Source of the DNA: a virus
Lineage: Duplodnaviria > Heunggongvirae > Uroviricota > Caudoviricetes
Reading direction: 5' to 3' (one strand)
Length of the DNA: 64,000 nt
IMG/VR virus record: IMGVR_UViG_2724679538_000004
Coordinates: 1 to 64,000 of that record
In this document: positions 1 to 64,000 of the stretch, piece after piece
Layout: every line of letters begins with the position of its first letter
Numbering within the stretch: the first letter of the stretch is position 1
Program-made: the position numbers and the translations under genes
The notes under the pieces: model-generated
What the model saw: only the letters and a program-made list of their open reading frames with translations
What the model was told of the DNA's origin: nothing
The model's database searches: none

Positions 1-275
1 GTGGGGCGAAGCACCGGCAGGCATCCACAAACAGTGAATATTATTCATCCTGTCGTCTTGTTGTAAAAAAGAATGGTTCTGTAATTTATGACAAATCGAC
101 CAACGATGTTACAGCCATTTACACAGGTATCATGGATATGCCTGCTGGTAGAGGAGCACTAAAACTGGAGTTTTCAGTTTCTGCGTCAAACGGGAATTAT
201 CATCCTTCAGCGACTATCAGTGATCTACTAGTCATTGTGACGAAAAAAGCGACGGCTGGGATATCAATTTCATAG
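1..275 (+). CDS. partial CDS (3' end, 5' end outside window); hypothetical, possibly virion structural
   Basis: Frame open from window edge to TAG 273-275 (..SDLLVIVTKKATAGISIS*); directly upstream of tail fibre gene. Confidence 0.4.
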   Translation, partial: GAKHRQASTNSEYYSSCRLVVKKNGSVIYDKSTNDVTAIYTGIMDMPAGRGALKLEFSVSASNGNYHPSATISDLLVIVTKKATAGISIS

Positions 276-303
276 TGGCAAAAAATTATTCTATAGTGGA
301 AAA

Positions 304-321
304 TAGGTAAGTACTTAGCTA
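304..321. repeat. palindromic intergenic motif A copy (TAGGTAAGTACTTAGCTA)
   Basis: Matches recurrent TAGGTAAGTACTTACCTA element; 45 bp upstream of fibre start. Confidence 0.7.
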
Positions 322-366
322 TCAATGTGGGCATGGATGCCCACATTTTAAGGAGTGTAAAAGTAG

Positions 367-3300
367 ATGTGGTACAGGGAAGGTACTATTACCTTTACGC
401 AAGGTAAATCTACGCTTGTAGGCGTAGGCACAAAATGGAATATGACCGAGAATGGCGTTCTGCCTGGAATGATCGTCATTGGGCCAGATAATAAGCTGTA
501 TGAAATTAAACGCGTCATCAGCGACACTAATTTGACGCTAGTCGAGGCTTATACAGGAGAAACCCAAAGCGAAGTCCCTTGTCGTATTATCACCACTTAT
601 GAAGGCGATTTAACGCAATTCAGTGCTCGGTTTACGGCATTAATGAATCGTATGTCTGCCGATTCAAAGACAATGCGTAGTTGGTTGACAGCTCTTGATG
701 AGGTGACAATCGAGCGTGAAGACGGCACAGAAGTGACCGTTAAGCCTCTGATGCAGATCGTCAACGAACATAATGAAAACGTTGAGTGGTATAAAAATAA
801 CACTGACGCAATTGATGCCGCTGGCGACAAAGCTCGTGAAGCTGCGGCCAGTGCTGCGGTGGCAGCAGAAAGCGCCAATACCGCTGGAGAAAAAGCCTCT
901 CAAGCGTCTCAAAGTGCATCCGCTGCGGCAGATTCACAAAGTGCTGCAAGCGCGAGCGCAACTGCTGCAAAAAAATCTGAAACAAACGCAGAATCAGCAT
1001 ATGTAGCGGCAGCAGAATCAGCATCTTTGGCGTCGACTAAAGCATCGGAGGCGTCCACATCTGCGTCCAGTGCCTCTGCATCTAAGGATGCGGCTAAACT
1101 ATCAGAGACTAACGCTTCATCGAGTGCAAACGCGGCGGCATCATTTGCAACAGAAGCTGAAAATGCGTCTAAGGCAGCAAAAACATCAGAGACAAACGCA
1201 AAAGCATCTGAAACGGCCGCCGAACAGAGTGCATCATCTGCAAACAGTTCTAAATCTGCGGCGGAGGCGTCTGCGAGCGAAGCCTCTGCAAGCGCTGATA
1301 GTGCTTCATCAAGTGCAACTGCGGCAGGAAAGTCTGCGGAAAGCGCGTCGACATCAGCGGCAACAGCTACCGCAAAAGCGACAGAAGCGACGGAACAGGC
1401 GACGTTGGCCAGTGCCTCAGTTACAGCAGCAAAGACATCGGAAGAAAATGCTAAGGCTTCTGAAAAAAATGCTCAGGCATCAATGATCGCGGCGGCGGCA
1501 TCAGCTGAATCGGCAGCAAGTTCAGCAACGGAGGCTGTATCTTCTAAGGATGCGGCAGTGACAAAGGCAACAGAGGCAGCAGAGTCAGCTTCAACCGCGA
1601 CAACAAAGGCAAGTGAGTCCTCCGCCAGTGCTGATGCGGCAGCGAAGAGCAAAACAGCTGCGGAATCAGCGGCAACAAGAGCGGAATCAGCGGCTGAACG
1701 AGCAGAAGACATTGCGGCGGCAGTAGGGATTGAAGACGCAACTCTGACAACAAAAGGTGTTGTGAAGCTTAGTAGCGCAATCAACAGCGAGTCTGAGGAA
1801 CTGGCAGCTACGCCGAAAGCGGTAAAGGCAGCCTATGATTTGGCCAACAGCAAGTATACAGCACAGGACTCAACTACAGCTCAAAAGGGACTTGTCCAAC
1901 TTAGCAGTGATATCAATAGCGGTAGCGAAGCTTTTGCGGCCACACCAAAGGCGGTAAAAGCCGCATACGACAACGCTGAAACACGCCTTCGGAAAGACCA
2001 GAACGGCGCAGATATACCTGGGAAAGACACCTTCGTAAAAAATATTGGCGCGGCGAAAGCTGCCAGCGGCAATATCAGCATCGGAGGGGACAGCAATAAC
2101 TGGACGACGGCGCAATTTATCGAGTGGCTGGAGTCTCAAGGGGCGTTCAATCATCCATATTGGATGTGCAAAGGCTCCTGGGCTTACGCTGCCAATAAAA
2201 TCATCACGGATACCGGTTGTGGAAATATACAACTTTCTGGCGCTGTAGTTGAGGTTATGGGGGTTCGAGAGGCTATGACTATTCGCGTCACCACCCCCAC
2301 GACCGCAACGAACGGCGGAACCGTCAAGGCTCAGTTTACCTACATCAACCACGGTGACGCTTATGCGCCAGGCTGGAGACGCGACTTTAATCGAGCTGGC
2401 GATTCAATGTCAGGCCAATTGACTTTGGCGAATATGTCGCAGCCATTAAGATCACCAGGAGGTGGTATATTTGCCAATGATGGCAACGTGTATATCAATA
2501 AACAGGGTTTTGCTGGATGGATCGATGCGCTCTTTTTGAAATTAACCGGAGGCACTTTAACTGGTCCTCTTGCATTCCAAAATTCAAACGGCAAAGCATT
2601 TAGGGTGATGACGGATCATACACCTTCACTAAATACTTATATGCAAATATGGGGTGAATCTTCAAGGCCAACGGTTATTGAATTAAAAGATGAGAAGGGT
2701 TATCACTTTTACAGCCAAAGAAACACTAATGACTCTATTACAATGAGTATTAATGGTGAGGTGGTTTCCAGATCAGCAAATGCTTTCCGTGCCGCATACG
2801 GGAATTATGGCTTTTTCATTCGAAATGACGGAACGACTACTTATTTCCTACTAACCAATTCAGGTGATCCGCTTGGTGGGTGGAGTGGCTTGCGTCCATT
2901 GTACATTAATAACTCAACAGGACGAGTAACGTTTGGAAATGGCGTTGATATTAATAATGGGGCAGTAATTAACGGTGGTGTTGGACTGGGGGTGACTAAC
3001 GCTCTTGGCGGAAACTCTATTGTTTTAGGCGATAATGATACGGGCTTTAAACAGAACGGTGATGGCATTCTTGATGTTTATGCAAATAATGCCCATGTTT
3101 TTCGGTTCGTTAATGGCACGCTGCAAAGCCTTAAGCCATTGAGTGTAACAGGGGATATTGCGTCAAGTGCATGGGTTTACGCCAACCGTTATTCTATCAA
3201 CAGCGGATCTGGCGCATGGATTGATATGCGGAACCAGAACGTCATTTTCGGGAAGAATGCTGTAAGCACAAGCTCTGCACAGGCGTTGTTGAGACAAGAC

Positions 3301-3756
3301 CACGCGGATCGCAAATTCTTTGTGGGGGGCTTGGGAAACAGTCAGTTTGGCTTTTACATGATCAACAACTCACGTACAGCAAATGGCACGGATGCCAACG
3401 CATATCTCCAAAATGATGGTACTTGGGTTTGTGGAGGTAATGGTAACTTTAACGATGTTTATATCCGCTCTGATGCCAGACTTAAAAGTAATTTCGCACC
3501 GATTAAAAATGCTCTGAGTAAAGTGAAAGCACTGAGCGGATTAATTTACGATAAAAGGGAAAATTTTCAATCTAGTACGATTCGCCGTGAGGCGGGGGTT
3601 GTTGCTCAGGAACTCCAAAAGGTTTTACCAGAAGCTGTTTCAGCTTACAAAGATGCAAATGGCGAAGATGTTCTGACTATTTCAAATTCTGCGCAAATAG
3701 CACTTCTTATTGAGGCTGTTAAAGAGCTGGCAGCAATCATTGAACAAAAAATATGA
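367..3756 (+). CDS. tail fibre protein with C-terminal S74-type intramolecular chaperone domain
   Basis: 1129 aa; long Ala/Ser-rich low-complexity repeats; two TPKAVKAAYD phage fibre repeats; C-terminus SDARLKSNF...GVVAQELQKVLPEAV...AVKELAAII matches S74 chaperone pattern; RBS AAGGAG upstream. Confidence 0.85.
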   Translation: MWYREGTITFTQGKSTLVGVGTKWNMTENGVLPGMIVIGPDNKLYEIKRVISDTNLTLVEAYTGETQSEVPCRIITTYEGDLTQFSARFTALMNRMSADSKTMRSWLTALDEVTIEREDGTEVTVKPLMQIVNEHNENVEWYKNNTDAIDAAGDKAREAAASAAVAAESANTAGEKASQASQSASAAADSQSAASASATAAKKSETNAESAYVAAAESASLASTKASEASTSASSASASKDAAKLSETNASSSANAAASFATEAENASKAAKTSETNAKASETAAEQSASSANSSKSAAEASASEASASADSASSSATAAGKSAESASTSAATATAKATEATEQATLASASVTAAKTSEENAKASEKNAQASMIAAAASAESAASSATEAVSSKDAAVTKATEAAESASTATTKASESSASADAAAKSKTAAESAATRAESAAERAEDIAAAVGIEDATLTTKGVVKLSSAINSESEELAATPKAVKAAYDLANSKYTAQDSTTAQKGLVQLSSDINSGSEAFAATPKAVKAAYDNAETRLRKDQNGADIPGKDTFVKNIGAAKAASGNISIGGDSNNWTTAQFIEWLESQGAFNHPYWMCKGSWAYAANKIITDTGCGNIQLSGAVVEVMGVREAMTIRVTTPTTATNGGTVKAQFTYINHGDAYAPGWRRDFNRAGDSMSGQLTLANMSQPLRSPGGGIFANDGNVYINKQGFAGWIDALFLKLTGGTLTGPLAFQNSNGKAFRVMTDHTPSLNTYMQIWGESSRPTVIELKDEKGYHFYSQRNTNDSITMSINGEVVSRSANAFRAAYGNYGFFIRNDGTTTYFLLTNSGDPLGGWSGLRPLYINNSTGRVTFGNGVDINNGAVINGGVGLGVTNALGGNSIVLGDNDTGFKQNGDGILDVYANNAHVFRFVNGTLQSLKPLSVTGDIASSAWVYANRYSINSGSGAWIDMRNQNVIFGKNAVSTSSAQALLRQDHADRKFFVGGLGNSQFGFYMINNSRTANGTDANAYLQNDGTWVCGGNGNFNDVYIRSDARLKSNFAPIKNALSKVKALSGLIYDKRENFQSSTIRREAGVVAQELQKVLPEAVSAYKDANGEDVLTISNSAQIALLIEAVKELAAIIEQKI

Positions 3757-3818
3757 TAATGTTGGAGAGGCTAAAGCCTCTCCCATAATAAACTGTCATA
3801 ATATTTGAGAGGGTTATT

Positions 3819-4601
3819 GTGTCAATTACAAAAGTTCCTGGATGGATAGGATCATCAGCGGTTTCAGAAACAGGGCAACGTTGGATGAGTGCTGCCCGCA
3901 CCACAGTCCAATTGTCCGCAGCAGGAAATATGTCACAGATGGGTGGTAGGTCAAAAGAGATTTACTACTCAATAGGGGCTAATCACAATTATAACAAAGA
4001 CACATTAATATCATATTTACGCTCCGTTGGCTCTACACCTGTAGTAGTTACTATTACAGGGGATTTAGTTTCTATAAGCAGTACAGTCCCTTGTCTTGAC
4101 TTTCCGGGTGACTTATCAAACTCATATATTAACCTCGTAATTAATAGTGGAGTTACCGTATATGGACGAGGTGGTAACGGGGGTAACAAAAGTAATGGTG
4201 CTGCTGGGGGAACTGCCATAAATAATGGAATTGGGACTCGTTTACGTATTACAAACAATGGAGCTATAGCCGGTGGTGGTGGTGGCGGCGGTGCTACCTA
4301 TGTGAAATCAAGTCTTTCAGATGGAGTATATGGTGGTGGCGGCGGCAGACCATTTGGTACTCGTGGTGCTTCTTCTGGCCCCATGAGTTCAAATTCCACA
4401 GACGCTACTTTAACAGCGGCTGGTAAAGGTGCGGTGTCAAAGGGAACTGGTGGCGCAGGTAATGGTGGCAACGTGGGTGCCGCTGGCTCTAACGGATATG
4501 GTGGTGGGACAATGTATAATGGTGGTGCAGGGGGCAAAGCGGTGGCAGGTAGTGCGCCAACATGGATTTCAGTTGGGTCGATATATGGCGCTCGTGTGTA
4601 A
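3819..4601 (+). CDS. gp38-like glycine-rich tail fibre adhesin
   Basis: GTG start with RBS; N-terminus VPGWIGSSAVSETGQRWMS resembles T2-type gp38 (from memory); poly-Gly runs (GGGGGGG, GGGGG) separating variable segments. Confidence 0.65.
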   Translation: MSITKVPGWIGSSAVSETGQRWMSAARTTVQLSAAGNMSQMGGRSKEIYYSIGANHNYNKDTLISYLRSVGSTPVVVTITGDLVSISSTVPCLDFPGDLSNSYINLVINSGVTVYGRGGNGGNKSNGAAGGTAINNGIGTRLRITNNGAIAGGGGGGGATYVKSSLSDGVYGGGGGRPFGTRGASSGPMSSNSTDATLTAAGKGAVSKGTGGAGNGGNVGAAGSNGYGGGTMYNGGAGGKAVAGSAPTWISVGSIYGARV

Positions 4602-4612
4602 GTACTTACCTA
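4597..4612. repeat. motif A copy
   Basis: TGTAAGTACTTACCTA overlapping stop codon of gp38-like gene. Confidence 0.7.
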
Positions 4613-4675
4613 CAAAAATGGAAAGAATTGTGGTATAAATTCGCCATCCCGATTTGACTTTTCATGGAGGAAAAC

Positions 4676-4999
4676 ATGTCGAACGAGATGGCGGGAGTTA
4701 CAACTGAACAGGTTGAACGCATCGCCTCAATCGTTGCTCGGGAAGTCGTAGGCAAATTAGGTAAAGAAATACGCGAGGAAATTGGCCAGGAGGTCAACGA
4801 CCAGCTTAAAACCTATTTTGGCGATATGACACCAGCGCAACACAGTATCCAACACTCCAACCTGGACAAGCTTCTTAATCGGCTGGATTCAATTTCAAGC
4901 GGCTTCTTTGGCGGCGTTATTTCAAAAATAACGTCGTTCCTTATTACCGCTCTGATTTTGGGTATTGCTGCTTATGGCGTCAAAAATGGACTGAAATAA
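4676..4999 (+). CDS. membrane protein with C-terminal TM helix; possible holin-like lysis protein
   Basis: GGAGG RBS 5 nt upstream of ATG 4676; single C-terminal hydrophobic helix ITSFLITALILGIAAYGV; position at head of lysis cassette. Confidence 0.35.
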   Translation: MSNEMAGVTTEQVERIASIVAREVVGKLGKEIREEIGQEVNDQLKTYFGDMTPAQHSIQHSNLDKLLNRLDSISSGFFGGVISKITSFLITALILGIAAYGVKNGLK

Positions 5000-5012
5000 C
5001 AGGAGATCAAGG

Positions 5013-5705
5013 ATGAACACTCCAAGAGGTATTCGAAACAACAACCCAGGCAACCTTGATAAAGGTTCTCCGTGGCAAGGTTTAGTTGATAATCCGAATG
5101 AGCCGCGCTTTTGCACTTTCATAGATCCTGTTTGGGGGATTCGTGCATTAGCAGTGACGCTTATCACCTACCACGACAAACGTCGGGCTAAGGACGGTTC
5201 CAGCATAGATACTATCCGTGAAGTTATCGAACGCTGGGCGCCGCCTTCCGAAAACAATACGGCCGCATATGTGAAGGAAGTATCGAAAGCAGTAGGCGTT
5301 GATCCAGATACGGTTATCAACTTGCACAGGTACGACACTCTGCGTCCGCTGGTTGAGGCCATTATTCGTCATGAAAATGGCCGCGGTCCTCTCAAGACGA
5401 AAAATACCTGGTATTCAAATGAGGTCATCAACGAAGGCCTTCGTAGAGCTGGTGTTGTGAAGCCAGTGACGGCAGTTACCACTGTTCCAGTCACTAAAGA
5501 GACTGCCGGTGCTACAGTCACCGCAGGCATTGGCCTTGCACAGATTGCTGATGTTATGCCTCAAGTTTCTGCCGCAATGGACAAAGCTCAAGGCCATATC
5601 TCAAGTGGAGATACGGTACGCATCATTTTTGGCGTAGCTACCATCCTTGTGGCGGCGTTCATTGCCTGGTCCCAGGTTCGCAAGCATCAAAATGGATTAG
5701 TGTAA
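5013..5705 (+). CDS. lysis-cassette protein with NNNPGNL motif and C-terminal TM anchor (possible endolysin)
   Basis: AGGAG RBS; conserved-looking N-terminal RNNNPGNLDKGSPWQG; C-terminal hydrophobic segment; immediately upstream of spanins. Confidence 0.35.
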   Translation: MNTPRGIRNNNPGNLDKGSPWQGLVDNPNEPRFCTFIDPVWGIRALAVTLITYHDKRRAKDGSSIDTIREVIERWAPPSENNTAAYVKEVSKAVGVDPDTVINLHRYDTLRPLVEAIIRHENGRGPLKTKNTWYSNEVINEGLRRAGVVKPVTAVTTVPVTKETAGATVTAGIGLAQIADVMPQVSAAMDKAQGHISSGDTVRIIFGVATILVAAFIAWSQVRKHQNGLV

Positions 5706-5707
5706 GT

Positions 5708-5959
5708 ATGTTTGGCGGCCTGTTTTTCAAAGTTAAATCCGCTTTGTTCACTCTGGCCGCCGTCATTCTCGTCCTTGTCGGCGCATATTCCTATGGTGGG
5801 TATATGGTCAGGCGAAGTATGGAAGAGAAAGAACGGCGGGAAGATAACAAACGTCTTCAAAGCACAGTGGAAGTGGTGAATGAGACGAACAGTCAAATAC
5901 GTCAGAAAGATGCTTCTGCCGTTCATCGTGAGCTGCATGATAAGTGGTTGCGTCATTAA
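5708..5959 (+). CDS. i-spanin (Rz-like inner membrane spanin)
   Basis: N-terminal TM helix then charged coiled-coil-like region; o-spanin ORF begins inside its 3' end in another frame. Confidence 0.7.
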   Translation: MFGGLFFKVKSALFTLAAVILVLVGAYSYGGYMVRRSMEEKERREDNKRLQSTVEVVNETNSQIRQKDASAVHRELHDKWLRH

Positions 5960-6095
5960 GCCACAAACCACCAGCGTGTTGTTCTGCGATGGCGCTGAGC
6001 CTATATATATCAGCAATGACGATGTAATGACCGAAGAAACCGAACGCCAAATCCTTTTTCACAATACGATGGGAGAGAGAGTTTGCGGTTGGTGA
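5910..6095 (+). CDS. o-spanin (Rz1-like outer membrane lipoprotein)
   Basis: Signal peptide MLLPFIVSCMISGC with lipobox ISGC; overlaps i-spanin out of frame. Confidence 0.7.
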   Translation: MLLPFIVSCMISGCVIKPQTTSVLFCDGAEPIYISNDDVMTEETERQILFHNTMGERVCGW

Positions 6096-6131
6096 GGTTG
6101 ACAACTCCCCTCAATGAGGGGAGTTACAATT

Positions 6132-6650
6132 TTATTCGAACAATTTTTCGATAGATTTTGTTGGATAGAACAAAGAACGCTCGTTGTTACCAACAAGCTG
6201 AATAAAGCCTAAACTTTTATAAAAAGCCCTGGCATTATCATTCAACGCCTCAACGAAAAGTCCATGAATACCTACAGCAAGAGAGGCATTGTACACAACG
6301 CGCATTGCATGTGTTACAAGCATTGAGCCAAGTCCTTGACCTTGAAGAGATTTGTCTAAAGCCAGCCTGCCTAAAGTGACACTTGGTACATTCCGATAAG
6401 GCACTTTCTTTTGTTGACTCCTTGAAGGTAAGGCCTCCTTCTCAAAGCAGCTGCCTGACAAAGTGTAATAGCCTAATACTCTTGGCTTTTCTTCTTTGGT
6501 GCAAAGGACATAAGCCCGAAGAATTTTGCCCTCATGCTGTCTTTTCAGGTGGTTGGTTAAAAATGCGTTTAGTGACTCTTCGCCGCAATCAAAACCATTC
6601 AGATCATAATCTTTCTCTCCAGAGAAAATCTCTATCGTCGTATTGCCCAC
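6132..6650 (-). CDS. GNAT acetyltransferase toxin (TacT/KacT-like)
   Basis: 172 aa, GNAT-like motifs (QGQGLG); immediately downstream of DUF1778-like antitoxin in same operon. Confidence 0.7.
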   Translation of the reverse strand: MGNTTIEIFSGEKDYDLNGFDCGEESLNAFLTNHLKRQHEGKILRAYVLCTKEEKPRVLGYYTLSGSCFEKEALPSRSQQKKVPYRNVPSVTLGRLALDKSLQGQGLGSMLVTHAMRVVYNASLAVGIHGLFVEALNDNARAFYKSLGFIQLVGNNERSLFYPTKSIEKLFE

Positions 6651-6657
6651 GAGTAAA

Positions 6658-6927
6658 CTACTCCATGCTTTTCAGACGATCAGCAGCCCGTTTCAGCTTA
6701 TCGTTCGGTGCCGGAGGATTGCTTATAGCATCCATAACCAGATTCCAGGATTCCTCACTTAGAATCAGTCTACGGTGTTGTTCTATAACTTTCGCGGCAC
6801 GTTCAGAGGCACTGCTAACCATGAACTGGGTAATGCTCTGGTTAGACATTGCGGCAGCTTCCTCGATGATGCTTTTATCGTCATCGGTTAATCTCAAATC
6901 GATGCGCTGCTTTTTCAGTGCTGACAT
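6658..6927 (-). CDS. DUF1778/RHH-type antitoxin (TacA/KacA-like)
   Basis: 89 aa, precedes GNAT toxin with 7-bp gap; typical TA architecture. Confidence 0.65.
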   Translation of the reverse strand: MSALKKQRIDLRLTDDDKSIIEEAAAMSNQSITQFMVSSASERAAKVIEQHRRLILSEESWNLVMDAISNPPAPNDKLKRAADRLKSME

Positions 6928-7195
6928 GTGTTCCCCCTGATGGCCAGTGATGCAGGAAGGCCATCAATATCCTCTATTCAAACTGAGTTTTCGACTCAAA
7001 GGTTACTTTACAGGGCTATAGCCCATTGCGTATGTGTCATCAAATTGTGTACGGCAAATTACCGTACCTGTAATATAGAGGCCATTGTTACTTTTTTCAA
7101 CAGACAAATGAACACTGGAACTATCAGCAGTCTCTAACAACCTACCATTTAACCTTTACACCGTAGCCGTAGGCATTTAGGCTATAACGCATATA

Positions 7196-7216
7196 AGAAA
7201 ACAAATTGTTTCAAAC
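7196..7216. promoter_or_regulatory. motif B palindromic operator/promoter element
   Basis: AGAAAACAAATTGTTTCAAAC upstream of parA. Confidence 0.5.
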
Positions 7217-7244
7217 GACAAATATATACGTAAGGGACTCTCCA

Positions 7245-7913
7245 ATGACGAAGATCATTGTGGTTGGTGGAACAAAAGGCGGCCCCGGTAAATCTACCGT
7301 TGCCCAGCAAATCGCAGTTTGTCTCAAGATCAAAAAGAAAAAGAAAGTTCAAATCACCGATATTGATATTCAACGCACCACAACAAGCTGGTGCGAAGAC
7401 CGGCGTCAGAATGAAGAACTTGAGCTAATTCCATTCGCCTATGTGCCGGACGATATCGTTAAACACATCAAATCGCTTAAAGGGCGCTACGATTATGTTG
7501 TTATTGATGCTGGGGGCTTTGACTCCGAAATCCAACGACACGCAATGCTGTTGGCCGATTTCGTCGTTATCCCACTACGTCCTAAGCGTCGGGATTTGAA
7601 GTCGTTGCGTGATATTGATCCGATAGTTGATAACGTTCGCATCATTAACGACAAAGTGAAGGTCCGCGCGGTCATGAACCAATGCCCGGCTCTGCCATCA
7701 CAAGTGTCCCGCATTCTGGCAGCCAAAGAGATCGTTGAGACGTTTGGCATCGAATCTGCGCCAGTCAACCTGTACAACCGCAACGTCTATGACGACGCAG
7801 AAGAATCAGGTCGCTCTATCTTTGAAATGACAGGTAGTGAGCGTGACAAGAAGGCGGAAGCTGAGTTTGAAGAGTTTGTAGATTATCTATTGAGTCTGGA
7901 GGAAGAAGAATAA
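7245..7913 (+). CDS. parA: ParA-type partition ATPase
   Basis: Deviant Walker A KGGPGKST near N-terminus (MTKIIVVGGTKGGPGKST); RBS AAGGGA; followed by small overlapping partner gene. Confidence 0.8.
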   Translation: MTKIIVVGGTKGGPGKSTVAQQIAVCLKIKKKKKVQITDIDIQRTTTSWCEDRRQNEELELIPFAYVPDDIVKHIKSLKGRYDYVVIDAGGFDSEIQRHAMLLADFVVIPLRPKRRDLKSLRDIDPIVDNVRIINDKVKVRAVMNQCPALPSQVSRILAAKEIVETFGIESAPVNLYNRNVYDDAEESGRSIFEMTGSERDKKAEAEFEEFVDYLLSLEEEE

Positions 7914-8272
7914 TGTCCATGAAAATGGGAGACCTTGCAAAGCGCACTGAGCCTACTACACAGGTCAAAAACAACACGCCGTTGCGCCAGCCAGTCAGAC
8001 CACAGGGCCGCCCAACTCGTGGTAAAGAAAAAATCAAAAGCCGTACTATGTCGCTGGAAGACGAGTACTTTGAACTTCTGGAGATGATGAAATGTATCCC
8101 TCGTTTTGAGAAGTTCACACGTTCTGACGTTATTCGTGCAGCCATTTTCCATCTTGCTGAAAAATCGCCGCAAGAAATCGAAGATATCGTGAAACTGAAC
8201 GATGCAATTACAGCTGCCGACGTCACTATGCGTACTGATGAAATCAAACGTGAGCTGATGAAGAAAGGTTAA
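7913..8272 (+). CDS. putative partition centromere-binding protein (ParG/ParB-like)
   Basis: 119 aa, start overlaps parA stop (TAATG); basic N-terminus, position typical of partner of small ParA. Confidence 0.45.
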   Translation: MSMKMGDLAKRTEPTTQVKNNTPLRQPVRPQGRPTRGKEKIKSRTMSLEDEYFELLEMMKCIPRFEKFTRSDVIRAAIFHLAEKSPQEIEDIVKLNDAITAADVTMRTDEIKRELMKKG

Positions 8273-8324
8273 AAATGATGCATTGGCGTTAACGTTAACA
8301 GTGCGCCAATGCATCATAACAGTG

Positions 8325-9143
8325 TCAGACTAATGCCGCGCTAATACTGCGTTCAGTCTTGCCCACTCCCACCTTCACAAAAGGGCTACCGTAGCTTGGT
8401 GGTTTCTTGATTAATTTTCCTACGTATAGTTCTCTAATATGTTCATCGGCTATTCTGCCAACAAATTCATAACGTTTGGTATCAGGGCTAAGAGCTATAT
8501 CTCGTGTAAAGTACTGCTGAGAACCGGCTTTGACCCAGCATTCTATCTGATAAACCTCCATTATTAGCCCACCATATGTAGCGTAGGCATATTTGAGATT
8601 CTCATCTCTGGGAACCTTTGCCCATACGCCACGCGTAGCTTCATATAATGCCAGAGCGGACATTCCTGACTTGTAGGTGCTGTTTAGCAGAAAGGCTAAT
8701 CCGGCGTGCTCAGGAGCAATTTCAGTTTCCTCTTGTAGAACTAAGTGATGGTAGGCATCCAGTGATATTCTTCCCATCAGGGAACCACTTCCTCGTACTT
8801 TATTAGTTAGTTCTCCAACCCCCATAAGATCAATGCATGTTGCCTCAACAAGTTTGGCTGTGCTTTCATCCATGCCATGACGAAGAATATCTATGCCTAA
8901 TTTCTTTTGCGCCAAAAGTTCTTTGATTCGTCTTGATTTAGGAGAATCATCGAGGTACTTGATGTGGTCAAGACAACGAGTCGATTTGCCTTTTCCTATG
9001 TAAAACGGTCTTTTCATCTTGTCTTCTGTATCATAGAGACAGTAAACATAGTATTTAGCCTTATCCAACGATTTCGCGTACACCGATAAATCGTACATTG
9101 TTTCGTCCCTTAGCAACTGAATAATGCGTTCTATTTTACACAT
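8325..9143 (-). CDS. GIY-YIG domain nuclease
   Basis: YYVYCLYD..(7)..PFYIGKGKSTR matches GIY-YIG core with conserved Arg and downstream Glu; C-terminal 160 aa unassigned. Confidence 0.55.
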   Translation of the reverse strand: MCKIERIIQLLRDETMYDLSVYAKSLDKAKYYVYCLYDTEDKMKRPFYIGKGKSTRCLDHIKYLDDSPKSRRIKELLAQKKLGIDILRHGMDESTAKLVEATCIDLMGVGELTNKVRGSGSLMGRISLDAYHHLVLQEETEIAPEHAGLAFLLNSTYKSGMSALALYEATRGVWAKVPRDENLKYAYATYGGLIMEVYQIECWVKAGSQQYFTRDIALSPDTKRYEFVGRIADEHIRELYVGKLIKKPPSYGSPFVKVGVGKTERSISAALV

Positions 9144-9332
9144 AAGTATTTAATTAACTGTAAAATTTCTGGGTGTCTAAGACGACAACTTAAACCTGCT
9201 TCTGTATATATATTTAATAAGTTACTTATTATTTATATACAGAAGCAGGCTCTTTAAAGTACACGTCAGAACAACTCCCTTCTGTTTCTACTTCCAAAAA
9301 CAAGCACCAGTCGCTATGATTCGCTCAAAATG

Positions 9333-9352
9333 ATAAGTAAGTAGTTACCTAT
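9333..9352. repeat. motif A copy
   Basis: ATAAGTAAGTAGTTACCTAT abutting ATG 9351. Confidence 0.7.
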
Positions 9353-10106
9353 GAGCGCGAATCATATGAGTCAAATTTTTTTTAACACTATAGATAACGA
9401 CCAGTACGACTTCATGACTGAATGGGACACCTGCGTTATGGACAAGTGGGTAGCTGACAACATCGGTCTGTCACGTTGTAAAGACGAGGCAGAATTGTTT
9501 GAGACGAAGTGGTTTGATTACCGCGACATGCATCCGCTCATGGCTACATGTTTGTTCACAGAGGCATACAAGCGCCAGTACGCCAATATCATGCTGACAC
9601 ATGGTCGTGAGCATTTTGAAACAGCGCCATATTGCACTGGACTAAAGCGTTTGCCCTACCAGGAGTTGTCCGCTGCAAACAAAACTTCTTTATGGAAAGC
9701 ACGCCAGTTTGCGGATCAGTACTGCTGCACATATGACTACTTCATTTCAACCGTTCTCTCTGCTGCCGCAACGCGTCTGTGGGACAAGTTGCCTCGACCA
9801 CAGCATCTATGGCAGCCAGAGCTAATTGAAATTTTCGAGAATAAGTTAGCTAAGCGATCGTTAACCCGTCTGGAAGACTCTCTGGTGAGCTTTAAGCACA
9901 TGGGCGACACGCAATATAACCCGATTCAGGAACGTTATTTTGAGTGGGTTCTGGAGCGTTTACGTGGTGTTGCCCGTGATAAGCGGATTCGAACAATCTT
10001 TTCAGCTATCTGGCTTATGGAAATAGTGCCAGAGCGCCTTATTTACGCCCACTTCCCAGAAGAACTGGAAGAAGCGCGGCGATTCGTTGATCCCCTGTCT
10101 CATTAA
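9351..10106 (+). CDS. hypothetical protein (possible replication accessory/helicase loader by position)
   Basis: 251-aa ORF immediately upstream of helicase gene; no motif recognised. Confidence 0.4.
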   Translation: MSANHMSQIFFNTIDNDQYDFMTEWDTCVMDKWVADNIGLSRCKDEAELFETKWFDYRDMHPLMATCLFTEAYKRQYANIMLTHGREHFETAPYCTGLKRLPYQELSAANKTSLWKARQFADQYCCTYDYFISTVLSAAATRLWDKLPRPQHLWQPELIEIFENKLAKRSLTRLEDSLVSFKHMGDTQYNPIQERYFEWVLERLRGVARDKRIRTIFSAIWLMEIVPERLIYAHFPEELEEARRFVDPLSH

Positions 10107-10114
10107 TAAATACT

Positions 10115-10134
10115 AGAAAACAATTTGTTTAAAA
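10115..10134. promoter_or_regulatory. motif B element
   Basis: AGAAAACAATTTGTTTAAAA 16 bp upstream of helicase RBS. Confidence 0.5.
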
Positions 10135-10149
10135 GACAAAGGAAAGCAC

Positions 10150-11490
10150 ATGACCGAACTTTGCCATACAGGACGCGGTTTGTCAGAGGAGTTTGACGAT
10201 GACTTCCAGAACAGACTTGCGGCTTATTATTGTCGCGATCATGAGTTCTTGACTCGTGCAGGAGACCTTGTAGCGCCTAATCAATTTGAAAATGCAGCCA
10301 ATGCCATACTGGTAAATATGGTTTCTGGCTATTACCGGATGTACAAAAGCGCACCGTCGTCTTCTGCAATTCTGGATATGCTTAAGCGTGCGAAACGCGA
10401 TAAGACCATCCGCGAAGAACTCTTCGCCGACGTTGTTGCGGCGTTTAAGCGCATCCTTGCAGAGAAGCTGTCTGATACCTCGTACATGGTTGACCAGGTA
10501 TCGACTTTTGCAAAAAGCGTGGCGTTTGATGAAGCTCTGATTAAGGCTGCTGAGCTGAAAGAAAAGGGTGACTTTCAGGGGGCTATGGCAATCATGGCTA
10601 AAGTTCAGCAGATCGGATCGAACGAAGCGACCGGAATCTATGATTATTACACCTCAGCAAGTGAGCGGTTGAAAGCACGTGAATATGAGGCTTCAGCGGA
10701 GTATGTGCCAAACAGCATTACTACTGGACTGCCGCTGCTTGACAGGTTGCTGTACCAAAAAGGCTGGGCAAAGCGAGAAATGGTCCTCTTCATGGGATTC
10801 GCTAAGTCCGGTAAATCGACCGCAATGGGTGAGTTTTCCATTAACGCAACGCTCGCAGGCCACAATGTTCTGTATCTTTCGCTGGAGGTTCACACCACCA
10901 TTTTAGCCGACCGTTTCGATGCGAGGTTGTCGGAAACTGAAATGTCCAAGCTGGTGGAACGGCGCGATGATGTTCATCGTAAGTTGGCAGAGTTGGGAGC
11001 CACAAAGGGGATTGGCAGCTTATGGGTTGTTGAACGCCCATCAGGAAGTATGTCACCGGCAGATTTGGACCGTATGCTTAACAGCATGAAAGCCAATGGC
11101 ATGGTGCCTGACATGGTTGTCGTCGACTACGCAGATCTGATGCGTGCCAGCTATGACCTGCGTGATGATCGCGCCAACATACGTAGTATCTATACCGATT
11201 TACGTGCGCTCTATGACAAGCATAACGTTGCTGGCATCACTGCGTCACAGACAAACCGTGAGGGTGGGGCGTCAGAAGTGGCTACTATGATGCACGCTGC
11301 TGATAACATTGAAAAAGTTCGTATTGCCGACCTTGTTATCACCATCAACAAAACAGAAGAGGAAGAAGCGAAAGGCGAAGCTCGTCTCTACTTTGCTGGT
11401 TCGCGTAACCAGCAAGGTGGCATCAGTATTCGCGTTAAGCAAAACCTTGAACAAATGCGCTTTATCGAGCGCATTATGGACGTCACCTAA
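10150..11490 (+). CDS. DnaB-like replicative DNA helicase
   Basis: Walker A GFAKSGKST, RecA-like C-terminal domain with arginine-finger region; RBS AAAGGAAAGCAC. Confidence 0.8.
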   Translation: MTELCHTGRGLSEEFDDDFQNRLAAYYCRDHEFLTRAGDLVAPNQFENAANAILVNMVSGYYRMYKSAPSSSAILDMLKRAKRDKTIREELFADVVAAFKRILAEKLSDTSYMVDQVSTFAKSVAFDEALIKAAELKEKGDFQGAMAIMAKVQQIGSNEATGIYDYYTSASERLKAREYEASAEYVPNSITTGLPLLDRLLYQKGWAKREMVLFMGFAKSGKSTAMGEFSINATLAGHNVLYLSLEVHTTILADRFDARLSETEMSKLVERRDDVHRKLAELGATKGIGSLWVVERPSGSMSPADLDRMLNSMKANGMVPDMVVVDYADLMRASYDLRDDRANIRSIYTDLRALYDKHNVAGITASQTNREGGASEVATMMHAADNIEKVRIADLVITINKTEEEEAKGEARLYFAGSRNQQGGISIRVKQNLEQMRFIERIMDVT

Positions 11491-11495
11491 AAAAA

Positions 11496-11527
11496 AGCGT
11501 GGAGAAAGCCCTCCACGCTTGATTTCA
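11496..11527 (+). terminator. rho-independent terminator
   Basis: Hairpin AGCGTGGAG-aaagcc-CTCCACGCT followed by T-rich tract. Confidence 0.55.
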
Positions 11528-11572
11528 TTGAAGAAACTAACTTTCTTTTGCCAAACCACAAAAGAAAAACAC

Positions 11573-12754
11573 ATGAGCCTCTATGTTATATCAACACCGA
11601 GGCTGGTCACAATATTGCCTGTTAAAAGTGAAATTGTCGTGAGTGAGCTGAGAGAACTTATTTCAGAACTGGATTTCGAACAGTGGTTAGATACTGAGGG
11701 CATTATCTATCGGCGTGGCGGTGTAAGTGCCAAAGGGCGTGAGGTAAATATTAAAGAGTGCCCTGTATGTGGAAGTACTAACTGGAAGGTTTATTTCAAT
11801 CTTAACAATGGGGTAGGTAAATGTTTTGCTGGCGACCATCCAGAAGAAATTCAGTTTAACAAGCTGGTATTCCTTAAGCACTACAGCGGTAAATCACGCA
11901 GAGACTTTGAGGAATATGTCCAGAACGCGCTGCTTTCGCAGGGATGGGCACCGAAGAAAGAAGAGATTGTACTTGTCAGCGAAGTCGAGTTAGAAGGACC
12001 AGTCGCTCTCCCTCGTCATTACGAACTTCCCATAGATGGTCGTTTGCCTGACTATTTGGTCGAACGCCACATTACACCAGAGATGGCACGGTACTTCGAT
12101 CTCCGATACTGCGTGGAAGGCAAACACGCTTATGTTGATCCCTATACAGATCAAGTGAAAGGTCAGGTATTTGATATGAGAATCCTGATACCTGTATACG
12201 ATCTAGATGGCGTGATGAAAACGTTTCAGGGGCGAGATATCACTGGAGAAGCTGAACGACGTTATCTATTCCCAATGCAATTACCAGCTTCCGGCAAATT
12301 CCTTTACAACGGCCACAATGCAGTAGGCAAACAGACTGTCGTTGTATGCGAAGGCGCATTCGACGTTATGGGCGTCAAACGTGCCATCTTTTCCGAAGAG
12401 ACTTTGCGCGAGTACGTAGAGCCAATTGGAACGTTCGGGATGCATTTATCTGGGACCACTACGCAAGATGCAGAAGACCAGCTTGGGGCATTCCTGACTT
12501 TAAAGGCGAGCGGATTACGTAATGTGATCATGATGTGGGACAGCGAAAAGCAAGCGATACGTAACACGATGTCTGCGGCAAGGCGGCTAACAAGCATTGG
12601 TCTGAATGTGAAAGTCGCCTGTCTTGGAGAAGAAGGACTCGACCCCGGCGATGCAACGCCGGAGCAGATCATCAAAGCCTACTATCGCGCCAAACCGTAT
12701 ACCAAACAGTTAGAACTGTTAAGCAAGATCAAAGGCATAGCGGCATTAGTTTGA
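11573..12754 (+). CDS. DNA primase (zinc ribbon + TOPRIM)
   Basis: CPVCGSTNW..CFAGDH zinc-binding motif; TOPRIM-like VVVCEGAFD and MMWDSEKQ; start chosen at ATG 11573 with conserved AAAAGAAAAACAC leader. Confidence 0.75.
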   Translation: MSLYVISTPRLVTILPVKSEIVVSELRELISELDFEQWLDTEGIIYRRGGVSAKGREVNIKECPVCGSTNWKVYFNLNNGVGKCFAGDHPEEIQFNKLVFLKHYSGKSRRDFEEYVQNALLSQGWAPKKEEIVLVSEVELEGPVALPRHYELPIDGRLPDYLVERHITPEMARYFDLRYCVEGKHAYVDPYTDQVKGQVFDMRILIPVYDLDGVMKTFQGRDITGEAERRYLFPMQLPASGKFLYNGHNAVGKQTVVVCEGAFDVMGVKRAIFSEETLREYVEPIGTFGMHLSGTTTQDAEDQLGAFLTLKASGLRNVIMMWDSEKQAIRNTMSAARRLTSIGLNVKVACLGEEGLDPGDATPEQIIKAYYRAKPYTKQLELLSKIKGIAALV

Positions 12755-13891
12755 AGTGGTGTCGGTCACGTACACATTGACCGAAAATGATTTAACCTCT
12801 GTTTTGAAATTATCCGTCATTACAGCAAGATAGGCATTCTTGGTATCTCTGAACTGTTTCAGGATGATTTGTACATTATCCGTGCAAACAAAAGAGGTGG
12901 CAAGATTGCCCCCTTTCTCTGAAAAATCTTTCAAAAATGTACAGTCGGCTTTGCCGCCATTGGCGGTAAAGGTGGCATCGTCTCCCTGCCAGATAAATGT
13001 TGCGTTAACGCCTTTATCAATAGATTTTGCAATGAGCCGCTGGGTGGCGGATTTTGCTTTAGGGTTTGCAGCTGGTGGTTGATATTTACCGCTTTCTTTC
13101 AGTTCCGCAATGTAATCACAGCCTTTTTTATCTTCTTTATCGCAAGCAGCCTGATAAAGCTCTGCTGCTTTTTTATAGTCCTTTTTAACACCCTCCCCAT
13201 TCTCATACATTATGCCAAGATTTGTCATGGCATCGGCGTTTCCGAGTTCAGCAGCTTTTTTATACCACTTAATTGCTTCGGCATCGTTGCGTTTAACACC
13301 TAAACCGTCATCGTATAAGGTGCCTAATGCGAACATGCCATCTGAACTACCTTGATCCGCCGCTTTTTTGTAATAAGTAAAAGCTTTTTTATAACTCTTT
13401 TGTACACCTTTACCATATTGGTAATACACACCAAGAAGGTAGCTAGCTTTAACATACCCGGCATCAGAGGCTAATTTGAAGTATTTAATGGCGAGCGCAT
13501 GATCTACTTTACCAAGCATCCCCTTTTGATAAATAGCACCAAGATTGTTGTAGGCTCTACCTTCACGAGCATCTCCCGCAAGTTTGTAGTACTCAACAGC
13601 TTTATTTAAGTCTTTATCTACACCCTCGCCAAATGTGTACATAACCCCAAGTGCATAATATGCTACTTTGTCTCCCTTTTCTGCAGCGAGATCAATCCAC
13701 TTCTTGGCCTCAACTACATCCTTATCAAAACCATTGATACCATCAAAATAATTTGTACCTAACTCACTTTGAGCTGCGGCATTTCCCGCGGTAGCGGCTT
13801 CTATCAGTGTTTGCTTATTGTCTGCGTTAGCGAATCCAGCACCAAAAAGTAAAGTTAATGCCAGCAACGATGATGGTTTTATGAATTTCAT
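12746..13891 (-). CDS. secreted Sel1-like repeat (SLR/TPR-like) protein
   Basis: Signal peptide MKFIKPSSLLALTLLFGAGFANA; at least five repeats of the type A.YYLG.MY..G.GV.KD...A..WYKKAA; opposite strand to neighbours. Confidence 0.75.
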   Translation of the reverse strand: MKFIKPSSLLALTLLFGAGFANADNKQTLIEAATAGNAAAQSELGTNYFDGINGFDKDVVEAKKWIDLAAEKGDKVAYYALGVMYTFGEGVDKDLNKAVEYYKLAGDAREGRAYNNLGAIYQKGMLGKVDHALAIKYFKLASDAGYVKASYLLGVYYQYGKGVQKSYKKAFTYYKKAADQGSSDGMFALGTLYDDGLGVKRNDAEAIKWYKKAAELGNADAMTNLGIMYENGEGVKKDYKKAAELYQAACDKEDKKGCDYIAELKESGKYQPPAANPKAKSATQRLIAKSIDKGVNATFIWQGDDATFTANGGKADCTFLKDFSEKGGNLATSFVCTDNVQIILKQFRDTKNAYLAVMTDNFKTEVKSFSVNVYVTDTTSN

Positions 13892-14123
13892 ATTTTTTGT
13901 TCTGTTGATATAGGATGAACAGTTTAGACGCGGCAAGCGTCAAGTTTGCGAAAAGAGTACTTAAATTTAGTTATTCTGTCAGCTTTGTTAATATAGTTTA
14001 TGGTTGGTAAAGTTAATAGATAACTAATAACTATAAGAAATAATGAGTTGTTCAATTATTGTGATACAACTCGTGTTTTGGTTAACTAATACCTACGATA
14101 AATATAAATTAAGGAAAGTCAAA

Positions 14124-14537
14124 ATGAGCCAAAATAAGCTGATTTTAACAGGGGCTTTATTGTCCTTGTTTGCTTTAGTTGGGTGTAAACCTACAGACGA
14201 GAAGGCTATTACTTTGGGCCAGCAGGCAATTGCGGATGATATGAAAGATCCCACATCAGTGATGTTTAGGAAAGATAAGTTTGTCAGGACTGATCATGAT
14301 GATGGTAGTGTTACCGGTTTTGTATGCGGTGAATTGAACGCAAAAAATGGCTTTGGTGCATACGTGGGCTATCACTCATATGTTGTTGAACTCGAGATGA
14401 AGCCAAAGGGCATGTTTTCAAAAGGGGTGGTATACAAAATCCTCTCGAAGTCATTGGCACCAAATGACCCTCATGATTTACAACGTTATAAGCAGATCTA
14501 CAGACAGATGTGCAATAGTGAGGCTGTAGCTCATTAA
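14124..14537 (+). CDS. small lipoprotein (possible superinfection-exclusion type)
   Basis: Signal peptide with lipobox LVGC; RBS AAGGAAA; 137 aa. Confidence 0.55.
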   Translation: MSQNKLILTGALLSLFALVGCKPTDEKAITLGQQAIADDMKDPTSVMFRKDKFVRTDHDDGSVTGFVCGELNAKNGFGAYVGYHSYVVELEMKPKGMFSKGVVYKILSKSLAPNDPHDLQRYKQIYRQMCNSEAVAH

Positions 14538-14600
14538 TTGGAATGCCGGGCATATCTTATGCCTGGCTTCTTCGCATAGGAAACTATTTCGCCTGGCTTT

Positions 14601-14620
14601 ATAAGTAGATACTTACTTAC
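14601..14620. repeat. motif A copy
   Basis: ATAAGTAGATACTTACTTAC. Confidence 0.6.
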
Positions 14621-14661
14621 AAATCTGTAAGAATACTATCAGCTGTTAGTCAGGAGTTGGT

Positions 14662-15444
14662 ATGAAAGACGAATTTCAGAAATTAGCCTGCGATATCATC
14701 GATAAGTCCTGTGTGAAAATCGACGATGGTGCTCGTGCAGATATTATGAATAGCGCAGTCAAGGTGGCAATGAATCATATCGCTACTCGTATGGAGGAGA
14801 TCCCGCAGCCAGGATTGCCTTACATGAAGGTCCAATTACATGTTTGGGGACAGTCTTCTGGTTTGCCACGTTCTGCGTTGGCTGTGTTTATTAGCAAAGC
14901 AGACGCTAGTTCGCTTAAAACTCAGATAGGGGTATGGTTTGAAGGCAAAGTCATCTATACAAGTACCATGTTTTGTTATCAGAGCGACGAACACATTGAG
15001 GAGGCTATTCAGGAATCAATCCACAAGATGCGCAAAATGGCTGTGCTGGAACAGAATTCCAACTATGAAGAGTTCTTGCAGTCGATAAAAGAAGAAAAAA
15101 ATCTCGAACTAAAAGCCGATTTCGTTACTCCAGCAAAACTGTTGGATATTTTGATTAATCAGGGCGTTAACGATGCCTTAATTCATCTCAGAGAGACGGC
15201 ATATGGAACCCTTTGCGACATGTGCCGGAGCCAGACGGATCTCGTTAGTATCGTTGTTGACACGGGAAAGGCTTGTGATGGTGCTATGGTGAACTTTGCA
15301 GGCAAGGTAGTTAGACTGGCTAACGAATTGCCTATGATAAAGCAAGAGACCAAATCATACGTTACCAATCACGTTAAAGAGCTGCTTGAACCTTATCGAT
15401 TTGAAAGCGATCAAAACAAGATGATCGCTTGGGGAACCTGGTAA
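14662..15444 (+). CDS. hypothetical protein
   Basis: 260-aa ORF with AGGAG RBS; followed by terminator. Confidence 0.5.
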   Translation: MKDEFQKLACDIIDKSCVKIDDGARADIMNSAVKVAMNHIATRMEEIPQPGLPYMKVQLHVWGQSSGLPRSALAVFISKADASSLKTQIGVWFEGKVIYTSTMFCYQSDEHIEEAIQESIHKMRKMAVLEQNSNYEEFLQSIKEEKNLELKADFVTPAKLLDILINQGVNDALIHLRETAYGTLCDMCRSQTDLVSIVVDTGKACDGAMVNFAGKVVRLANELPMIKQETKSYVTNHVKELLEPYRFESDQNKMIAWGTW

Positions 15445-15460
15445 GTATCCATTCTCACTC

Positions 15461-15486
15461 AAAAGCCCTTTCGGGCTTTTTTTGAA
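15461..15486 (+). terminator. rho-independent terminator
   Basis: AAAAGCCC-ttt-CGGGCTTTTTTTG. Confidence 0.7.
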
Positions 15487-15494
15487 ACGAATTT

Positions 15495-15510
15495 CGTAAG
15501 TAAGTACAAG
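15495..15510. repeat. motif A copy (partial)
   Basis: CGTAAGTAAGTACAAG. Confidence 0.5.
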
Positions 15511-15522
15511 ATTATTTTTACT

Positions 15523-15984
15523 ATGGGCGAGAGAATAAAACTATCAAAAATCCCTTCAATTTCAGGCAATAATGGTTATTCGCTTCGTTGCAAAGAGGTA
15601 CAGATAAACGGCAATGACGCGTACTGTAGTTACACAGTCTGCCAGCACACCATTTTGGCATACAAAGAAAATCGCCTTCCTGCCCATTCTTTTAAGTCAT
15701 GTGCAACTGCCATTAAAGCAGGCAAATGCAGTGCGCTCAAAATGATGGTGGAGGAGATTCGTAAGGCGGAATCTATTTATTTTATTGATATGACCGGGCT
15801 GATCCGGGAGGTAGAAAACACCAACAAAAACAAAGCTGCGATCATCCGTAAACGTGACACCGTAACCATTAGCAAGCTGGTTAAGCGTTCTCTAAAGACT
15901 GATGCTGGAACGCCGGAATCTCAAGCGCCGATCTCAGATGTTTATTCGGCGCTCATGGAAGAAGTAACAAAAGAAAACACATGA
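15523..15984 (+). CDS. hypothetical Cys-rich protein
   Basis: 153-aa ORF, several Cys in N-terminal half. Confidence 0.4.
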   Translation: MGERIKLSKIPSISGNNGYSLRCKEVQINGNDAYCSYTVCQHTILAYKENRLPAHSFKSCATAIKAGKCSALKMMVEEIRKAESIYFIDMTGLIREVENTNKNKAAIIRKRDTVTISKLVKRSLKTDAGTPESQAPISDVYSALMEEVTKENT

Positions 15985-16012
15985 ATACCGATCAACCTGT
16001 GGAGGTAAAACA

Positions 16013-17335
16013 ATGGAAAAGTTGATCGCTCTTAAGCACAAACTAGATGAGATGAAGCCAATGGGCACTAACGCCAAGAAAGAGGCGTTGGCCAGTTTGG
16101 ATGACTTTGAGCAGAGCATGGTCTCGCTAATGCTAAACCCATTCATTCGATTCGGTGTGAAGAAGTACAAAGTGGCCGAGCCTCTCGATACTTCCGTACC
16201 TGGCGACCAGAATGTAGTAGAGCTGCTGGAGAAGCTGGCCGCACGCGAACTGACCGGAAACGCGGCCATTACTGCTGTCGAATCACTCGTTGCCTTAATG
16301 TGCGCTGACGGGCAGGACGTGTTTCGTCGCTTCCTGCTGAAAGATCCGAAAGCCGGTGTTGGCATTAGTCTTTGCAACAAGGTTTTTAAAAATCCAATTC
16401 CCAAGTTCGAGGTCCAACTGGCGTCTCCGTATAAGGAGAAAGGCGACAAATACCCATTCAAACCAAATCCAAAGGCTAAGTGGCCGATGATTGGCAGTCT
16501 TAAGCTCGATGGTTTGCGAGTAATTTGTGAGGTTATTGTTGACGAGGAAGAGGTTAACTTCCTTTCTCGTACCGGTAATCCAATTACGTCTCTCGATCAC
16601 CTTAAGCCAGCCATGCTCGAATTAGGCAAACTTTCAGGCCACAAACACATCTTCTTCGATGGTGAAGGAACAGCAGGTTCATTTAACCAGTCCGTATCTG
16701 CATTGCGTAAGAAGAACGTGCAGGCAATTGGCGCAATTTATCATGTTTTCGACTTCTTCCTGCCGGAATGGCGAACACAGGCTAAATCTAAAGAGTATGC
16801 GAAGACAGGTATGAAGCTGAAAGAGCGCCTGGCTATGTTAGTGGCGTTGTTCAAAAACGATCGCAACGAAGTTTACGCACAAGACATACACCTACATCCG
16901 TTCTACATCATCCATAGCCACGAAGACTTCATCGAACGCTTCATGAAACGCCTGGACGATAACGAAGAAGGGGAGATGGGTAAAGATCCGAACTCTGTTT
17001 ACGAGTTTAAACGTACCCGCAGCTGGTGGAAGTTAAAAGACGAAGATTCAGAAGATGGTGAAATTATCGATTTTGAGCCGGGCGACCCGGACTCTGGTTT
17101 TGCCAACACGCTCGGAAAAATTGTTATTCGTCTTGAAAACGGTGTGATTGTTCGTGCAAGCGGCATTAAGCATAAATATCTGGACGAGATCTGGAACAAC
17201 AAAGAGAAGTACCGCGGTCGTATTGTCGAAGTTCATTGTCACGAGAAAACGCCGGATGGCAGCTTACGCCACCCGCGACTTAAATGGCCGCGTTGCTTAC
17301 GCGATACCGAGGACCGAATTGGGGATAAAGAATGA
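16013..17335 (+). CDS. ATP-dependent DNA ligase
   Basis: Adenylation motif I KLDGLR (GSLKLDGLRVI); GGAGG RBS. Confidence 0.75.
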   Translation: MEKLIALKHKLDEMKPMGTNAKKEALASLDDFEQSMVSLMLNPFIRFGVKKYKVAEPLDTSVPGDQNVVELLEKLAARELTGNAAITAVESLVALMCADGQDVFRRFLLKDPKAGVGISLCNKVFKNPIPKFEVQLASPYKEKGDKYPFKPNPKAKWPMIGSLKLDGLRVICEVIVDEEEVNFLSRTGNPITSLDHLKPAMLELGKLSGHKHIFFDGEGTAGSFNQSVSALRKKNVQAIGAIYHVFDFFLPEWRTQAKSKEYAKTGMKLKERLAMLVALFKNDRNEVYAQDIHLHPFYIIHSHEDFIERFMKRLDDNEEGEMGKDPNSVYEFKRTRSWWKLKDEDSEDGEIIDFEPGDPDSGFANTLGKIVIRLENGVIVRASGIKHKYLDEIWNNKEKYRGRIVEVHCHEKTPDGSLRHPRLKWPRCLRDTEDRIGDKE

Positions 17336-17511
17336 TGCTCGGCTGGATGATTGTATTTTTGGTTGTCGGTATTGTTATCGGCAGTCTGGTGACGTCCAGC
17401 TGCATTAACGACTACGTAAATTCGGATGTTATGGAGAGACGCGGCCGCATTTATCGCATTGTGGATATCACTCACACGGTGAAGGAGATTAAGGATGATC
17501 GTACTAAGTAA
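17332..17511 (+). CDS. small membrane protein (59 aa)
   Basis: ATG overlaps ligase stop; hydrophobic N-terminus MMLGWMIVFLVVGIVIGSLV; below the ORF-track size cutoff. Confidence 0.4.
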   Translation: MMLGWMIVFLVVGIVIGSLVTSSCINDYVNSDVMERRGRIYRIVDITHTVKEIKDDRTK

Positions 17512-17707
17512 ACGGGAGAAGGAAACGCTTCATGAAATCAGTAAGTGGCCGGAGTTCCCTGAATTCTGGAAACCTAAAACACGAGCCAGATTAGAGCGGT
17601 TGGGATTGGTTGCAAACGTGTCTGAAACATGTTGTTCAGCCAACTACCAGTTAACCCACAAAGGGAGAGGATTGCTACAGCAGCTGATAGAAACAGGAGC
17701 GTTATAA
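17495..17707 (+). CDS. hypothetical small protein
   Basis: 70 aa, overlaps neighbours at both ends (coupled). Confidence 0.4.
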   Translation: MIVLSKREKETLHEISKWPEFPEFWKPKTRARLERLGLVANVSETCCSANYQLTHKGRGLLQQLIETGAL

Positions 17708-17859
17708 TGATTCCATACATCTCATTAGCTTTTATGGCTGGATTCCTCATCGGCTTCGGCATCTGTCGTGATTTGATTAAGCAGGAGCTTAAAACCAAAA
17801 CACTATGCATCGGTAAGCGTGTGTATCGAGTTGTTCATGAAACAAAGGTGAGAAAATGA
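17707..17859 (+). CDS. small membrane protein (50 aa)
   Basis: TAATG overlap with upstream ORF; hydrophobic MIPYISLAFMAGFLIGFGI. Confidence 0.4.
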   Translation: MIPYISLAFMAGFLIGFGICRDLIKQELKTKTLCIGKRVYRVVHETKVRK

Positions 17860-18161
17860 GCAATCTAACTTCTTGGGAATGGTGGCTGGTAAGCTATTTT
17901 GTGGCTGCCGGAGTCGGATTTGCCTTTTACGTAGGTCTGTTAGTCGTAAAACTACTACTGATTAGATTTGCTAGTCATAAACGTATTGACGATGGTCTGT
18001 GGCGTCTGGGGTCTCTTGTTGAGATTCACTACGGCCAACTTAAGGAGAACGAAACTATCACTATACAAGCGAAACGATTTACCGCCACAATCACGAGGAC
18101 TCCTGATCAGAAAGGCGCTTTGATCAAAAAAGTTGCAACTAAAACTCTTGCTGAAAAATAA
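17856..18161 (+). CDS. membrane protein
   Basis: 101 aa, ATGA overlap; TM segment WWLVSYFVAAGVGFAFYVGLLVV. Confidence 0.5.
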   Translation: MSNLTSWEWWLVSYFVAAGVGFAFYVGLLVVKLLLIRFASHKRIDDGLWRLGSLVEIHYGQLKENETITIQAKRFTATITRTPDQKGALIKKVATKTLAEK

Positions 18162-18178
18162 GTATTTACTTACTTATT
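18157..18178. repeat. motif A copy
   Basis: AATAAGTATTTACTTACTTATT overlapping stop codon. Confidence 0.6.
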
Positions 18179-18922
18179 TTTTATGTATAAGATTTCTTTG
18201 TTTTCGTTGAAGTGCGACTTTTTGAACTTAAATACAAGTGCAAACGAAGAAGTCTATCTGGCAGTAGCTTAAGAGGCCAAACACCAGCGAGGTCAGTTTC
18301 CAGCCTCGTTACCAAAATGGGACACACTGAGCGAGTGTGATTGCAGAACGCAGGAGGGGCATTCATGTTCCCTCCGATGAAGTAACAGGATGGACGGTTA
18401 ATAGATTTCCACATTCACTTAACCTCCCGGACTCTTGGTTGTTGACCGTCCATCCTGTTACGTCATTTTGTTTAATTATGTCGTTTATTCTGGGTTAAAA
18501 GCGGCGACGTAGCCCGGCTGGTGTGGTTAGCCAGCGCATAACGTTGAGGTCATTGCATTTTTATCAATTCTAAGGTTCTATTCACAGAGATACCGGCGAG
18601 CGTTGATATGTAACATGTTGGGCAAACATTCAATCGGAGTAGTGGCCTCAACGTTGTGAAGACAGGATTGTTGTGTAGGTTTAACCACTGTTGCCATTGG
18701 TGCCTGTTTTCACAACAAATGATTCCATACATCACATTGTATAAATTACAAAGTAGGTGCTGTCCTCAAAAACATCATCTACTTAAAGATTTTGCCTTCT
18801 ATTGAGCGAAGTCGAAAACGTCTGGCACTAACGAAAAGTGCAAGTAGCGGTACGTTTCCTGGCAGAAACTAACACCGCCGCGATTGGCACTGTTGAGTAA
18901 TAAATACTGGCAGTGCTGAATT

Positions 18923-18997
18923 GATGGTGTAGCTCAGCGGTAGAGCAGTTGGCTGTTAACCAACTGGTCGGTGGTTCGAATCCACCCACCATCGCCA
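18923..18997 (+). tRNA. tRNA-Asn (anticodon GTT)
   Basis: Hand-folded cloverleaf: acceptor GATGGTG/CACCATC, D-stem GCTC/GAGC, anticodon loop CTGTTAA, T-arm GGTGG-TTCGAAT-CCACC, encoded CCA. Confidence 0.85.
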
Positions 18998-19002
18998 ATT
19001 TA

Positions 19003-19089
19003 GGGGAGTTAGTCCGTAGAGGTAGCGGTGTAGACTGTAAATCTACTGTCATTGCGACTCGGGTGGTTCGACTCCATCACTCCCCACCA
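19003..19089 (+). tRNA. tRNA-Tyr (anticodon GTA), long variable arm
   Basis: Acceptor GGGGAGT/ACTCCCC, anticodon arm GTAGA-CTGTAAA-TCTAC, T-loop GGTTCGACTCC, encoded CCA. Confidence 0.75.
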
Positions 19090-19093
19090 AATT

Positions 19094-19169
19094 GCCGGTT
19101 TAGCTCAGTTGGTAGAGCAGTCGCTTTGTAAGCGAATGGCCAGCGGTTCAAGTCCGTTAACCGGCACCA
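19094..19169 (+). tRNA. tRNA-Thr (anticodon TGT)
   Basis: Acceptor GCCGGTT/AACCGGC, D-arm TAGCTCAGTTGGTAGAGC, anticodon loop TTTGTAA, T-loop TTCAAGT, encoded CCA. Confidence 0.75.
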
Positions 19170-28867: not shown

Positions 28868-31800
28868 ATGAAGGCACTGATGGTTAGAACTGACTTTTCA
28901 CTTGGAGAGTCAGCTCTAAAAGCAGAAAACGCGGTGAAGATTGCCAGAGAAGCTGGCTACACCGCTGTAATTTCAGCAGATAGCATGAACATTGCGAGTG
29001 TTATTCCACTACAACGCGCCGCTGGTGACGACATGGCGGTAATTTGTGGTGTGAAACTAAACATTGTTGATGATCCCACATACGAGCACCGGGCTAAACT
29101 TGCTAAAGAGTCTATGGGATGTATGGAATCATTAGAGCGTGGGCGGAACTACTCGTTTACCGCACTAATTAAAAATGAGCAGGGATATCGCGACATCTGC
29201 GAACTAATGACGGTGGCAAACACACGAGAACAGTTCTACTTTGTGCCCCGTCTCTCGCTCGATCAGTTGGTTTCTACATATGCCAAAGGCAACATCATCC
29301 TGCTCACTTCCGACATCGGTAGCGTGTTCCAACGCAACGATTTTGCAAAAATCATAAGCTCACTGATTACAGCGGGTGGAAAAGACAACTTCTATAGTGT
29401 GGTTTATCCGCACCCTACCCCATTCTACGACCAGATTAACGTCCGGGCGATGAAAGTCGCCAGCGCACTGAAAATAGAGCCAGTGGCGTTCTATCCCGCT
29501 TATTACGAATCGATCGACGATGCAGACATTAAAGACATTGCGCACATGGTTACGAACAACATCAAAATCGACCAGCCGCATCGTCTGCGTATTCCCCACC
29601 AGCGAGATAACGCCGTCAATGGTCGCCGCCATCTCCTTGAGGCTCTTAAAGCCTTCTCCGTTCGCATGGATGTGCCGGTGACAGCTTCAATGGCCTCCAC
29701 GACACAGGACGCCATTATCGAAGCCTGCACGTGGCGCTGGCATGAATTGCCACCAGCACTTCCTAAGATGGCGGACGACGAGCCTGTAACTCTGATGAAG
29801 CTGGCTGTTGCGGGGCTGCGCAAACGTCTTACTACAAAAGAGTTTGGTTATACACCACCGGCTTCTGAGCACCGAGTGTATGTTGATCGCCTTAAGTACG
29901 AAATGGACACGCTGACCCGCCTGGGATTTTGTGGTTACTTCCTGATGGTACGCGATCTGATGAATCACAGCCGTGAAACAGGCATTCCTGTCGGGCCTGG
30001 TCGTGGTTCCTCTGCTGGTTCTCTGGTGGCATGGTGCATAGGCATAACCAACGTCGATCCTATCCGTCACGGTCTTCTGTTTGAGCGTTTCATCAACCCT
30101 GAGCGTCTCGACTTACCGGATGCGGATCTGGATTTCAGCCAGGCTCGTCGTCATGAGGTGATCGAGTATCTGAATGAGCGCTATGGCGAAGATTACGTTG
30201 CCGGCATTCCAAACTTCACCTATCTGGGCGCGGCATCTGCGCTGCGTGACACTGCACGTATTTACGGTGTCGATGCTGCGGATATGGCGGTATCCAAAGA
30301 GTTCAAGAATCTGGAGGACGATAGTCTGTCGCTGGAAGAGCTGCGCGAGCAACTGGCTAGCCTGGACAAATACGCCACGAAAAACCCGGAAGCATTCAAA
30401 GCGGCGTGTAAGTTGCAAAGCCTGATGCGTGGTTTTGGTCGTCACGCTGCGGGGATGATCGTCGCTGGCGTTCCATTAGTAGAGCGCACGCCCGTCGAGC
30501 TGCGTGGCAATGCTCGATGTATTGCGTTCGATAAACGTTACTGCGAGGCGATGGGGCTGATTAAGTTGGACGTTCTCGGTCTGGCAACGCTCGATCTTCT
30601 GGATAGCGCGAAACGCTACATCAAAGAGAGTACCGGGGAAGACATCAATCTCGACGCTATCCCACTGGACGATCGCAAGGTTCTGGATGGGTTCGCTGCA
30701 GGGTACACGCAGGGCGTATTCCAGCTGGAGTCCGGCCCCATGCGTAAGCTGCTTAAAGATCTGGGCGGTGGCATCGAGCCAATGAGCTTCAAAACCGTTG
30801 TCGCCACGACCGCCCTCTTCCGACCTGGACCGATTCAATCCGGCATGTTGGATGACTATGTTTCCGTTGCGAAAGGATTTATGACGCCTACATCGCTACA
30901 TCCTGTCTTGGATGAACTGACCTCTGAAACAAATGGAGTGATTCTCTATCAGGAACAAACGATGAACGCAACAAGGCTTCTTGCTGGTTTCACAATGGCC
31001 GAGGCGGATGGTGTGCGTTCAGCAATCGGTAAGAAGAACATGGAAAAGATGAGGAGCATGGGTGAGAAATTTGTCATTCAGGCTCAAGCTGGGTGGATCG
31101 ACGTAGAGCTTGAAAATGGCGCAATACAACGGATTCATCGCGCAGAACATTTTAAATGCGAGGACGGTACTCTGAGGACAGTTGAAGAGGCGTTGGAGCA
31201 TGGAGTGAAGCTGCCCATGCCAGTTGTGCGCGTTACAACGTCACATCCAGGTCTGTCTGAGACGAAGGCAAAAGAGATATGGACTGCATTTGAGAAAAAC
31301 GGAGCCTATCAGTTCAATAAATCACACTCAGTTGCTTATTCTTTAATCAGTTATCAGTCTATGTGGCTAAAGACGCACTACCCTGCTGAGTTCTTCGCAG
31401 CTGCGCTCACCATTCTGGGCGAGGATAAGCATCAGGGGCTGGTGAAGGATGCGCTGACCTATGGCATTCGCGTATTGCCACCAGACGTTAATGTGTCATC
31501 TAACCGAATTGAGATCCGCACACTCGAAGACGGCAGTCAGGCACTGTATGCGCCATTCTCTGCTGTTAAAGGTTGTTCTGAAAATGGTTGTCAGGCAATT
31601 ATGCGTGCGCGTGAGAAAGTTGGTGGCAAATTCGAGTCAGTGGCACAATTCGATGAAGCGGTCGAGAAGCGTGCATGTAACAGTCGTGTACGCGAGTCGC
31701 TTCATAAAGTAGGGGCTTTTGCGTCAATTGAGTCAGGCAGTCTGCCAGCAACTGATCCTGAACGACTGCGCGACCAGGCTGAGCTGATGGGCAATCTCGT

Positions 31801-32386
31801 TATTGACGCTGTTAAAGCATCACGTCCGTTCGAAATGAATCCTAAGCGTTCTGCCGAAATTAACGTACTTATGACACGTATGGCGGCTGAAATGGGCTTG
31901 GGTGAGGAGTTGATACGCCCGACTATTGGTATTAAACCCAAAATCATGATCATTCTGGACAATGCGAACGGCAATGACGCTCGTACCGGCTACTTCATGG
32001 AGAACGGATACGACGACTTTAAGGCAAAACTACTGACAGTTGGAGATCTGCGCATGGGCGATCTTTATGTCACGGGTGTTTGTAAGAAGGTTAAGGACAA
32101 AGAGAAAGACTATACCAAAGACGAGATAGGCCAGTTCACAGACTTTATGCGGGAAGAAATTAATCTTGTACGACCAACCTACATTTTGACGTGTGGTAGT
32201 CGTTCAACCGCACTATTTAACAATAAGAGTAAACCATCAGATCTGATTGGTCGTAAGGAGTACTTCCCAGAGCTTGATGCAACCGTCTTCTACGGATTTA
32301 ACCCGAATATCCTGTACTTCCGACCGGAAGAAGGAGAGCGACTGGAGGCCATTCTGGCTGATATCGCGGAGACAATAAATAAGTAA
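28868..32386 (+). CDS. DNA polymerase III alpha-type (DnaE-like) replicative polymerase
   Basis: 1172 aa; core motifs GLIKLDVLGLATLDLL and YQFNKSHSVAY; N-terminal PHP-like region; unusual C-terminal 180 aa. Confidence 0.8.
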   Translation: MKALMVRTDFSLGESALKAENAVKIAREAGYTAVISADSMNIASVIPLQRAAGDDMAVICGVKLNIVDDPTYEHRAKLAKESMGCMESLERGRNYSFTALIKNEQGYRDICELMTVANTREQFYFVPRLSLDQLVSTYAKGNIILLTSDIGSVFQRNDFAKIISSLITAGGKDNFYSVVYPHPTPFYDQINVRAMKVASALKIEPVAFYPAYYESIDDADIKDIAHMVTNNIKIDQPHRLRIPHQRDNAVNGRRHLLEALKAFSVRMDVPVTASMASTTQDAIIEACTWRWHELPPALPKMADDEPVTLMKLAVAGLRKRLTTKEFGYTPPASEHRVYVDRLKYEMDTLTRLGFCGYFLMVRDLMNHSRETGIPVGPGRGSSAGSLVAWCIGITNVDPIRHGLLFERFINPERLDLPDADLDFSQARRHEVIEYLNERYGEDYVAGIPNFTYLGAASALRDTARIYGVDAADMAVSKEFKNLEDDSLSLEELREQLASLDKYATKNPEAFKAACKLQSLMRGFGRHAAGMIVAGVPLVERTPVELRGNARCIAFDKRYCEAMGLIKLDVLGLATLDLLDSAKRYIKESTGEDINLDAIPLDDRKVLDGFAAGYTQGVFQLESGPMRKLLKDLGGGIEPMSFKTVVATTALFRPGPIQSGMLDDYVSVAKGFMTPTSLHPVLDELTSETNGVILYQEQTMNATRLLAGFTMAEADGVRSAIGKKNMEKMRSMGEKFVIQAQAGWIDVELENGAIQRIHRAEHFKCEDGTLRTVEEALEHGVKLPMPVVRVTTSHPGLSETKAKEIWTAFEKNGAYQFNKSHSVAYSLISYQSMWLKTHYPAEFFAAALTILGEDKHQGLVKDALTYGIRVLPPDVNVSSNRIEIRTLEDGSQALYAPFSAVKGCSENGCQAIMRAREKVGGKFESVAQFDEAVEKRACNSRVRESLHKVGAFASIESGSLPATDPERLRDQAELMGNLVIDAVKASRPFEMNPKRSAEINVLMTRMAAEMGLGEELIRPTIGIKPKIMIILDNANGNDARTGYFMENGYDDFKAKLLTVGDLRMGDLYVTGVCKKVKDKEKDYTKDEIGQFTDFMREEINLVRPTYILTCGSRSTALFNNKSKPSDLIGRKEYFPELDATVFYGFNPNILYFRPEEGERLEAILADIAETINK

Positions 32387-32392
32387 TAAAGA

Positions 32393-32418
32393 AAACCCGC
32401 CTGTTGGCGGGTTTATAA
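32393..32418 (+). terminator. rho-independent terminator
   Basis: AAACCCGCC-tgtt-GGCGGGTTT. Confidence 0.65.
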
Positions 32419-32689
32419 AGAATTATGGCGCTTGTTGAGGAAGTCACTCCTCTTACGCACTTTGTTTTGCCATGCCGGCAGTTAGCTTCTGCCTTTGACT
32501 ATTCATGCGGCAACCCCGCATTTCGCCACAATGGGCAATTCACTTTAATGGAATAAACTGGCCGTTGTGTCGATTTAATTAGCATGGCCTTACCATGCTA
32601 ATTTATTCAACTTGTACAATCCTACAAATCTATCCACTCAGGCTTACACCGTCTTCGTTATTGTAGAAATGAGGATCATCAGCGTTGAA

Positions 32690-32905
32690 TCAGCTTAGAG
32701 CAACGACATTTGCTGCTGCTGGGCCTTTAGCCCCATTCTCGATAGAGAATTCGACCTGCTGGCCTTCTTCCAAAGTGCGGAAATTATTACTCTGAATTGC
32801 CGAAAAATGTACAAAAACATCTTTACTGCCATCAGCAGGAGAAATAAAGCCAAAGCCTTTATCAGAGTTAAACCATTTTACTAAACCAGTCATTTTATTA
32901 GACAT
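32690..32905 (-). CDS. cspA: cold-shock protein (CspA family)
   Basis: [38 protein letters not shown] near-identical in pattern to E. coli CspA; long untranslated leader upstream. Confidence 0.85.
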
Positions 32906-33234
32906 AGATATTACCTTCTTAATTTTGTGAGCCACATAGTGCGGCGAGAATTTGATCTGTATAGATTGGGACTTACTTAGGCACTTAAGGAGGAGACTCA
33001 CGAAGAAGGGAAATCAGAAGATAACACTGAACTGAGACTGCTTTACTAAAACTGCTTACATAAGGTCTGTCTTGCAAACCAACGATGCTATTAACGCATA
33101 CCCTTTCTTTTCATGCAACCTTTATTTTTCAAAGATAACTAATTTTTGTCACCGTTGGTTTAGTAAACGTTAACGAACCAGACGATGACAGACACCTTTA
33201 CAGAGAACAGATGCCCGCCAATTGGCGGGCATCA

Positions 33235-33798
33235 TTATGCGCATTTCGCAATATCTTTGCGGCGTTTAATCAGTTTCTCAGCAATTTGCTCTATTTCGTT
33301 GAAATCTTTCGAGACGCTGTTTCGAAGCGCCAGATTCCATTTACTCAAAGTTCGGGCATTTTGGACAATCTGATCGCCCTCTTTAAGTCGTCCGTTATTC
33401 ATGAGCCATTCAGCCACATCAGCCCAATCCCACAGAGGCGACTGGCCTTTTATGCGTTGTACAGGGCAAGGGAAGTCGCCGCTTCCGCGCTTACCGTCTT
33501 TGAGCAACGCCACAGCCTGGCGAGACAGGTCTGTCAGTTCCGCGATATCGCTTAAGCCCACAAGAGCCGAGTCGACGGATTCAACAATTGCACCGATACC
33601 GGCTGATTCAATATTGTCGACCGCAGATGCGATAGCTGCATCAAGTGATTGTGCTTCGCGGTCAAATTCTACATAGACGGAGTTTCCATATGCGCAAATT
33701 AGCGCATCGTCACAGCCGTTTTGGTACAGCGCGTCTTCCAGTCCTTCCGTCTCATACGATACGCCTGAGAGCGTCAGAGTGAAGTTATAAAGCGCCAT
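33235..33798 (-). CDS. hypothetical protein (possible HicB-like partner)
   Basis: RBS AAGGA before ATG 33798; downstream of small ORF on same strand. Confidence 0.4.
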   Translation of the reverse strand: MALYNFTLTLSGVSYETEGLEDALYQNGCDDALICAYGNSVYVEFDREAQSLDAAIASAVDNIESAGIGAIVESVDSALVGLSDIAELTDLSRQAVALLKDGKRGSGDFPCPVQRIKGQSPLWDWADVAEWLMNNGRLKEGDQIVQNARTLSKWNLALRNSVSKDFNEIEQIAEKLIKRRKDIAKCA

Positions 33799-33858
33799 AG
33801 TATTCCTTTGAAGATAGTTGGACAGTTTCTGCAAAAGGCGGCTATTGCCGCCTTGAAA

Positions 33859-34083
33859 TCATTTACAACGATCAACCGTTCGTTTGATCTGTTTGGCATG
33901 GTTTTCGGTATTACCCGGAGTCGACCATACGCTCATTTGGTGAGTTTTGTGTTCACCTTCTGGATTACCGCATCGCAGTCTGCAAAAACAATGCGCAGAA
34001 CCACCAGCTGCTACCCAGATCCAGCCTTTACTTAATGCATAGTCAATGGCTGCTTGAATATGCTTATTCGGATGTTGCTTCAT
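33859..34083 (-). CDS. small hypothetical protein (possible HicA-like)
   Basis: 74 aa with GW..GGSAH segment; upstream of 33235-33798 in same orientation. Confidence 0.3.
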   Translation of the reverse strand: MKQHPNKHIQAAIDYALSKGWIWVAAGGSAHCFCRLRCGNPEGEHKTHQMSVWSTPGNTENHAKQIKRTVDRCK

Positions 34084-34338
34084 TCGCCTCCGATAATAGT
34101 ATTCTATTCACAGTGTTGACATCTGTCAACGGCGACTGAATTTCATCCGTTCATGCCACACCACCCATCCATCTCATGTATGTGACCTAAAGATGGTCAG
34201 CACAGCTTACCAAAATAAGACAACTACTTACCTTCGCCGATCTCAATATTTTCCCCTGAACAAAGTTGACATCACTCCATAAGCCCGTTCACTGTTTGAT
34301 ATAATTGATACAGATTTCATAAGTAGGAACCTATTAGA

Positions 34339-34770
34339 GTGAACACTGATATTTTTTCTAAAATCATGGCCGATCTGGAGTTCGACCGCGACAATCTTGA
34401 GGAAGTATGGCGTAAGCAGCCACGGCTTTTAATGGAGTATGGGTCAAAGCTAGCGCAGGCAGATCGAGATGTTGCAGAGGCTAAACTCTCACTCGAAGCA
34501 GTAGAAGCAAAGCTATATGACACAGAACGTAAGAACCTGAGTATGAACGGAATTAAATTCAATGAATCCGTTCTTGAGGCAAAGGTAAAGACTAATCCAC
34601 AGTACCTTTCTAAGCGACAAAAACTAGATGACGCCAGATACATTGCCGACATGTACAAACATGCCGTTGCTGCCTTTTCGCATCGTCGAGACATGATAGT
34701 CCAGGCGTCAAAAATGGCGATATCTGAGCTGGAACGCCTTGGCGCTGAACGCTTTATCAGCTCCCGATAA
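34339..34770 (+). CDS. hypothetical protein (possible UvsY-like recombination mediator)
   Basis: 143 aa, GTG start; weak resemblance to UvsY pattern and position next to SSB. Confidence 0.3.
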   Translation: MNTDIFSKIMADLEFDRDNLEEVWRKQPRLLMEYGSKLAQADRDVAEAKLSLEAVEAKLYDTERKNLSMNGIKFNESVLEAKVKTNPQYLSKRQKLDDARYIADMYKHAVAAFSHRRDMIVQASKMAISELERLGAERFISSR

Positions 34771-34778
34771 AATAATCT

Positions 34779-34805
34779 AGATAATAAGTAAGTACTGATC
34801 TATTA
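34779..34805. repeat. motif A copy
   Basis: AGATAATAAGTAAGTACTGATCTATTA. Confidence 0.6.
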
Positions 34806-34885
34806 TTTTCGCGCTCGTGAGAGCCACGATGAAACCAACGCCCAAAGCGCTTAGCGCCATTGGCCAAAATCACAACAAGGAGAAA

Positions 34886-35890
34886 CACATGTCAAAGTCA
34901 TTGCTTGATTTGCTTAACAAAACTCGTGAAGACATTGCCGCCAAACGTGGCAATAAAGTTGATTTAACTCGTTTAAAAGATGGTAACAACTACATTCGTA
35001 TCTTCCCGAATAAAGACGACCCAAACGGTAAGTTCTTCCAGACTTTCGGTATGCACTACGTTAAGTATCAGAACGAGGAAGGTAAAGAAGCAACCAACGC
35101 TTATATTTGTGAGCAACATACTCACGGTCGCGCTTGTCAGCTATGCGAAATGGTGATGGAAGGTCGCGCTCGTCACAAGGGTAACAAAGCAATGGAAGAA
35201 CGCATCGGTCAAATGCGTGCTACTCCTCGCTACCTGGTAAACGGCATTCTTTCAGCTCGTGAGGATTTCGCCGATGCAGAGAAATGCCAGTTAATCGAAC
35301 TGCCGTCAACTGTATTCGATGATATCTGCAAAGCAATCACCGAAGACATCGCTGACGATATCGGCAATCCACTTAGCAAAGAGGAAGGCTACGCATTCCT
35401 GATTAAGCGTACAGGGTCTAATCGTGACACCAAATATGATGTTTCACCGAAGCGGAAAGTCTTCAAAGGCGACATCGAGGATAAATTCTGGAACACCCAA
35501 CATGATCTGATCGCATACGCAAATCAGGCTGACGAAACTCGCCTTCTGTCGACTGTTCGCACTATGGGACGTCTGATTGGTATCGCAGCACCAGCCACCG
35601 CAGCATCTGCGCCAGCCATTGCATCCACGGCAAAAGCCTCTACTGCTGCATTACCAGGATTCGGCTCTGTAACTGGTCATACGGAAGGATCAGCTACTGT
35701 AGCCACCGCTCACACTCCAAAATCCGAACCTACCAGCCTGGTAGAAGAGGAAGTCATGCGTGCAGCTGAGGCTGAGTTTAAACCAGAAACCAGCGCAGTA
35801 TCTGCGGCCGTAACAGCAAGCGAAGCCGCTGAGTCTGTGCAGGAAGACGAAGGTCTGGATGACCTACTGAGAGAACTGGACTCTCTGTAA
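34886..35890 (+). CDS. gp32-like single-stranded DNA-binding protein
   Basis: IRIFPNKDD and His/Cys cluster (HTHGRACQLC) recalling T4 gp32 zinc site; acidic C-terminal tail EDEGLDDLLRELDSL. Confidence 0.5.
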   Translation, partial: HMSKSLLDLLNKTREDIAAKRGNKVDLTRLKDGNNYIRIFPNKDDPNGKFFQTFGMHYVKYQNEEGKEATNAYICEQHTHGRACQLCEMVMEGRARHKGNKAMEERIGQMRATPRYLVNGILSAREDFADAEKCQLIELPSTVFDDICKAITEDIADDIGNPLSKEEGYAFLIKRTGSNRDTKYDVSPKRKVFKGDIEDKFWNTQHDLIAYANQADETRLLSTVRTMGRLIGIAAPATAASAPAIASTAKASTAALPGFGSVTGHTEGSATVATAHTPKSEPTSLVEEEVMRAAEAEFKPETSAVSAAVTASEAAESVQEDEGLDDLLRELDSL

Positions 35891-35906
35891 TCCCATTACG
35901 TGACCA

Positions 35907-35936
35907 GTAAGGCGTCTACGGACGCCTTACTTTTTG
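35907..35936 (+). terminator. rho-independent terminator (GGCGTC family)
   Basis: GTAAGGCGTC-tacg-GACGCCTTAC TTTTT. Confidence 0.7.
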
Positions 35937-35950
35937 GAAGGAGTATACCG

Positions 35951-36895
35951 GTGAATTATCTCTTAGTTGACGGTAACAGTCTGGGCTATTACCACCAGCA
36001 ATCTGACAAGTTACATAACGGGGAAATGGAAGTACAAGCTGCGTTCGGCTTCGTTAAAAACGTTCGTCGCTATGCCTCCATCCTCCATGCCAGACCAATG
36101 ATTCTTTGGGACGGATTTAGCGACAAGCGACGCGACTTTTACCCTGATTACAAAGCAAATCGCGACGACGATCCTGATATGAAAAAGATGAAGGAAGGCT
36201 TTGCTGTCCAGAAGCCATACATCCTCAAAATGATGACCGCGCTTGGTGTTAACCAAATCATTGCAAAAGATGCAGAAGCGGATGATCTGGCTGGGATGCT
36301 GGTATCCCGTATGGCACCGCAGCCAACCGTTGAACACATCTATCTGTTAACAGGCGATAGCGACTGGCTTCAGTTAGTTCGCGAAAACGTAAGCTGGGTA
36401 AGCCTGCGTGAAGACGCCAAAAACAAGCAGGTTAATTTTGAGCAATTTGCGGAGCTGACAGGATTCGCTACACCTCGCGCATTTTTGGAAGCAAAAGCAT
36501 TACAGGGCGATAAATCGGACAACATTAGCGGTGTTGGTGGCATTGGGACTGGCGGCGCGAAAGAGCTGCTGCATGAATGGGGAAGCGTCGCAACGATGGT
36601 ACGCGGCATCAACGACGGCTCAATCGTTGTTGACAAAGGACGCCATAAAACCGCCTTCAACAAACTAGCGAAGAATGCCTTCAACGAGAAAACAGGCTGT
36701 CGAATGCTCGAAGCGTTCAAGAGAAACATCACGCTAATGAACCTGATTGAGACGAAGTTTCCGCCGACCGAAATCGAAACAATCAAAGGCAATCGTGACG
36801 TTAAAGCATTCGAACAACTGTGCTACGAGCTGAATTTTCGTTCGTTCCTTGAAGACCTTGAAGTGTTTGTTCTTCCATTCGAAAGGTATTGCTAA
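35951..36895 (+). CDS. 5'-3' exonuclease / flap endonuclease
   Basis: LLVDGNSLGYY N-terminal motif and H3TH motif GDKSDNISGVGGIGTGGAKELL; GTG start after AAGGAG RBS. Confidence 0.8.
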   Translation: MNYLLVDGNSLGYYHQQSDKLHNGEMEVQAAFGFVKNVRRYASILHARPMILWDGFSDKRRDFYPDYKANRDDDPDMKKMKEGFAVQKPYILKMMTALGVNQIIAKDAEADDLAGMLVSRMAPQPTVEHIYLLTGDSDWLQLVRENVSWVSLREDAKNKQVNFEQFAELTGFATPRAFLEAKALQGDKSDNISGVGGIGTGGAKELLHEWGSVATMVRGINDGSIVVDKGRHKTAFNKLAKNAFNEKTGCRMLEAFKRNITLMNLIETKFPPTEIETIKGNRDVKAFEQLCYELNFRSFLEDLEVFVLPFERYC

Positions 36896-37161
36896 TGCTT
36901 AAATCAATTATTAATGGCGCTACAACCACCCCTGCCCAACTGGCAAAAGAGATTGTCTTTTATCATGGTGAGTACGCTGTCATCGCACTGCCATCAATTC
37001 TGGGAGCTGCCGGAATGAAAGCTACAGATCGCGAGTTTGGATTAGTCAGTGAGCAGGTCGTAAAAATCCTCGCTCGTGTATCCAGACTCCTTAACCATGA
37101 TGCGATTTCATTCGACGAATCCGCCGCTTTAAAACGAATCAACGAAACAAAAGGAGCCTGA
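36889..37161 (+). CDS. hypothetical protein
   Basis: 90 aa, coupled (TAATG) to upstream gene. Confidence 0.4.
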   Translation: MLMLKSIINGATTTPAQLAKEIVFYHGEYAVIALPSILGAAGMKATDREFGLVSEQVVKILARVSRLLNHDAISFDESAALKRINETKGA

Positions 37162-37163
37162 TC

Positions 37164-38237
37164 ATGGCAAAAGGAAAATCCCCACTGGCACTTGCTCTTA
37201 AAAAGAAAATCGGTAGCAACGATGAAATTCAAAAAGTAACCCATTGGATTGATACAGGCTTTCCCCCGTTAAACAAAGCTATTTCTGGTCGTTACGATGG
37301 TGGTTTCCCATGTGGTCGTATCGTCGAAGTATTTGGTCCTCCAAGTGCAGGGAAAACGTTCCTTGCAACAGCAGCGATGATCTCCGCTCAAAAACAAGAT
37401 GGTCTGGCGGTATTCCTCGATCATGAAAACAGTTTTGACGTTGGCCTGGCTGTAGCCAATGGCCTGAACGCAGATGAGGATGACGGTCAGTGGGTATACA
37501 AGCAGCCAGATACCTTCGAAGACTCTGTAGAGTTGATCGGCACTATTCTTAAATTGGTTCGTGATGAAGAGCTTATCCCTGAATCAGCGCCTATCTGTAT
37601 CGTGGCTGACTCCCTTGCGTCTATGGTTCCGAACTCCAAAGCCGAGAAGTTCGAAAAGATGGCAGAAGGCACTGCCAAAGACAAAGATCAGCTAAACATG
37701 AACGACAATACGGCACTGGCTCGTGCGACGAGTGCGAACTTCCCTACTCTGGCTTTGTGGGCACGCAAATACAACGCCTGCATCATCTTCTTGAATCAGG
37801 TTCGCACAAAAATCGGTGTAATGTTTGGCGACCCTACTACGTCACCAGGCGGCGATTCACCGAAGTTCTACGCTTCTGTACGTATCCGTCTTGGTGCATC
37901 GGTGATGAAGGATGGTAAAGAGAAGATCGGCCAGGACGTAGGCGCAGAGTGCATCAAAAACAAAGTCGCACCACCGTATGGCAAATGTACCTGGAAATTC
38001 TACTTCGATCCTACTCGTGGCCTCGACGTTATCGAATCGCTCGTCGAGTACATGCTGGAAGAAGGATACCTGCCAAAGAACGCCAGCGGGCGAGTTGAAA
38101 TTGGTGACAAGAAATACACCAAATCGCAGATCGTCGAGATGTATCGGGAGAAGCCATTAGCAGAAATCATTTCTGCGTTACAGGCGATAGATGACCGACG
38201 AGAGAAGACATCACCAACAGAAGAACTAGAAGATTAA
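37164..38237 (+). CDS. recA: RecA-like recombinase
   Basis: Walker A GPPSAGKT; FLNQVRTKIGVMFGDPTTSPGG..KFYASVR matches RecA core. Confidence 0.85.
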   Translation: MAKGKSPLALALKKKIGSNDEIQKVTHWIDTGFPPLNKAISGRYDGGFPCGRIVEVFGPPSAGKTFLATAAMISAQKQDGLAVFLDHENSFDVGLAVANGLNADEDDGQWVYKQPDTFEDSVELIGTILKLVRDEELIPESAPICIVADSLASMVPNSKAEKFEKMAEGTAKDKDQLNMNDNTALARATSANFPTLALWARKYNACIIFLNQVRTKIGVMFGDPTTSPGGDSPKFYASVRIRLGASVMKDGKEKIGQDVGAECIKNKVAPPYGKCTWKFYFDPTRGLDVIESLVEYMLEEGYLPKNASGRVEIGDKKYTKSQIVEMYREKPLAEIISALQAIDDRREKTSPTEELED

Positions 38238-38242
38238 TTATC

Positions 38243-38268
38243 AGGCGTCCAAACGGACGCCTTTTTTG
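38243..38268 (+). terminator. rho-independent terminator (GGCGTC family)
   Basis: AGGCGTCC-aaac-GGACGCCT TTTTTG. Confidence 0.75.
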
Positions 38269-38282
38269 TATGTTGAAAATGT

Positions 38283-38298
38283 ATAAGTACTTACTTAT
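38283..38298. repeat. motif A copy
   Basis: ATAAGTACTTACTTAT. Confidence 0.6.
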
Positions 38299-38330
38299 TA
38301 TTAGCACACAATAACCACATAGGAAAACAC

Positions 38331-38531
38331 ATGATCAAACTCTATCTTATGGCAGTAGTTACAGGTCTATCTGTAGTTTTCATCTACTGTTTGCTGGTTC
38401 CGTCGCTGATCTCTGCTAAAAGCGACATTGCCGTAATGCTTGGAATCATCGTTGCTTTTGGTGCTCCTGTGATCGGGTTTATTGCAGGTCGTAAGTTTCT
38501 AAAGTCACTCATCAATTCGAAGGAGAAGTAA
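38331..38531 (+). CDS. small two-TM membrane protein (NfeD-like partner?)
   Basis: 66 aa, two hydrophobic helices; 4 bp upstream of SPFH gene. Confidence 0.45.
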   Translation: MIKLYLMAVVTGLSVVFIYCLLVPSLISAKSDIAVMLGIIVAFGAPVIGFIAGRKFLKSLINSKEK

Positions 38532-38534
38532 GTA

Positions 38535-39365
38535 ATGAAGAAAGGTTTACTGGCAGTGATCGTGGCCGCTGTTTGCACAATGGGTCTTACTGGCTGTGAT
38601 CGCGTAGAGCCAGGATACGTTGGCATCAAGGTAAACAAATTAGGTGAAGACAAAGGGATTGGTGAAGTAGTTGGTGTTGGTCGCCAATGGACAGGTCTTA
38701 ACACCGAACTTTACGTATTCCCGACCTTCAAACAAATGAAGACCTACGACGAGCCGTTCACATTCCAGATGAGTGACGGTACTGCTATTGGTCACAAAAT
38801 TGGCGTTGCGTATCTGGTTAATCGTGACAAGGTAACGACGGTGTTCCAGACCTATCGCAAAGGCGTAGACGATATCACCGAATCAGATCTGCGTCAGAAA
38901 ATTGCCGACTCTCTAAACCGTTTGGCCAGCCGTATGACCACTGACGCATTTATCGACGGTGGTAAGGCACAATTGCTGGACAACGCACTGAAAGATATTC
39001 AGAAAGAGATGTCTCCGGTTGGTATTGAGGTACTGAGCCTGTCATGGGTTGGAAAGCCTGATTACCCAAAAACCGTCATAGAATCTATCAACGCCAAAGT
39101 AACGGCTAACCAGCGTACTCTGCAACGTCAGCAGGAAGTAGAACAACGTAAAGCTGAGGCGAATATGCTGCGTGAACAGGCTAATGGTGAAGCTGATGCT
39201 ATCCGTGCTCGTGCGCAGGCAGAAGCAGACGCCATTCGTCTGCGCGGTGAAGCTCTGCGTCAGAACCCTAACGTTATGGAACTGGAAGCCATCAATAAAT
39301 GGAATGGTCAGTTACCGCAGTACATGACTCAAGGCGCTAACACTCCTTTCATTACAGTGAAATAA
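38535..39365 (+). CDS. SPFH/band-7 domain lipoprotein
   Basis: Lipobox LTGC; SPFH-like core and C-terminal coiled coil rich in QRQQEVEQRKAEA. Confidence 0.6.
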   Translation: MKKGLLAVIVAAVCTMGLTGCDRVEPGYVGIKVNKLGEDKGIGEVVGVGRQWTGLNTELYVFPTFKQMKTYDEPFTFQMSDGTAIGHKIGVAYLVNRDKVTTVFQTYRKGVDDITESDLRQKIADSLNRLASRMTTDAFIDGGKAQLLDNALKDIQKEMSPVGIEVLSLSWVGKPDYPKTVIESINAKVTANQRTLQRQQEVEQRKAEANMLREQANGEADAIRARAQAEADAIRLRGEALRQNPNVMELEAINKWNGQLPQYMTQGANTPFITVK

Positions 39366-39383
39366 CTCTACTTAAGAAGATCA

Positions 39384-39409
39384 GGCGTCCAGTTGGACGC
39401 CGTTTTTTT
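39384..39409 (+). terminator. rho-independent terminator (GGCGTC family)
   Basis: GGCGTCC-agtt-GGACGCC GTTTTTTT. Confidence 0.75.
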
Positions 39410-39428
39410 GTTGTTATTATCACCATCA

Positions 39429-39448
39429 AGAAAACAATTTGTTTAAAA
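39429..39448. promoter_or_regulatory. motif B element
   Basis: AGAAAACAATTTGTTTAAAA. Confidence 0.5.
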
Positions 39449-39461
39449 GGAGAAGTAAACC

Positions 39462-39887
39462 GTGACAGCAATTAAGAAACTCTACGATGCCGCAAACGCA
39501 GCTCTGGATGTTATTGATGATGAAGTATCAAAAGGCTTTCCTGAACCTGATTGGGCGCATCAGCTACGAAACGCTATAGCTGAAATGAGTCCTCCAGAGC
39601 CAACGCCTGACGAGGCTGACTGGCAGCGATTCATCCGTATGTACGCTGAGGAAATCGGACCAACGCCAACGGCGGAACAAGCAATGCTACTGAAATACTT
39701 TAAAGAGGCTGGGGAAGATTTGCCAATCGACGAATCGGCACACTGGTTTCACTGCGCATGGCGCAAGTACGACGTGATCTACACCCGTGGAATGGGCAGT
39801 AAAGATATGGTTGTGTGGCATCTTCTACATATAGATAGAGCCGTTGATAACGTAATCGAAAAGTTCTTCCCTAATGAAGAAGATTGA
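39462..39887 (+). CDS. hypothetical protein
   Basis: 141 aa, GTG start after GGAGAAG. Confidence 0.4.
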   Translation: MTAIKKLYDAANAALDVIDDEVSKGFPEPDWAHQLRNAIAEMSPPEPTPDEADWQRFIRMYAEEIGPTPTAEQAMLLKYFKEAGEDLPIDESAHWFHCAWRKYDVIYTRGMGSKDMVVWHLLHIDRAVDNVIEKFFPNEED

Positions 39888-39906
39888 TGCCCTTTTTGGC
39901 GAGAAG

Positions 39907-39921
39907 ATAATAAGTAAGTAC
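39907..39921. repeat. motif A copy (partial)
   Basis: ATAATAAGTAAGTAC. Confidence 0.5.
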
Positions 39922-39941
39922 AAATCACAAAAGGAAAGCAC

Positions 39942-40217
39942 ATGAAAACTCTGGTTCAAATTTCAGCAAGTTTAGGCTGCGCTACTCACCCAATGTTCAT
40001 CTTGAACTGCGAAGGTCTTGATGAAGGAGAGATTGACGCACTTGTCGACCGTATTCTCATTGAATACACGGGGCATGATGCGAGTAATGTTTTTGTTGAT
40101 AGTAACGGTGTCTACAGATGTAACAGTGATTGCTGGTATAGAGAAGACGTTAAAAACATTAGCGATGAAGATGCAGAGCACCTGGAGCGCATTCTTGGCA
40201 TTCCTACATTGAAGTAA
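39942..40217 (+). CDS. hypothetical protein
   Basis: 91 aa; AAAGGAAAGCACATG initiation region. Confidence 0.45.
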   Translation: MKTLVQISASLGCATHPMFILNCEGLDEGEIDALVDRILIEYTGHDASNVFVDSNGVYRCNSDCWYREDVKNISDEDAEHLERILGIPTLK

Positions 40218-40432
40218 ATTTACACTACGATATATATAAGTTAGCATTTACCTATCATGAAGATATATTTAGAAGCCATCTTGCTTATATTATCAACAAT
40301 GTTTGTCTTGGATTGTATGTTTACAGGTGTAATCCGCAGCGTTCTTTCCCCTGTCAACGAAGTAGTAATCAATTCGTTGGCCGTTGTACTCCTCTTCAAT
40401 TCTGCTTTTAAGGTGATTTACGAGGTAGCTGC

Positions 40433-40768
40433 GTGAAGGCGATAACTTTCTCACTAGTGTTTCTATCATCTTTGGTAATGGCGGATACCTCTGTTTATGA
40501 GTGCGATATGTCAGTTGCCAGTATCAACAAAGGCGCGATCACCAACATCACAAAGGCGCCATATGGCGCAATGGTAGTGGACAGCGGTGACCAGTTTTAC
40601 GTCCTTCGTGATGATCGTGTTTTGTCATCTCCTCATCTTTCGGATCGGAATGGCAAACTGACCGGAGTAGGAGAAGACCACTTCACATACAACAAATACC
40701 AGGGCTTTTATGGCATTCACGCTTCTACAAAAAGCTACCTTTTCGATGACTGCAAGGAGATTGGATAA
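40433..40768 (+). CDS. hypothetical secreted protein
   Basis: N-terminal signal peptide MKAITFSLVFLSSLVMA. Confidence 0.45.
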   Translation: MKAITFSLVFLSSLVMADTSVYECDMSVASINKGAITNITKAPYGAMVVDSGDQFYVLRDDRVLSSPHLSDRNGKLTGVGEDHFTYNKYQGFYGIHASTKSYLFDDCKEIG

Positions 40769-40980
40769 TGGCGGTGACACTGGCAGGTCTGGAAATCGAG
40801 AAAACAAGCGGATACTGGCGTTCCAAAGGATTCAAAAAAGCCAGCATACAAGATCGGCTAGAGCGTGAAGATGGATACATCATCCACCAGCGCAAGGAGT
40901 GGAGAATGGTTGATCCTGAGACTGGTAAGCTCGCAACGAAGGCTCAGACACTCTGGGGTTTATTGAAGAAAATTCACTGA
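40768..40980 (+). CDS. hypothetical protein
   Basis: 70 aa, ATG overlaps upstream stop. Confidence 0.35.
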   Translation: MAVTLAGLEIEKTSGYWRSKGFKKASIQDRLEREDGYIIHQRKEWRMVDPETGKLATKAQTLWGLLKKIH

Positions 40981-40988
40981 TAACACCA

Positions 40989-41468
40989 ACCACTGCGGTG
41001 AGTAGTCTGCTCACCGCATTCGTATCCAGCTCATTATCCACTGTAGTCAGTAACAAAACCTTCCTACATATCTGCTAACCACTGTAGCGAGTAGACAGCC
41101 TTTCATTCGCATCAAACAACCACTATGGTGAGTATTGGAGTGAGATGTCCAGCGGGTATCCACTATGGTGAGTAAGCCTTTGCTGTTTTCAGTGGATATC
41201 CACTCGCCACAGTGGATACGCTCAAAGATGAGGGCGACAACAACCACTATAGACAGTAAATTTTCCAAGATACCCAGTGACCACTAACCTCGCAGCCCTT
41301 GTTTCATCAGTGTTAGTGATCACTAACATTTAATTCAGTATTTGCATTCTACTGCCTACAGTGGTTATCAACAGATAACGATACTCACTATAGTGGATAG
41401 CGAATTACAGATATAAGTAAGGCTCACTACAGTGGATAGTGAGCCTTACTACTAACTACAGTGGTTGG
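40989..41468. repeat. iteron array downstream of repA (incA-like copy-control locus)
   Basis: About 11 copies of CCACT(A/G)(T/C)(A/G)GTG(A/G)GTA-type repeats, several in inverted pairs. Confidence 0.7.
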
Positions 41469-41469
41469 G

Positions 41470-42525
41470 CTATTTGCGAGTCTTTGCCTTGCGCAACTCT
41501 TCGAGAAGCGCCAGTTCTTCTTTACTCAACATGACCATTTTGCCTTCTTTTTCGTCAGGCGCAACGTCGATAATGTCATCTTGATTCTCATCTGGGAGGC
41601 TATATTCCGTCTCATCATTATCGATTTTTGTTGATATTTGTGCCTGGCGTAACTTTGGCCGCCTATAGTGGATGACGAAGTAGACCGAGTTTCCGCGCTT
41701 AACTTCCGTGTAATCGAGATATCCTATCTCTCGCAGCTGTTCCATAGCCTTTCTTACCGTCGCATTCTGAGTAATAGTGCGACTTGTCAGATTAAGTCTG
41801 GCGCGTAAACGGGCTAGTGATATTGGTGCCGGATCAGGCGGCAAACTTTCAATAAAAGTATAAAGCGCCTGAGCGGATTCTTTTCTTGAGAGTTCGTTTA
41901 TAGCCCGGAGTTGCAGAAGAACCTTTTTGTCGAACTGGTAGAGTTCGAAAATCTTGGGATCTGCTTTCAGTTCGACCGTATCGTGCTTGACACTATATTT
42001 TGCCGTTTGCACAAGATGCGTTACGTAAAACTCATCAGAGCCTTTGCTACGGAACGAGATGGTATTTGTGGCAATACGGCTTAGCGAACTGTCCAGGCGT
42101 TTGCGTAACTTCGCTGATGACCTGGCGGTCGGAATGCCACACAGCCTTACAAACTCAACGAACGGCAACGTGACGGTATCGCCAACGACCTTGTGTTTGG
42201 CAAACGCGTGGATTATTCCCACCCACGTTTTAAAGTCGTTATCCATATCAAGCCGAAGGCCAGAGATCCTTATGTCTTCGTACCCTTCTGCTTTTGCCAG
42301 AGACAGCTGTTTGAGTTCAGCAGAGGCATCCATAGAGACCATTTGCCCCTTTCTTCCTCTGGATGTCGATTTCAGCGTCGGAACGAAGAGGCCCAGACGC
42401 ATCAAAGCAACAGGCTGAACAGTGTTATTAGTGTTAGGAACCAACGTAACAACTTCGCCTGTCTTTTTATCTGTTTCTGAAAATGCTTCAACGATCGCTA
42501 TGTTTTTATTGCCGTTTTCGCTCAT
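41470..42525 (-). CDS. repA: iteron-binding plasmid replication initiator (RepA/Rep_3-like)
   Basis: 351 aa, flanked on both sides by arrays of its presumptive binding repeats; C-terminal winged-helix-like region. Confidence 0.7.
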
Positions 42526-42569
42526 TCCAAATGTCTCTTGTTATTCGACGGCTTTGGTGGCCTTTGCTG

Positions 42570-42691
42570 ATTACAGTGGATAGTAGCACTCATCACAGCG
42601 GTTATCCTACCGTCTATAGTGGTTTTTCTCCTCTCTATAGTGGTTGCTTTGCTCCCTATAGTGGATTATTTGCTCTCTATAGTGGATATCG
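42570..42691. repeat. iteron array upstream of repA (about 6 copies, 21-22 bp phasing)
   Basis: CTCTATAGTGG(A/T)T repeated at helical spacing. Confidence 0.8.
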
Positions 42692-42799
42692 ATCATGTCT
42701 GAAGGCAGATGGCACAACGGTTTGAGGTGGGCGGGGATCTTATTGGGTCTTTATGGGTCTCTTTGGTTCTCTTTGTGATCTGAATTACTGGATCGGGCC

Positions 42800-42808
42800 T
42801 GTGGATAA
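42800..42808. promoter_or_regulatory. DnaA box
   Basis: TGTGGATAA (reverse complement of TTATCCACA) between iteron arrays, next to AT-rich stretch. Confidence 0.6.
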
Positions 42809-42967
42809 AAATCAGAGGATTACAAGAACAGGTAACTCTACTCTTCTGTGGATATTTAAGGACATAAGAATCATGACTAAGAGTAGAGTTTAAAATATAT
42901 CTATGTGTATCAGTATGTTAATGAAGAATTAAGTCATTAAGTTATCCATAAAAGACAATGTGCTCTA

Positions 42968-43072
42968 CTCTCTACAGTGGATATATACAGCTCTCCAGAG
43001 TGGTTGTTTTACTCTTCATAGCGGTTATTCTGCTCTCTACAGAGGTTACTTTGCTCTCCATAGTGGATGGCA
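42968..43072. repeat. iteron array (5 copies, 22-bp phasing)
   Basis: CTCTACAGTGGAT, CTCCAGAGTGGTT, CTTCATAGCGGTT, CTCTACAGAGGTT, CTCCATAGTGGAT. Confidence 0.8.
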
Positions 43073-43109
43073 ACACCCTTTCAGACCAGTAACCGCAACG
43101 CCTGGAGGC

Positions 43110-43181
43110 GATCGGGGATCTCTTTGGATCTTCTGTTTGATCTTACTTGGGATCTCTTATTTGGATCTATCCAGTGGATAA
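43110..43181. other. GATC-bearing direct repeats plus DnaA-box-like site (origin-type element)
   Basis: Five (T)TGGATCT-like units each with GATC; AGTGGATAA at 43173-43181. Confidence 0.55.
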
Positions 43182-43268
43182 CTGGGATAAGTAAAACAGG
43201 CAAATGCAGATTAAGGTATGCCTAATGAGTTATCGTAGCATCGGCTAATAACTACTGAAAAAACGATT

Positions 43269-43913
43269 ATGGATCTAAAACGCACGCGCTGGGTTCGTCG
43301 TCTTGAGGACGGCTCCTACACCATCGAATCAAATTCCAACCTGAATAAGCAGAAGTTACTTTGTGATATCTGCGGTATAGCAGCGAAGTGCCCGATCTAC
43401 GAAACCAGAATTAAACTTGATAAGGCTGGTGTGAACTTTCATTTGAATAGTTGTATCAGGTACGTTCCATTGCTCGCATTTCGTAAACCGATCATCGGAT
43501 TGGATGCGCCCTACTTCAACACACTCCGTTCAGGAGTAACGTGGCGAGATCGTTTATCACCAGACAAACTGATTTGCCTTGTATCCGCAGATACAGGAAA
43601 AATCATCCGTTTTGGGAAAGTAGACAAGGTTTACTCAGGCCCAGTTGACGAGATGTTGCGGAAACACAGCCGGTTTAATCACCTCTGCATGGGTGGTGAG
43701 AAAATCGAGAAAGTTGAAGAAGTGATCCGCAAATCCTACGGACACTTCCTGACCAAAGATAGCCTGCTCACTGCAATCTACATCAGACATGTAAAACGTG
43801 AGTTCGACCTTGAATACCATAGCGAAGAAGAACTGAACCTTGTCGATCCACGTCCTAAAGCTGGCGTCATAAACATAAACGCAGCGCGTAAAAAGCCCAC
43901 TGACGCACTGTAA
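43269..43913 (+). CDS. hypothetical protein
   Basis: 214-aa ORF. Confidence 0.45.
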   Translation: MDLKRTRWVRRLEDGSYTIESNSNLNKQKLLCDICGIAAKCPIYETRIKLDKAGVNFHLNSCIRYVPLLAFRKPIIGLDAPYFNTLRSGVTWRDRLSPDKLICLVSADTGKIIRFGKVDKVYSGPVDEMLRKHSRFNHLCMGGEKIEKVEEVIRKSYGHFLTKDSLLTAIYIRHVKREFDLEYHSEEELNLVDPRPKAGVININAARKKPTDAL

Positions 43914-44035
43914 CCCTCCAGAACGCATAATGGCGTAGAGTTTAACTACGCCTCATCAAAATCGCTCTCATGACGTTCTACAGTGTCACTGTCTGATTTT
44001 TAGCCACATATAAAAGCAAAGTTACGCCATTTGGA

Positions 44036-44057
44036 ATAGGTATATACTTACTTATAA
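44036..44057. repeat. motif A copy
   Basis: AATAGGTATATACTTACTTATA. Confidence 0.6.
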
Positions 44058-44167
44058 ATCTTGTATATTAAGGCGCTCGTTTCATTCCTAACATACCGTT
44101 ATGCATAGTTGTTTACCTTCTTATTACTCTTAAAATTTGTATCAAAATAACCACAAAGGAAAAACAC

Positions 44168-45253
44168 ATGACTTTGCCATACGGCGTCATTTCTGACTGC
44201 CACTACCACAAATGGGATGCGTTCTCCACGACGAACGCTGAGGGGCTTAACTCCAGACTTGAAATACAGTTGGAAGCAACGAAAGAAGCAGCCATCGCCA
44301 TGAAGAAGGCCGGTTGTAAGTACATGTTGGTTGCCGGTGATACATTTCACGTCCGAGGAACTGTGTCCCCTTCTGTTCTGCATTACGTAACTGAAACGTA
44401 CAAGTGGATTATCAATGAGCTTGATTTGACAGTAGTAATGCTGGCCGGTAATCACGATCTTGAAACTAACGATTCAGTATATAGCGCCAACGCAGCGGCA
44501 TCGCTGAGTTCTATCGGCGTGGTAATCGTATGTGGCAAGCGCCCACACTCAATCAAAATCGGTGATGTCACTGTTCATCTGATTAGCTGGCGTAACAATC
44601 ATGCGGAGCTTATCAGCGATCTGAAAGCATTACGCAAAAGCGTAGAAGGCGACAACCACGACGTGGTTATCCATACATCCATTAACAAAGCCATTCCAAC
44701 AATGCCTGACGTCGGTATCGACGCGCAGGAGCTAAAGGATATCGGTTTTCGTCTTGTACTTAGTGGGCATTACCACAATCACAAAGAAGTCATTCCTGGA
44801 GTTATCAGTGTCGGTGCACTGACTCATCAGAATTGGGGAGATGTTGGATCTCTGGCGGGATATATGATCGTAAACCCAGACGGCAGTTTCAGTCACTACG
44901 AAACCAGTGCGCCTAAATTCATTAACCTGGAAGATGATGTTGCTGATGACCAGATTCGCGGCAACTACGTGCGCTTCCGTGCCGTAATCGAGAACGACGA
45001 GGAAGGCATTAAGTACCAGAATATCCTCAAAACAATGGGTGCGAAAGGTGTTGTGTGCAACTTCATCCGTAAATCATCAATGATGGAAGGTACAGCCAGC
45101 ACAACTGAAACCAGCAAAATTGATAGCCTGGGAGAGTCTGTATCTGCTTACTGCAAAATTGTTCACGATACTGACGGTGGTTTTGAACTAAGCAAGCTGG
45201 ACACCTTGTGTCAGGAGATCCTTACCGAAGCTGAGAGTTCGGAGACCGTATGA
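44168..45253 (+). CDS. SbcD/Mre11-like nuclease (calcineurin-like phosphoesterase)
   Basis: Metallophosphatase motifs SDCHYH, VAGDTFH, LAGNHD, GHYH. Confidence 0.8.
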   Translation: MTLPYGVISDCHYHKWDAFSTTNAEGLNSRLEIQLEATKEAAIAMKKAGCKYMLVAGDTFHVRGTVSPSVLHYVTETYKWIINELDLTVVMLAGNHDLETNDSVYSANAAASLSSIGVVIVCGKRPHSIKIGDVTVHLISWRNNHAELISDLKALRKSVEGDNHDVVIHTSINKAIPTMPDVGIDAQELKDIGFRLVLSGHYHNHKEVIPGVISVGALTHQNWGDVGSLAGYMIVNPDGSFSHYETSAPKFINLEDDVADDQIRGNYVRFRAVIENDEEGIKYQNILKTMGAKGVVCNFIRKSSMMEGTASTTETSKIDSLGESVSAYCKIVHDTDGGFELSKLDTLCQEILTEAESSETV

Positions 45254-45468
45254 CCAGTAAATATTACGGAAGGATCAGATGGTGCACCGGGGCCATGACG
45301 CGTTTGCGCCGCGGCGAAGTCGTAATGGTTCAGAAATCGAACTTCAAAAATGATGCTCGTCTTTTGAAATATCTTAATAGCCTCGCCAGAAAAGGCCTGC
45401 TGGACAGCACTGATTTTCCTTCACACAAAGAATTTCGCATGACCGAAGAGCAAAAAAGTCGTTTCTGA
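45250..45468 (+). CDS. hypothetical small protein between sbcD and sbcC homologues
   Basis: 72 aa, ATGA overlap with upstream gene. Confidence 0.4.
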   Translation: MTSKYYGRIRWCTGAMTRLRRGEVVMVQKSNFKNDARLLKYLNSLARKGLLDSTDFPSHKEFRMTEEQKSRF

Positions 45469-45477
45469 GAGGCGTTA

Positions 45478-47394
45478 ATGAAATTTCTAAAACTCCAGGT
45501 AGAAAATTTTATGGCGCTGGCAAGCGCCGAAGTAGATTTAGACCAACGAGGCTTGGTACTCATTCAGGGTGTTAACAGCGGCGATTCTTCTGCGGCCAGC
45601 AATGGCGCTGGTAAATCTACTTTGATGAACAGCCTGATGTGGTGTCTGTATGGCGAAACTGCGCATGGAGTCAAAGGTGACGACGTGCTGTCTACAGGCT
45701 ACGAGAAAAACTGTCGTGTAATGGTGACTGTTGAGGATGAAGGCAAGAGATACGCGATCATTCGTCACCGTAAACACAAAGAGTTCAAGAACCGGCTGAT
45801 CATCCGCGGTGAAGACGGTGACATGACCAAAGGCAAGGACACGCTGACGCAGGAGTTCGTTGAACGTCTGATTGGTGCATCGAAAGAGGTGTTCATGGCG
45901 TCTATCTACGCCAGTCAGGAAGCAATGCCAGATCTACCTGGGATGTCCGACAAAAACCTCAAAACCATCGTAGAAGAGGCCGCTGGTGTAGACAGACTAA
46001 CACGCGCTTACGCCATCGCTCGTGAACGTGCTAATGCAGCTGCCGCACGAATGGATGTTGTCAAAACCAAAATAGAGTCGGCCATTTCCACTATTGAGTC
46101 CACACAGTCCGAAATTGATTCCGCAAAAGCCTCTTCTGAGTCATGGGAAAAAGAACGTTCTAAGCGCTATGACGATGCCCTGGCTGGGTTGGCCAGTGCC
46201 GAGGTCGAATTAACGGAAGTCGAGCTTGAGATCCGCACTCTTCCCGAGCAAATCCGTGATACCGAGAAGGCAATCGAAAGTGAGCGCAATAAATTGGCAT
46301 CAAAAGAAGAGCATGATGCTAAGTTGCTCAAAGTTCGAGGTGCGATAACTGACATTCGGTCCAGCATCAAAGCTACAGAAAGAAGCCAAAATGACGCGAT
46401 GAATCGTGCCCGTAGTTTCAAAAACAAAGCGGAAGAGGTCAACACTAAAGTTGGCGCTCCATGCCCAACGTGTGGCAAAGCTTACTGCGAGGAAGATTTG
46501 TCAACCGTGAAGGAAAGCTTCATCGAACAAGCGCGGCAGGAGATTGGGCAGGCGAAAACGCTGGCTGAGACTATGGCTAAGCACAAATCGCATCTTGAGA
46601 AAGCATTAGGCATCGAAGCTGCTCTCGTCAAAGCCACACCTGATGTGAGCGCCATCATTACCAGAATCGAAGAGCTTACGAAGCAACTTTCTTCTCTACG
46701 CCATCGGGAGAAAGAGGTTGCTGCTATTGAGTCGCTTGTTGCTCGTGCTCGTGCTGATGTTGAGCGGATCACCAAAGAGATTAACCCGTTTATTGCTCTT
46801 ATCGCGAGACACGAGGAAAGCCTTGCGACACGCAAATCAGCGTACAAGTCATTGAAAGACGAATTGAAGGCCATTCAGGAGCAATCATTGCTGTTAGAGA
46901 AAGCTCGTCAGGTTTATTCGCCAGCAGGGGTACGCTCTCACATTTTGACGTCAGTTACGCCCTTCCTTAATGCACGTACCGCTGAGTATCTCAATACGTT
47001 GTCTGACGGGAATATTACTGCTGAGTGGTCGACGATGGATGTCACTAAAAAAGGTGAGTATCGCGACAAATTCAACATTAGTGTGCAGAAGAAAGGTTCA
47101 AGTAAGTCGTTCCAGACCCTCTCTGGTGGTGAGAAGCGGAAGGTTCGCATTGCGTGTTCTTTGGCATTGCAAGATCTGGTCAGTAACCGGGCGAGTAAAA
47201 ACATCGATTTGTTTATCGGCGACGAAATTGACGATGCACTCGATACAGCCGGTCTTGAGCGCCTCATGGGTATTCTGGAGTCCAAAGCTCGCGAGCGGGG
47301 TACTGTGCTGATTATCTCCCATAAAGAGATGAAGTCATGGTTCCGGGAAACGATCACTGTCGAAGTTAAAGAGGGGCGCAGCTATGTCGTTTAA
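45478..47394 (+). CDS. SbcC/Rad50-like ATPase
   Basis: Walker A NGAGKST, signature LSGGEKRK, central coiled coil with zinc hook CPTC. Confidence 0.85.
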   Translation: MKFLKLQVENFMALASAEVDLDQRGLVLIQGVNSGDSSAASNGAGKSTLMNSLMWCLYGETAHGVKGDDVLSTGYEKNCRVMVTVEDEGKRYAIIRHRKHKEFKNRLIIRGEDGDMTKGKDTLTQEFVERLIGASKEVFMASIYASQEAMPDLPGMSDKNLKTIVEEAAGVDRLTRAYAIARERANAAAARMDVVKTKIESAISTIESTQSEIDSAKASSESWEKERSKRYDDALAGLASAEVELTEVELEIRTLPEQIRDTEKAIESERNKLASKEEHDAKLLKVRGAITDIRSSIKATERSQNDAMNRARSFKNKAEEVNTKVGAPCPTCGKAYCEEDLSTVKESFIEQARQEIGQAKTLAETMAKHKSHLEKALGIEAALVKATPDVSAIITRIEELTKQLSSLRHREKEVAAIESLVARARADVERITKEINPFIALIARHEESLATRKSAYKSLKDELKAIQEQSLLLEKARQVYSPAGVRSHILTSVTPFLNARTAEYLNTLSDGNITAEWSTMDVTKKGEYRDKFNISVQKKGSSKSFQTLSGGEKRKVRIACSLALQDLVSNRASKNIDLFIGDEIDDALDTAGLERLMGILESKARERGTVLIISHKEMKSWFRETITVEVKEGRSYVV

Positions 47395-48112
47395 ATTAAG
47401 CCGCTCGCAGTTTTTGCAGGTGTTTGCGGTGATGCAGTCAATAAAACTGATCAATGAACATACCTACAATGGTGCGGCACCAGGCATTATGTGGGGCAGC
47501 AATAATATCGACAAAGCGCAATTTGCTCAGTTGATTGGCCTAATATCCGAGACACCATTGATGCAAAGTTTGAAATCCCTGCCGTCTGGATGTACTGCCC
47601 CGATCTTGATCAATCCTTTTGTTGAAGGTGGATATATTCCCGACACCGGACCTGGGTTTATTGCAACCCATGAAAATGAAGGTCTTAACATTAAAAGCGA
47701 CGCGTACTTTGGGGCAATGGATGCACATATCTGTATGGCTTTCACGAACCTTATTCGATTTGCCAATAAGCGAGCGGATAGTTTGGCATCGCCAGGTGAT
47801 GGTTTTACCGGTTTCCTTATCGAAAGAAGGGATAAAAAGTACAGTGCGGACAAACTACAGTTCATTGGGAAGTATGGAGAAAATGCAGAAATCGAACTAC
47901 AGCTACCTCATGTTTTAGCAAACAATAGCGCAGACAGTAGGCTGTTGATGGATATCATGCGTCATTTCATTCTGGAAAGCGTTAAACATGTCGACGATAA
48001 GGCCGTCGCGCACAATACCGAATCTTTTGACTTCGCAACATTGCAAACGGCAACAGTGGTCAAATCGTTAGAGACGAGATTATTGGAAAACCCTGTATGG
48101 GGAACATGGTAA
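47384..48112 (+). CDS. hypothetical protein
   Basis: 242-aa ORF overlapping sbcC end. Confidence 0.45.
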   Translation: MSFKLSRSQFLQVFAVMQSIKLINEHTYNGAAPGIMWGSNNIDKAQFAQLIGLISETPLMQSLKSLPSGCTAPILINPFVEGGYIPDTGPGFIATHENEGLNIKSDAYFGAMDAHICMAFTNLIRFANKRADSLASPGDGFTGFLIERRDKKYSADKLQFIGKYGENAEIELQLPHVLANNSADSRLLMDIMRHFILESVKHVDDKAVAHNTESFDFATLQTATVVKSLETRLLENPVWGTW

Positions 48113-48121
48113 GGAGGCCAT

Positions 48122-48691
48122 ATGAGTAAAAAAATCAGCGTAGTTGGTGTAGACCCTTCAATGAGCAACTTTGGGCTTGCTGTGGGCACTTTAGACCTTG
48201 AAACGGACGAACTTGAGATTCAAGGCCTTACTCTTGTGGAAACTAAAGCGGGAAGCAACAAAAAGACGGTCCGCGTAAACAGCGACGATCTGCGCCGCGC
48301 GAACGAAATCTGGCGTGCAGCCAAGCCCATAATCGAGAAGGCTCAGATGGTGTTTTGCGAATTGCCGGTTGGTAGCCAGTCCAGTCGTGCGCAAACTTCA
48401 TACGGCATCTGCATTGGCGTACTAGCGTGTGTGGACAAGCCATTGATACAGGTCACACCAAACGAAATCAAACATTTTGTCGGTAACAAACTTACTACGT
48501 CGAAAGAAGAAATTATCCAGTGGGCTACGAAAAAACACCCTAAAGCACCGTGGTTGCGTCGTAAGCAATCTGGACAGGATGTGCTCGTGAATAAAAACGA
48601 ACATTTGGCTGATGCTGTGGCAGCCATCCATACCGGTATGCAAACAGATCAGTTCCGTCAGGTACGTGAAATGCTCAAGTCACTTATATAA
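48122..48691 (+). CDS. RuvC-like Holliday junction resolvase
   Basis: N-terminal ISVVGVDPSMSNFGLAV and C-terminal NEHLADAVAAIH resemble RuvC catalytic motifs; AAGGAGG RBS. Confidence 0.65.
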   Translation: MSKKISVVGVDPSMSNFGLAVGTLDLETDELEIQGLTLVETKAGSNKKTVRVNSDDLRRANEIWRAAKPIIEKAQMVFCELPVGSQSSRAQTSYGICIGVLACVDKPLIQVTPNEIKHFVGNKLTTSKEEIIQWATKKHPKAPWLRRKQSGQDVLVNKNEHLADAVAAIHTGMQTDQFRQVREMLKSLI

Positions 48692-48700
48692 ACCAGATTG

Positions 48701-48720
48701 ATAGGTAAGTACTTATCTAT
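48701..48720. repeat. motif A copy
   Basis: ATAGGTAAGTACTTATCTAT. Confidence 0.75.
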
Positions 48721-48765
48721 TAACATGGGCCACTACATTTAGTGGCCCTTTTTATTTGGTGATAC

Positions 48766-51081
48766 ATGATAAGCATCGTAAAACGTAACGGCCAAACAGA
48801 GCCGTTATCCGAAGAAAAATACAACCGCGTCGTAATGTATGGCGTAGAAGGTATTCGTGGCGTAAGCGCATCAGCTGTAGCAATGGGAGCTGCGGCCAGT
48901 ATTTTTGATGGGATGACCACCAGCCAGTTGCATGAGGCTTTGGTTAAATCTGCTGCGGACCTAATCTCTCCAGAGACACCAAACTACTCACAAGTAGCCG
49001 CACGTCTGAACATTTTCAAAATCCGCAAGCATGCATTCGGTCAATACGACTATCCGAATTTCTATCAACACATTGTTAAAAATGTCAACAAAGGCGTTTA
49101 TGACGCAGATCTACTGAAATACTACTCGGTCGAAGAAATAGAGGAGCTTGGCATATACATTAAGCCTAAGCGTGATGAGCTTTTTGGTTATGCAGCTACT
49201 GTTCAGCTACATAGCAAATACCTTGTCCAGAATCGTGTGACTGGAGAAATCTACGAGGGGCCACAACATATTTATATGCTGGTGGGCATGTGTCTGTTCC
49301 AGAATTGGGAAGACGACTGCGCTGGCAAAACTCGTATGGAGATGGTCAAAGGCTTCTATGACATCACCAGTACGTTCAAATTGTCCTTGCCGACCCCAAT
49401 CATGGCAGGCGTTCGTACTCCTACTCGCCAGTTCTCCAGTTGTGTGCTGATTGAGTCTGGGGATAGTCTGAAAGGGATTAGTGCAGCTTCAGCCGCAATT
49501 ATCGACTACGTTTCACGTCGTGCTGGAATTGGTATTGGTTTTGGCCGCATACGTGCGCTGGGAAGTGAGATCCGCAATGGTGAAGCCACCCATACCGGAG
49601 TTCTTCCATTCCTGAAGCATTTCCAGACTGCTGTTAAATCTTGCTCGCAAGGTGGTGTTCGTGGTGGAGCAGCAACAGCGTTTTACCCGATCTGGCATCT
49701 TGAAGTTGAAAGTCTGCTGGTGGTGAAAAACAACCGAGGTATCGAGGAAAACCGTGTTCGCCATCTTGATTACGGAGTAATGATCAATCGCCTCATGTAT
49801 CGCCGACTTGTTCGAGGCGAGAACATTACTCTGTTCAGTCCGCATGATGTGCCTGATATGTACGAAGCCTTCTTTACAGATCAGGATCTGTTTGAAAAGC
49901 TGTACCATAAATACGAAGCCGATGATTCAATCCGCAAGAAGTCAGTACCTGCCGTTGAGCTGTTTTCATCTCTGATGCAGGAACGAGCGTCCACTGGCCG
50001 CATTTATATTGCGAACGTCGACCATATTAATGAGCATGGTGCTTTTATTCCTGCTCTTGCACCTGTTCGTCAGTCAAACCTGTGCATGGAGATCACCCTA
50101 CCCACTCGTCCACTGACATTTACCGACGATCCGAACGGTGAGATCGCGCTGTGCACTTTATCAGCTTTTAACCTAGGAGCCATCCGTTCACTGGAGTCTC
50201 TTAAAGAGGTTGCGTTCTATGCCGTGGCTGCACTGGATTCGCTACTGGATTATCAAGACTATCCGATGGATGCAGCGAAAGTGCCTGCCAAAGCTCGTCG
50301 TAGCCTGGGGATTGGTGTAACCAACTTTGCTTATTACCTGGCAAAGAATGGCGTTCGTTATTCTGATACCGCTGGCAATAAACTGGTGCATGAAACGTTT
50401 GAAGCTATCCAGTATTACCTTCTTGATGCCAGTTGCCGACTTGCGGAAGCAAAAGGTGAATGTGACTGGTTTGAGCAGACCAGGTACGCAATTGGCCAGT
50501 TGCCGATCGACCACTACCGTTCTTCATTAGACGAAAGTGACGAAACTAACTTTGAATTAAAGATGCCGTGGGAAGAACTGCGTGAACGAATTGCAAAACA
50601 CGGCCTTCGCAATTCCACGCTGACGGCACAAATGCCATGTGAGACTTCCAGCCAGATCACTAACTCCACCAACGGCATTGAACCGCCTCGTGGCCCGGTG
50701 TCAGTGAAATCTTCTAAGGACGGCATCGTCAAGATGGTCGTGCCTGAGTTTGAAAAATTGAAGGAACAGTATGAATACCTGTGGGATATGCCGGACAACC
50801 GCGGCTATCTGACAAAGGTGGCGATCATCCAGAAGTTCTTCGACCAGGCTATTTCAGCCAATACCAACTATGACCCTTCTCGCTTTGAAGGCGATAAAGT
50901 TCCAATGATGACGCTACTGTCAGATTTGCTTCTTGCCTACAAGATGGGAGTTAAAACGCTTTACTACCACAACACCAGAGATGGTGCAGGAAAGCGTGAT
51001 GACGACGAACCGCAGAATCCACTGGCGCAAGCTGTAGCCGTCGAGCCAGAAGATGAGTGCGACGGAGCCTGCAAAATCTGA
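48766..51081 (+). CDS. nrdA: ribonucleotide reductase large subunit (class Ia NrdA)
   Basis: 771 aa, N-terminal ATP-cone-like region (IVKRNGQTEPLSEEK), catalytic-region motifs incl. NLCMEI and C-terminal Cys pair. Confidence 0.85.
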   Translation: MISIVKRNGQTEPLSEEKYNRVVMYGVEGIRGVSASAVAMGAAASIFDGMTTSQLHEALVKSAADLISPETPNYSQVAARLNIFKIRKHAFGQYDYPNFYQHIVKNVNKGVYDADLLKYYSVEEIEELGIYIKPKRDELFGYAATVQLHSKYLVQNRVTGEIYEGPQHIYMLVGMCLFQNWEDDCAGKTRMEMVKGFYDITSTFKLSLPTPIMAGVRTPTRQFSSCVLIESGDSLKGISAASAAIIDYVSRRAGIGIGFGRIRALGSEIRNGEATHTGVLPFLKHFQTAVKSCSQGGVRGGAATAFYPIWHLEVESLLVVKNNRGIEENRVRHLDYGVMINRLMYRRLVRGENITLFSPHDVPDMYEAFFTDQDLFEKLYHKYEADDSIRKKSVPAVELFSSLMQERASTGRIYIANVDHINEHGAFIPALAPVRQSNLCMEITLPTRPLTFTDDPNGEIALCTLSAFNLGAIRSLESLKEVAFYAVAALDSLLDYQDYPMDAAKVPAKARRSLGIGVTNFAYYLAKNGVRYSDTAGNKLVHETFEAIQYYLLDASCRLAEAKGECDWFEQTRYAIGQLPIDHYRSSLDESDETNFELKMPWEELRERIAKHGLRNSTLTAQMPCETSSQITNSTNGIEPPRGPVSVKSSKDGIVKMVVPEFEKLKEQYEYLWDMPDNRGYLTKVAIIQKFFDQAISANTNYDPSRFEGDKVPMMTLLSDLLLAYKMGVKTLYYHNTRDGAGKRDDDEPQNPLAQAVAVEPEDECDGACKI

Positions 51082-51140
51082 CATATGGTGGGGGATATCC
51101 CCACCTTCTCTTTGATTTGTAAGCCTTGTTTAAACACATA

Positions 51141-51160
51141 AGATAACAACTTGTTTAAAC
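51141..51160. promoter_or_regulatory. motif B element (plus half-copy at 51124-51137)
   Basis: AGATAACAACTTGTTTAAAC. Confidence 0.5.
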
Positions 51161-51186
51161 ACACCAAAAAGCAAAAGGAAAAACAC

Positions 51187-52329
51187 ATGTCATATTCAAC
51201 GTTCCGTTTGGGTGCTAATGATGCAACCAAAGAGCCTATGTTCCTCGGACAATCTGTCAACGTGGCACGTTACGATCAGCAAAAGTACCGTGATTTTGAA
51301 AAGTTGATTGAACGTCAATTGTCTTTCTTCTGGCGGCCAGAAGAAGTTGATATTTCAAGCGATCGCATCGACTTCAATACGAAGCTGCGGGACCACGAAC
51401 GTCACATTTTCCTGAGTAATCTCCGTTATCAAACGTTACTCGATTCAGTTCAGGGACGTAGCCCAAATGCAACGCTGCTGCCGCTTATCTCTATCCCTGA
51501 ACTGGAAACGTGGATTGAAACGTGGTCTTTCTCTGAGACTATCCATAGCCGCAGCTACACCCACATTATTCGTGGCATGGTGGATGACCCTAGCATTGTT
51601 TTTGACGGTATTGTTACGGATGAAGAAATCATCAACCGAGCGATCAGTATCTCTGCTGAATATGACAGGCTTTATGGGATGACCTGCGATCGCCAGTCGT
51701 TAGGTGAGAAGGAATTTGAGCGTCTGTACGTAAATGAATATGGCTGGGAGCCATACCCTTTGCAACGTCAGCTTTTCCGCACGTTGGTGTCTATTAATGC
51801 GCTTGAGGCGATCCGTTTCTACGTAAGTTTTGCATGTACGTTTGCCTTTGGCGAACGGAAGTTGCTTGAGGGTAACACCAAAATTATGCGCTTTATTGCC
51901 CGTGATGAAGCTCTGCATTGCGAGGGAACAGAACGTATGATCCGCTTCATGCGTACAGGTCGCGAAGGTTTATTGTGGAAAGAGATTGCTGCTGATGAAG
52001 AAAATGTCATTTACGACACCATGAAATCAGTCGCCGAACAAGAAATGAACTGGGCAGACTATCTCTTCAAAGATGGCTCAATGATTGGTTTAAACGCAGA
52101 GATTCTCAAAAGCTACGTAAAGTACCGCACCAATCTGGCTATGAATCGTCTTGGCCTTAAGGCGTTATTCCCAGAAGTTACCAGTGATCCGCTGGTCTGG
52201 ATGAATAAGTGGCTATTGACCGACACACTGCAAATCGCACCACAAGAGGCAGAGCAAAGCACATATCTGGTAGGTCAGATCGATTCTACCGTAGACAAAG
52301 CCTCACTGAGTCAGTTCGCGGACCTGTAA
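51187..52329 (+). CDS. nrdB: ribonucleotide reductase small subunit (NrdB)
   Basis: Di-iron/tyrosyl radical protein pattern ([24 protein letters not shown]); follows nrdA. Confidence 0.85.
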
Positions 52330-52407
52330 GCCTATAAATTGCGTTATGTGGCCTGGTAACGCTGGGCCACAATGGAGCACAAGTTCTAATAAAGGAAAGA
52401 AAACGAT

Positions 52408-53283
52408 ATGAATTTTACCAAACTGAAAGACCACCTAAAGATTGCCACGGATCGTCTCGTTGGTTTCAAGGCTGAACCATATGAAATCAATGAAGGTCAC
52501 GTTATGGCGACGGAAGCTATTTACCAAATGGTCGATCAGTTTCATGAACTCTTTCAACACCCGCGTCGTGTGGTGCCAACACCGGAATTACTTCGTCTCC
52601 GTGCCAGATTGATTCATGAGGAAGCTGTAATAGAAGGCATCCCAGCCGCACAAAAAGGAGACATTGAGCAGCTGCTGGATGCAATGGCTGATTTTCTCTA
52701 TGTAGGTGTAGGCACAATGGTCGCAGTTAAAGGTGGTATTTCTACAGGTATGACTTACTACACGCAGGAACAAAGCATTGATCGCTTTATTGAGACATTC
52801 TTTGTGCCTCAGAATACTGTGTTCGATGACATGGCTATTCCATTCAAAGAAGCTCAGCAGGCGGCTGTGATGCTTGAAGAGTTGGCTGACAAACTTGAAA
52901 AGAAAACCATGAGAGATCCTGAACTGATTCAGGAGCTACGCCGTGTAATGAATAAAATTTACGTCGCGTGCATGATGACATATCGACTCGCTGATTTCTT
53001 GGGTGTCGATGTTGTTGAGCTGGTACGTGAGATTCATCGTTCCAACATGACTAAATTATGGCCTGCGGATATGGAAGAGCGCCAAAAGGCTGTAGAGAAC
53101 TGCAAATACGACAAACACGATCTAAGTTTTCGCCATGCGGACGGGACAGACATGATGATAGGCTTTCGTGTTTCAGATGGAAAAATACTCAAATCGCCAA
53201 CATACAGTGACGTTGATCTTACTGCGTTTGTAGCGCAGGCGAAGTCTTCTGCAATATATGATGAAGTTAAAAAATTATTGTAG
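52408..53283 (+). CDS. hypothetical protein, possible MazG-like NTP pyrophosphohydrolase domain
   Basis: HEEAVIEG..GDIEQLLDAMADFLYV resembles MazG EExxE..D motif region; context of nucleotide metabolism genes. Confidence 0.35.
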   Translation: MNFTKLKDHLKIATDRLVGFKAEPYEINEGHVMATEAIYQMVDQFHELFQHPRRVVPTPELLRLRARLIHEEAVIEGIPAAQKGDIEQLLDAMADFLYVGVGTMVAVKGGISTGMTYYTQEQSIDRFIETFFVPQNTVFDDMAIPFKEAQQAAVMLEELADKLEKKTMRDPELIQELRRVMNKIYVACMMTYRLADFLGVDVVELVREIHRSNMTKLWPADMEERQKAVENCKYDKHDLSFRHADGTDMMIGFRVSDGKILKSPTYSDVDLTAFVAQAKSSAIYDEVKKLL

Positions 53284-53296
53284 GTAGTTACTTATG
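53281..53296. repeat. motif A copy
   Basis: TAGGTAGTTACTTATG overlapping stop codon. Confidence 0.6.
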
Positions 53297-53427
53297 TGTG
53301 TATATTAATTTTGTGTACTAACTACACCTGGTAAGAGAATCTTCGTATATTTTGGTGGCCATGTGCCACCATTTTTTTTGTCATCTGGTCTTGCCTGGTT
53401 TTCGCGTGTAAACTCTCACTTATGAAT

Positions 53428-53448
53428 AATAGGTATGTACTTATCTAT
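53428..53448. repeat. motif A copy
   Basis: AATAGGTATGTACTTATCTAT. Confidence 0.7.
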
Positions 53449-53465
53449 CTTTTTGTGGGGTTTAT

Positions 53466-54569
53466 GTGTCTCTTCTATTGAATGGTGAGCATACGAATGG
53501 CCAGGTGGCTAATACATCGTATGCAAAAGTAATTGAAACGGTACTTAAATCAGGCGTGAAAGCAGGAGATCGGACTGGTACTGGCACTACGAGTGTTTCT
53601 TACGTTCCATCCTACTACTTACTGACTGGCGGCTCTGTTCCGTTGATTTCAGGGAAGGCTGTGAATTTAAAACCGCTTCTGGTTGAGCTGGAGTGGTATC
53701 TCAAAGGAACAGGCAACATCCAGTTCCTGAAAGACAATGGCGTCAAAATTTGGGATGCCTGGGCTGATGAAAATGGCGATTTAGGACCGGTTTATGGCAA
53801 GCAATGGCGTCGGTGGGAAGACACCCGCATCGTTAGCAATAGTGAGTATTTAAAAAAAATCGACACGTTGCGTGAGCGCGGATACAAGGTCGAGGGGTAT
53901 CTGGGCATAAGTGAAGATCGCGTTGTGTTGTCCCGTGAAATCGACCAGCTACAGCGTATCGTCGACACACTGCGTACCAATCCTACCGATCGTCGTATTC
54001 TGCTTAATGCGTGGAATGTTGGCGAGTTGGAAGATATGAAGTTGCCACCTTGTCACTTTGTCTTTTCTCTGTGGAGTCGTGAGCTGGACTTTAAGACCCG
54101 GCTGACGATGGCCACCGACATAGGCATCCAACACAATCGCTACGGCCACGAATCCATTTACACCCAGATGCTGTGTCTTCTGGAACGTGATGGAGGTATT
54201 ACAGAGAACATGCTGGACGAGCTGGGCATCCCGAAACGTATTCTGAACTCCTGTCTTGTGCAGCGTAGCGTCGATACTTTCGTTGGTATGCCTTTCAATA
54301 TCGCTGGTTATGGCATTCTCACTCACTTCCTCGCAAAGATCACCGGCCATATGGCTGGCGCATTCGTACATTTTGGTTTTGACGTTCATTTATACGACAA
54401 CCATATGGAAGGCGTTGAGGAACTGCTGAATCGCGAACCGCCAAAAGAGTCCGACCCTGTTGTCATCTTCCCGCATGAGTGGGCTGAGTTAGATGACTTC
54501 AAGTGGGAAGGTGTTCAGATTCTTGGCTATTCACCACTTCCGTGGATCAAGGTTCCAGTGGCGGTGTGA
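53466..54569 (+). CDS. thyA: thymidylate synthase (ThyA) with two insertions
   Basis: DRTGTGT, IWDAWADENGDLGPVYGKQWR, LPPCH, MPFNIAGY motifs; about 100 aa longer than E. coli ThyA. Confidence 0.85.
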   Translation: MSLLLNGEHTNGQVANTSYAKVIETVLKSGVKAGDRTGTGTTSVSYVPSYYLLTGGSVPLISGKAVNLKPLLVELEWYLKGTGNIQFLKDNGVKIWDAWADENGDLGPVYGKQWRRWEDTRIVSNSEYLKKIDTLRERGYKVEGYLGISEDRVVLSREIDQLQRIVDTLRTNPTDRRILLNAWNVGELEDMKLPPCHFVFSLWSRELDFKTRLTMATDIGIQHNRYGHESIYTQMLCLLERDGGITENMLDELGIPKRILNSCLVQRSVDTFVGMPFNIAGYGILTHFLAKITGHMAGAFVHFGFDVHLYDNHMEGVEELLNREPPKESDPVVIFPHEWAELDDFKWEGVQILGYSPLPWIKVPVAV

Positions 54570-54570
54570 T

Positions 54571-54984
54571 ATGGCCAGAGGGATGTATGTACTGTGTGAA
54601 ATCGATGATGTGCTGGCGAACGTCAGCCATCGTAAGTCGGTGCCTGAATCTGATGCAGGGGCTTTTATTGCAGGTGATGAACTCATCTTTCCAACCAGCC
54701 GCATGTTGCGTGGTTTTGCTCGCTCTGGTGCTGAGATCGTGCTTATCAGCCGTCGCTCCGAGTCTCTTGAAGGCCAGACAAAACGCTGGTTGAAAGACTT
54801 TGGTGTTGATTACGACTGGCTTCACCTTGTTCCTGATGGTGTCAGTTTTGAAAAGCACATCAAACGCACGCTTGCTGAGCACAAGGGTGAGTTGCTGATA
54901 GCTGCGCTGATCCACGATCCGCGATTGCGATCGACTTTAGCCAATTATCACCAACGCCCCATTATTTATGAGGTAAGCCAATGA
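54571..54984 (+). CDS. hypothetical protein (possible small hydrolase)
   Basis: 137 aa from ATG 54571 just after thyA stop; no firm motif. Confidence 0.35.
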   Translation: MARGMYVLCEIDDVLANVSHRKSVPESDAGAFIAGDELIFPTSRMLRGFARSGAEIVLISRRSESLEGQTKRWLKDFGVDYDWLHLVPDGVSFEKHIKRTLAEHKGELLIAALIHDPRLRSTLANYHQRPIIYEVSQ

Positions 54985-55457
54985 GGATGATTGCAGCTGT
55001 AGGACGCAACTATGAAATTGGCATAGGAAACGTACTCCCCTGGCGTTGCCCAACAGACATGAAATTGTTCAAGCGGCTAACTCAAAACGCAAGTGTAGTG
55101 ATGGGGCGTAAGACGATGGAAAGTCTGAAACGCCCACTGCCTGAGCGCCACAACCTTGTATTAACGCGCTCACAAGGTCATATGCCGAATGGGTTTTACT
55201 CTGCTTGCGTGGAAGACGTGCTAAAGCTTCCAGAGCCTATCTGGGTAATTGGAGGCGGGCAGATTTATTCAACTCTTATGCCTTACGTAGAAGAAATATG
55301 GCTTTCACATATAGGTGTTGATGTGCCAAACGCAGATGCATTCTTCCCTGTAGAGCTGATGCGCACATTGGGATTTGCTCCAGTGGAGACGGCATATACG
55401 CAACGACAGAGTGAGGAAGAACCTGGATTTTTGCAGATTGTATACAGAAGGGCGTAA
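54981..55457 (+). CDS. folA: dihydrofolate reductase
   Basis: MIAAVGRNYEIG..LPW..P.D...FK..T....VVMGRKT and VIGGGQIY motifs. Confidence 0.85.
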   Translation: MRMIAAVGRNYEIGIGNVLPWRCPTDMKLFKRLTQNASVVMGRKTMESLKRPLPERHNLVLTRSQGHMPNGFYSACVEDVLKLPEPIWVIGGGQIYSTLMPYVEEIWLSHIGVDVPNADAFFPVELMRTLGFAPVETAYTQRQSEEEPGFLQIVYRRA

Positions 55458-56101
55458 TGGATTACCGAATTGGGATCACTGGTGTACAGGGCAGTGGTAA
55501 AACAACCCTGGCAAAATACATCGACAAACACTTTGGCATTCCGTATGTGGATGCCGGGGTTGGCAGACTTATGAGTAGCTTAGGTGTGAAGGTTGGCGCA
55601 AAAATGCCGCTTTACGAGCGTCTTCAAATTCAGATGGAGATTGCAAAGCACATCGAAGTGATTACCCGTGGGGTTGAAGGCTTTGTGATTGATCGAACTC
55701 CTGCTGATGTTATGGCTTACACGCTAGATCTTGTTGGGCAAACCAATGAAGAGAGGTGTATCGAGTTAGCAATCGACATTGAAAGGTTTTGCCACGATAC
55801 GGCAATTTCAAATTTCAATGCCATAGCTGGTTTACGCCCGGGAGTCACATTGACCGACGACGACTTCAAACGTGAACAGAGAGGTTCTCTTGATCGTCTC
55901 TATGTTGCTCGTATAGACGCTCTTATGTGTGGGGAATTAACCAAAATCCACCTGCATCCGCAGAGGGGAGATCTGCAAACATTTATTATTTCAGAGCGGT
56001 ATCGAACAGTCGAAGCAAGAGCCAGATCCGTGTTCAGGATGATTGATAACGCCGTTGAAAAAATTGAAAAAAGATTCAGTGGCCGCGTGACCGTTCATTG
56101 A
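55457..56101 (+). CDS. P-loop kinase, probably (d)NMP kinase
   Basis: Walker A GITGVQGSGKTT at N-terminus; nucleotide metabolism context. Confidence 0.45.
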   Translation: MDYRIGITGVQGSGKTTLAKYIDKHFGIPYVDAGVGRLMSSLGVKVGAKMPLYERLQIQMEIAKHIEVITRGVEGFVIDRTPADVMAYTLDLVGQTNEERCIELAIDIERFCHDTAISNFNAIAGLRPGVTLTDDDFKREQRGSLDRLYVARIDALMCGELTKIHLHPQRGDLQTFIISERYRTVEARARSVFRMIDNAVEKIEKRFSGRVTVH

Positions 56102-56162
56102 AAATTGTTCGCCTCTCCAATATTGCAACAATAGAACTCTCAAAATGGATTAAGGATAAAAA

Positions 56163-56582
56163 ATGTTTACTGAAACGCTGCTGGAAGATGAGCTTGATCG
56201 GAAAACGACAGAGGCTCTTATTCGCGTGGCAGACGAACATTCCAGGTCGCTTCTAAGTGATCGAGAGGCTCGTTTGGTAATTCGCGCCATATTTGAAACG
56301 GTGCAAGGACTTGTTGGAGCGCAAGTTGGTGAAGCCGTTAATTTTGCAATGAATCAATTCAGTGGCGAAGCCAAGAAGCCACTGTTCCCTATGCATCTGA
56401 AGCTCGCGAATGGAACGGTGTTGTATGTTTCTGTTTGTCTTGATAATAACCAAATAAACGTACTCAATGTGACATCTGGCGAATGGCGCGATCCGGTTGT
56501 TTGCGAAAGTGGTGAAGAAGCATTGAAGAAAGCAGCTCAGTTTGTGCGTAGCGCATTGCTGAAAGGCGCGAAGAAGTTGTAA
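56163..56582 (+). CDS. hypothetical protein
   Basis: 139-aa ORF with AAGGA RBS. Confidence 0.45.
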   Translation: MFTETLLEDELDRKTTEALIRVADEHSRSLLSDREARLVIRAIFETVQGLVGAQVGEAVNFAMNQFSGEAKKPLFPMHLKLANGTVLYVSVCLDNNQINVLNVTSGEWRDPVVCESGEEALKKAAQFVRSALLKGAKKL

Positions 56583-56591
56583 GGAGTATTA

Positions 56592-57149
56592 ATGGCTACG
56601 TTAGTCGCTGGTATCGATATTGAGTCTACAGGGCTGGATTTCAGATCTGGTCATAAAATCATTGAAATTGCCATTACTCGTTATGAACTGGAGTCGCAAT
56701 CACACATCGATAACCTTGTAATGCGTTTTAATCCGCGTCGCAGCATTGATCCAAAAGCCCAGGCGGTTCATGGCATTTCTCTCGAAGATCTGGCAACCGA
56801 ACCGTTGCTGTCTGACCATGCAAAAAAGATTGCCGATTACATGGGTACATGTAGTGCATGGGTTGCGCATAACGGCGAAGCGTTTGACATTCCATTCATT
56901 CGTCACGAGTTTTCAGGGTATGGGATTGTATTATCGGACATACCACTAATAGACACTATGCTATCAGGTTTATGGGCTACCGAAGATGGCAAGCGTCCTC
57001 GTCTGGAAGAATTGGCGTTTTCACTTGGTTTTATTTATGACCATAAAAAGGCACACAGTGCATTGTATGACACTGATCTGATGATGAAGTGTTTCTTTAA
57101 GGCAAGAGATAAATACGGTTTTTTCAAACTGCCTTTTGAATCAGTATAA
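56592..57149 (+). CDS. DEDDh 3'-5' exonuclease (DnaQ/epsilon-like)
   Basis: Exo motifs GIDIESTG, HNGEAFD, HSALYDTD. Confidence 0.8.
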   Translation: MATLVAGIDIESTGLDFRSGHKIIEIAITRYELESQSHIDNLVMRFNPRRSIDPKAQAVHGISLEDLATEPLLSDHAKKIADYMGTCSAWVAHNGEAFDIPFIRHEFSGYGIVLSDIPLIDTMLSGLWATEDGKRPRLEELAFSLGFIYDHKKAHSALYDTDLMMKCFFKARDKYGFFKLPFESV

Positions 57150-57461
57150 CTTTAAACAAAGCCTACTTTTTACGGAGTAGGCTTTGTCAATACTAAAAGT
57201 ATGCAACAAACAGCCTGGCGTATTCTACAACTGCAACAACACATTTAATTATAAAACTGCCTATGTTACCTTTTTGCGACGGGATTCCAAAAATACAGTT
57301 CTTGTGGGCCTGATGGTATATTTACAAGCCAAAAATTGCGAACAGGACCAACAATGCGCCTTCTATTTATTTCCTGCCTGTAATTAACACTTTTCCGCCT
57401 GATAGGTTTCATCAAAATATACACAGTGACGAAACAACTTAACAACTGACAGGAGCACGAA

Positions 57462-58253
57462 ATGAGTGTCGTTGAAAATGCAGTATTGAAAGATGACCTT
57501 GATGAACTGACAGCAATGCTTCAAGCGCTTGATGAACCAGTGCAAAAGGCGTCGCGGGTAGAAAATACAGATGAAATTGACAACTTACTTGAAGGACTGG
57601 ATTCAGGTATTGCAGTAAGTTCCGATGACATTGTAGGGGAAGTGATAGACGCTGAGGTCTCTGGTGATTTTAGCTTTGCGTTAAATGAGTTAGAAATTGA
57701 ACATGAGTCATTAAATGTAAACGATAAAGAAGAAGAGGAAAAAATTGAGTCTGATATATCTCAAAATAAAATAATTTCTGTTTCAGAGGAACAAATTAGC
57801 AGGTCAGATAAAGGAAAAAATAACAACAAAAAAATCCGTTCCACAAGAGGTCCACGCTTTACACTGGACGACAAAGAACAGTCATTTTTTGAAAATGCAG
57901 GCCTCGATAAAGAATCATTCCTTGCAGCTTATGAAAAAGCACCAGTTAAGGCAAAGGATAAGGTTTTGAATTTATTAAACTGGTTTAGTGGTGGTCCAGA
58001 TATTAGTGTTTATACAGTAATATCATTGCGTCACATTATTGAGGCTAATGTGGCTACAAGTAACAGTATTAAAATTGCTTTGATGAGCAATCCTGAAAAA
58101 CCTTATCCACTCAACACAGCATCAACGCAGGCCGGTCAGATGATGGCTGTTTTTCCTGCTACTGGAGTCGCTTTACGAGAAGGTGGAAATCTTACACTGA
58201 ATGTGGAGTCGCCGATCATTAAGAAGTTTAAAGCGGAGTACACTATTGGATGA
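57462..58253 (+). CDS. hypothetical protein with highly acidic N-terminal half
   Basis: 263 aa; first 100 residues dominated by Asp/Glu; AGGAG RBS. Confidence 0.5.
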   Translation: MSVVENAVLKDDLDELTAMLQALDEPVQKASRVENTDEIDNLLEGLDSGIAVSSDDIVGEVIDAEVSGDFSFALNELEIEHESLNVNDKEEEEKIESDISQNKIISVSEEQISRSDKGKNNNKKIRSTRGPRFTLDDKEQSFFENAGLDKESFLAAYEKAPVKAKDKVLNLLNWFSGGPDISVYTVISLRHIIEANVATSNSIKIALMSNPEKPYPLNTASTQAGQMMAVFPATGVALREGGNLTLNVESPIIKKFKAEYTIG

Positions 58254-58330
58254 AGTTCCCCTACTCAAAATAAAGCCCATAGAGAGCATTTTGTTGCTGG
58301 GTAAGCCAATCGCATACCCAGCACTAAAAA

Positions 58331-58374
58331 AACGCGTCAGAAAGCTTCTCGTGCACGTTCTGACGCGTTTTTTA
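58331..58374 (+). terminator. rho-independent terminator
   Basis: ACGCGTCAGAA...TTCTGACGCGT followed by TTTTTTATT. Confidence 0.65.
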
Positions 58375-58404
58375 TTGGTTGATATGCATTTGAGGAAATG
58401 AAAA

Positions 58405-58425
58405 AATAGGTAAGTAGTTACCTAT
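58405..58425. repeat. motif A copy
   Basis: AATAGGTAAGTAGTTACCTAT. Confidence 0.75.
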
Positions 58426-58438
58426 ACGGAGTGATTCA

Positions 58439-59032
58439 ATGATAGCGGCTGAGAAAATTAAAAAACGAGAGCGTGACCCTTCTCTTAGAGATCTATGGCG
58501 CACACCTCAATGGTTGTTTAACGCTATCCAGAAATACTTAGGTGTTCAATTCGATGTGGACGTTGCCTGCAACAAAGACAACGCTCTTCTTGCAAATTAC
58601 ATAGGCGTGGAGCGTGATGCTTTGAAAAGCAACTGGGGAGAACCGGGCACTATAGCATTCCTAAACCCGCCCTACTCGAAAATTTCCCCGTGGATCGAGG
58701 CCGCAATACGCGAACAAGCACGAGGTGTCACTACAGTTATGCTTATACCACAATCCCTTGATACAAAATGGTATGAGCGGGCCACTGAGCACGCAAACGA
58801 AACGGTTATTCTGTCTGGAGGTCGTGTGGCTTTCGTGGAACCAGACGTTAATTTGGGATTTGTGGAGGTAAACATTAACCCTGGTGGAAGTATGCTTCTG
58901 ATTTTTAGAGGCTTTTGTCAGGGAGCTGGACACACGATTAGAAAAATTCCTCTGGCGGTGTTGAAACAGCTGGGGGGTTATGATCCTGCCAATGTTTCCA
59001 GAAAGAAAAGAACATACAAGAAGGCAGCTTAA
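58439..59032 (+). CDS. DNA N6-adenine methyltransferase (phage Dam-type)
   Basis: Catalytic NPPY motif (FLNPPYS); 197 aa. Confidence 0.75.
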   Translation: MIAAEKIKKRERDPSLRDLWRTPQWLFNAIQKYLGVQFDVDVACNKDNALLANYIGVERDALKSNWGEPGTIAFLNPPYSKISPWIEAAIREQARGVTTVMLIPQSLDTKWYERATEHANETVILSGGRVAFVEPDVNLGFVEVNINPGGSMLLIFRGFCQGAGHTIRKIPLAVLKQLGGYDPANVSRKKRTYKKAA

Positions 59033-59214
59033 GTTCTGTCTGGGAGTGTTCTTGGACCTGCTTCTGTATAAATAAATACATACTAATATATTAATATACA
59101 GATGCAGGTTTTTTGTAGCAAACGTGCCAGACCTTGACAACATCCCAGAACCCACTAGAAACCCTCCCCAGACGCTCTAGAATCAATTTTGAGTAGCAAA
59201 GTAAGGAAACACAC

Positions 59215-59445
59215 ATGGTCTATCAAACAAACGTTGTAGCGCTCGTTGAGAGCGATTTTCTAGCCCAGGCGCGTGAAATGCTTAAAGATCGCGAGCGGGC
59301 GTTTAATTTGTATGAATGGGCACTCAAATGCCTACATCTTGGCGAGCATAAAGAACTTGTTGAACAGCTGTTAGGTGAGTTGATTAATGAGGTGTTTGCC
59401 TTAAACGTCCAGCTACATGGGCGAGAAAGTAACCAACCCCAATAA
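59215..59445 (+). CDS. hypothetical protein
   Basis: 76 aa; AAGGAAACACACATG initiation region. Confidence 0.4.
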   Translation: MVYQTNVVALVESDFLAQAREMLKDRERAFNLYEWALKCLHLGEHKELVEQLLGELINEVFALNVQLHGRESNQPQ

Positions 59446-59464
59446 TAGATAAGTACCTACTATT
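59444..59464. repeat. motif A copy
   Basis: AATAGATAAGTACCTACTATT. Confidence 0.65.
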
Positions 59465-60044
59465 CATATTATTTATCTTAAGTGATAGGATACTATAGTT
59501 TTCAGTCCATGTACTGGAGACTCGACCTGATGGGTGGAGGGTAGCGTCACTGGCGTCAGGTTTAAAAAAAAGCTCACTACCAGCGTAGAACCGGTGCCGT
59601 TTAGGCGCTGGGGAAGGGGGAACCAGAGTGAGCAGAGACAAGGGTCACTTTATGATTGTCGAGTCTGGGAAGTTCGAGAGGTTGAATCCAGTACTCCCCT
59701 TCATAAAGTGTGGGAAGATCTCGGTTCTGGGATGCTGTCATCCATAACTTCCCAAGCTTAAGCTGGCAGTAGACTTAAGCCATAACTTTTCAGGTTATGA
59801 AACGACCAGGTTGGTGAGGAACTTTTGTACTCACCTCCCTGGGAGGATATTACCTGAAAAGACAACCTCTCACTTCGTTCGAGGTGAACTTCACTCACTT
59901 CGTTCGTTCAGTTCAGATTAATTAAAAACCTCTTCTGGGAAGTAAGGTTTTAAAAAATAAATTTATTATTAATAAGTTATAACACGCACGCGTGTGCGCA
60001 CGCGCGAGGAAAAAATCGGCGCGGCGCTTGATTCAGGAGTTTAT

Positions 60045-60641
60045 ATGACGACGAAGACACCAGCCCGATCGCAAGCAAAAACTCTCAAAAAAGCCAAAAA
60101 CAAAAATTCTCCCCGCACCAATCACACAACGCCTGTCGTAGAGTTCAATCCCCAGCTTAAAACCGTGAAAATCTTTAGTGATGGCTCTTGCCTTAAAAAT
60201 CCGGGTGGTCCTGGCGGTTACGGTATCGTTCTCCAGTATCGTGGTGAGGAACGCGAGTTCTCAGATGGTTTTCATAGCACCACTAATAACCGCATGGAGA
60301 TGATGGGCGCACTCATCGGGCTGGAGCGTTTGAAATATCCATGCAACGTTATTTTGTACTCTGATAGCCAGTATCTGAAAAACGGCATGACACAGTGGAT
60401 GAAATGGTGGAAACGAAATGGATGGATGACTTCTGATAAAAAACCGGTAAAGAATGTTGATCTGTGGAAGCGTCTGGATGAGGCCGCAAGTCGACATAAT
60501 GTTCGCTGGAAGTGGGTTAAAGGCCATGCGGGACATCGTGAAAACGAGATCTGTGATCGTCTTGCTAAGATTGCAGCATTCACTGCCGCTGATACTCCAT
60601 TTAAAAAAGATTTAGGTTTTTTGAATCAAAATAGTAAGTAA
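60045..60641 (+). CDS. rnhA: ribonuclease H (RNase HI)
   Basis: [41 protein letters not shown] motifs; N-terminal basic extension; start set at ATG 60045 after CAGGAG. Confidence 0.85.
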
Positions 60642-60655
60642 GTATTTACCTATTA
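60630..60655. repeat. motif A copy
   Basis: AATAGTAAGTAAGTATTTACCTATTA overlapping RNase H stop. Confidence 0.65.
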
Positions 60656-60783
60656 TTTAGATTAAGGTATTCTGATCACCGTCAGGATGACAATGTGTCG
60701 GTGAGACACAGTTCCAGGATGGAACGGGAAAGGCGGCTGGTTAATGCCAGCCGCAACTCTTTCTGACACTGGATGGAGTCCTA

Positions 60784-61281
60784 ATGGCACGTCAAACCTA
60801 TTTCACTTCTGCAACTAAAAGCAAACGCCCACGCTCTTTACGTCAAATTTTGGCCGAGCTATTTAGCGGTCGCGCTTTGTCACGCCTTGATGAACTGGAG
60901 TCTACCGTTCAGTTGCTGACGAAACGTTTAGATGATCAAGCATCAGTCGTTGCGAATATGGGGGCGATTGTTACCTCTCGTTCTTCACGCGAGGCGAAAA
61001 AAGTACGTCCTTTAGTGAAGGAGAAAAATAACAAGGACAGTTCGAATGGAAAATTTTCAAAGAAAGAGGCTGAAACCAATGGCCTACGCTCTCATTTTGC
61101 TTTCACTGGCGACGGTAGCCGTCCCAGCAGGCCAGAGCCTTTTGATGCAGGATTCTTCCACCACACGTCAGCCGACGACAATTTCCACCGCTCCAGTGGA
61201 GCGTCCTGTCTCTCTGGATGGGATGTCGGTGGATGCGATACCTCAAGTTCATCCAGTTACTCTGGATCATGCTGCGATTAA
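60784..61281 (+). CDS. hypothetical protein (3' portion doubtful; overlaps next ORF in another frame)
   Basis: Good RBS GGAG and protein-like basic N-terminal 90 aa; C-terminal 70 aa low-complexity. Confidence 0.3.
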   Translation: MARQTYFTSATKSKRPRSLRQILAELFSGRALSRLDELESTVQLLTKRLDDQASVVANMGAIVTSRSSREAKKVRPLVKEKNNKDSSNGKFSKKEAETNGLRSHFAFTGDGSRPSRPEPFDAGFFHHTSADDNFHRSSGASCLSGWDVGGCDTSSSSSYSGSCCD

Positions 61282-61294
61282 GGCTGTTGCATGA
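61079..61294 (+). CDS. small secreted protein
   Basis: Signal peptide MAYALILLSLATVAVPA; RBS AGAGG. Confidence 0.4.
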   Translation: MAYALILLSLATVAVPAGQSLLMQDSSTTRQPTTISTAPVERPVSLDGMSVDAIPQVHPVTLDHAAIKAVA

Positions 61295-61479
61295 ACTGGC
61301 TTTCAAATCACTTTGGAAAAATTTGGCTGGTTATTGTGGCTCTCATGGCCGCAGGTTGGGTGTCAAACATTGTAAAACTCGTTTGCTCTGGGGATCTCCA
61401 GTTTCAGGCTGGAATGACTCTGGCTCGTGTAGTTGGGATTTTTATGTTTCCAGTCGGTTCGGTGCTTGGCTATTTCTAA
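61291..61479 (+). CDS. small membrane protein
   Basis: 62 aa, ATGA overlap; two hydrophobic helices. Confidence 0.4.
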   Translation: MNWLSNHFGKIWLVIVALMAAGWVSNIVKLVCSGDLQFQAGMTLARVVGIFMFPVGSVLGYF

Positions 61480-61538
61480 TGCGTGTCGGAGTTGAGGCTT
61501 TAGAAGCCATAGTTCATGTAATTCTGTTTACTTCACTT

Positions 61539-61558
61539 AGAAAACAACTTGTTTTGAC
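61539..61558. promoter_or_regulatory. motif B element
   Basis: AGAAAACAACTTGTTTTGAC. Confidence 0.5.
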
Positions 61559-61580
61559 AAATAACATATAGGAAAAACAC

Positions 61581-62006
61581 ATGTTAGGTTTCTTTAAAAA
61601 GAAAACTCGTAAAGCTGTTATCGAAGTCAAAAAAATGGAGAACCGTGATGCGGTTGAAGCCACTGTGTGGGGCGCGTATATGATCTCCTATTCCGATGGC
61701 ACATGCGATGCAAAAGAAATTTCCATTCTTGAGAAAACAATTGCAGCTCTGCCTGCGTTTTCTCCGTTTGCTGCTGAGATAGCCCAGATGAGTGCCAATA
61801 TCCGCGCTCAATACGAAGCCTCACCACGCCGAGCTAATGCTCAAGCTTTACGTGAACTGGCTGATGTGGCCGGGACTAATGATGCAGTAGATGTTCTGTG
61901 TCTGTGTATTGATATTGCCGATCAGGACGGTATTGGCGAGGAGGAAGAGTTGGTGTTGAAAAAAATCGCTCAGGCGCTCCAGCTTTCACTGGATGCTTAT
62001 CTCTAA
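61581..62006 (+). CDS. TerB-like domain protein
   Basis: Two ADG/DQDG...E motifs (YSDGTCDAKEISILEK, ADQDGIGEEEELVLKK) typical of TerB-like fold. Confidence 0.4.
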   Translation: MLGFFKKKTRKAVIEVKKMENRDAVEATVWGAYMISYSDGTCDAKEISILEKTIAALPAFSPFAAEIAQMSANIRAQYEASPRRANAQALRELADVAGTNDAVDVLCLCIDIADQDGIGEEEELVLKKIAQALQLSLDAYL

Positions 62007-62164
62007 TGCTTGAGAGATTCCGGCTTGTGATCGTCATTGCTCTTTTGGTGATGGCGGTGCTGGTGGATTTTACGGGAAAGATCATGTCTGTCATTTCTGA
62101 TGGCGTTCTTGTTGGTCTGGCGATCTACTTCGCTCGCCCTCTAATCCGTAATGCAAAGTGTTAA
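62006..62164 (+). CDS. small membrane protein (52 aa)
   Basis: ATG overlaps upstream stop; hydrophobic LVIVIALLVMAVLV; below ORF-track cutoff. Confidence 0.35.
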   Translation: MLERFRLVIVIALLVMAVLVDFTGKIMSVISDGVLVGLAIYFARPLIRNAKC

Positions 62165-62179
62165 TAACAAGGGCCGACT

Positions 62180-63022
62180 ATGGCCCTTTTGTTTCATGGA
62201 GCGCGTATGTTTGAGATTTCAACACTCACTTCTACTACCAAAGGTTTTCACGATAAGCCTTCAATGACCAGTCAGGAGATTGCCGAGTTGGTTGGCAGTC
62301 GTCACGACAGCGTTAAACGCACCATAGAACGGCTGGTAAAAACTGGCGTCATTACTTTTCCACCAATGGTGGAAAAGCCCACCGCAGGTCGCCCTTCGAC
62401 GATGTACCTGTTTGAAGGCGATCAGGGCAAACGAGACAGCATTGTCGTAGTTGCGCAGCTGTCGCCGGAATTTACGGCACGTTTAGTTGATCGCTGGAGA
62501 GAGTTGGAGTCCATATATGGCGCAGCTGTGACTCCAGCGATACCTCGTACCTACAAAGAAGCTCTTGTTCATTTGCTTCATCAGGTTGAAGAAAACGAGC
62601 GCCTTGAAAAGAAAAATGAGGCTTTGGAAGTAGCGCTGTCAAATGCAAAGCCAAAAGCCATTCTGATGGATACGATTTGCGGAACCGCAAATGAACTTTA
62701 CGGGCTTAATGAAGCTGGGCGCATTCTCGGTACATCTGGTGTTGTTATGGGGGAATTTCTGGATTCTCTTGGCGACGTTTATGTAAAGCGCAAATACACA
62801 ACTATCAATCGTCAGTTCTTGAAGGCTTTCATTGACCGTGGCTATGGGAAAAATGTCGTGATCGGAACTGGACGTAACCAGGCAAAATTCACCTTTAAGG
62901 GGCTTTGCTTTGCGGCTGTGAAGCTGATTGCCGCAGGAAAAATAACCGTCAACTCCATCGAATATGAACCGTGCCGGGAACATGTTGAGCGTGAATTGAA
63001 GGGCGCAAAAAGTCTTCATTGA
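62180..63022 (+). CDS. Rha-family phage regulatory protein / antirepressor
   Basis: MTSQEIAELVGSRHDSVKRTIERL matches Rha N-terminal motif; true start may be internal. Confidence 0.55.
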   Translation: MALLFHGARMFEISTLTSTTKGFHDKPSMTSQEIAELVGSRHDSVKRTIERLVKTGVITFPPMVEKPTAGRPSTMYLFEGDQGKRDSIVVVAQLSPEFTARLVDRWRELESIYGAAVTPAIPRTYKEALVHLLHQVEENERLEKKNEALEVALSNAKPKAILMDTICGTANELYGLNEAGRILGTSGVVMGEFLDSLGDVYVKRKYTTINRQFLKAFIDRGYGKNVVIGTGRNQAKFTFKGLCFAAVKLIAAGKITVNSIEYEPCREHVERELKGAKSLH

Positions 63023-63093
63023 TTTTCAACGTGGACACTCACCTTTTCATTGCGATTGTTCCCCTCTCCTAATCAGACACAATAAAGCCAATA

Positions 63094-63113
63094 AGAAAAC
63101 AACTTGTTTAATC
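63094..63113. promoter_or_regulatory. motif B element
   Basis: AGAAAACAACTTGTTTAATC. Confidence 0.5.
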
Positions 63114-63128
63114 ATCAAGGAAAAACAC

Positions 63129-63698
63129 ATGTGCGAGAAATGCAAAGCGATAGCTGATGAACAAAATGCCCTATTTGAAGAAATGGGTGCTAATGAGCTG
63201 GTAAAAATGTTAGCCATTCTTCGGGGAATAGAAGACGTTTCCATATTTGAGAGAGTGCTAACAGCACATAGTTTTAAGTCTACCTTTGAAGAGCCAATTC
63301 AGGTTGTCGCTTTGGCGCACCATTTTGGTGTTCATTATCTTGCTGAAAAAGAGCGAGCTAAAAAGTTGCAGGCGACTTTGGATATGGTGAGCGAGCCTCA
63401 ACGAACTCATGACGATAACAAGAGTGAGACGATTATTGCTGACAAAGATCGTGAAATTGCCGGACTCAAATCCTCTCTAACAATGTTGATGTCCGCAATG
63501 AACCTGGTGTCATCTCAGGCTGGCTTAAAAATGCCATCACTAAATAGCTATGATCCGATGGCAGTGCGCCAGCTGCTTGGTGCAATGGCTGATCAGCTTG
63601 ACGACACGAAAAATCGTATTGAAGATATGATGCGGGAACTTAGTCATCGTCATAATCTGACAACTCAGCCACATAAAGCTTTTCAAGTATCACATTAA
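63129..63698 (+). CDS. hypothetical protein
   Basis: 189 aa; N-terminal CEKC; AAGGAAAAACACATG initiation region. Confidence 0.45.
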   Translation: MCEKCKAIADEQNALFEEMGANELVKMLAILRGIEDVSIFERVLTAHSFKSTFEEPIQVVALAHHFGVHYLAEKERAKKLQATLDMVSEPQRTHDDNKSETIIADKDREIAGLKSSLTMLMSAMNLVSSQAGLKMPSLNSYDPMAVRQLLGAMADQLDDTKNRIEDMMRELSHRHNLTTQPHKAFQVSH

Positions 63699-63701
63699 TA
63701 A

Positions 63702-63724
63702 AAGGGGATTCGTCCCCTTTTTCC
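63702..63724 (+). terminator. rho-independent terminator
   Basis: AGGGGA-ttcg-TCCCCT TTTTCC. Confidence 0.65.
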
Positions 63725-63768
63725 TTACCTAAGTGAAATTTTAAAAATATTATTCTTTTTATATTATT

Positions 63769-64000
63769 TTAAATACCAGGATTAGATAAATTGTCTATGA
63801 ATGTGCGGGTGGTATTGACAAATCCAGACCCAGAAAAGCGCATAATGAAGCCGTTTTCATCAAAAGTTACGCTCTTTTTATTCATAAATTCATTAAAAAT
63901 ATGATTTGTGCCTGCTCTTGTTGAGGGATACCAATATATTCCCATATCACTGTCGCAGTCCTGATGCATGCGAACCTTTACACCGTTTATTTGCATGGGG
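63769..64000 (-). CDS. partial CDS (3' end; 5' end probably beyond window), AT-rich, hypothetical
   Basis: Open frame reaching window edge on - strand; AT-rich composition. Confidence 0.3.
   Translation of the reverse strand, partial: PMQINGVKVRMHQDCDSDMGIYWYPSTRAGTNHIFNEFMNKKSVTFDENGFIMRFSGSGFVNTTRTFIDNLSNPGI

What the first reader, a model, noticed from the sequence alone, without database searches (positions are those of the whole stretch)
18179..18922. ORF-free, hairpin-rich 740-bp region upstream of the tRNA cluster: candidate small RNAs
No convincing ORF, but several strong hairpins: GGAGGG...CCCTCC (18353-18375); a 17-bp stem GTAACAGGATGGACGGT...ACCGTCCATCCTGTTAC (18382-18461); and TTGTTGTG...CACAACAA (18669-18719). 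By analogy with T4 and T5, where stable small RNAs are encoded beside the tRNAs, this may encode one or more ncRNAs, or a regulatory or origin element.
Basis: seen in the sequence. Interest (0 to 1): 0.55.

Follow-up and report, generated by a model that had tools for sequence, protein, structure and literature searches.

The report
Phage tmRNA-like message RNA lacking tRNA half
The "empty" stretch before the tRNA genes of this SSU5-type phage-plasmid encodes a structured RNA that copies the message half of bacterial tmRNA (a 10-codon degradation-tag frame with its flanking folds) but has no tRNA-like half. This is unexpected, because such an RNA could not rescue ribosomes on its own.

Summary
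Window 18179-18922 has no conserved ORF and is packed with hairpins. Two of the three named hairpins are confirmed with covariation; the third is mis-paired.

At 18240-18272 lies a tmRNA-type tag frame, GCA AAC GAA GAA GTC TAT CTG GCA GTA GCT TAA (ANEEVYLAVA*). It is preceded by the tmRNA "resume" context. It is followed by a stop-codon hairpin (H5-like) and two covariation-supported pseudoknots.

The same element occurs in several unrelated phage groups:
- SSU5/pHCM2/pMT1-type phage-plasmids
- Felix O1-like myophages, inside their tRNA cluster and behind a consensus promoter
- 46-kb Klebsiella siphophages
- lambdoid prophages

In every intact copy but one the frame is open. Its changes are mostly synonymous or conservative, and all three stop codons are used.

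No tRNA-like domain exists in the window, in 263 of 265 loci, or in a complete 46-kb phage genome that carries the element.

Best reading: a phage "message-only" tmRNA relative that acts through the host trans-translation machinery. The mechanism is inferred. The 3' two-thirds of the interval (18345-18922) are conserved structured extensions and spacers leading into tRNA-Asn. This appears to be a new variant of a known kind and is highly testable.

The parts
18154..18181 (.). Perfect 11-nt palindrome (AAAAATAAGTA / TACTTATTTTT). It overlaps the stop codon of the upstream ORF and the putative -35, and could be an operator.
   Evidence: repeat I4. The core TAAGTA..TACTTA is conserved in all SSU5-like relatives and changes on both arms in Enterobacter pCP102 (TAGGTA..TACCTA). 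The operator function is inferred.
18165..18193 (+). Putative sigma-70 promoter: -35 TTTACT (18165-70), 17-nt spacer, -10 TAAGAT (18188-93). The predicted start is about G18200.
   Evidence: It matches only 8 of 12 consensus positions, so the scanner did not call it. Other lineages have promoters at the same position relative to GTTTTCG: wV8 TTGACA-17-TATAGT (perfect -35, 5/6 -10), KpV2811 TTGACA-17-TAGATT, and Klebsiella plasmids TTTACT-17-TATGAT. Inferred, not mapped.
18200..18239 (+). 5' leader: near-invariant GUUUUCG(U) (18200-07), GCGAC (18214-18), and a small hairpin (CUU 18227-29 / AAG 18236-38) just before the resume codon.
   Evidence: Alignments. The C/G swap CUU/AAG versus GUU/AAC between the E. 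coli and SSU5 lineages is read from the alignment. ARAGORN recognises 'tacaagtgcaaacgaaga' as a tmRNA resume consensus. GUUUUCGU is complementary to E. coli ssrA nt 97-104.
18240..18272 (+). tmRNA-type tag reading frame: GCA AAC GAA GAA GTC TAT CTG GCA GTA GCT TAA = ANEEVYLAVA*.
   Evidence: In a set anchored only on downstream sequence, 114 of 114 copies keep an intact 10-codon frame. Changes at conserved codons are mostly synonymous (AAC/AAT, GTA/GTG, GCA/GCC/GCT, GCC/GCT/GCG), and the stop is TAA, TGA or TAG. There is no in-frame start codon upstream.
18258..18287 (+). H5-like helix enclosing the stop codon: outer CUGG 18258-61 with CCAG 18284-87, plus an inner short stem around the UAA.
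   Evidence: helix 1 is 100% paired but invariant; helix 2 is 91% paired, with GC/GU/UA changes..
18288..18322 (+). Pseudoknot 'PK2': stem 1 is CGAGG 18288-92 with CCUCG 18304-08. Stem 2 pairs the loop UUCCA 18298-302 with UGGGA 18318-22.
   Evidence: helix 3 is 99% paired with 3 pairs changed on both sides; helix 4 is 100% paired with 2 pairs changed on both sides. Within the SSU5 group the variants are UUCCA/UGGGA, UUCCA/UGGAA and CUCCA/UGGAG.
18323..18352 (+). 'PK3': stem 1 is CACACU 18323-28 with AGUGUG 18334-39. The second stem is weak in this lineage (a small UGC/GCA hairpin at 18342-52).
   Evidence: helix 5 is 100% paired with 2 pairs changed on both sides. CACAC/GUGUG changes to CAGAC/GUCUG. 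In other lineages the second stem is 4-8 bp with entirely different sequences (GCCC/GGGC, GCCCUGA/UCAGGGC, GACGGGAG/CUCCCGUC).
18353..18375 (+).
   Evidence: 9 bp, 93% paired, 6 pairs with double changes..
18376..18467 (+).
   Evidence: repeat I1; 98% paired, 8 pairs with double changes; z = -7.2 together with hairpin A.
18468..18536 (+). Highly conserved block (..AUUAUGUCGUUUA..GACGUAGCCCGGCUGG..GGUUAGCCAGC) with hairpins at 18493-18515 and 18517-18535.
   Evidence: UCGUUU (18479-86 region) can pair with AAACGA at the start of the tag (RNAalifold), but without covariation.
18537..18658 (+). Long-range helix D (18537-55 with 18640-58) enclosing a variable, deletable insert.
   Evidence: repeat I2; 19 bp, 92% paired, 7 pairs with double changes. 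The insert is deleted between AACGTTG repeats in plasmid pCRKP-2.
18653..18716 (+). Helix E: GUUGUGAAGACAGG with CCUGUUUUCACAAC.
   Evidence: repeat I3; it covaries in SSU5 (GUUGUGAAAGCAGG/CCUGGUUUCACAAC) and in Klebsiella (GUUGUGGUCACGG/CCGUGGCCACAAC).
18717..18922 (+). Spacer up to tRNA-Asn: conserved AAAUGAUUCCAUACAUC (18717-33), hairpins at 18751-84 and 18824-42, and otherwise lineage-specific sequence.
   Evidence: No terminator-like site was found between 18000 and 19200, so read-through into the tRNAs is likely (inferred).
18923..19169 (+). tRNA-Asn(GUU), tRNA-Tyr(GUA) and tRNA-Thr(UGU) on the same strand, immediately downstream.

Best explanation
SHOWN. Window 18200-18345 (+ strand) is a gene for a structured RNA homologous in design to the mRNA-like half of tmRNA. 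It has a leader with the tmRNA resume-codon context. It has a 10-codon tag frame (ANEEVYLAVA-stop) that begins at GCA with no start codon. A hairpin holds the stop codon, and two H-type pseudoknots follow. In the SSU5 lineage the RNA continues with further conserved hairpins to about 18716, then runs through a spacer into tRNA-Asn/Tyr/Thr. The encoded peptide, not only the RNA fold, is under purifying selection. There is no tRNA-like domain: no acceptor stem, no G3-U70, no T-arm and no CCA.

INFERRED. The RNA is made from its own promoter at the head of the tRNA operon and is released by tRNA-type processing. Because the frame is evidently decoded yet cannot be initiated conventionally, and the RNA cannot be aminoacylated, it most likely works through the host's trans-translation machinery (Ala-tmRNA-SmpB on stalled ribosomes). 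In that reading it either supplies an alternative tag template or competes with the host message, so that the phage changes what happens to stalled ribosomes and their products.

A possible tether is the near-invariant 5' GUUUUCG(U). With flanking bases in most lineages, it is complementary to codons 3-6 of the E. coli tmRNA tag frame.
For: Tag frame and resume consensus.

Homologues with the same architecture in four unrelated phage groups.

Promoters directly upstream (near-consensus in wV8 and KpV2811).

Frame integrity and substitution pattern: all 133 pattern-selected copies end in a stop codon, and 114 of 114 copies in a tag-independent set keep the frame. The alternative +1 frame and the antisense frames are broken by the same substitutions.

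Covariation: 94.8% of cells paired versus 27-42% for slid controls; 63 double-change cells versus 20 expected; 0 of 500 shuffles reach the observed values.

A model built without any SSU5-type sequence finds the window element once, at 75.4 bits and E = 1.6e-16. E. coli ssrA scores only 16.6 bits.

No tRNA-like domain:
- ARAGORN and Rfam on the window
- my own T-arm/acceptor scan of the window
- the complete KpV2811 genome: 0 tRNA, 0 tmRNA
- 263 of 265 loci without any tmRNA call

Complementarity of the 5' motif to ssrA nt 96-106 in 41 of 44 representatives.
Against: - No transcript has been shown. A Y. pestis sRNA-seq catalogue lists nothing at this pMT1 locus.
- No known mechanism lets a message that is not covalently or helically joined to a tRNA-like domain enter a rescued ribosome.
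- The 8-nt complementarity present in the window lineage is weak statistically. Half of shuffled elements have some 8-mer complement to ssrA; 10-mers occur in 4%.
- Salmonella Felix O1-type phages keep the same 5' motif, although Salmonella tmRNA is, from memory, ANDETYALAA with one mismatch.
- Primary-sequence similarity to E. coli ssrA is limited to 8-13 nt at the start of the tag, so descent from tmRNA rather than convergence is inferred from architecture.
- The PK1 equivalent and any H2 equivalent are not established.
Confidence: 0.6

Rival explanations
1. Decoy or inhibitor. The RNA is not translated. It mimics the tmRNA message region to titrate a host factor (SmpB tail, ribosomal protein S1, RNase R, or the empty mRNA channel), or it anneals to host tmRNA and so blocks trans-translation. 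This would mirror the tRNA-like-domain-only tmRNA of mycobacteriophage DS6A.
For: - tmRNA-like folds without a chargeable end.
- A 5' motif antisense to the host tag frame.
- Precedent: a tRNA-like-domain-only molecule like that of phage DS6A inhibits tmRNA when expressed in E. coli (PMC11915505, PMC4131195).
Against: A pure decoy does not explain codon-level selection. Third-position synonymous changes, Tyr/Phe-only and Asp/Glu-only positions, and retention of a stop through TAA/TGA/TAG all point to decoding.
Confidence: 0.2
2. Structured leader or processing spacers of the tRNA operon, or generic stable small RNAs like T4 species 1/2, with the tag resemblance incidental.
For: - The element sits at the head of the tRNA cluster or inside it, on the same strand.
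- No terminator lies before tRNA-Asn.
- The 3' portion (18537-18922) consists of CAYAAC...GUUGUG-flanked modules like those between the downstream tRNAs.
Against: - KpV2811 carries the element behind its own promoter in a genome with no tRNA at all.
- Lambdoid prophage copies also have no nearby tRNA.
- The tag frame is conserved at the peptide level.
Confidence: 0.1
3. Decaying remnant (pseudogene) of a once complete phage tmRNA, or an attP-type fragment of host ssrA.
For: - tmRNA genes are common integration sites.
- An integrase gene lies at 23246-24349 by homology to Cyrano.
- One metagenomic copy has an internal stop.
Against: - The element is conserved with compensatory changes across four phage groups and hundreds of replicons.
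- It has its own promoters.
- It corresponds to the middle of tmRNA, not the 3' end used by att sites, and shares only 8-13 nt with E. coli ssrA.
Confidence: 0.05
4. A DNA element (replication origin or partition site), or a small protein gene on either strand.
For: - Inverted repeats are abundant.
- Antisense ORFs of 46-77 aa are annotated in some Felix-type records.
Against: - There are no iterons and no skew change at the region.
- The pseudoknot covariation is strand-specific RNA logic.
- Antisense ORFs differ in frame, start and length.
- The +1 AUG/GUG frame is destroyed by observed substitutions.
- These plasmids are typed IncFIB; that the replicon maps elsewhere is my assumption, not located here.
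Confidence: 0.03

Closest known systems
Bacterial tmRNA (SsrA), Rfam RF00023 and clan CL00001
   Same: - Resume codon GCA with the A/U-rich upstream consensus.
- A 10-codon tag of the ANDENYALAA type, with Asn2, an acidic residue at position 3, an aromatic residue at position 6, and an Ala-rich hydrophobic C-terminus.
- The stop codon sits in a hairpin (H5).
- A series of H-type pseudoknots follows.
   Different: - No tRNA-like domain and no long H2 helix.
- The 5' end lies at or near the leader rather than at an RNase P-cut acceptor strand.
- The tag ends in LAVA, not ALAA.
- Scores are far below the Rfam thresholds (11-15 bits versus 47-84).
- It is phage-borne and linked to tRNA arrays.
Two-piece (circularly permuted) tmRNAs of alpha- and beta-proteobacteria and cyanobacteria (RF01849-51, RF04321)
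   Same: The message is carried on an RNA separate from the CCA-bearing piece. The best, though weak, Rfam and ARAGORN matches are to permuted models.
   Different: The coding piece of a two-piece tmRNA still starts with the 5' acceptor strand, and it is encoded next to its acceptor piece. Neither is present here.
Mycobacteriophage DS6A tmRNA, which has a tRNA-like domain only and no coding sequence
   Same: A phage-encoded half-tmRNA that cannot perform the full reaction. A similar molecule is reported to inhibit host tmRNA (PMC11915505, PMC4131195).
   Different: It is the opposite half: DS6A keeps the tRNA-like domain and lacks the message, whereas this RNA keeps the message and lacks the tRNA-like domain.
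'ssrA' calls by ARAGORN in Felix O1 and Moogle genome announcements (PMC4319497, PMC4392139)
   Same: The same tag element (ANDNVFLAVA) in Felix O1-like phages.
   Different: The published call is a 750-nt 'permuted tmRNA' whose 5' domain is actually tRNA-Lys and which spans three tRNA genes. It was not analysed further, it is not reproduced in most relatives, and the tmRNA database surveys do not list these phages.
   Same: Small structured RNAs co-located with phage tRNA genes. STnc100-like modules do occur further downstream in this window (19666-19838).
   Different: No sequence or model match within 18179-18922. None of those RNAs carries a tag reading frame. The statement about the T4 and T5 RNAs is from my own knowledge and was not tested here.

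Membership tests
tmRNA (SsrA) | tRNA-like domain: 7-bp acceptor stem with G3-U70, T-arm with a UUCRA loop, and a 3' (N)CCA that can be charged with alanine | tested here: not met
   ARAGORN at default finds only 4 tRNAs and no tmRNA in 64 kb. My own acceptor/T-arm scan finds only those tRNAs and no G3-U70. The relaxed ARAGORN call places its 'domains' inside a protein ORF, without a T-loop or CCA. The complete KpV2811 genome has none. 263 of 265 loci have none.
tmRNA (SsrA) | mRNA-like domain: a resume codon with no start codon or Shine-Dalgarno sequence, a conserved upstream context, and a short frame encoding a hydrophobic/Ala C-terminal tag followed by a stop | tested here: met
   18240-18272 reads ANEEVYLAVA*. 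ARAGORN recognises the resume consensus. The frame is intact in 114 of 114 independently anchored copies, with mostly synonymous or conservative changes. In-frame stops lie upstream without any AUG/GUG/UUG, read from the sequences.
tmRNA (SsrA) | Helix 5 containing the stop codon | tested here: met
   CUGG/CCAG outer stem plus an inner stem around the UAA; 91-100% paired. The outer stem never varies, so its support comes from conservation only.
tmRNA (SsrA) | Pseudoknots downstream of the tag (PK2-PK4) and PK1 upstream | tested here: inconclusive
   Two downstream pseudoknots are supported by compensatory changes. In the SSU5 lineage, hairpins take the place of a third. An upstream AGUUUU/GAAACU plus CUUUG/CAAAG pseudoknot is possible in some lineages but has no covariation (read).
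tmRNA (SsrA) | Score above the curated Rfam threshold | tested here: not met
   beta_tmRNA 14.6 and 11.6 bits (threshold 84); tmRNA_permuted 12.5 bits (threshold 47).
Two-piece (permuted) tmRNA | An adjacent acceptor piece (T-arm, 3' acceptor strand, CCA), followed by a coding piece that begins with the complementary 5' acceptor strand | tested here: not met
   The permuted-acceptor scan is negative for the window and for all SSU5-like, Klebsiella siphophage and lambdoid loci. It is positive only in Felix/Moogle phages, about 500 nt upstream. There the acceptor stem lacks G3-U70 and is separated from the tag by three tRNA genes.
Hfq-type trans-acting sRNA with a 5' seed | A conserved single-stranded seed complementary to a target, a Rho-independent terminator, and Hfq binding | tested here: inconclusive
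   The 5' GUUUUCG(U) is complementary to E. coli ssrA nt 96-106. No terminator was found. Hfq binding is not testable with these tools.
STnc100 / PasD | Match to RF02076 | tested here: not met
   There is no hit within 18179-18922. The hit lies at 19666-19838 (43.8 bits, threshold 47).

The most novel reading that the evidence does not exclude
A 'tag-swap' module. The phage RNA is a free-standing message that docks onto host Ala-tmRNA-SmpB. Its 5' GUUUUCGU seed would pair with codons 3-6 of the host tag frame and make the host message unloadable. The RNA would then present its own resume codon, so that rescued ribosomes append a phage-specified tag (...YLAVA) instead of ...YALAA. This would be the first natural example of a tmRNA message supplied in trans, and of a virus reprogramming the degradation tag of its host.
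Probability: 0.2. Interest if true: 0.95.

Novelty: new variant of a known kind. Interest (0 to 1): 0.8.

Why it matters
tmRNA is defined by uniting a tRNA half and a message half in one ribonucleoprotein. Natural variants known so far are one-piece, two-piece (base-paired), or tRNA-half-only.

A message-half-only relative under selection for its encoded tag would mean one of two things. Either a tmRNA message can be used or sensed in trans, or phages have a dedicated RNA to interfere with ribosome rescue and proteolytic tagging. Such an RNA is carried here by lytic myophages and siphophages, lambdoid prophages, and the SSU5/pHCM2/pMT1 phage-plasmids. It is present in about 5% of complete E. 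coli genomes and on the Y. pestis pMT1 plasmid.

The idea is directly testable with existing genetics: ssrA and smpB mutants, epitope-modified tags, and Felix O1 or SSU5 deletions.

It also exposes a blind spot. tmRNA finders key on the tRNA-like domain, so this family is unannotated in hundreds of RefSeq replicons.

Tried and rejected
1. Full or permuted tmRNA. ARAGORN at 80% threshold calls a permuted tmRNA at 17925-18363, but both of its 'tRNA domains' lie in the upstream protein ORF and have no T-loop or CCA. Rejected.

2. A closing helix between the 5' leader and GAAGACAGG (18659-67), as in the single-sequence MFE. The comparative data favour the local helix 18653-66 with 18703-16, so this is treated as a by-product of sequence similarity.

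3. Leader pairing with its own tag start (MFE). It is not conserved where codons 3-4 differ, as read.

4. RNAalifold pairing of AAACGA (tag start) with UCGUUU (18479-86). Both sides are invariant and the pairing is broken in pCP102. Unresolved.

5. Antisense ORF and +1-frame small ORF. Both rejected.

6. The genome-contig scan with GCYAAACACCAGNNNGGT returned only chance matches. That scan was wasted.

7. Whole-molecule RNAduplex of the element against ssrA was uninformative. It was replaced by exact k-mer complementarity with shuffles.

8. Literature:
- No paper was found describing this RNA in SSU5, pHCM2 or pMT1.
- The sequence-string search was swamped by 'flava...' words.
- The Y. pestis sRNAs sR082 and sR083 map elsewhere on pMT1.
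- The Felix O1 genome paper does not mention tmRNA.

9. Neighbouring small ORFs have no Pfam match and no conserved protein partner.

Full report
CONTEXT. The window is an SSU5/pHCM2-type phage-plasmid. The stretch 17800-20100 is 91-92% identical to Escherichia phages CMS-2020a and Cyrano and about 80% identical to Salmonella phage SSU5. In all of them a roughly 750-bp stretch without annotated genes lies between a small membrane-protein ORF (window 17856-18161) and tRNA-Asn. ARAGORN finds tRNA-Asn, Tyr and Thr at 18923-19169 and tRNA-Ser at 19816-19902.

THE OBSERVATION. The interval has only short ORFs of at most 77 aa. PGAP annotates nothing there in about 250 E. coli plasmids.

- 18377-18401 with 18442-18466 (25 nt, 92% complementary).
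- 18537-52 with 18643-58.
- 18653-66 with 18703-16.

As RNA, 18198-18720 folds with z = -5.9 against dinucleotide shuffles. The two central hairpins alone give z = -7.2.

Among 17 SSU5-group representatives (55-94% identical to the window), RNAalifold and my pair counts give:
- hairpin 18353-75: 6 pairs with double changes.
- hairpin 18376-18467: 25 bp, 98% paired, 8 pairs with double changes.
- long-range helix 18537-55 with 18640-58: 7 pairs with double changes.

The conserved pairing is GUUGUGAAGACAGG with CCUGUUUUCACAAC.

Positions 18240-18272 read GCA AAC GAA GAA GTC TAT CTG GCA GTA GCT TAA, which translates to ANEEVYLAVA-stop. This resembles the E. coli tmRNA tag ANDENYALAA (E. coli ssrA sequence retrieved).
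- Rfam gives only sub-threshold matches to permuted/beta tmRNA models, all driven by the tag.
- ARAGORN at relaxed thresholds recognises the resume consensus and the tag, but it invents tRNA domains inside the upstream ORF.

RELATIVES. Sensitive BLAST of 18162-18922 finds the region in 773 plasmids (Klebsiella, Escherichia, Enterobacter, Yersinia pMT1, Salmonella, Citrobacter, Cronobacter) and 317 phage records. Its 5' 150 nt also match three unrelated kinds of phage:
- Felix O1-like myophages. The element sits inside the tRNA cluster on the tRNA strand, directly behind TTGACA-17-TATAGT.
- Klebsiella siphophages of about 46 kb. The element sits behind TTGACA-17-TAGATT in an intergenic region.
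- Lambdoid E. coli prophages. The element lies between the Q antiterminator gene and the holin gene.

258 of 5426 complete E. coli genomes carry it.

STRUCTURE. All copies share the same parts: a leader beginning (A)GUUUUCG, an A/U-rich resume context, the 10-codon frame, a CUGG...CCAG helix enclosing the stop codon, and two H-type pseudoknots.

On an alignment of 29 non-SSU5 sequences, the six helices are 94.8% paired, against 27-42% when the partners are slid. There are 63 double-change cells against 20 +/- 3.5 in shuffles, and 0 of 500 shuffles reach the observed values.

The second stem of the second pseudoknot has entirely different sequences in different lineages.

A covariance model built only from these non-SSU5 sequences hits the window once, at 18226-18361 (75.4 bits, E = 1.6e-16). 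It hits every SSU5-like locus at 74-80 bits, while E. coli ssrA scores 16.6 bits. The window element therefore belongs to one family spanning these phages, and that family is distinct from bona fide tmRNA.

IS THE FRAME DECODED? In 133 copies selected by a tag-based pattern, all have a stop codon in place, and TAA, TGA and TAG are all used.

That set is biased by the pattern. I therefore re-sampled IMG/VR with an anchor lying wholly downstream of the tag; that scan was exhaustive, with 108 loci. All 114 occurrences keep an intact GCA...stop frame of 10 codons.
- At the otherwise invariant codons the variants are AAC/AAT, GTA/GTG, GCA/GCC/GCT and GCC/GCT/GCG, all synonymous. Only two single non-synonymous variants were seen (AAA, and GCA for Val).
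- Position 3 is Asp or Glu in nearly every copy (one Ser variant in the independently anchored set), and position 6 is always Tyr or Phe.
- The same substitutions would be radical, or would abolish the stop, in the +1 frame (NUG CAA ACG ... UAG) and in the antisense frames. The antisense frames also differ in frame, start and length between lineages.
- No AUG/GUG/UUG lies in frame between the upstream stop and GCA.
- One of about 85 metagenomic copies has an internal stop.

I conclude that the peptide is under selection, which implies tmRNA-style resumption rather than initiation.

NO tRNA-LIKE DOMAIN.
- The window has only four tRNA-shaped elements, and none has G3-U70.
- The complete KpV2811 genome has the element but no tRNA, no tmRNA and no acceptor/T-arm structure.
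- Of 265 loci (+/- 1.5 kb), ARAGORN calls a tmRNA only in the two Mooglevirus contigs. There the 'tmRNA' is 750 nt long, uses tRNA-Lys as its 5' domain, and spans three tRNA genes.

This explains the literature. Two genome announcements state that ARAGORN finds ssrA in Moogle and Felix O1. The curated tmRNA surveys list only mycobacteriophages and Bacillus phage G, plus the tRNA-like-domain-only DS6A molecule. I found nothing on SSU5, pHCM2 or pMT1.

MECHANISM (inferred). An RNA whose tag frame is selected, but which can be neither initiated nor charged, should depend on the host Ala-tmRNA-SmpB system.

One lead is the near-invariant 5' GUUUUCG(U). Extended to UAGUUUUCGU or AGUUUUCGUC in most lineages, it is perfectly complementary to E. 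coli ssrA nt 96-106, which are codons 3-6 of the host tag (41 of 44 representatives). The element's own codons 3-5 vary freely.

Statistically this is modest. Some 8-mer complement to ssrA occurs in 50% of shuffles and a 10-mer in 4%. Salmonella Felix-type phages keep the same motif, although I recall the Salmonella tag as ANDETYALAA, which is my own knowledge and was not checked here.

I therefore rank the readings as follows:
- 'acts through host trans-translation' is most likely.
- the specific 'tag-swap by tethering' is a 20% novel case.
- a pure decoy or antisense inhibitor is the main rival.

From established work on the ssrA degron (my own knowledge), the retained Asn and Tyr/Phe positions are the SspB-contact positions. 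The LAVA ending alters the ClpX-contact LAA. This is compatible with a modified rather than abolished degron.

THE REST OF THE INTERVAL. 18345-18716 is an SSU5-lineage extension of conserved hairpins and a highly conserved single-stranded block. The helices at 18537-18716 are flanked by CAYAAC...GUUGUG motifs, the same punctuation seen around modules downstream of the tRNAs (19170-19260) and in other lineages.

No terminator-like site precedes tRNA-Asn, so co-transcription with the tRNAs and release by tRNA-processing enzymes is likely (inferred). In Y. pestis pMT1 the region is truncated after about 500 bp by the caf1R locus.

VERDICT. This is a widespread, unannotated, phage-borne message-only relative of tmRNA, and its mechanism is open.

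Noticed in passing
window 19252-19362 and 19666-19838: There are STnc100/PasD-like structured RNA modules between and after the tRNA genes: a closing helix UGUGAUG...CAUCACA, an internal hairpin, and a CCGGGAGGCACCCGG-type hairpin next to the 3' strand. Rfam STnc100 scores 43.8 bits (threshold 47) at 19666-19838. This part of the window resembles the P1 upl-plp tRNA region.
   Followed up: partly
L003 (wV8) ~1960-2075; L005 (Mordin) ~1975-2075: Felix/Moogle phages carry a circularly permuted tRNA-like gene about 500 nt upstream of the tag element. Its order is T-arm, 3' acceptor strand, a 4-8 nt linker (with CCA in Mordin), 5' acceptor strand, then D-arm. The acceptor stem covaries completely (GTCGAGT/ACTCGGC versus GAAGGGT/ACCCTTC) and has no G3-U70. 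It is absent from the window and the other lineages.
   Followed up: partly
L003 (wV8) 2702-2784; also L257 and L258: In wV8-type Felix phages, the tRNA-Arg(UCU) that follows the tag element in Mordin is replaced by an odd tRNA-like sequence. It has a 7-bp acceptor stem with G3-U70, A73, an encoded CCA and a T-arm, but no D-arm, and ARAGORN does not call it. Alanine identity elements right next to the message element may be a coincidence or a lead.
   Followed up: partly
window 18154-18181: A perfect palindrome overlaps the putative -35 of the element's promoter. Its core TAAGTA..TACTTA changes on both arms in Enterobacter pCP102. It is a possible repressor operator controlling the RNA and the tRNA operon.
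   Followed up: no
L007 (Y. pestis pMT-1) 1201-1703: pMT1 keeps the promoter, the tag element and the hairpins, but the region is cut off after about 500 bp by the caf1R/F1 capsule locus and has lost tRNA-Asn. Published Y. pestis sRNA catalogues list no RNA there.
   Followed up: partly
L011 (K. pneumoniae pCRKP-2) versus window 18545-18650: The insert enclosed by the long-range helix is cleanly deleted between the AACGTTG direct repeats. That part is therefore dispensable.
   Followed up: no
window 20084-21436 (- strand): A 450-aa ORF in a sharply AT-rich block (GC 0.28-0.31 versus about 0.47 around it) lies just after the tRNA region. It is absent at this position in Cyrano and SSU5 and looks like a recently acquired cargo gene.
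   Followed up: no
L012 (E. coli ET245 prophage) 3130-3235: In the lambdoid copy, the module after the tag element contains a T-arm-like GGCGGTTCGACTCCGC next to the 3' strand of its closing helix (AAGAGCA...TGCTCTT). ARAGORN calls no tRNA. It is possibly a decayed tRNA gene.
   Followed up: no

Follow-up and report, generated by a model that had tools for sequence, protein, structure and literature searches.

Organization of the cassette

[quoted passage not shown] Among recombination and replication genes it contains a cassette of two genes (Table 1). The upstream gene encodes a membrane hairpin of 66 amino acids, and the downstream gene encodes an SPFH lipoprotein of 276 amino acids. The TAA stop codon of the former is followed by three nucleotides (GTA) and the ATG codon of the latter, and both ORFs are in the same frame. 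The 4-bp spacing given in the first-pass annotation is correct, as the SPFH start lies 4 nt after the last base of the stop codon.

Table 1. Features of the hairpin-SPFH cassette (coordinates of the 64-kb window).
Feature	Position	Strand	Details
Left terminator hairpin	38243..38262	+	AGGCGTCC-AAAC-GGACGCCT and a T run; ends the recA-like gene
Promoter, sigma-70-like	38273..38301	+	-35 TTGAAA, 17-nt spacer, -10 TATTAT; promoter scan
Operator-like inverted-repeat sites	38280-38297 (weaker site)		TAGGTAAGTACTTACCTA
Perfect 10-bp palindrome	38284-38293		TAAGTACTTA; within the promoter spacer
Membrane hairpin gene	38331-38531	+	ORF, ATG start, 66 aa; phrog_1130
SPFH lipoprotein gene	38535-39365	+	ORF, ATG start, 276 aa
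Signal peptide and lipobox	38535..38597	+	MKKGLLAVIVAAVCTMGLTG|C21; Asp22 at +2, Arg23 at +3
SPFH / Band 7 domain, residues 23-209	38601..39161	+	Pfam PF01145, AlphaFold2, Foldseek
CC1 helix (179-243), CC2 helix (245-255) and C-terminal tail	39069..39365	+	DSSP on the model
Right terminator hairpin	39384..39401	+	GGCGTCC-AGTT-GGACGCC, then GTTTTTTT

A terminator scan places an intrinsic terminator at each boundary of the cassette. The hairpin core common to both, GGCGTCC-N4-GGACGCC, has only two copies in the 64 kb (at 38243 and 39384), with 0.01 expected. Both flanking copies are also present in SSU5 and in 76 related loci, and the right terminator is conserved in Cyrano and SSU5. The candidate promoter has 10 of 12 matches in the promoter scan; Cyrano and SSU5 share its -35 box and the palindrome. 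An 18-bp inverted repeat, of which the palindrome forms the core, has 12 copies in the window against 0 expected, and the palindrome recurs at about a dozen other promoters of the window. Being common to other phage promoters, it argues for integration of the cassette into the phage programme. Judging by these signals, the two genes make up a transcription unit of their own at 38243-39401.

The orthologous genes of Cyrano, 56 and 57, show background or near-background levels in LB (log2 2.3-4.3) and reach 7.3-7.7 in the MB6 samples, taken as macrophages at 6 h, in which the flanking recA gene and gene 58 stay near 4 (PMC9928086, S1 Table). In macrophages the pair thus exceeds its flanks about 13-fold; read counts are low, and the data come from this one relative. 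Other Cyrano genes are also up in macrophages, and the pair is not among the morons listed by the authors (PMC9928086). Literature searches for time-course expression and for SSU5 operators gave nothing relevant. Given the shared palindrome, the silence in LB in Cyrano and the presence of the pair in lytic phages (see below), the cassette is read as a lytic-development gene set.

The two proteins and their genetic association

The N-terminus of the 276-aa protein, MKKGLLAVIVAAVCTMGLTG-C21-DRV, contains a canonical lipobox (LTG-C21), in agreement with the first-pass annotation, which had described a lipoprotein with an SPFH core and a coiled-coil tail. The SPFH fold, on whose prediction the first-pass annotation had made its proposal depend, is predicted with high confidence. 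The Pfam Band_7 profile PF01145 matches residues 23-209 with 106.5 bits (cut-off 23.6, E = 2.1e-30) and is covered from position 2 to position 176 of its 176 positions. The AlphaFold2 model, of a monomer, has a pLDDT of 90.6. In Foldseek searches of the PDB, its top matches are full-length subunits of cages, namely HflK/C, PHB1/2, erlin1/2, stomatin, flotillin and QmcA. HflK/HflC (7vhq), prohibitin (8rrh) and erlin (9vvj) are matched with E of about 1e-14 and probability 1.0, and the E-values for HflK/C, PHB1/2, erlin1/2 and stomatin range from 1e-14 to 1e-11 over 260-300 aligned columns. The tail is also present in the model, as a 65-residue helix (179-243) followed by a helix at 245-255 (DSSP assignment). 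Residues W256, G258 and P261 at the C-terminus are invariant in the alignment of homologues, and there is a weak Flotillin match at residues 208-266. CC1, CC2 and the tail of the model take the place of the cage wall and cap in the solved SPFH complexes.

All of 51 diverse homologues have the lipobox cysteine, as do the fused forms (see below). Some family members lack the cysteine and are TM-anchored. Lipobox contexts were recovered from 120 close homologues, and about 94 of about 105 read C-D-R-V or C-D-R-A; in distant homologues, position +2 is mostly Ser or Thr. Asp at +2 is the enterobacterial signal for retention in the inner membrane, and the strong Lol-avoidance signal has been described without adjacent basic residues (PMC6469965). 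The mature phage protein has the conserved Asp at +2 but a basic Arg at the neighbouring position +3.

The 66-aa protein consists of a two-helix hairpin and nothing else. A Kyte-Doolittle scan finds hydrophobic helices at 1-31 and 32-54, and an AlphaFold model of a pseudo-fusion places the helices at 2-27 and 32-61 (block pLDDT 81-93), so the two transmembrane segments proposed in the first-pass annotation are seen by both methods. The predicted topology is N-in/C-in with a periplasmic turn. Lys and Arg residues are concentrated in the N- and C-terminal tails, and the TM2-TM3 linkers of the fused forms are basic. The turn, P24-S-L-I-S28-A-K-S, and G38 are conserved, with P24, S28 and G38 invariant in an alignment of 20 diverse members. 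The family was defined by a length of about 55-80 aa, two TM helices, the turn P-x-[LM]-[LIVM]-S and a Gly ten residues on, and the window protein has all these features. It matches phrog_1130 ("membrane protein", uncurated) over 66 of 66 positions (E = 1.3e-25). No Pfam family was found for this protein and 19 relatives. The lipoprotein matches phrog_200 ("lipoprotein", E = 5e-107) and begins at position 80 of this 379-position profile, consistent with the presence of fused members in phrog_200. Neither PHROG has an assigned function, and those resources do not connect the one family with the other. The defence models of PADLOC-DB 2.0 contain no family matching either protein at E up to 0.1.

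DNA identity to the orthologous annotated genes, SSU5_061/062 and CYRAN_56/57, is 78-96%, the whole SSU5 locus being only 78% identical to the window. In SSU5 and Cyrano the 276-aa gene is already annotated as SPFH or stomatin-like; it can now be linked to a nameless small partner gene. Elsewhere the SPFH gene is frequently mislabelled in databases as "serine protease", "transposase fusion protein" or plain "lipoprotein". SPFH relatives were found in 426 of 50,697 phage records. Cassette-matching DNA is present in 314 of 5,426 complete E. coli genomes, and 195 of these 314 contain at least 80% of the cassette. The hairpin-SPFH pair also occurs in the P2-like phage P88, the N4-like Erwinia phage S6 and the rV5-like Proteus phage Mydo. 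The N4-like and rV5-like carriers are strictly lytic, and strictly lytic carriers include phages of plant and environmental bacteria. Recurrence of the same pair across very divergent phage DNA means that this pair of ORFs is not due to chance.

Distant loci were gathered from viral contigs, with single representatives as queries. Of 82 distinct phage loci, at least 60 have the hairpin ORF directly upstream of the SPFH gene (at least 20 bits). In about 12 further loci this place is taken by a diverged ORF that likewise encodes two helices and the turn, and in one locus the hairpin partner is downstream of the SPFH gene. Apart from this single locus, the best non-adjacent hairpin match across all loci scores 12.6 bits. 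The partner is not universal: it is absent from the FelixO1-like phage phiEa21-4 and the Bruynoghevirus PaP4, and in Caulobacter phage Karma a different multi-helix protein is encoded upstream of the SPFH gene.

An N-terminal extension with at least two hydrophobic segments was found in 18 of 142 full-length SPFH representatives. At least 17 distant homologues carry the hairpin as an N-terminal part of the SPFH protein itself, so that the hairpin, a third transmembrane helix and the SPFH domain form one polypeptide. Two of the fused ORFs were checked on their contigs; they translate to the query and have phage-like surroundings. An HMM trained solely on the N-terminal parts of 17 fused homologues recognizes the stand-alone proteins, with 37.3 bits for the 66-aa protein of the window, 54 for SSU5_061 and 29 for the upstream ORF of P88. 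The best of 1000 shuffled sequences scores 12.8 bits, and the best other ORF of the window, 7.8. Judged by gene order and fusion, the 66-aa hairpin is a conserved, sometimes fused, partner of the SPFH lipoprotein, and we infer physical contact between the two proteins. Programmed readthrough of the single TAA codon between the in-frame ORFs was also considered; it is unsupported, as in P88-type loci the two ORFs overlap out of frame (ATGA).

A candidate periplasm-facing scaffold

For SPFH cages, structures have recently become available (HflK/C, prohibitin, erlin, stomatin, flotillin), and the effect of the cages on the enclosed membrane is debated. We believe that the phage-plasmid transcription unit probably encodes a two-part SPFH scaffold that faces the periplasm on the inner membrane. 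The 276-aa protein would be exported and lipid-modified at Cys21, which would place its SPFH domain on the periplasmic face of the inner membrane. The SPFH proteins would then assemble via the CC1 and CC2 helices into a ring or cage similar to those of HflK/C, prohibitin and erlin, with about 20-24 subunits expected. Such oligomerization is expected by analogy, being extrapolated from relatives that are only about 17% identical. A relationship between CC1 length and subunit number has been published (y = 0.1782x + 10.22; PMC12624060), and its extrapolation to the 65-aa CC1 of the phage protein suggests about 22 subunits.

Both ends of the hairpin would be cytoplasmic, with the conserved P-x-L-x-S-A-x-S turn at the periplasmic surface. 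As a dedicated partner, the hairpin would most likely supply the transmembrane part missing from the lipid-anchored SPFH protein. The complex would fence off or organize a patch of the inner membrane from the periplasmic side, thereby controlling a membrane client. We infer the retention in the inner membrane, the size of the oligomer and the client of the complex.

Among the possible roles we rank highest the protection or occupation of the inner membrane, for example exclusion of superinfecting DNA or stabilization of the membrane until lysis. HflK/C-like control of FtsH is a possible role of the second rank, and lysogenic conversion or virulence, of the third. A broader and rather speculative suggestion is that many phages, both lytic and temperate, build SPFH cages on the periplasmic face, with a hairpin subunit replacing NfeD and a client sealed or captured inside. 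The client might be FtsH, a stress sensor or the route by which competing phage DNA crosses the inner membrane. In this view, the invariant lipobox cysteine of the fused homologues suggests that Lgt/LspA processing cuts their three-helix precursor into the same two parts, which, if true, would be an unusual internal maturation of a lipoprotein.

Alternative readings and known systems

NfeD proteins are defined by a C-terminal OB-fold partner-binding domain, PF01957. The first-pass annotation had called the 66-aa protein NfeD-like and the gene order a stomatin-operon arrangement. If this were a true NfeD-stomatin operon, the 66-aa protein would be a minimal or truncated NfeD that assembles the SPFH protein, as YbbJ does for QmcA. 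The general layout is the same, in that one transcript covers the SPFH gene and a gene for a small membrane protein, and the 3-nt gap with shared promoter and terminator is a feature of NfeD-type operons, although it does not define NfeD by itself. NfeD-SPFH operons are widespread (PMC2636767), and the QmcA-YbbJ entry 8z5g, which is present in the PDB, surfaced in the fold search with the SPFH protein at rank 38. On the other hand, all homology tests were negative. PF01957 has no match in the 66-aa protein (E up to 0.1) or in 20 family members (E up to 1), whereas in the positive control it matches residues 94-148 of E. coli YbbJ with 46.8 bits. The hairpin family profile retrieves no NfeD chain from the PDB at E up to 10, and its hhalign comparison with YbbJ gives a probability of 2.1% over 11 columns. 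A protein of 66 aa has no room for an OB domain. Finally, QmcA-YbbJ protrudes into the cytoplasm (PMC13086221), whereas the SPFH protein of the window has a signal for export and lipidation. Thus NfeD homology is refuted, including any relation to YbbJ, and the NfeD reading as a whole is hardly credible. Of the stomatin-operon comparison, co-transcription of a small membrane partner with the SPFH gene stands; lack of NfeD homology and the exported SPFH domain make the arrangement analogous, not homologous. Also very unlikely is a role in lysis control, in which the hairpin would act like a holin or antiholin and the SPFH protein would adjust the time of lysis; lysis timing was raised in the first-pass annotation. 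Small two-helix membrane proteins are indeed typical of holins. However, no holin family was matched in Pfam or PHROGs, the holin, endolysin and Rz/Rz1 genes of Cyrano (CYRAN_22-25) are about 30 kb away, the cassette is surrounded by recombination and replication genes, and fusion of the hairpin to the SPFH domain in many homologues is unlike a free pore-former. We have rejected this reading because of the gene position and the fusions.

Two further readings, both improbable, concern the location and the target of the SPFH protein. One is that it is a lipoprotein of the outer membrane or of vesicles, acting in receptor masking, as Llp of T5, or as a conversion factor for an animal host, with the hairpin needed only for export or release. 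In its favour, the Asp+2 retention signal may be weakened by the neighbouring Arg (+3), Ser or Thr occupies +2 in most distant homologues, and the two Cyrano genes are up inside macrophages. A prophage-encoded HflK/C-like protein, PM0222, is reported to occur in outer-membrane vesicles, to signal through TLR1/2 and to contribute to virulence (PMC9872710). At the same time, Asp+2 is kept in the great majority of the close enterobacterial homologues, and the fused and the Cys-less TM-anchored members necessarily reside in the inner membrane. Moreover, every solved SPFH cage sits on its anchoring membrane, and a virulence role leaves unexplained the pair in strictly lytic phages of plant and environmental bacteria. 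The other reading is that the pair is a phage copy of the HflK/C function, in which a periplasmic cage captures or insulates FtsH and, via altered turnover of FtsH substrates, as with lambda CII, biases the lysis-lysogeny or plasmid-maintenance decision. The closest structures are those of HflK and HflC, the predicted orientation agrees with theirs, and the only sequence matches in NCBIfam and the PDB are TIGR01932 (2.5e-7) and 7vhq_E (0.007). In HflK/C, the periplasmic domains of FtsH touch SPFH2 inside the cage (PMC12624060), and such a role has been suggested for the SPFH genes of Bruynoghevirus (PMC8540360). However, the phage protein scores far below the NCBIfam equivalog cut-offs of both HflC (TIGR01932, 29.8 bits with a cut-off of 134.4) and HflK (TIGR01933, 17.6 bits with a cut-off of 159.4). 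There is a single SPFH gene and no heteropair, and some phages with the pair, N4-like, rV5-like and others, are strictly lytic, so that there is no lysogeny for them to decide on.

Our literature search for the tested function of phage SPFH proteins yielded only remarks in genome descriptions, and no experiments were found on any member of the phage SPFH family of the window. The scaffold proposed above could be a useful model, since it is a compact, predicted homo-oligomeric, periplasm-facing SPFH system with one small partner, encoded by a mobile element. Its phenotype should be easy to score, for example as phage exclusion, lysis timing or stability of FtsH substrates.

The only experimentally studied prophage SPFH protein found in the literature search is PM0222 (Pmorf0222) of Pasteurella multocida C48-1. 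It is likewise phage-borne, is described as HflK/C-like and is reported to be a virulence factor. The SPFH-NfeD operons, QmcA-YbbJ, PH1511-PH1510, FloT-YuaF and YqiK-YqiJ, share the SPFH fold with the phage protein. In these operons, as in the phage pair, the SPFH gene is co-transcribed with a small membrane partner, stoichiometric in the operons and presumably in the phage pair, and sometimes fused or tightly coupled. The differences are that the phage partner has no OB-fold/PF01957 domain and no detectable relation to YbbJ, and that QmcA-YbbJ faces the cytoplasm, whereas the phage SPFH protein is predicted to be an exported lipoprotein. HflK/HflC of E. coli (SPFH3; 7vhq, 7wi3, 9cz2) have the full-length fold in common with the phage protein, from the anchor through SPFH1, SPFH2, CC1 and CC2 to the cap, at about 17% identity. 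Their SPFH domain is on the periplasmic side of the inner membrane, as predicted for the phage protein. However, HflK and HflC are a heteropair with N-terminal TM helices and have no small partner, whereas the phage system has one SPFH gene, a lipid anchor and a two-helix partner, either separate or fused.

Cassette structure and genomic context

The window, an SSU5-type phage-plasmid, shares 96.4% identity with the E. coli LF82 phage-plasmid Cyrano and 78.6% with Salmonella phage SSU5 over bases 38000-39600. Both ORFs described in the first-pass annotation are present, and their neighbours encode a 5'-3' exonuclease, a RecA-like recombinase, a DUF7238 protein and a Rep3-type RepA. The large gene is labelled "putative SPFH domain / band 7 protein" in SSU5 and "Stomatin-like integral membrane protein" in Cyrano. 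Thus the SPFH reading is right, but it was already known.

The cassette is bracketed exactly by two near-identical terminator hairpins, whose 7-bp stems are the same and whose loops differ. This pattern has exactly two copies in the 64 kb (0.01 expected). SSU5 and 76 related loci have the flanking pair as well; P88-type loci do not. The two genes may therefore have moved, or become fixed, as a terminator-bounded module.

The ATG of the SPFH gene follows the TAA stop of the small gene after three bases, in the same frame. The whole separation is TAA GTA (window 38529-38537), and one substitution in the stop codon would produce the fused architecture of distant homologues. However, the in-frame arrangement is probably a coincidence, as the spacing in SSU5 is the same but the genes in P88-type loci overlap out of frame.

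Two observations concern the neighbours. The RecA-like protein has 357 aa in the window and SSU5, and is annotated with 779 aa in Cyrano (locus positions 3899-6238); window residues 65-357 align with positions 487-779 of phrog_9666. Thus the Cyrano product contains about 420 extra residues, intein-like or from a homing element, inserted directly behind its Walker A motif; the window has no such insertion. One database protein (P0018, 303 aa, 98% identical over 82% of the query) contains Band_7 together with DUF7238, the domain of the gene just 3' of the cassette. It may be a true fusion, or the two genes were joined artificially by a frameshift or an assembly error.

Features of the cassette region and copies of the inverted repeat (window coordinates)
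Feature	Position	Strand	Description
RecA-like gene	37164-38237		
Left terminator hairpin	38244-38261		GGCGTCC-N4-GGACGCC, then T run; 69 nt upstream of the small gene start codon
Promoter-like site	between left terminator and small gene		TTGAAA-17 nt-TATTAT
TAGGTAAGTACTTACCTA, cassette copy	38280-38297		weaker variant: 4 mismatches, perfect core
Small (hairpin) gene	38331-38531	+	ORF, 66 aa; AGGA Shine-Dalgarno-like sequence upstream
SPFH gene	38535-39365	+	ORF, 276 aa; AAGGAG Shine-Dalgarno-like sequence upstream
Right terminator hairpin	39384-39401		GGCGTCC-N4-GGACGCC, then T run; 19 nt after the SPFH stop
DUF7238 gene	39462-39887		
Counterparts of CYRAN_60-62	about 40257-40980		
TAGGTAAGTACTTACCTA, other copies	304-321, 4595-4612, 9334-9351, 21507-21524, 24758-24775, 26088-26105, 34785-34802, 44037-44054, 48702-48719, 53430-53447, 58407-58424, 60635-60652		

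The SPFH lipoprotein and the small membrane protein

The large protein matches Pfam Band_7 (106.5 bits, E = 2.1e-30, residues 23-209) and phrog_200 "lipoprotein" (E = 5e-107). Its AlphaFold2 model (alignment of 51 diverse homologues, mean pLDDT 90.6) consists of a signal helix, a beta-rich SPFH1, an alpha/beta SPFH2, a 65-residue helix (179-243) and a second helix (245-255). Foldseek matched it full-length, with probability 1.0, to cage subunits in PDB, the top matches being HflK/HflC (7vhq, E = 1.6e-14), prohibitin (8rrh), erlin1/2 (9vvj), stomatin, flotillin and QmcA-YbbJ (8z5g). Thus the proposed SPFH core is confirmed, and the proposed tail corresponds to the two helices. Orthology with HflK or HflC was rejected (17.6 and 29.8 bits, cut-offs 159 and 134, respectively).

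The Pfam search did not find a protease domain in the large protein. Members of this SPFH lipoprotein family are frequently mislabelled as 'serine protease', 'putative serine protease', 'transposase fusion protein', 'transferase' or 'adhesin-adjacent lipoprotein'; examples are phage records with the SPFH protein, database proteins P0027 and P0088, and PaP4 gp18. The 'serine protease' label probably comes from the old COG name 'membrane protease subunit, stomatin/prohibitin homologue'.

The N-terminus MKKGLLAVIVAAVCTMGLTG-C21-DRV is a standard lipobox, in agreement with the predicted lipoprotein nature of the product. Its cysteine is shared by all 51 homologues, even those at 30% identity, and C-D-R-V or C-D-R-A occurs in about 94 of about 105 lipobox contexts recovered from close enterobacterial homologues. 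The enterobacterial inner-membrane retention signal is Asp at +2, in its strongest form without an adjacent basic residue (PMC6469965). Here Asp at +2 is adjoined by Arg at +3, and thus retention in the inner membrane is likely but not certain. Two kinds of variants occur in the family: in some members an uncleaved transmembrane helix takes the place of the lipobox, and in others a three-helix membrane domain is fused to the protein. Either kind points to an inner-membrane location and a periplasmic SPFH domain.

The small protein had been considered a two-TM, NfeD-like protein, and the gene pair a stomatin operon. The model indeed has two helices only, 2-27 and 32-61. The defining feature of NfeD is a C-terminal OB-fold partner-binding domain (PF01957). 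Pfam searches found no family in the 66-aa protein (E up to 0.1) and no NfeD in any of 20 diverse members of its family (E up to 1); YbbJ, the positive control, matched PF01957 with 46.8 bits (residues 94-148). The family profile retrieved no NfeD chain from PDB, although the QmcA-YbbJ entry 8z5g is there, as confirmed by its appearance in the fold search with the SPFH protein. The hhalign probability for the profile and E. coli YbbJ was 2.1%. Finally, QmcA-YbbJ protrudes into the cytoplasm (PMC13086221), whereas the phage SPFH protein is exported and would be on the opposite side. Thus NfeD homology was rejected, and the stomatin operon is acceptable only as a loose analogy.

A search of 1.84 billion representative proteins yielded 2,814 SPFH relatives. 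Among the best 142 full-length ones, 18, each of 320-390 aa, have an N-terminal extension with at least two hydrophobic segments before the lipobox cysteine. An HMM of the first 66 residues only, from 17 of these 18, recognizes the 66-aa protein (37.3 bits, E = 1.7e-10), its SSU5 counterpart SSU5_061 (54 bits) and the ORF upstream of the SPFH gene in P2-like phage P88 (29 bits); the best of 1000 shuffles scored 12.8 bits and the best other window ORF 7.8 bits. Two fused ORFs checked on contigs both translate to the query and have phage-like contexts. We consider the fusions true rather than gene-calling artefacts, as about half of them lack an internal Met before the third helix.

In a survey of 221 phage or viral loci, the partner (at least 20 bits) was immediately upstream in 60 of the 82 loci with distinct SPFH sequences, usually at 0-20 nt and often overlapping. 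About 12 further loci contain a diverged two-helix ORF that shares the turn (e.g. IPTMLNSS, LPALLSGS), and one has the partner downstream; this locus aside, the best match elsewhere in the surveyed loci was 12.6 bits. Judging by adjacency and natural fusions, the 66-aa protein is a dedicated partner of the SPFH lipoprotein. Its family has invariant P24, S28 and G38 and the motif G-x3-P-x-L-x-S-A-x-S-x2-A-V-x2-G. Lysines and arginines are clustered in the tails, which together with the motif indicates an N-in/C-in hairpin. The only conserved polar segment would then be at the periplasmic surface, where the lipid-anchored SPFH1 would sit.

Candidate regulation and expression

The spacer of the promoter-like site contains a perfect palindrome TAAGTACTTA, the core of an 18-bp inverted repeat TAGGTAAGTACTTACCTA; the -35 box and the spacer are kept in SSU5. 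The repeat has 12 copies in the window with at most three mismatches (0 expected), and its 10-bp core has 17 with at most one mismatch (1.45 expected). Nearly all copies are intergenic, upstream of plus-strand genes including those for SSB, SbcD, ribonucleotide reductase and ThyX. A -35-like hexamer lies directly 5' of each copy, and the right arm of the repeat extends into a TATnAT -10 box. From the sequence, these sites look like a regulon of operator-bearing promoters for a dimeric phage regulator, and can be likened to the dispersed C1 operators of P1. No description of such a regulon in SSU5-type elements was found in the literature.

Expression values (log2(FPKM+5)) are available for LF82/Cyrano, a 96%-identical relative, with low counts (PMC9928086, S1 Table; MB6 samples taken as macrophage 6 h). 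The hairpin gene CYRAN_56 had 2.32 / 2.32 (no reads) in stationary LB and 7.6 / 7.7 in MB6; the SPFH gene CYRAN_57 had 4.3 / 3.0 and 7.25 / 7.4, respectively; the flanking recA and CYRAN_58 were at about 4 in MB6. Thus, as far as low counts from a relative go, the pair can be transcribed independently of its flanks and is not a constitutively expressed lysogenic-conversion gene. It is not among the morons listed by the authors (PMC9928086). CYRAN_60-62, three small genes a short distance downstream of the cassette region that include a P1 Cra-like gene, rose from background to 8.3-9.0 in macrophages at 6 h, exceeding the rise of the pair, and several toxin-antitoxin genes of Cyrano were also strongly induced (PMC9928086).

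Distribution and possible role

The SPFH protein was found by tblastn in 426 of 50,697 phage records. Temperate carriers include phiP27, Stx2a phages, P1-like RCS47, P88 and Burkholderia phi644-2. Lytic ones include N4-like Schitoviridae, rV5-like Vequintavirinae, FelixO1-like phiEa21-4, Bruynoghevirus, phiCbK-like phages, Lak megaphages and crAss-like phages. Erwinia phage S6 (N4-like) encodes the hairpin partner as gp044 (64 bits), and so does Proteus phage Mydo as gp156 (81 bits); in Mydo one small gene separates it from the SPFH gene. The partner is absent from phiEa21-4 and PaP4. Where the hairpin family is absent, another small membrane protein is often found upstream, which may be a non-homologous partner replacement. 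In PaP4 this position is occupied by gp17 (locus positions 1225-1443), a 72-aa protein with one C-terminal helix; in Caulobacter phage Karma, gp183 (1155-1505), a 116-aa multi-helix protein of another family, overlaps the SPFH start. Of 5,426 complete E. coli genomes, 314 contain cassette-matching DNA, 195 of them at least 80% of the cassette; the matching places number 226 on plasmids and 101 on chromosomes.

No functional study of this phage SPFH family was found, and the reason for the presence of an SPFH gene in a phage genome was stated to remain unclear (PMC13239085). What is new here is the link of the hairpin family to the SPFH subfamily, the predicted periplasm-facing SPFH protein, the wide occurrence of the pair in lytic phages, and the operator-like palindrome, which suggests how the pair may be regulated. 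With the fold, the lipobox, the conservation and fusion of the partner and the transcription-unit boundaries established, a mechanism may be proposed. The SPFH protein would assemble into a ring or cage at the inner membrane, facing the periplasm. The published regression of subunit number on CC1 helix length, y = 0.1782x + 10.22 (PMC12624060), extrapolated to the 65-residue helix, gives about 22 subunits. The hairpin would supply the transmembrane wall missing from the lipid-anchored protein, at 1:1 as in the fused forms, and the assembly may fence or capture an inner-membrane client.

The favoured role is in lytic growth, where the pair might, for example, keep superinfecting DNA from crossing the inner membrane or stabilise the membrane, since the pair occurs in strictly lytic phages and its expression is apparently tied to the phage promoter family. 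Third comes a virulence role, as has been reported for Pasteurella PM0222. Between these stands control of FtsH in the manner of HflK/C, which have the same orientation as predicted for the phage protein, with a periplasmic SPFH domain at the inner membrane.

Follow-up and report, generated by a model that had tools for sequence, protein, structure and literature searches.

The closest described systems to the locus analyzed here are the replicons of phage P1 and of the RepFIB plasmids (F, P307, pO157, pUTI89). In P1, whose order of parts we took from its curated annotation (oriR/incC - repA - incA), repA lies between a bidirectional control array and an origin made up of iterons at 21 bp, a GC spacer, GATC heptamers and tandem DnaA boxes. 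Dam methylation of the P1 heptamers is required for origin function. In RepFIB plasmids, too, origin iterons lie upstream of rep and control iterons downstream of it, together with a DnaA site, and the control exerted by the downstream iterons is consistent with handcuffing (PMC11983097).

The region described here lies in a window of 64,000 nucleotides, which is the whole stretch of DNA that we analyzed, and it has the part order of P1: a bidirectional control array, repA, 5-6 iterons at 21 bp, a GC spacer, GATC heptamers and tandem DnaA boxes (Table 1). Phage Cyrano and many ~108-kb E. coli plasmids match it at 99% identity, SSU5 at 83%. The element is common, being carried by 335 PLSDB plasmids and by 91 of 5,426 complete E. 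coli genomes. Because MOB-suite types the near-identical plasmids as IncFIB, by RepA similarity, the kind of replicon is already known, namely the IncFIB-typed replicon of Cyrano/pLF82, SSU5, pHCM2 and pMT1; the origin itself is left unmarked in every annotated record that we inspected. By analogy with these systems, the region is very likely the ordinary plasmid-prophage maintenance replicon of an SSU5-type phage-plasmid, closely related to E. coli phage Cyrano/pLF82 and Yersinia pestis pMT1, with iteron-controlled theta replication of the RepFIB/P1 family. A preliminary description had proposed an iteron replicon of the P1 type, complete with incA-like array, DnaA box and Dam-site heptamers, and RepA homology, part order and an alignment of the distal end all agree with that proposal. 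Since the nearest initiators are classical IncFIB proteins and the near-identical plasmids are typed IncFIB, RepFIB/P1 family is the more exact label. What our analysis adds is a modest twist of anatomy, in that the P1-like origin unit is present twice in tandem, with both copies conserved. We found no open-access literature linking iterons with pHCM2 or pMT1, and the two upstream arrays may have been described before.

Table 1. Features of the replicon region and of the Dam-family gene, in window coordinates.
Feature	Position	Strand	Details
Downstream control array (incA-like)	40985-41469	both	12 iterons (PWM scans), some as inverted pairs; six on the minus strand, starting at 40985, 41033, 41074, 41115, 41155, 41239; six on the plus strand, starting at 41178, 41198, 41347, 41379, 41418, 41447
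repA	41470-42525	-	351 aa; WH1 and WH2 homologous to P1 and RepFIB RepA
Intragenic iteron-like site	41654-41676	+	in the 3' part of repA (codons VIHYRR); PWM score 20.7, 14.9 with an independent PWM
Proximal upstream array	42562-42690	+	6 iterons in one orientation, 21-22 bp phasing; starts 42562, 42584, 42605, 42626, 42647, 42668 (spacing 22, 21, 21, 21, 21)
Proximal heptamer block	42732-42797		GGGATCT, GGGTCT, GGGTCT, GGTTCT, GTGATCT, TGGATCG
Proximal DnaA box	42800-42808	-	TGTGGATAA / TTATCCACA; sole perfect TTATNCACA in the 64-kb window
IHF-like consensus site	42810-42822	+	AATCAGAGGATTA; adjoins the proximal DnaA box; a hint only
Inter-unit spacer	42823-42962		~30% GC in the window; contains the AT-rich stretch
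Distal upstream array	42963-43071	+	5 iterons oriented as in the proximal array, 21-23 bp phasing; starts 42963, 42986, 43007, 43028, 43049 (spacing 23, 21, 21, 21)
Distal GC-rich spacer	43072-43109		58% GC; position of the P1 oriR spacer
Distal Dam-site block	43110-43170		6 GATC, at 43110, 43117, 43127, 43139, 43151, 43164; 5 in NGGATCT-type heptamers
Distal DnaA-box tandem pair	43173-43190	-	AGTGGATAA, then degenerate CTGGGATAA
Phage Dam-family methyltransferase	58439-59032	+	Pfam PF05869 (Dam), E = 9e-38

Two Pfam models match RepA above their gathering thresholds, PF01051 (Rep3_N, WH1) with 42.4 bits (cut-off 22.4) and PF21205 (Rep3_C, WH2) with 22.6 bits (cut-off 21.1), and by sequence the protein belongs to the Rep_3 (WH1-WH2) iteron initiators. 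It is 49% identical to P1 RepA across P1 residues 21-283 (E = 5e-93; 47.5-49% for the RepA proteins of P1 and P7) and 60-65% identical over ~94% of its length to classical IncFIB RepA, the closest outside its own clade. The C-terminal tail of 58 aa (residues 294-351) is absent from P1 RepA. Searches of RepA against solved structures and NCBIfam returned no matches.

Scanning with a position weight matrix (PWM) revealed 24 copies of a single ~20 bp motif around repA, with the core CTAYAGTGGWT. These iterons score 13-31 while the best match elsewhere in the window stays below 10, and all 14 exact matches to TAYAGTGGWT in the 64 kb fall within 41036-42982. When the PWM was built from the downstream copies only, 11 of 11 upstream iterons still scored 16-25, compared with 3.3 at the 99.9th percentile of the background. 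The three arrays flanking repA in the preliminary description are thus all present, with boundaries that shift by a few bases and 12 downstream copies in place of about 11. Its likening of the downstream array to incA also stands, as the copies run in both directions as in P1, six per strand here, with some inverted pairs; their spacing is irregular, from 20 to 108 bp. What had gone unrecognized is that the whole upstream unit is doubled, so that the three arrays are better read as one control array plus a duplicated origin unit.

Each upstream array is followed by a heptamer block and a DnaA box. The perfect proximal box had been picked out earlier and is borne out; relatives have TTATACACA at this place, likewise a perfect match. 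Beside it, the IHF-like sequence is one of seven matches to WATCARNNNNTTR in 64 kb, and relatives keep the consensus as AATCAGGTAATTG. In the proximal block three of the six heptamers contain GATC (42736, 42777, 42791), and the variants without GATC are invariant across the clade. The distal block was correctly described as GATC-bearing repeats followed by a second DnaA-box-like site, that is, five NGGATCT-like heptamers and the box at 43173-43181. Its six GATC sites in 58 bp form the only dense cluster in the 64 kb (Poisson p ~5e-7 per 70-bp window). The first distal box, AGTGGATAA, deviates from the consensus at one position and recurs exactly as one of the two DnaA boxes of P1; in SSU5, pMT1 and pHCM2 it is the perfect TTATTCACA.

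The distal heptamer/DnaA end of the window can be aligned base for base with P1 oriR, and TTGGATCTATCCAGTGGATAA is identical in both. P1 has one origin unit whereas the window has two, the partition genes of P1 are not adjacent in the window, and P1 incA contains nine iterons (six in one orientation and three in the other, as read from the P1 sequence) compared with 12 in the window's control array. The P1 iteron, the 19-mer GATGTGTGCTGGAGGGAAA, is unrelated to the core CTAYAGTGGWT and therefore specificity and incompatibility should differ from those of P1. By analogy, then, the replicon would work like P1 without P1's specificity. Among RepFIB plasmids, pUTI89 carries an upstream cluster of five GATC sites and a perfect DnaA box as in the window, but classical RepFIB replicons have one upstream unit and different iteron cores (of the ACAGTTTAT type in pUTI89), and the window does not share the classical IncFIB specificity. 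At the level of sequence, what the window has in common with the P1/RepFIB family is initiator homology, phased upstream iterons, a downstream cluster, and GATC heptamers with DnaA boxes.

The same replicon is found in pMT1, pHCM2 and SSU5, with RepA ~91% identical and a 743-bp doubled origin that is ~81% identical and collinear. Differences among these are at the level of lineages only, the spacer being AT-rich just in the Cyrano lineage and the perfect DnaA box differing. The SSU5-like elements of Klebsiella (pKPHS1-type) and of the E. coli D9-type have their replicon at the same genomic position with the same neighbours (Cra-like gene, rep, ASCH gene), and from the distal heptamers rightwards their nucleotide sequence is 82% identical. 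Unlike the window, these elements have one origin unit, with ACCGCTGACAGCATA iterons, and a RepA that is only ~50% identical.

Comparison of the two upstream units shows that they are tandem copies of one entire oriR-like unit, since they align collinearly from the iterons through spacer and heptamers to the DnaA box. Taken alone, the similarity between units outside the iterons is only moderate: against shuffled sequences z is 7.8, and the score was tied by one random segment of the window. We found the doubled unit in SSU5, pMT1, pHCM2, Enterobacter and divergent E. coli plasmids and in non-phage megaplasmids of Pantoea and Rahnella. A single unit is present in P1, RepFIB-type, Klebsiella SSU5-like, D9, pUTI89, Salmonella FIB, Pantoea At-9b and FIB(K) replicons. 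We saw no variant missing one unit; the best place spans 80% or more of the region in all 335 plasmid records and in 90 of 91 carrier E. coli genomes. The units are 79-90% identical to those of relatives, compared with 63-65% at neutral positions (third codon positions of repA and the inter-unit spacer), and both evolve far slower than neutral sites. The proximal array is 90% identical (neutral sites 65%) and the distal array 86%, and for the heptamer/DnaA block the values are 90% (proximal) versus 79% (distal). In all five doubled lineages the distal unit retains 5-6 GATC sites and tandem DnaA boxes, and GATC is gone from the inner heptamers of the proximal unit.

Extrapolating from P1 and RepFIB, we propose that RepA monomers would fill the phased iterons and host DnaA would bind the boxes, that the heptamer block would melt in a manner needing Dam methylation, and that SeqA would sequester the hemimethylated sites after firing. 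RepA on the downstream array could handcuff the origin arrays to give a low copy number, and RepA bound beside its own gene could repress repA. The copy number of Cyrano has been measured at ~5.5 per chromosome (PMC9928086). Regarding the doubling, we tentatively suggest one ancient duplication followed by a division of labour. The distal unit may be the main initiation site, because it keeps all its GATC heptamers and tandem DnaA boxes in every lineage. The proximal unit may be mainly an operator/promoter of repA and an extra platform for RepA and DnaA (possibly IHF), since it adjoins repA and has lost GATC from its inner heptamers in every lineage.

Both units could instead be working origins that fire alternately or under different conditions, for instance with the distal one sequestered by Dam/SeqA and the proximal one largely escaping. 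Each unit does have the full set of parts and is under purifying selection, the proximal core being the more conserved; the perfect proximal DnaA box adjoins a conserved IHF-like site; and the loss of GATC is position-specific and conserved, unlike random decay. We nonetheless think this rather unlikely, as single-unit relatives manage with one origin. Moreover, the repA-side iterons of all these relatives overlap the promoter region, and a regulatory role would therefore be enough to account for the conservation of the proximal unit. A more specific form, in which one RepA serves two regimes through a Dam/SeqA-gated distal origin with six GATC and a proximal origin shorn of most sequestration sites, strikes us as quite improbable. 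If it were true, the device might provide, for example, plasmid maintenance under strict timing versus looser replication once infection or induction has taken place, and the arrangement would predate the split of SSU5 phage-plasmids and Pantoea/Rahnella megaplasmids. We are equally doubtful that the proximal unit is the real origin with the distal unit as an upstream control, serving either for additional handcuffing or to regulate the ASCH-domain gene next to it. In favour of this view, it is the proximal unit that sits beside repA, the ancestral place and the one taken by the origin in all single-unit relatives; its sequence is strongly conserved, its DnaA box is perfect both here and in pMT1, and the distal array holds more deviant iterons. 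On the other hand, all five lineages keep a complete P1-like core in the distal unit (5-6 GATC, tandem DnaA boxes), and it is well established that heptamer methylation by Dam is needed at the P1 origin. A tie between the distal unit and the ASCH gene is contradicted by Pantoea and Rahnella plasmids, where the unit is present although no gene is annotated at the ASCH position. The heptamer/DnaA block of the proximal unit is no less conserved than its distal counterpart and has the better DnaA box here, which runs counter to the division of labour and would fit a proximal unit that is still an origin.

The preliminary description had also tied the origin to the Dam-type methyltransferase encoded in the window, and one could go further and imagine a single extended origin governed by that enzyme. 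The PF05869 gene is indeed there, as is a dense GATC cluster at the origin. Yet the same GATC clusters occur on non-phage Pantoea, Rahnella and IncFIB plasmids (including pUTI89, Salmonella FIB and Klebsiella FIB(K)), and thus the replicon model does not require the phage gene. The enterobacterial hosts of those plasmids encode their own Dam. In Y. pestis, host Dam methylates >99% of GATC sites, those of pMT1 among them, and for the replicon no exception was described (PMC13321490). We consider control by the phage enzyme very unlikely. More remote still, to the point of being negligible, is that the repeats are unrelated to replication and reflect chance, coding constraint or some other protein-binding array: the motif is restricted to the flanks of a RepA homologue and has a phasing of two helical turns, the layout agrees with that of P1 in each feature, and an Rfam scan of 40500-43600 for antisense or control RNAs gave nothing relevant.

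The conserved tandem pair, with its reproducible Dam-site difference, is a natural system in which to study how initiation is kept apart from autoregulation and sequestration at iteron origins. The anatomy also yields well-defined targets on pMT1/pHCM2-type plasmids for cassettes that act by curing or incompatibility, and RepFIB work suggests that the downstream array would be the effective part of such cassettes (PMC11983097).

Several smaller candidates were set aside. The AT-rich stretch noted earlier between the upstream arrays exists (27% GC at 42860-42960 versus 45% for the whole window), but it is not a conserved origin element. The inter-unit spacer of relatives is 40-44% GC and 63% identical, the neutral level, and we reject the stretch as an unwinding element because it is specific to the Cyrano lineage and evolves neutrally. 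The GC-skew profile, calculated for locating the origin, tracks gene orientation and shows no switch at the replicon. A conserved sigma-70 promoter of repA was not located, the scan yielding only weak, non-conserved matches; the best (10/12, 42921-42894) sits in the non-conserved spacer, and another within the proximal array (42692-42665) is not kept in pMT1. That the proximal array acts as an operator is thus an assumption based on where it lies. A 16-bp perfect palindrome at 41312-41327 was considered as an operator, and is probably accidental since relatives carry a direct repeat of ACCACTAAC there instead. Deviant iterons in the distal array (CCAGAGTGG, CATAGCGG, TACAGAGG) raised the idea of graded RepA affinity, strong at proximal and weak at distal iterons, which we dropped as the asymmetry is absent, by eye, in Pantoea L15. 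Within the SSU5 clade, upstream sequences compared by eye show these deviant distal iterons to be conserved. The iteron-like site inside repA, which the preliminary description did not list, is found at the same place in all relatives.

Every element listed in the preliminary description (repA, iteron arrays, DnaA box, GATC sites, AT-rich stretch and a Dam ORF) is present in the window, and its proposal of a P1-type replicon is borne out, as RepA homology, part order and the DNA of the distal core all match P1. RepA carries Pfam Rep3_N and Rep3_C domains, both over threshold, and shares 47.5–49% identity with P1 and P7 RepA across nearly the entire P1 protein and 60–65% with classical IncFIB (RepFIB) initiators of F-type plasmids, e.g. 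pUTI89. The curated P1 record has the order incA (9 iterons), repA, incC (5 iterons, 21–22 bp spacing), five Dam sites and a DnaA site, which is also the order in the window, and the origin DNA is alike (P1 TTGGATCTATCCAGTGGATAATGTGGATAAGTGAAAAAC; window TTGGATCTATCCAGTGGATAACTGGGATAAGTAAAACAG). As read from sequence, P1 incA has mixed orientation, with three copies by repA in the direction of the origin iterons and six distal ones inverted; similarly, the four downstream copies by repA in the window have the origin orientation and most of the distal ones are inverted. In contrast, the iteron sequence is unrelated to those of P1 and pUTI89, and for this reason the replicon, while P1/RepFIB-like in mode, should have an incompatibility specificity of its own.

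This kind of replicon is already known, and the present one is typed IncFIB. Its 2.4-kb region is 99% identical to that of Escherichia phage Cyrano (the pLF82 phage-plasmid of E. coli LF82) and of dozens of ~108-kb plasmids in E. coli, E. albertii and Shigella, and 83% identical to that of Salmonella phage SSU5. Matching plasmid records are assigned IncFIB by MOB-suite and have repA as their sole annotated feature in the region.

Features of the replicon and its neighbors, with nucleotide identity to relatives where calculated
Feature	Position	Strand	Details	Identity
gp32-like ssDNA-binding protein	34817–35890
5'-3' exonuclease	35900–36895
RecA	37164–38237		357 aa
Downstream array	40985–41469		12 copies, six per strand; irregular spacing
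repA	41470–42525	-	ORF, 351 aa
Iteron-like site within repA	41654–41676		codons VIHYRR; near end point of P1 RepA
Proximal upstream array	42562–42690		6 copies; spacing 22, 21, 21, 21, 21
DnaA box, proximal	42800–42808		only perfect TTATNCACA in window
Distal upstream array	42963–43071		5 copies; spacing 23, 21, 21, 21
Dam-family methyltransferase	58439–59032		PF05869
Proximal iterons				90%
Proximal heptamer/DnaA block				90%
Inter-unit spacer				63%
Distal iterons				86%
Distal spacer				84%
Distal heptamer/DnaA block				79%
ASCH-gene leader				64%

The 10-bp core TAYAGTGGWT has 14 exact matches in the 64-kb window, all within 41036–42982, and a position weight matrix recovered 24 iteron copies with scores of 13–31 and no score >10 elsewhere in the window. 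A second matrix, trained solely on the 12 downstream copies (background 99.9th percentile, 3.3), scored all 11 upstream copies at 16–25, showing that one motif is common to the three arrays. The intragenic iteron-like site is found in all relatives, and the RepFIB-type replicon of a P1-like phage has one too (L011 1867–1882). A single mismatch separates the iteron core AGTGGATA(A) from the DnaA box TGTGGATAA (at 41034–41042 and in iterons generally), and several iterons contain TTATCCACT.

The two upstream arrays had been described as sets of iterons; both are real but are more than this, each being part of a complete oriR-like unit. After each array the same elements follow in the same order, namely a spacer starting with CAACG, CGGGGATCT, a run of GATC-type 7-bp repeats (heptamers), TGGATC and a DnaA box CC(T/A)GTGGATAA. 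The upstream region thus comprises the whole unit twice in tandem, with the copies, proximal and distal to repA, ~400 bp apart. Conservation of the full doubled region (~81% identity, 98% coverage) extends to Y. pestis pMT1, S. Typhi pHCM2, SSU5, Enterobacter, Citrobacter and a divergent lineage of E. coli. Doubling also occurs on the non-phage plasmids Pantoea agglomerans pPagL15_2, Rahnella aceris pPlas1 (RepA 76.5% identical) and Pantoea sp. BRR-3P (69.6%). A single unit is present in P1, the RepFIB-type replicon of P1-like phages, pUTI89, Salmonella FIB, Pantoea At-9b, Klebsiella FIB(K) and the SSU5-like phage-plasmids of Klebsiella and E. coli D9. This distribution indicates that doubling marks one RepFIB sub-branch and predates the clade of SSU5-type phage-plasmids. 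In complete E. coli genomes the doubled origin occurs in 91 of 5,426, at 95–99% identity and plasmid-borne in every case; no annotated feature lies beneath it among the 8 matches listed.

As a near-neutral yardstick we used repA third-codon positions, which are 65% identical between the window and five relatives. By this measure the inter-unit spacer and the ASCH-gene leader are neutral while both origin units are not. No natural variant without either unit was seen, the region being essentially complete in 335 plasmid records and in 90 of the 91 E. coli genomes. The two units are under constraint and differ from each other (SYSTEMATICALLY). All five doubled lineages retain 5–6 GATC sites and P1-like tandem DnaA boxes in the distal unit, whereas in the proximal unit GATC at the inner heptamers is replaced, by AGAACC and AGACCC in Cyrano, pMT1 and Rahnella, by AGTTCC in Pantoea L15 and by AGACCC and TGTTCC in Pantoea BRR. 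The non-GATC variants are invariant across the SSU5 clade, and judging from these sequences the proximal loss of GATC is conserved divergence rather than decay. In the window, the six GATC sites at 43110–43167 form the only such cluster (Poisson probability ~5e-7 per 70-bp window).

The replication mechanism of P1 and RepFIB is established, and by analogy RepA monomers would fill the phased iterons, DnaA would bind the boxes and the methylated heptamer block would then open. After firing, the hemimethylated origin would be sequestered by SeqA, with copy number limited via RepA-mediated pairing with the downstream array. Published work provides replication-control data for RepFIB (PMC11983097), a Cyrano copy number of ~5.5 per chromosome (PMC9928086) and >99% methylation of pMT1 GATC sites, with none of four reported exceptions at the replicon (PMC13321490). 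We favor a division of labor in which the distal unit, with its retained GATC sites, would initiate, and the proximal unit would act as repA operator and accessory binding platform. The high conservation of the proximal core and its perfect DnaA box, which adjoins a conserved IHF-like site, would also fit firing of both units, which we consider unlikely, or the proximal unit itself being the origin, which we consider quite improbable. A sigma-70 scan found no conserved repA promoter.

On two further elements the preliminary description is weaker. The stretch at 42860–42960 is indeed AT-rich (27% GC versus 45% overall), but only in the Cyrano lineage. Relatives have 40–44% GC here and the stretch changes at a neutral rate; it therefore does not qualify as a conserved unwinding element. 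The phage Dam gene exists but is not needed for the replicon: related replicons carried by non-phage plasmids have the same GATC clusters, and the hosts of those plasmids encode their own Dam.

The 1998 pMT1 sequence papers reportedly already noted P1/P7-like replication functions. Among the open-access papers searched, none describes pHCM2 or pMT1 iterons, and in a preprint of 2026 that deals with RepA and copy number in phage-plasmids the word RepA occurs 41 times and "iteron" never. Against this literature, the doubled oriR unit, conserved and asymmetric in its Dam-site content, appears to be a variant of the P1/RepFIB architecture that has not been described before. Anatomically the result is tidy, and its surprise is modest.

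RepA has a 58-residue C-terminal tail (294–351; window 41470–41647) absent from P1 RepA, consisting of a variable acidic/proline-rich linker and a strongly conserved 22-residue end (SSU5, pMT1, pHCM2); Pfam gave a single hint on the tail, T4_y05I_C, under threshold. A 108-bp gap in the downstream array (41277–41327 area) holds a perfect 16-bp palindrome, GTTAGTGATCACTAAC (41312–41327), with a central GATC. Relatives have two direct copies of ACCACTAAC at this position, and the Klebsiella relative has a similar element although its iterons differ.

The replicon is flanked by a 70-aa protein (40768–40980), annotated in relatives as "P1 Cra" or "Cre-associated", and a 214-aa ASCH-domain protein (43269–43913); Pfam and NCBIfam gave no match for either protein of the window. 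Klebsiella-type phage-plasmids have a different replicon between the same two neighbors. In Cyrano and pEHP91H1-1 the RecA CDS is 2,340 bp with a RefSeq annotation of LAGLIDADG homing endonuclease, an insertion that the window's element appears to lack.

The Klebsiella and E. coli D9 SSU5-like phage-plasmids (L009 and L010) show 72–83% nucleotide identity to the window only rightwards from the distal heptamers (43107–43236 versus L009 2501–2630 and L010 2501–2655, covering heptamers, DnaA boxes and ASCH-gene leader), and their repA and iterons differ. The specificity module of repA and iterons therefore seems to have been swapped at a conserved origin core. The annotated "RepB family" CDS of these relatives (L009 1244–2461, L010 1246–2460) reaches ~120 bp upstream across five origin iterons; the start annotations may be incorrect, judging from RepA homology and an ATG in frame at ~2342.

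Follow-up and report, generated by a model that had tools for sequence, protein, structure and literature searches.

The large structured RNAs of bacteria and their phages, including RNase P, the group I and group II introns, tmRNA, 6S, OLE, ROOL and GOLLD, are catalytic or still central puzzles, and to our knowledge new RNAs of such size and complexity are rarely found. ROOL and GOLLD are large prophage-associated structured non-coding RNAs of unknown function. Far smaller are the c4 RNA of P1 and the CI-type RNAs of P4 and N15, which measure ~80 nt and act through short complementarity within their own operon. The locus described here is a gap in the ORF map, at positions 59446–60044 of a 64-kb stretch of phage DNA (the window). 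Judged by comparative sequence analysis, it encodes a conserved non-coding RNA of ~450 nt on the + strand, outside the described RNA families. The original prediction had offered the gap as a candidate structured ncRNA or as a replication/packaging-related element; the former is supported by its conservation, which exceeds that of the genes on either side, by strong covariation, by the conservation of a promoter and by published RNA-seq.

Like ROOL and GOLLD, and also OLE and raiA, this RNA is several hundred nucleotides long and combines many covarying helices with conserved unpaired nucleotides. It further shares with ROOL and GOLLD a putative pseudoknot, a temperate mobile element as carrier, and the lack of an obvious mRNA target. 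It differs from both in having no match to their Rfam models, in being hosted by phage-plasmids of Enterobacteriaceae, and in not adjoining tRNA genes, the tRNA cluster of the window lying ~40 kb away. With 6S and CsrB/CsrC it has in common a probable stand-alone transcript with a putative promoter of its own, abundance relative to its neighbours, and repeated short motifs, but it has no Rfam match and lacks the open-promoter bubble of 6S. Its GGA motifs lie mostly in G-rich internal loops and not, as in CsrB/CsrC, in AGGA hairpin loops, and for this reason a role as CsrA sponge was dropped. Type III toxin–antitoxin (ToxI) arrays likewise join a copy-variable tandem repeat (here 1.5 or 2.5 units), a terminator-like hairpin and a gene. 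However, the unit here is 25 nt, most members have under two complete copies of it, and it is embedded in a far larger fold, whilst the next gene is that of RNase HI or one of several kinds of cargo, not that of a ToxN-type endoribonuclease. As type III systems have at least two repeats of ~34–45 nt and a ToxN-family gene, this assignment was rejected.

The window belongs to an SSU5/pHCM2-like phage-plasmid and was matched by 12 phage records and 687 PLSDB plasmids, all of them SSU5-like. The RNA locus is found on 687 PLSDB plasmids from Klebsiella, Escherichia, Enterobacter, Salmonella and relatives, and is carried by 232 of 5,426 complete E. coli genomes; PGAP annotates nothing at its site among the E. 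coli records listed. The plasmids bearing it have an IncFIB-type replicon, and its neighbourhood is a block of DNA-metabolism genes. Directly upstream is an all-helical 76-aa ORF (59215–59445, + strand; phrog_5343), a homologue of which precedes the RNA in all 124 testable copies. Its product has no match in Pfam or PADLOC; an AF2 model comprises three helices (pLDDT 79.9) and gave no significant match in the PDB, including no Rop-like structure, and a search of 5.8 billion proteins returned 28 clusters in which every named source is one of the Enterobacteriaceae.

Downstream, an RNase HI gene (60045–60641, + strand; PF00075) is the usual but dispensable occupant of a variable slot: it follows the RNA in 101 of 115 copies, and is missing from the other 14 with the RNA intact. 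Elsewhere the slot is filled by TIR, GmrSD, HNH, JukAB, HEC-08, betT or an IS, and the RNA is kept at ~93% identity where such unrelated cargo, partly on the opposite strand, replaces RNase H. Among SSU5/pHCM2-like phage-plasmids the RNA is a core gene, and it borders on the left the variable slot for cargo and defence genes. PADLOC made no match at the locus and there is no reverse transcriptase among the neighbours (the 76-aa ORF and RNase HI), the “RVT_3” label in the record of the related phage Cyrano denoting the RNase H domain. A retron or DRT ncRNA, which calls for an adjacent reverse transcriptase gene, was therefore ruled out.

The family numbers 136 full-length copies, with 89 unique sequences among 131 counted, and divides into two deep clades, A and B, with ~68–69% identity between them. 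In clade A the RNA core shows 90.6–94.4% DNA identity, compared with 70–78% in the flanking coding sequences; for clade B the respective values are 68–69% and 63–66%. The comparative alignment proposed in the original prediction hence finds the region conserved in relatives, and more so than the genes around it. Constraint spans the whole 430 nt of the RNA and not short seeds alone. On conservation, covariation and strand bias, the gene would extend from about 59498 to about 59952 on the + strand, a length of ~455 nt.

That the gap is free of ORFs is borne out, as those of 30–85 aa within it are not kept across lineages: their frames are broken by indels, clade B has different and unrelated ORFs, and stop-to-stop ORFs across the RNA differ between lineages in frame and sequence, with none conserved. 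A 44-aa ORF (CYRAN_81), earlier reported as a moron, is nevertheless annotated within the element in the Cyrano record, and module-exchange breakpoints lie beside it, which could point to one or more small protein-coding genes or to a DNA-level site for packaging (pac) or recombination. Against this, variation across the RNA is non-periodic and keeps base pairs, with G-U pairs on one strand only; the breakpoints fall downstream of the RNA and none inside it; and the terminase small-subunit gene of Cyrano is ~78 kb from the element. The protein-coding reading was rejected since no ORF is conserved between lineages, and the “hypothetical protein” CYRAN_81 is in truth part of the RNA gene. To a coding gene or DNA-level site we give hardly any credence.

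The RNA is predicted from the alignments to fold into about ten helices supported by covariation. The modelled structure contains 134 pairs, with 94.7% of cells paired, and 168 G-U cells against 27 A-C cells place it on the + strand, to which all of the elements below belong. Double (compensatory) changes occur at 40 of the 134 pairs, compared with 25.8±2.7 in shuffles (0/500) and 5–9 in slid controls, a comparison in which alignments and tested structure come from the same sequences and, with just two deep clades in existence, many of the compensatory changes go back to one split. An earlier alignment of 11 sequences gave the same covariation result.

At the 5′ end, the hairpin at 59500–59519 (helix 2) differs in sequence from lineage to lineage whilst its pairing is always kept: the arms read UUUCAGU/ACUGGAG in the window, CCAGUC/GACUGG in Cyrano, CCGGA/UCCGG in SSU5, GAUUUCGA/UCGAAAUC in Klebsiella and GCUGGCAGAU/AUCUGCCAGC in the relative L099, with double changes in four of six pairs. 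Helix 3 (59524–59562), which includes a conserved GGGUGGRGG, has 15 pairs, four of them compensatory, and is 96.4% paired. It is followed by a domain at 59572–59633 closed by GCUCACU/AGUGAGC (helix 4), in which three of seven pairs show compensatory changes and CUCAC/GUGAG is replaced by CCUG/CAGG in clade B. Inside this domain lies the G-rich segment GGGGAAGGGGGAACCA (59611–59626), conserved as GGGGARAGGGRGAAYCA; a G-quadruplex was considered and dropped, as clade B is without four GGG tracts. A long-range helix joins its 5′ arm at 59636–59643 to 59929–59936 (helix 8; six pairs, three compensatory, 87.8% paired, the clade B alignment being less certain toward the 3′ end).

The long hairpin at 59646–59710 (helices 9 and 10), formed by CACUUUAUG/CAUAAAGUG and then GAGUCUGGG/UCCAG.ACUC, has compensatory changes at 10 of its 18 pairs. 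Its conserved apical loop, GAGAGGUUG (59676–59684), is complementary at nine of nine positions to CAACCUCUC at 59863–59871. These two segments form a possible loop-to-strand pseudoknot (helix 12), in which 97% of cells are paired and the arms show next to no variation in either clade, leaving no covariation to judge it by. Between them, the hairpin UGGGAAG/CUUCCCA with its inner stem GGAUG/CAUCC (59711–59754; helices 13 and 15) is 100% paired with four compensatory pairs, and its loop GAUCUCGGUUCUGGG (59717–59731) is kept as GATCTYGRTTCTGGG in all lineages. Helix 16 (59756–59780), with 10 pairs, four compensatory and 100% paired, presents a conserved loop, CUGGCAKURGA, on stems as varied as CUUAAG/CUUAAG, CCGGGA/UCUCGG and GCAGAGA/UCUCUGC. 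A long three-part hairpin at 59786–59861 (helices 17–19) has inner stems that are 100% paired, with two compensatory pairs, and the hairpin UGAACU/AGUUCA at 59885–59915 (helix 21) adds three more.

This fold departs from the long-range pairing proposed originally. The complementary segments named there do exist, AGACTCGAC at 59518–59526 matching GTCGAGTCT at 59658–59666 at nine of nine positions and GTACTGG/CCAGTAC being present, but the pairing is not conserved. Its 5′ segment is the lineage-specific terminal hairpin at 59500–59519, and positions 59525–26 covary with 59560–61. GTCGAGTCTGG and CCAGTAC form a local covarying hairpin instead, in which CUGGA/UCCAG becomes CUGGGA/UCCCAG in the relative L102 and ACCAGAC/GUCUGGU in clade B. 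The helix proposed originally was consequently rejected on covariation. The short direct repeats reported in the same prediction are real and slightly longer than described: 13 nt, CTCACTTCGTTCG, at 59869–59881 and 59894–59906 with a spacing of 25. The second of these two CUCACUUCGUUCG copies sits in the loop of the UGAACU/AGUUCA hairpin. They represent 1.5 copies of a 25-nt unit in the window, which becomes 2.5 in a Cronobacter plasmid, and the motif CUCACnnYCGUUCGRG also occurs twice in clade B.

Upstream of the RNA is a promoter on the + strand (59463–59491), comprising a -35 element TTCATA (59463–68), a 17-bp spacer, a TG (59483–84) and a -10 element TAGGAT (59486–91); in the window it scores below the threshold of a simple promoter scan, and its position is conserved as TTTAcN, 17–18 bp and (TGn)TAnnAT in clades A and B. 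Adjoining or overlapping the -35 is a copy, with no strand assigned, of a dispersed palindromic intergenic motif (59445–59464; TAAGTAnnTACTTAT-like). This motif has 67 matches in the window where 4.3 are expected, and SSU5 has a perfect palindrome, GGTAAGTACTTACC, at the equivalent site.

RNA-seq had been proposed as a check on the region, and published data from Cyrano lysogens of LF82 show it to be transcribed. CYRAN_81 has a value of 117, compared with 9.5 and 8.4 for its neighbours (PMC9928086), a figure that represents counts over the annotated 135-nt ORF with the strand of the reads unverified. The element is 12–14× above both neighbours in lysogens, with the excess seen in 10/10 samples, and its signal is about that of the repressor gene, which it tracks across conditions (PMC9928086). 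The 76-aa ORF and the RNase H gene are at background in the same lysogens, the transcript level falling before RNase H, and among promoter-like sites ahead of the step in expression, that at 59463–59491 alone is conserved. The RNA is therefore transcribed in the plasmid (lysogenic) state, in which few other loci are switched on.

At the 3′ end, a hairpin and U-run with a conserved UUCUGGG (59922–59954, + strand) constitute a candidate terminator by folding, weak and non-canonical. In the window this is an A/U-rich hairpin followed by UUUU, and in other lineages a hairpin with the U-run a few bases later. A strict terminator scan made no call at 59922–59954. Owing to the weakness of this terminator and the lack of a call, read-through or a role in cis is conceivable, and the RNA could be a riboswitch-like 5′ leader or attenuator that terminates in lysogeny and allows signal-dependent read-through into RNase H or other cargo. 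It lies on the same strand directly upstream of the slot, with the order RNA-then-RNase H found in both deep clades, and an attenuated leader usually shows up in RNA-seq in just this way, with strong signal over the leader and little over the gene behind it. Copies of the palindromic boundary motif flank the RNA and RNase H as a pair, with none between them, and the hairpin and U-run are followed by a second GC hairpin before the RBS. A leader is, however, hard to reconcile with an RNA that stays ~93% identical beside unrelated and sometimes opposite-strand cargo, or with the extra ~100-nt spacer, with its own promoter-like sequence, that precedes the downstream gene in clade B. At ~450 nt and around ten helices the RNA is also far larger than known leaders, and it matches no cis-regulatory family of Rfam. 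On balance we regard a leader as unlikely.

Beyond the RNA come a poorly conserved AT-rich spacer (59955–59982), a 24-nt alternating pyrimidine/purine tract (59983–60006) and an A-run, AGGAAAAAATCG (60007–60018), none with a strand assigned. The tract, singled out in the original prediction for its Z-DNA potential, is as described, and is the sole alternating pyrimidine/purine run of at least 18 nt in the 64 kb. Alternating 18-mers gave four overlapping matches where 0.31 were expected, a count reached in 0 of 100 shuffles, and the tract satisfies the sequence criterion for Z-DNA-prone DNA (at least 12 nt of unbroken alternation, CG/CA-rich). Its length, though, ranges from ~14 to 28 nt in clade A and is 6–8 nt in clade B, which argues against a strict requirement for the Z-form. 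It supplies the 5′ side of a GC-rich hairpin at ~59995–60029. It lies outside the RNA core, and a more fitting description is that of a GC hairpin arm, variable in length, bordering a cargo hotspot. The A-run marks the left boundary of the variable slot: at 11 loci, homology breaks right after AAAAATCG (or a close variant) leading into CCCATCGYAATGTCTTCAATGTGCCA-like sequence, and different cargo follows.

The succession of AT-rich spacer, GC-rich hairpin and A-run CGCGCGAGGAAAAAATCG downstream of the RNA presumably resembles the ColE1 origin sequence, and the likeness to ColE1 RNA II extends to a structured transcript of ~500 nt with conserved G-rich tracts and to the RNase HI gene adjoining it within a DNA-metabolism block. 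An RNA-primed origin, as with ColE1 RNA II or the R-loops of T4, would account for these features: the transcript would stay in a persistent hybrid, and RNase H would cut it near the A-run to provide the primer for DNA synthesis. Unlike in ColE1, no equivalent of RNA I or Rop was found: there is no Rfam match, RNAI included if Rfam holds it, and the 76-aa protein has no Rop-like structural match. RNase H is dispensable, as seen in the 14 of 115 copies that lack it, and in Cyrano lysogens the gene just downstream of the RNA is at background. The plasmids have an IncFIB-type replicon, GC skew shows no inflection at the site, and the long alternating tract is absent from clade B. An origin of this type is very improbable, and the replication/packaging reading more generally finds no support, given the lack of a skew inflection, the drop in transcript before a replaceable RNase H, the IncFIB replicon and, for packaging, the distant terminase gene of Cyrano.

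The Rfam search put forward originally leaves the region without a family in either clade: Rfam 15 (4227 models) at gathering thresholds gave no match in 59446–60044, and permissive searches with both clades brought up nothing beyond chance-level hits to miRNAs, snoRNAs or HCV stem-loops (E ≥0.06, far below gathering). ARAGORN detected no tRNA or tmRNA in the gap, and a literature search found no description of the RNA. Scans of IMG/VR with k-mers and the pseudoknot arms, together with genome and metagenome scans, recovered clades A and B and chance matches only. One Acidobacteriaceae MAG (L118) gave a 27-nt match, which was set aside as short and isolated; on the opposite strand it reads as an RBS region.

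Expression in the lysogenic state is shared with the phage-plasmid RNAs P1 c4 and P4/N15 CI, although the present RNA is five- to sixfold longer and showed no above-chance complementarity to a target within the 64 kb. An immunity antisense RNA or small-RNA precursor, keeping lytic functions silent by pairing with mRNAs of the phage or the host, would fit a transcript at about the level of the repressor that follows it across conditions. Its repeated single-stranded motifs could serve as seeds, and an Ant/Rha-type antirepressor gene lies ~2 kb downstream. Searches for complementarity with blastn-short and with patterns from the conserved loops, however, returned only chance-level matches within the window, which covers ~60% of the phage-plasmid. 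The constraint over all 430 nt exceeds what short seeds would need, and the lack of any Rfam match includes C4 if Rfam holds it. We consider this kind of RNA distinctly unlikely.

We favour, as the likeliest explanation, a putative role in the lysogenic state in which the RNA acts in trans and binds protein. A sigma-70-type promoter of its own would drive the RNA, the 5′ hairpin stabilising its start; the transcript would fold into ~ten covarying helices and a probable loop-to-strand pseudoknot, and would end at the weak hairpin and U-run, ahead of the GC-rich alternating tract. The stable folded RNA may then act in trans, with one or more proteins recognising its strictly conserved unpaired nucleotides and repeated motifs (YCGUUCG, present twice, and UCUGGG). 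It would thereby form an RNP that serves the lysogenic state as a scaffold or by sequestration, and would not be a primer, leader or simple antisense RNA. More tentatively, the RNA may represent a new large structured class with an activity of its own, as a ribozyme, a self-assembling RNA or an RNP with the 76-aa protein, serving lysogeny control or (counter-)defence at the adjacent hotspot; this is possible, if less than likely.

Whichever activity the RNA has, it borders the defence-carrying slot of a clinically common replicon and is switched on in the lysogen. These two properties open an experimentally tractable route, with E. coli and Salmonella as hosts, to the roles of large phage RNAs and to the way in which SSU5-type phage-plasmids maintain or exploit the plasmid state.

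Judged by sequence matches, the window is an SSU5/pHCM2-like phage-plasmid, because the region between the 76-aa ORF (59215–59445, + strand) and the RNase HI gene (60045–60641, + strand) is matched, together with its flanks, by 12 phage records, including Salmonella phage SSU5 and Escherichia phage Cyrano, and by 687 PLSDB plasmids (Klebsiella, Escherichia, Enterobacter, Salmonella, Citrobacter and Cronobacter), almost without exception ~105–120 kb and non-mobilizable, and because the 76-aa protein has 100% identity to an Escherichia fergusonii protein. The surrounding genes form a + strand DNA and nucleotide metabolism block (SbcCD, RuvC-like resolvase, NrdAB, ThyA, DHFR, DnaQ-like exonuclease and Dam methylase), in which the order 76-aa ORF, gap (59446–60044), RNase HI is followed by an unknown gene, TerB and an Ant/Rha-like regulator. 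The element occurs in 232 of 5,426 complete E. coli genomes, plasmid-borne at 232 of 234 matched places, and the E. coli and PLSDB records listed carry no annotation at its site. Elsewhere the window holds four clustered tRNA genes (Asn-GTT, Tyr-GTA, Thr-TGT and Ser-TGA; 18923–19902, + strand), three of them confirmed by Rfam at gathering score, and a full-length match to the cspA thermoregulator 5′ UTR (RF01766, 185.7 bits; 32665–33083, − strand), implying that the phage-plasmid would bear a cold-shock protein gene and its RNA thermosensor.

By alignment, the gap is conserved above its surrounding genes, the opposite of a spacer pattern. The comparison with relatives suggested in the original prediction gave identities for the RNA core (59521–59915) of 94.4% to Cyrano, 90.6–93.8% to SSU5, Klebsiella or Cronobacter relatives and 68–69% to a divergent clade B, against 74.5–92.1%, 70.6–78.5% and 63–66.5% (the last with RNase H not aligned), respectively, for the flanking methylase, 76-aa ORF and RNase H genes. 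Long invariant stretches run through 50 distinct sequences. K-mer scans of IMG/VR, GTDB genomes and metagenomes, with look-ups of the most divergent 76-aa homologues, yielded 136 full-length copies (89 unique among 131 counted) in two deep clades: clade A, comprising the window, SSU5, Cyrano and Klebsiella types, 88–94% identical to the window's copy, and clade B (loci L112, L113, L115, L139, L148 and L189), 68–69% identical to clade A. A pattern search built on the two arms of a predicted pseudoknot recovered additional clade B members and no third clade. The conserved ACAACCTCTCACTTCGTTCGAGG block also has a 27-nt match in the unrelated genome of an uncultured Acidobacteriaceae (MAG L118, 5353–5379); on the opposite strand this match reads as GAGAGGTTGTTATG, i.e. 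a ribosome-binding site and start codon, and is probably due to chance.

Covariation was assessed on an RNAalifold consensus of 134 counted pairs from 15 aligned sequences. Standard pairs formed in 94.7% of cells, against 87.9% in 500 shuffles and 34–51% in slid controls, the tested structure having been derived from the very same sequences. Pairs changed on both sides numbered 40, against 25.8 ± 2.7 in shuffles (0/500 reaching 40) and 5–9 in slid controls, most of these double changes representing the single A/B split, plus some further events within each clade; an alignment of 11 sequences agreed. Entire helices change from one clade to the other: CUCAC/GUGAG to CCUG/CAGG, CUGGA/UCCAG to ACCAGAC/GUCUGGU, CUUAAG/CUUAAG to CCGGGA/UCUCGG or GCAGAGA/UCUCUGC, and UGAACU/AGUUCA to GAAACC/GGUUUC. 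G-U cells outnumber A-C cells (168 vs 27), which places the RNA on the + strand. The comparative evidence therefore establishes a conserved, structured + strand RNA. As originally proposed, the gap lacks a consistent ORF: ORFs of 30–85 aa are present, but their frame shifts between lineages, and those of the divergent clade are unrelated; coding or DNA-only explanations are extremely improbable.

The predicted promoter (−35 TTCATA, 59463–59468; 17-bp spacer; TG; −10 TAGGAT, 59486–59491) keeps its position in both clades, reading TTTACC or TTTACG and TGcTAACAT in clade B, and the RNA should begin near 59498. A 5′ hairpin (59500–59519) differs in sequence in every lineage while its pairing is always kept; this pattern is typical of a stem protecting against 5′-end-dependent decay. 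There follow a helix carrying conserved GGGUGGRGG (59524–59562), a domain containing GGGGAAGGGGGAACCA (59572–59633), a long hairpin (59646–59710) with apical GAGAGGUUG (59676–59684), a hairpin enclosing conserved GAUCUCGGUUCUGGG (59711–59754), another with loop CUGGCAKURGA (59756–59780) and a second long hairpin (59786–59861). The apical GAGAGGUUG is complementary at 9/9 positions to CAACCUCUC (59863–59871), and both arms are conserved in both clades, with no covariation between them; they probably form a pseudoknot. Two occurrences of the motif CUCACnnYCGUUCGRG lie in the 3′ region, one single-stranded and the other within the loop of a hairpin, and the direct repeats noted earlier are indeed found, as CTCACTTCGTTCG at 59869 and 59894. 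A long-range helix (59636–59643 with 59929–59936) closes the structure, followed by a weak hairpin and U-run (~59922–59954). In Cronobacter sakazakii pFS2 (L004, ~1870–1900) an extra 25-nt unit, CTCACTTCGTTCGAGGTGAACTTCA, gives 2.5 copies vs 1.5, so the 3′ domain tolerates tandem expansion.

The long-range pairing of the original prediction is present in the window (9/9, 59518–59526 with 59658–59666, plus GTACTGG with CCAGTAC), but its reading as a helix fails on covariation. The proposed 5′ arm (59507–59526) is mostly the lineage-specific 5′ hairpin, with 59525–59526 covarying with 59560–59561, and the two 3′ pieces (59658–59667 and 59687–59696) pair, and covary, with each other. The complementarity is therefore either incidental or a lineage-specific alternative fold.

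A separate palindromic intergenic motif, (A)TAGGTAAGTACTTACCTAT or TAAGTAnnTACTTAT, is dispersed at ~25–28 sites across 1–64,000 (67 matches vs 4.3 ± 2.1 expected), for example at 303–322, 4594–4613, 38279–38298, 48701–48720, 58406–58425, 59445–59464 and 60634–60653. Its copies flank gene units, often directly upstream of −10-like boxes or ribosome-binding sites, and its possible roles in SSU5-like phage-plasmids are those of an operator, a promoter-associated site or a boundary element between units.

Published RNA-seq of Cyrano in LF82 demonstrates expression in lysogens, with a signal inside the element far above both neighbours. The Cyrano record annotates a 44-aa ‘hypothetical protein’, CYRAN_81, within the element, described as a ‘moron’ transcribed 12-fold above prophage background (PMC9928086). 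In the supplementary table of that study, normalised counts in LB are 117 for CYRAN_81, 9.5 for CYRAN_80 (the 76-aa ORF) and 8.4 for CYRAN_82 (RNase H), the excess holds in 10/10 samples (log2 6.8–10.35 vs 2.6–5.8 for the two neighbours), and CYRAN_81 tracks the putative repressor CYRAN_45 across conditions. This excess and tracking point to a separate transcription unit that operates in the plasmid state and stops short of RNase H. In the same table two further Cyrano (OV696614.1) ‘hypothetical proteins’ lie far above background in lysogens, CYRAN_43 (40268–40822, − strand; ~7,084 normalised counts) and CYRAN_40 (39144–39356; ~151), and could be more unrecognised RNAs or highly expressed morons.

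The RNA is tied to the 76-aa ORF, found upstream in 124/124 testable copies, and is independent of RNase H, found downstream in only 101/115. In the other 14 (L005, L006, L062, L073, L074, L119, L140, L148, L162, L173, L179, L184, L185 and L190) the slot holds varied cargo, including a TIR-domain protein, GmrSD restriction enzyme, HNH nuclease, JukAB, candidate defence protein HEC-08, betT and a probable IS transposase, after which most loci resume with the conserved gene found directly after RNase H in the window. The RNA therefore adjoins a cargo and defence hotspot, of which RNase H is the commonest occupant, not an obligate partner. At 11 cargo loci, RNase H-type homology stops directly after an A-run (AAAAATCG or a close variant) and common CCCATCGYAATGTCTTCAATGTGCCA-like sequence follows, this left junction (...AAAAATCG|CCCATCGYAATGTCTTCAATGTGCCA) being common to most cargo loci; two Klebsiella loci break within rnhA, a few codons from its start. 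An origin primed by RNA and processed by RNase H would draw on that enzyme's usual adjacency; with the slot so variable, it is very improbable. A giant cis leader or attenuator of the slot, consistent with the RNA's upstream position, is unlikely, the RNA being kept where the occupants vary. In clade B (L112 and L113, 4105–4416), a gene with a weak Tad2-like (anti-Thoeris) Pfam match lies directly downstream of the RNase H homologue, which would fit an accessory, counter-defence neighbourhood. Beyond RNase HI, the 5′ UTR (60660–60783) of ORF 60784–61281 (phrog_10411, unknown function) has three motifs of the AGGAUG type: GUCAGGAUGAC and GUUCCAGGAUGGAAC can each be drawn as a small hairpin, and CUGGAUGGAG overlies the likely ribosome-binding site. 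All three resemble CsrA-binding sites, and the segment gives a weak CsrB-like Rfam match (E=0.37).

Between the U-run and the cargo junction lies the alternating pyrimidine–purine tract, exact at 59983–60006 and the sole such run in 64 kb. In clade A it supplies the 5′ arm of a GC-rich hairpin whose loop is A-rich, directly upstream of the RNase H ribosome-binding site. Lineages differ in its length (~14 to 28 nt), in keeping with a repeat prone to slippage, and in clade B it is reduced to CGCGCGAG or CGCACGCGAG. Its Z-DNA potential is real on sequence grounds; a role as second terminator, mRNA 5′ stem or recombination-prone junction is conjectural.

With conservation, covariation and lysogen transcription bearing out the structured RNA originally suspected, the element is very probably a structured ncRNA gene. 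The wider reading, that this lysogeny-expressed RNA would act in trans as a folded molecule that proteins recognise, is modestly favoured. An RNP or catalytic type is preferred over an antisense regulator because of the large size, many helices, likely pseudoknot, strictly conserved unpaired nucleotides and repeated single-stranded motifs; a role as an antisense RNA of the immunity type, or as its precursor, is quite doubtful, a search of the 64 kb having revealed no complementary target. The RNA matches no Rfam family, and lacks the hallmarks of ColE1 RNA II/RNA I, type III antitoxin arrays, retron or DRT RNAs, and c4/CI RNAs. It is alike in kind to ROOL, GOLLD and OLE, RNAs from mobile elements or bacteria that are large, structured and of unknown function, but no homology to them is detectable, and the literature searched holds no description of it. 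The feature is thus real; rather than a long-range duplex, Z-DNA element or origin, it very probably represents a new, widespread family of large structured RNA, expressed in lysogeny.
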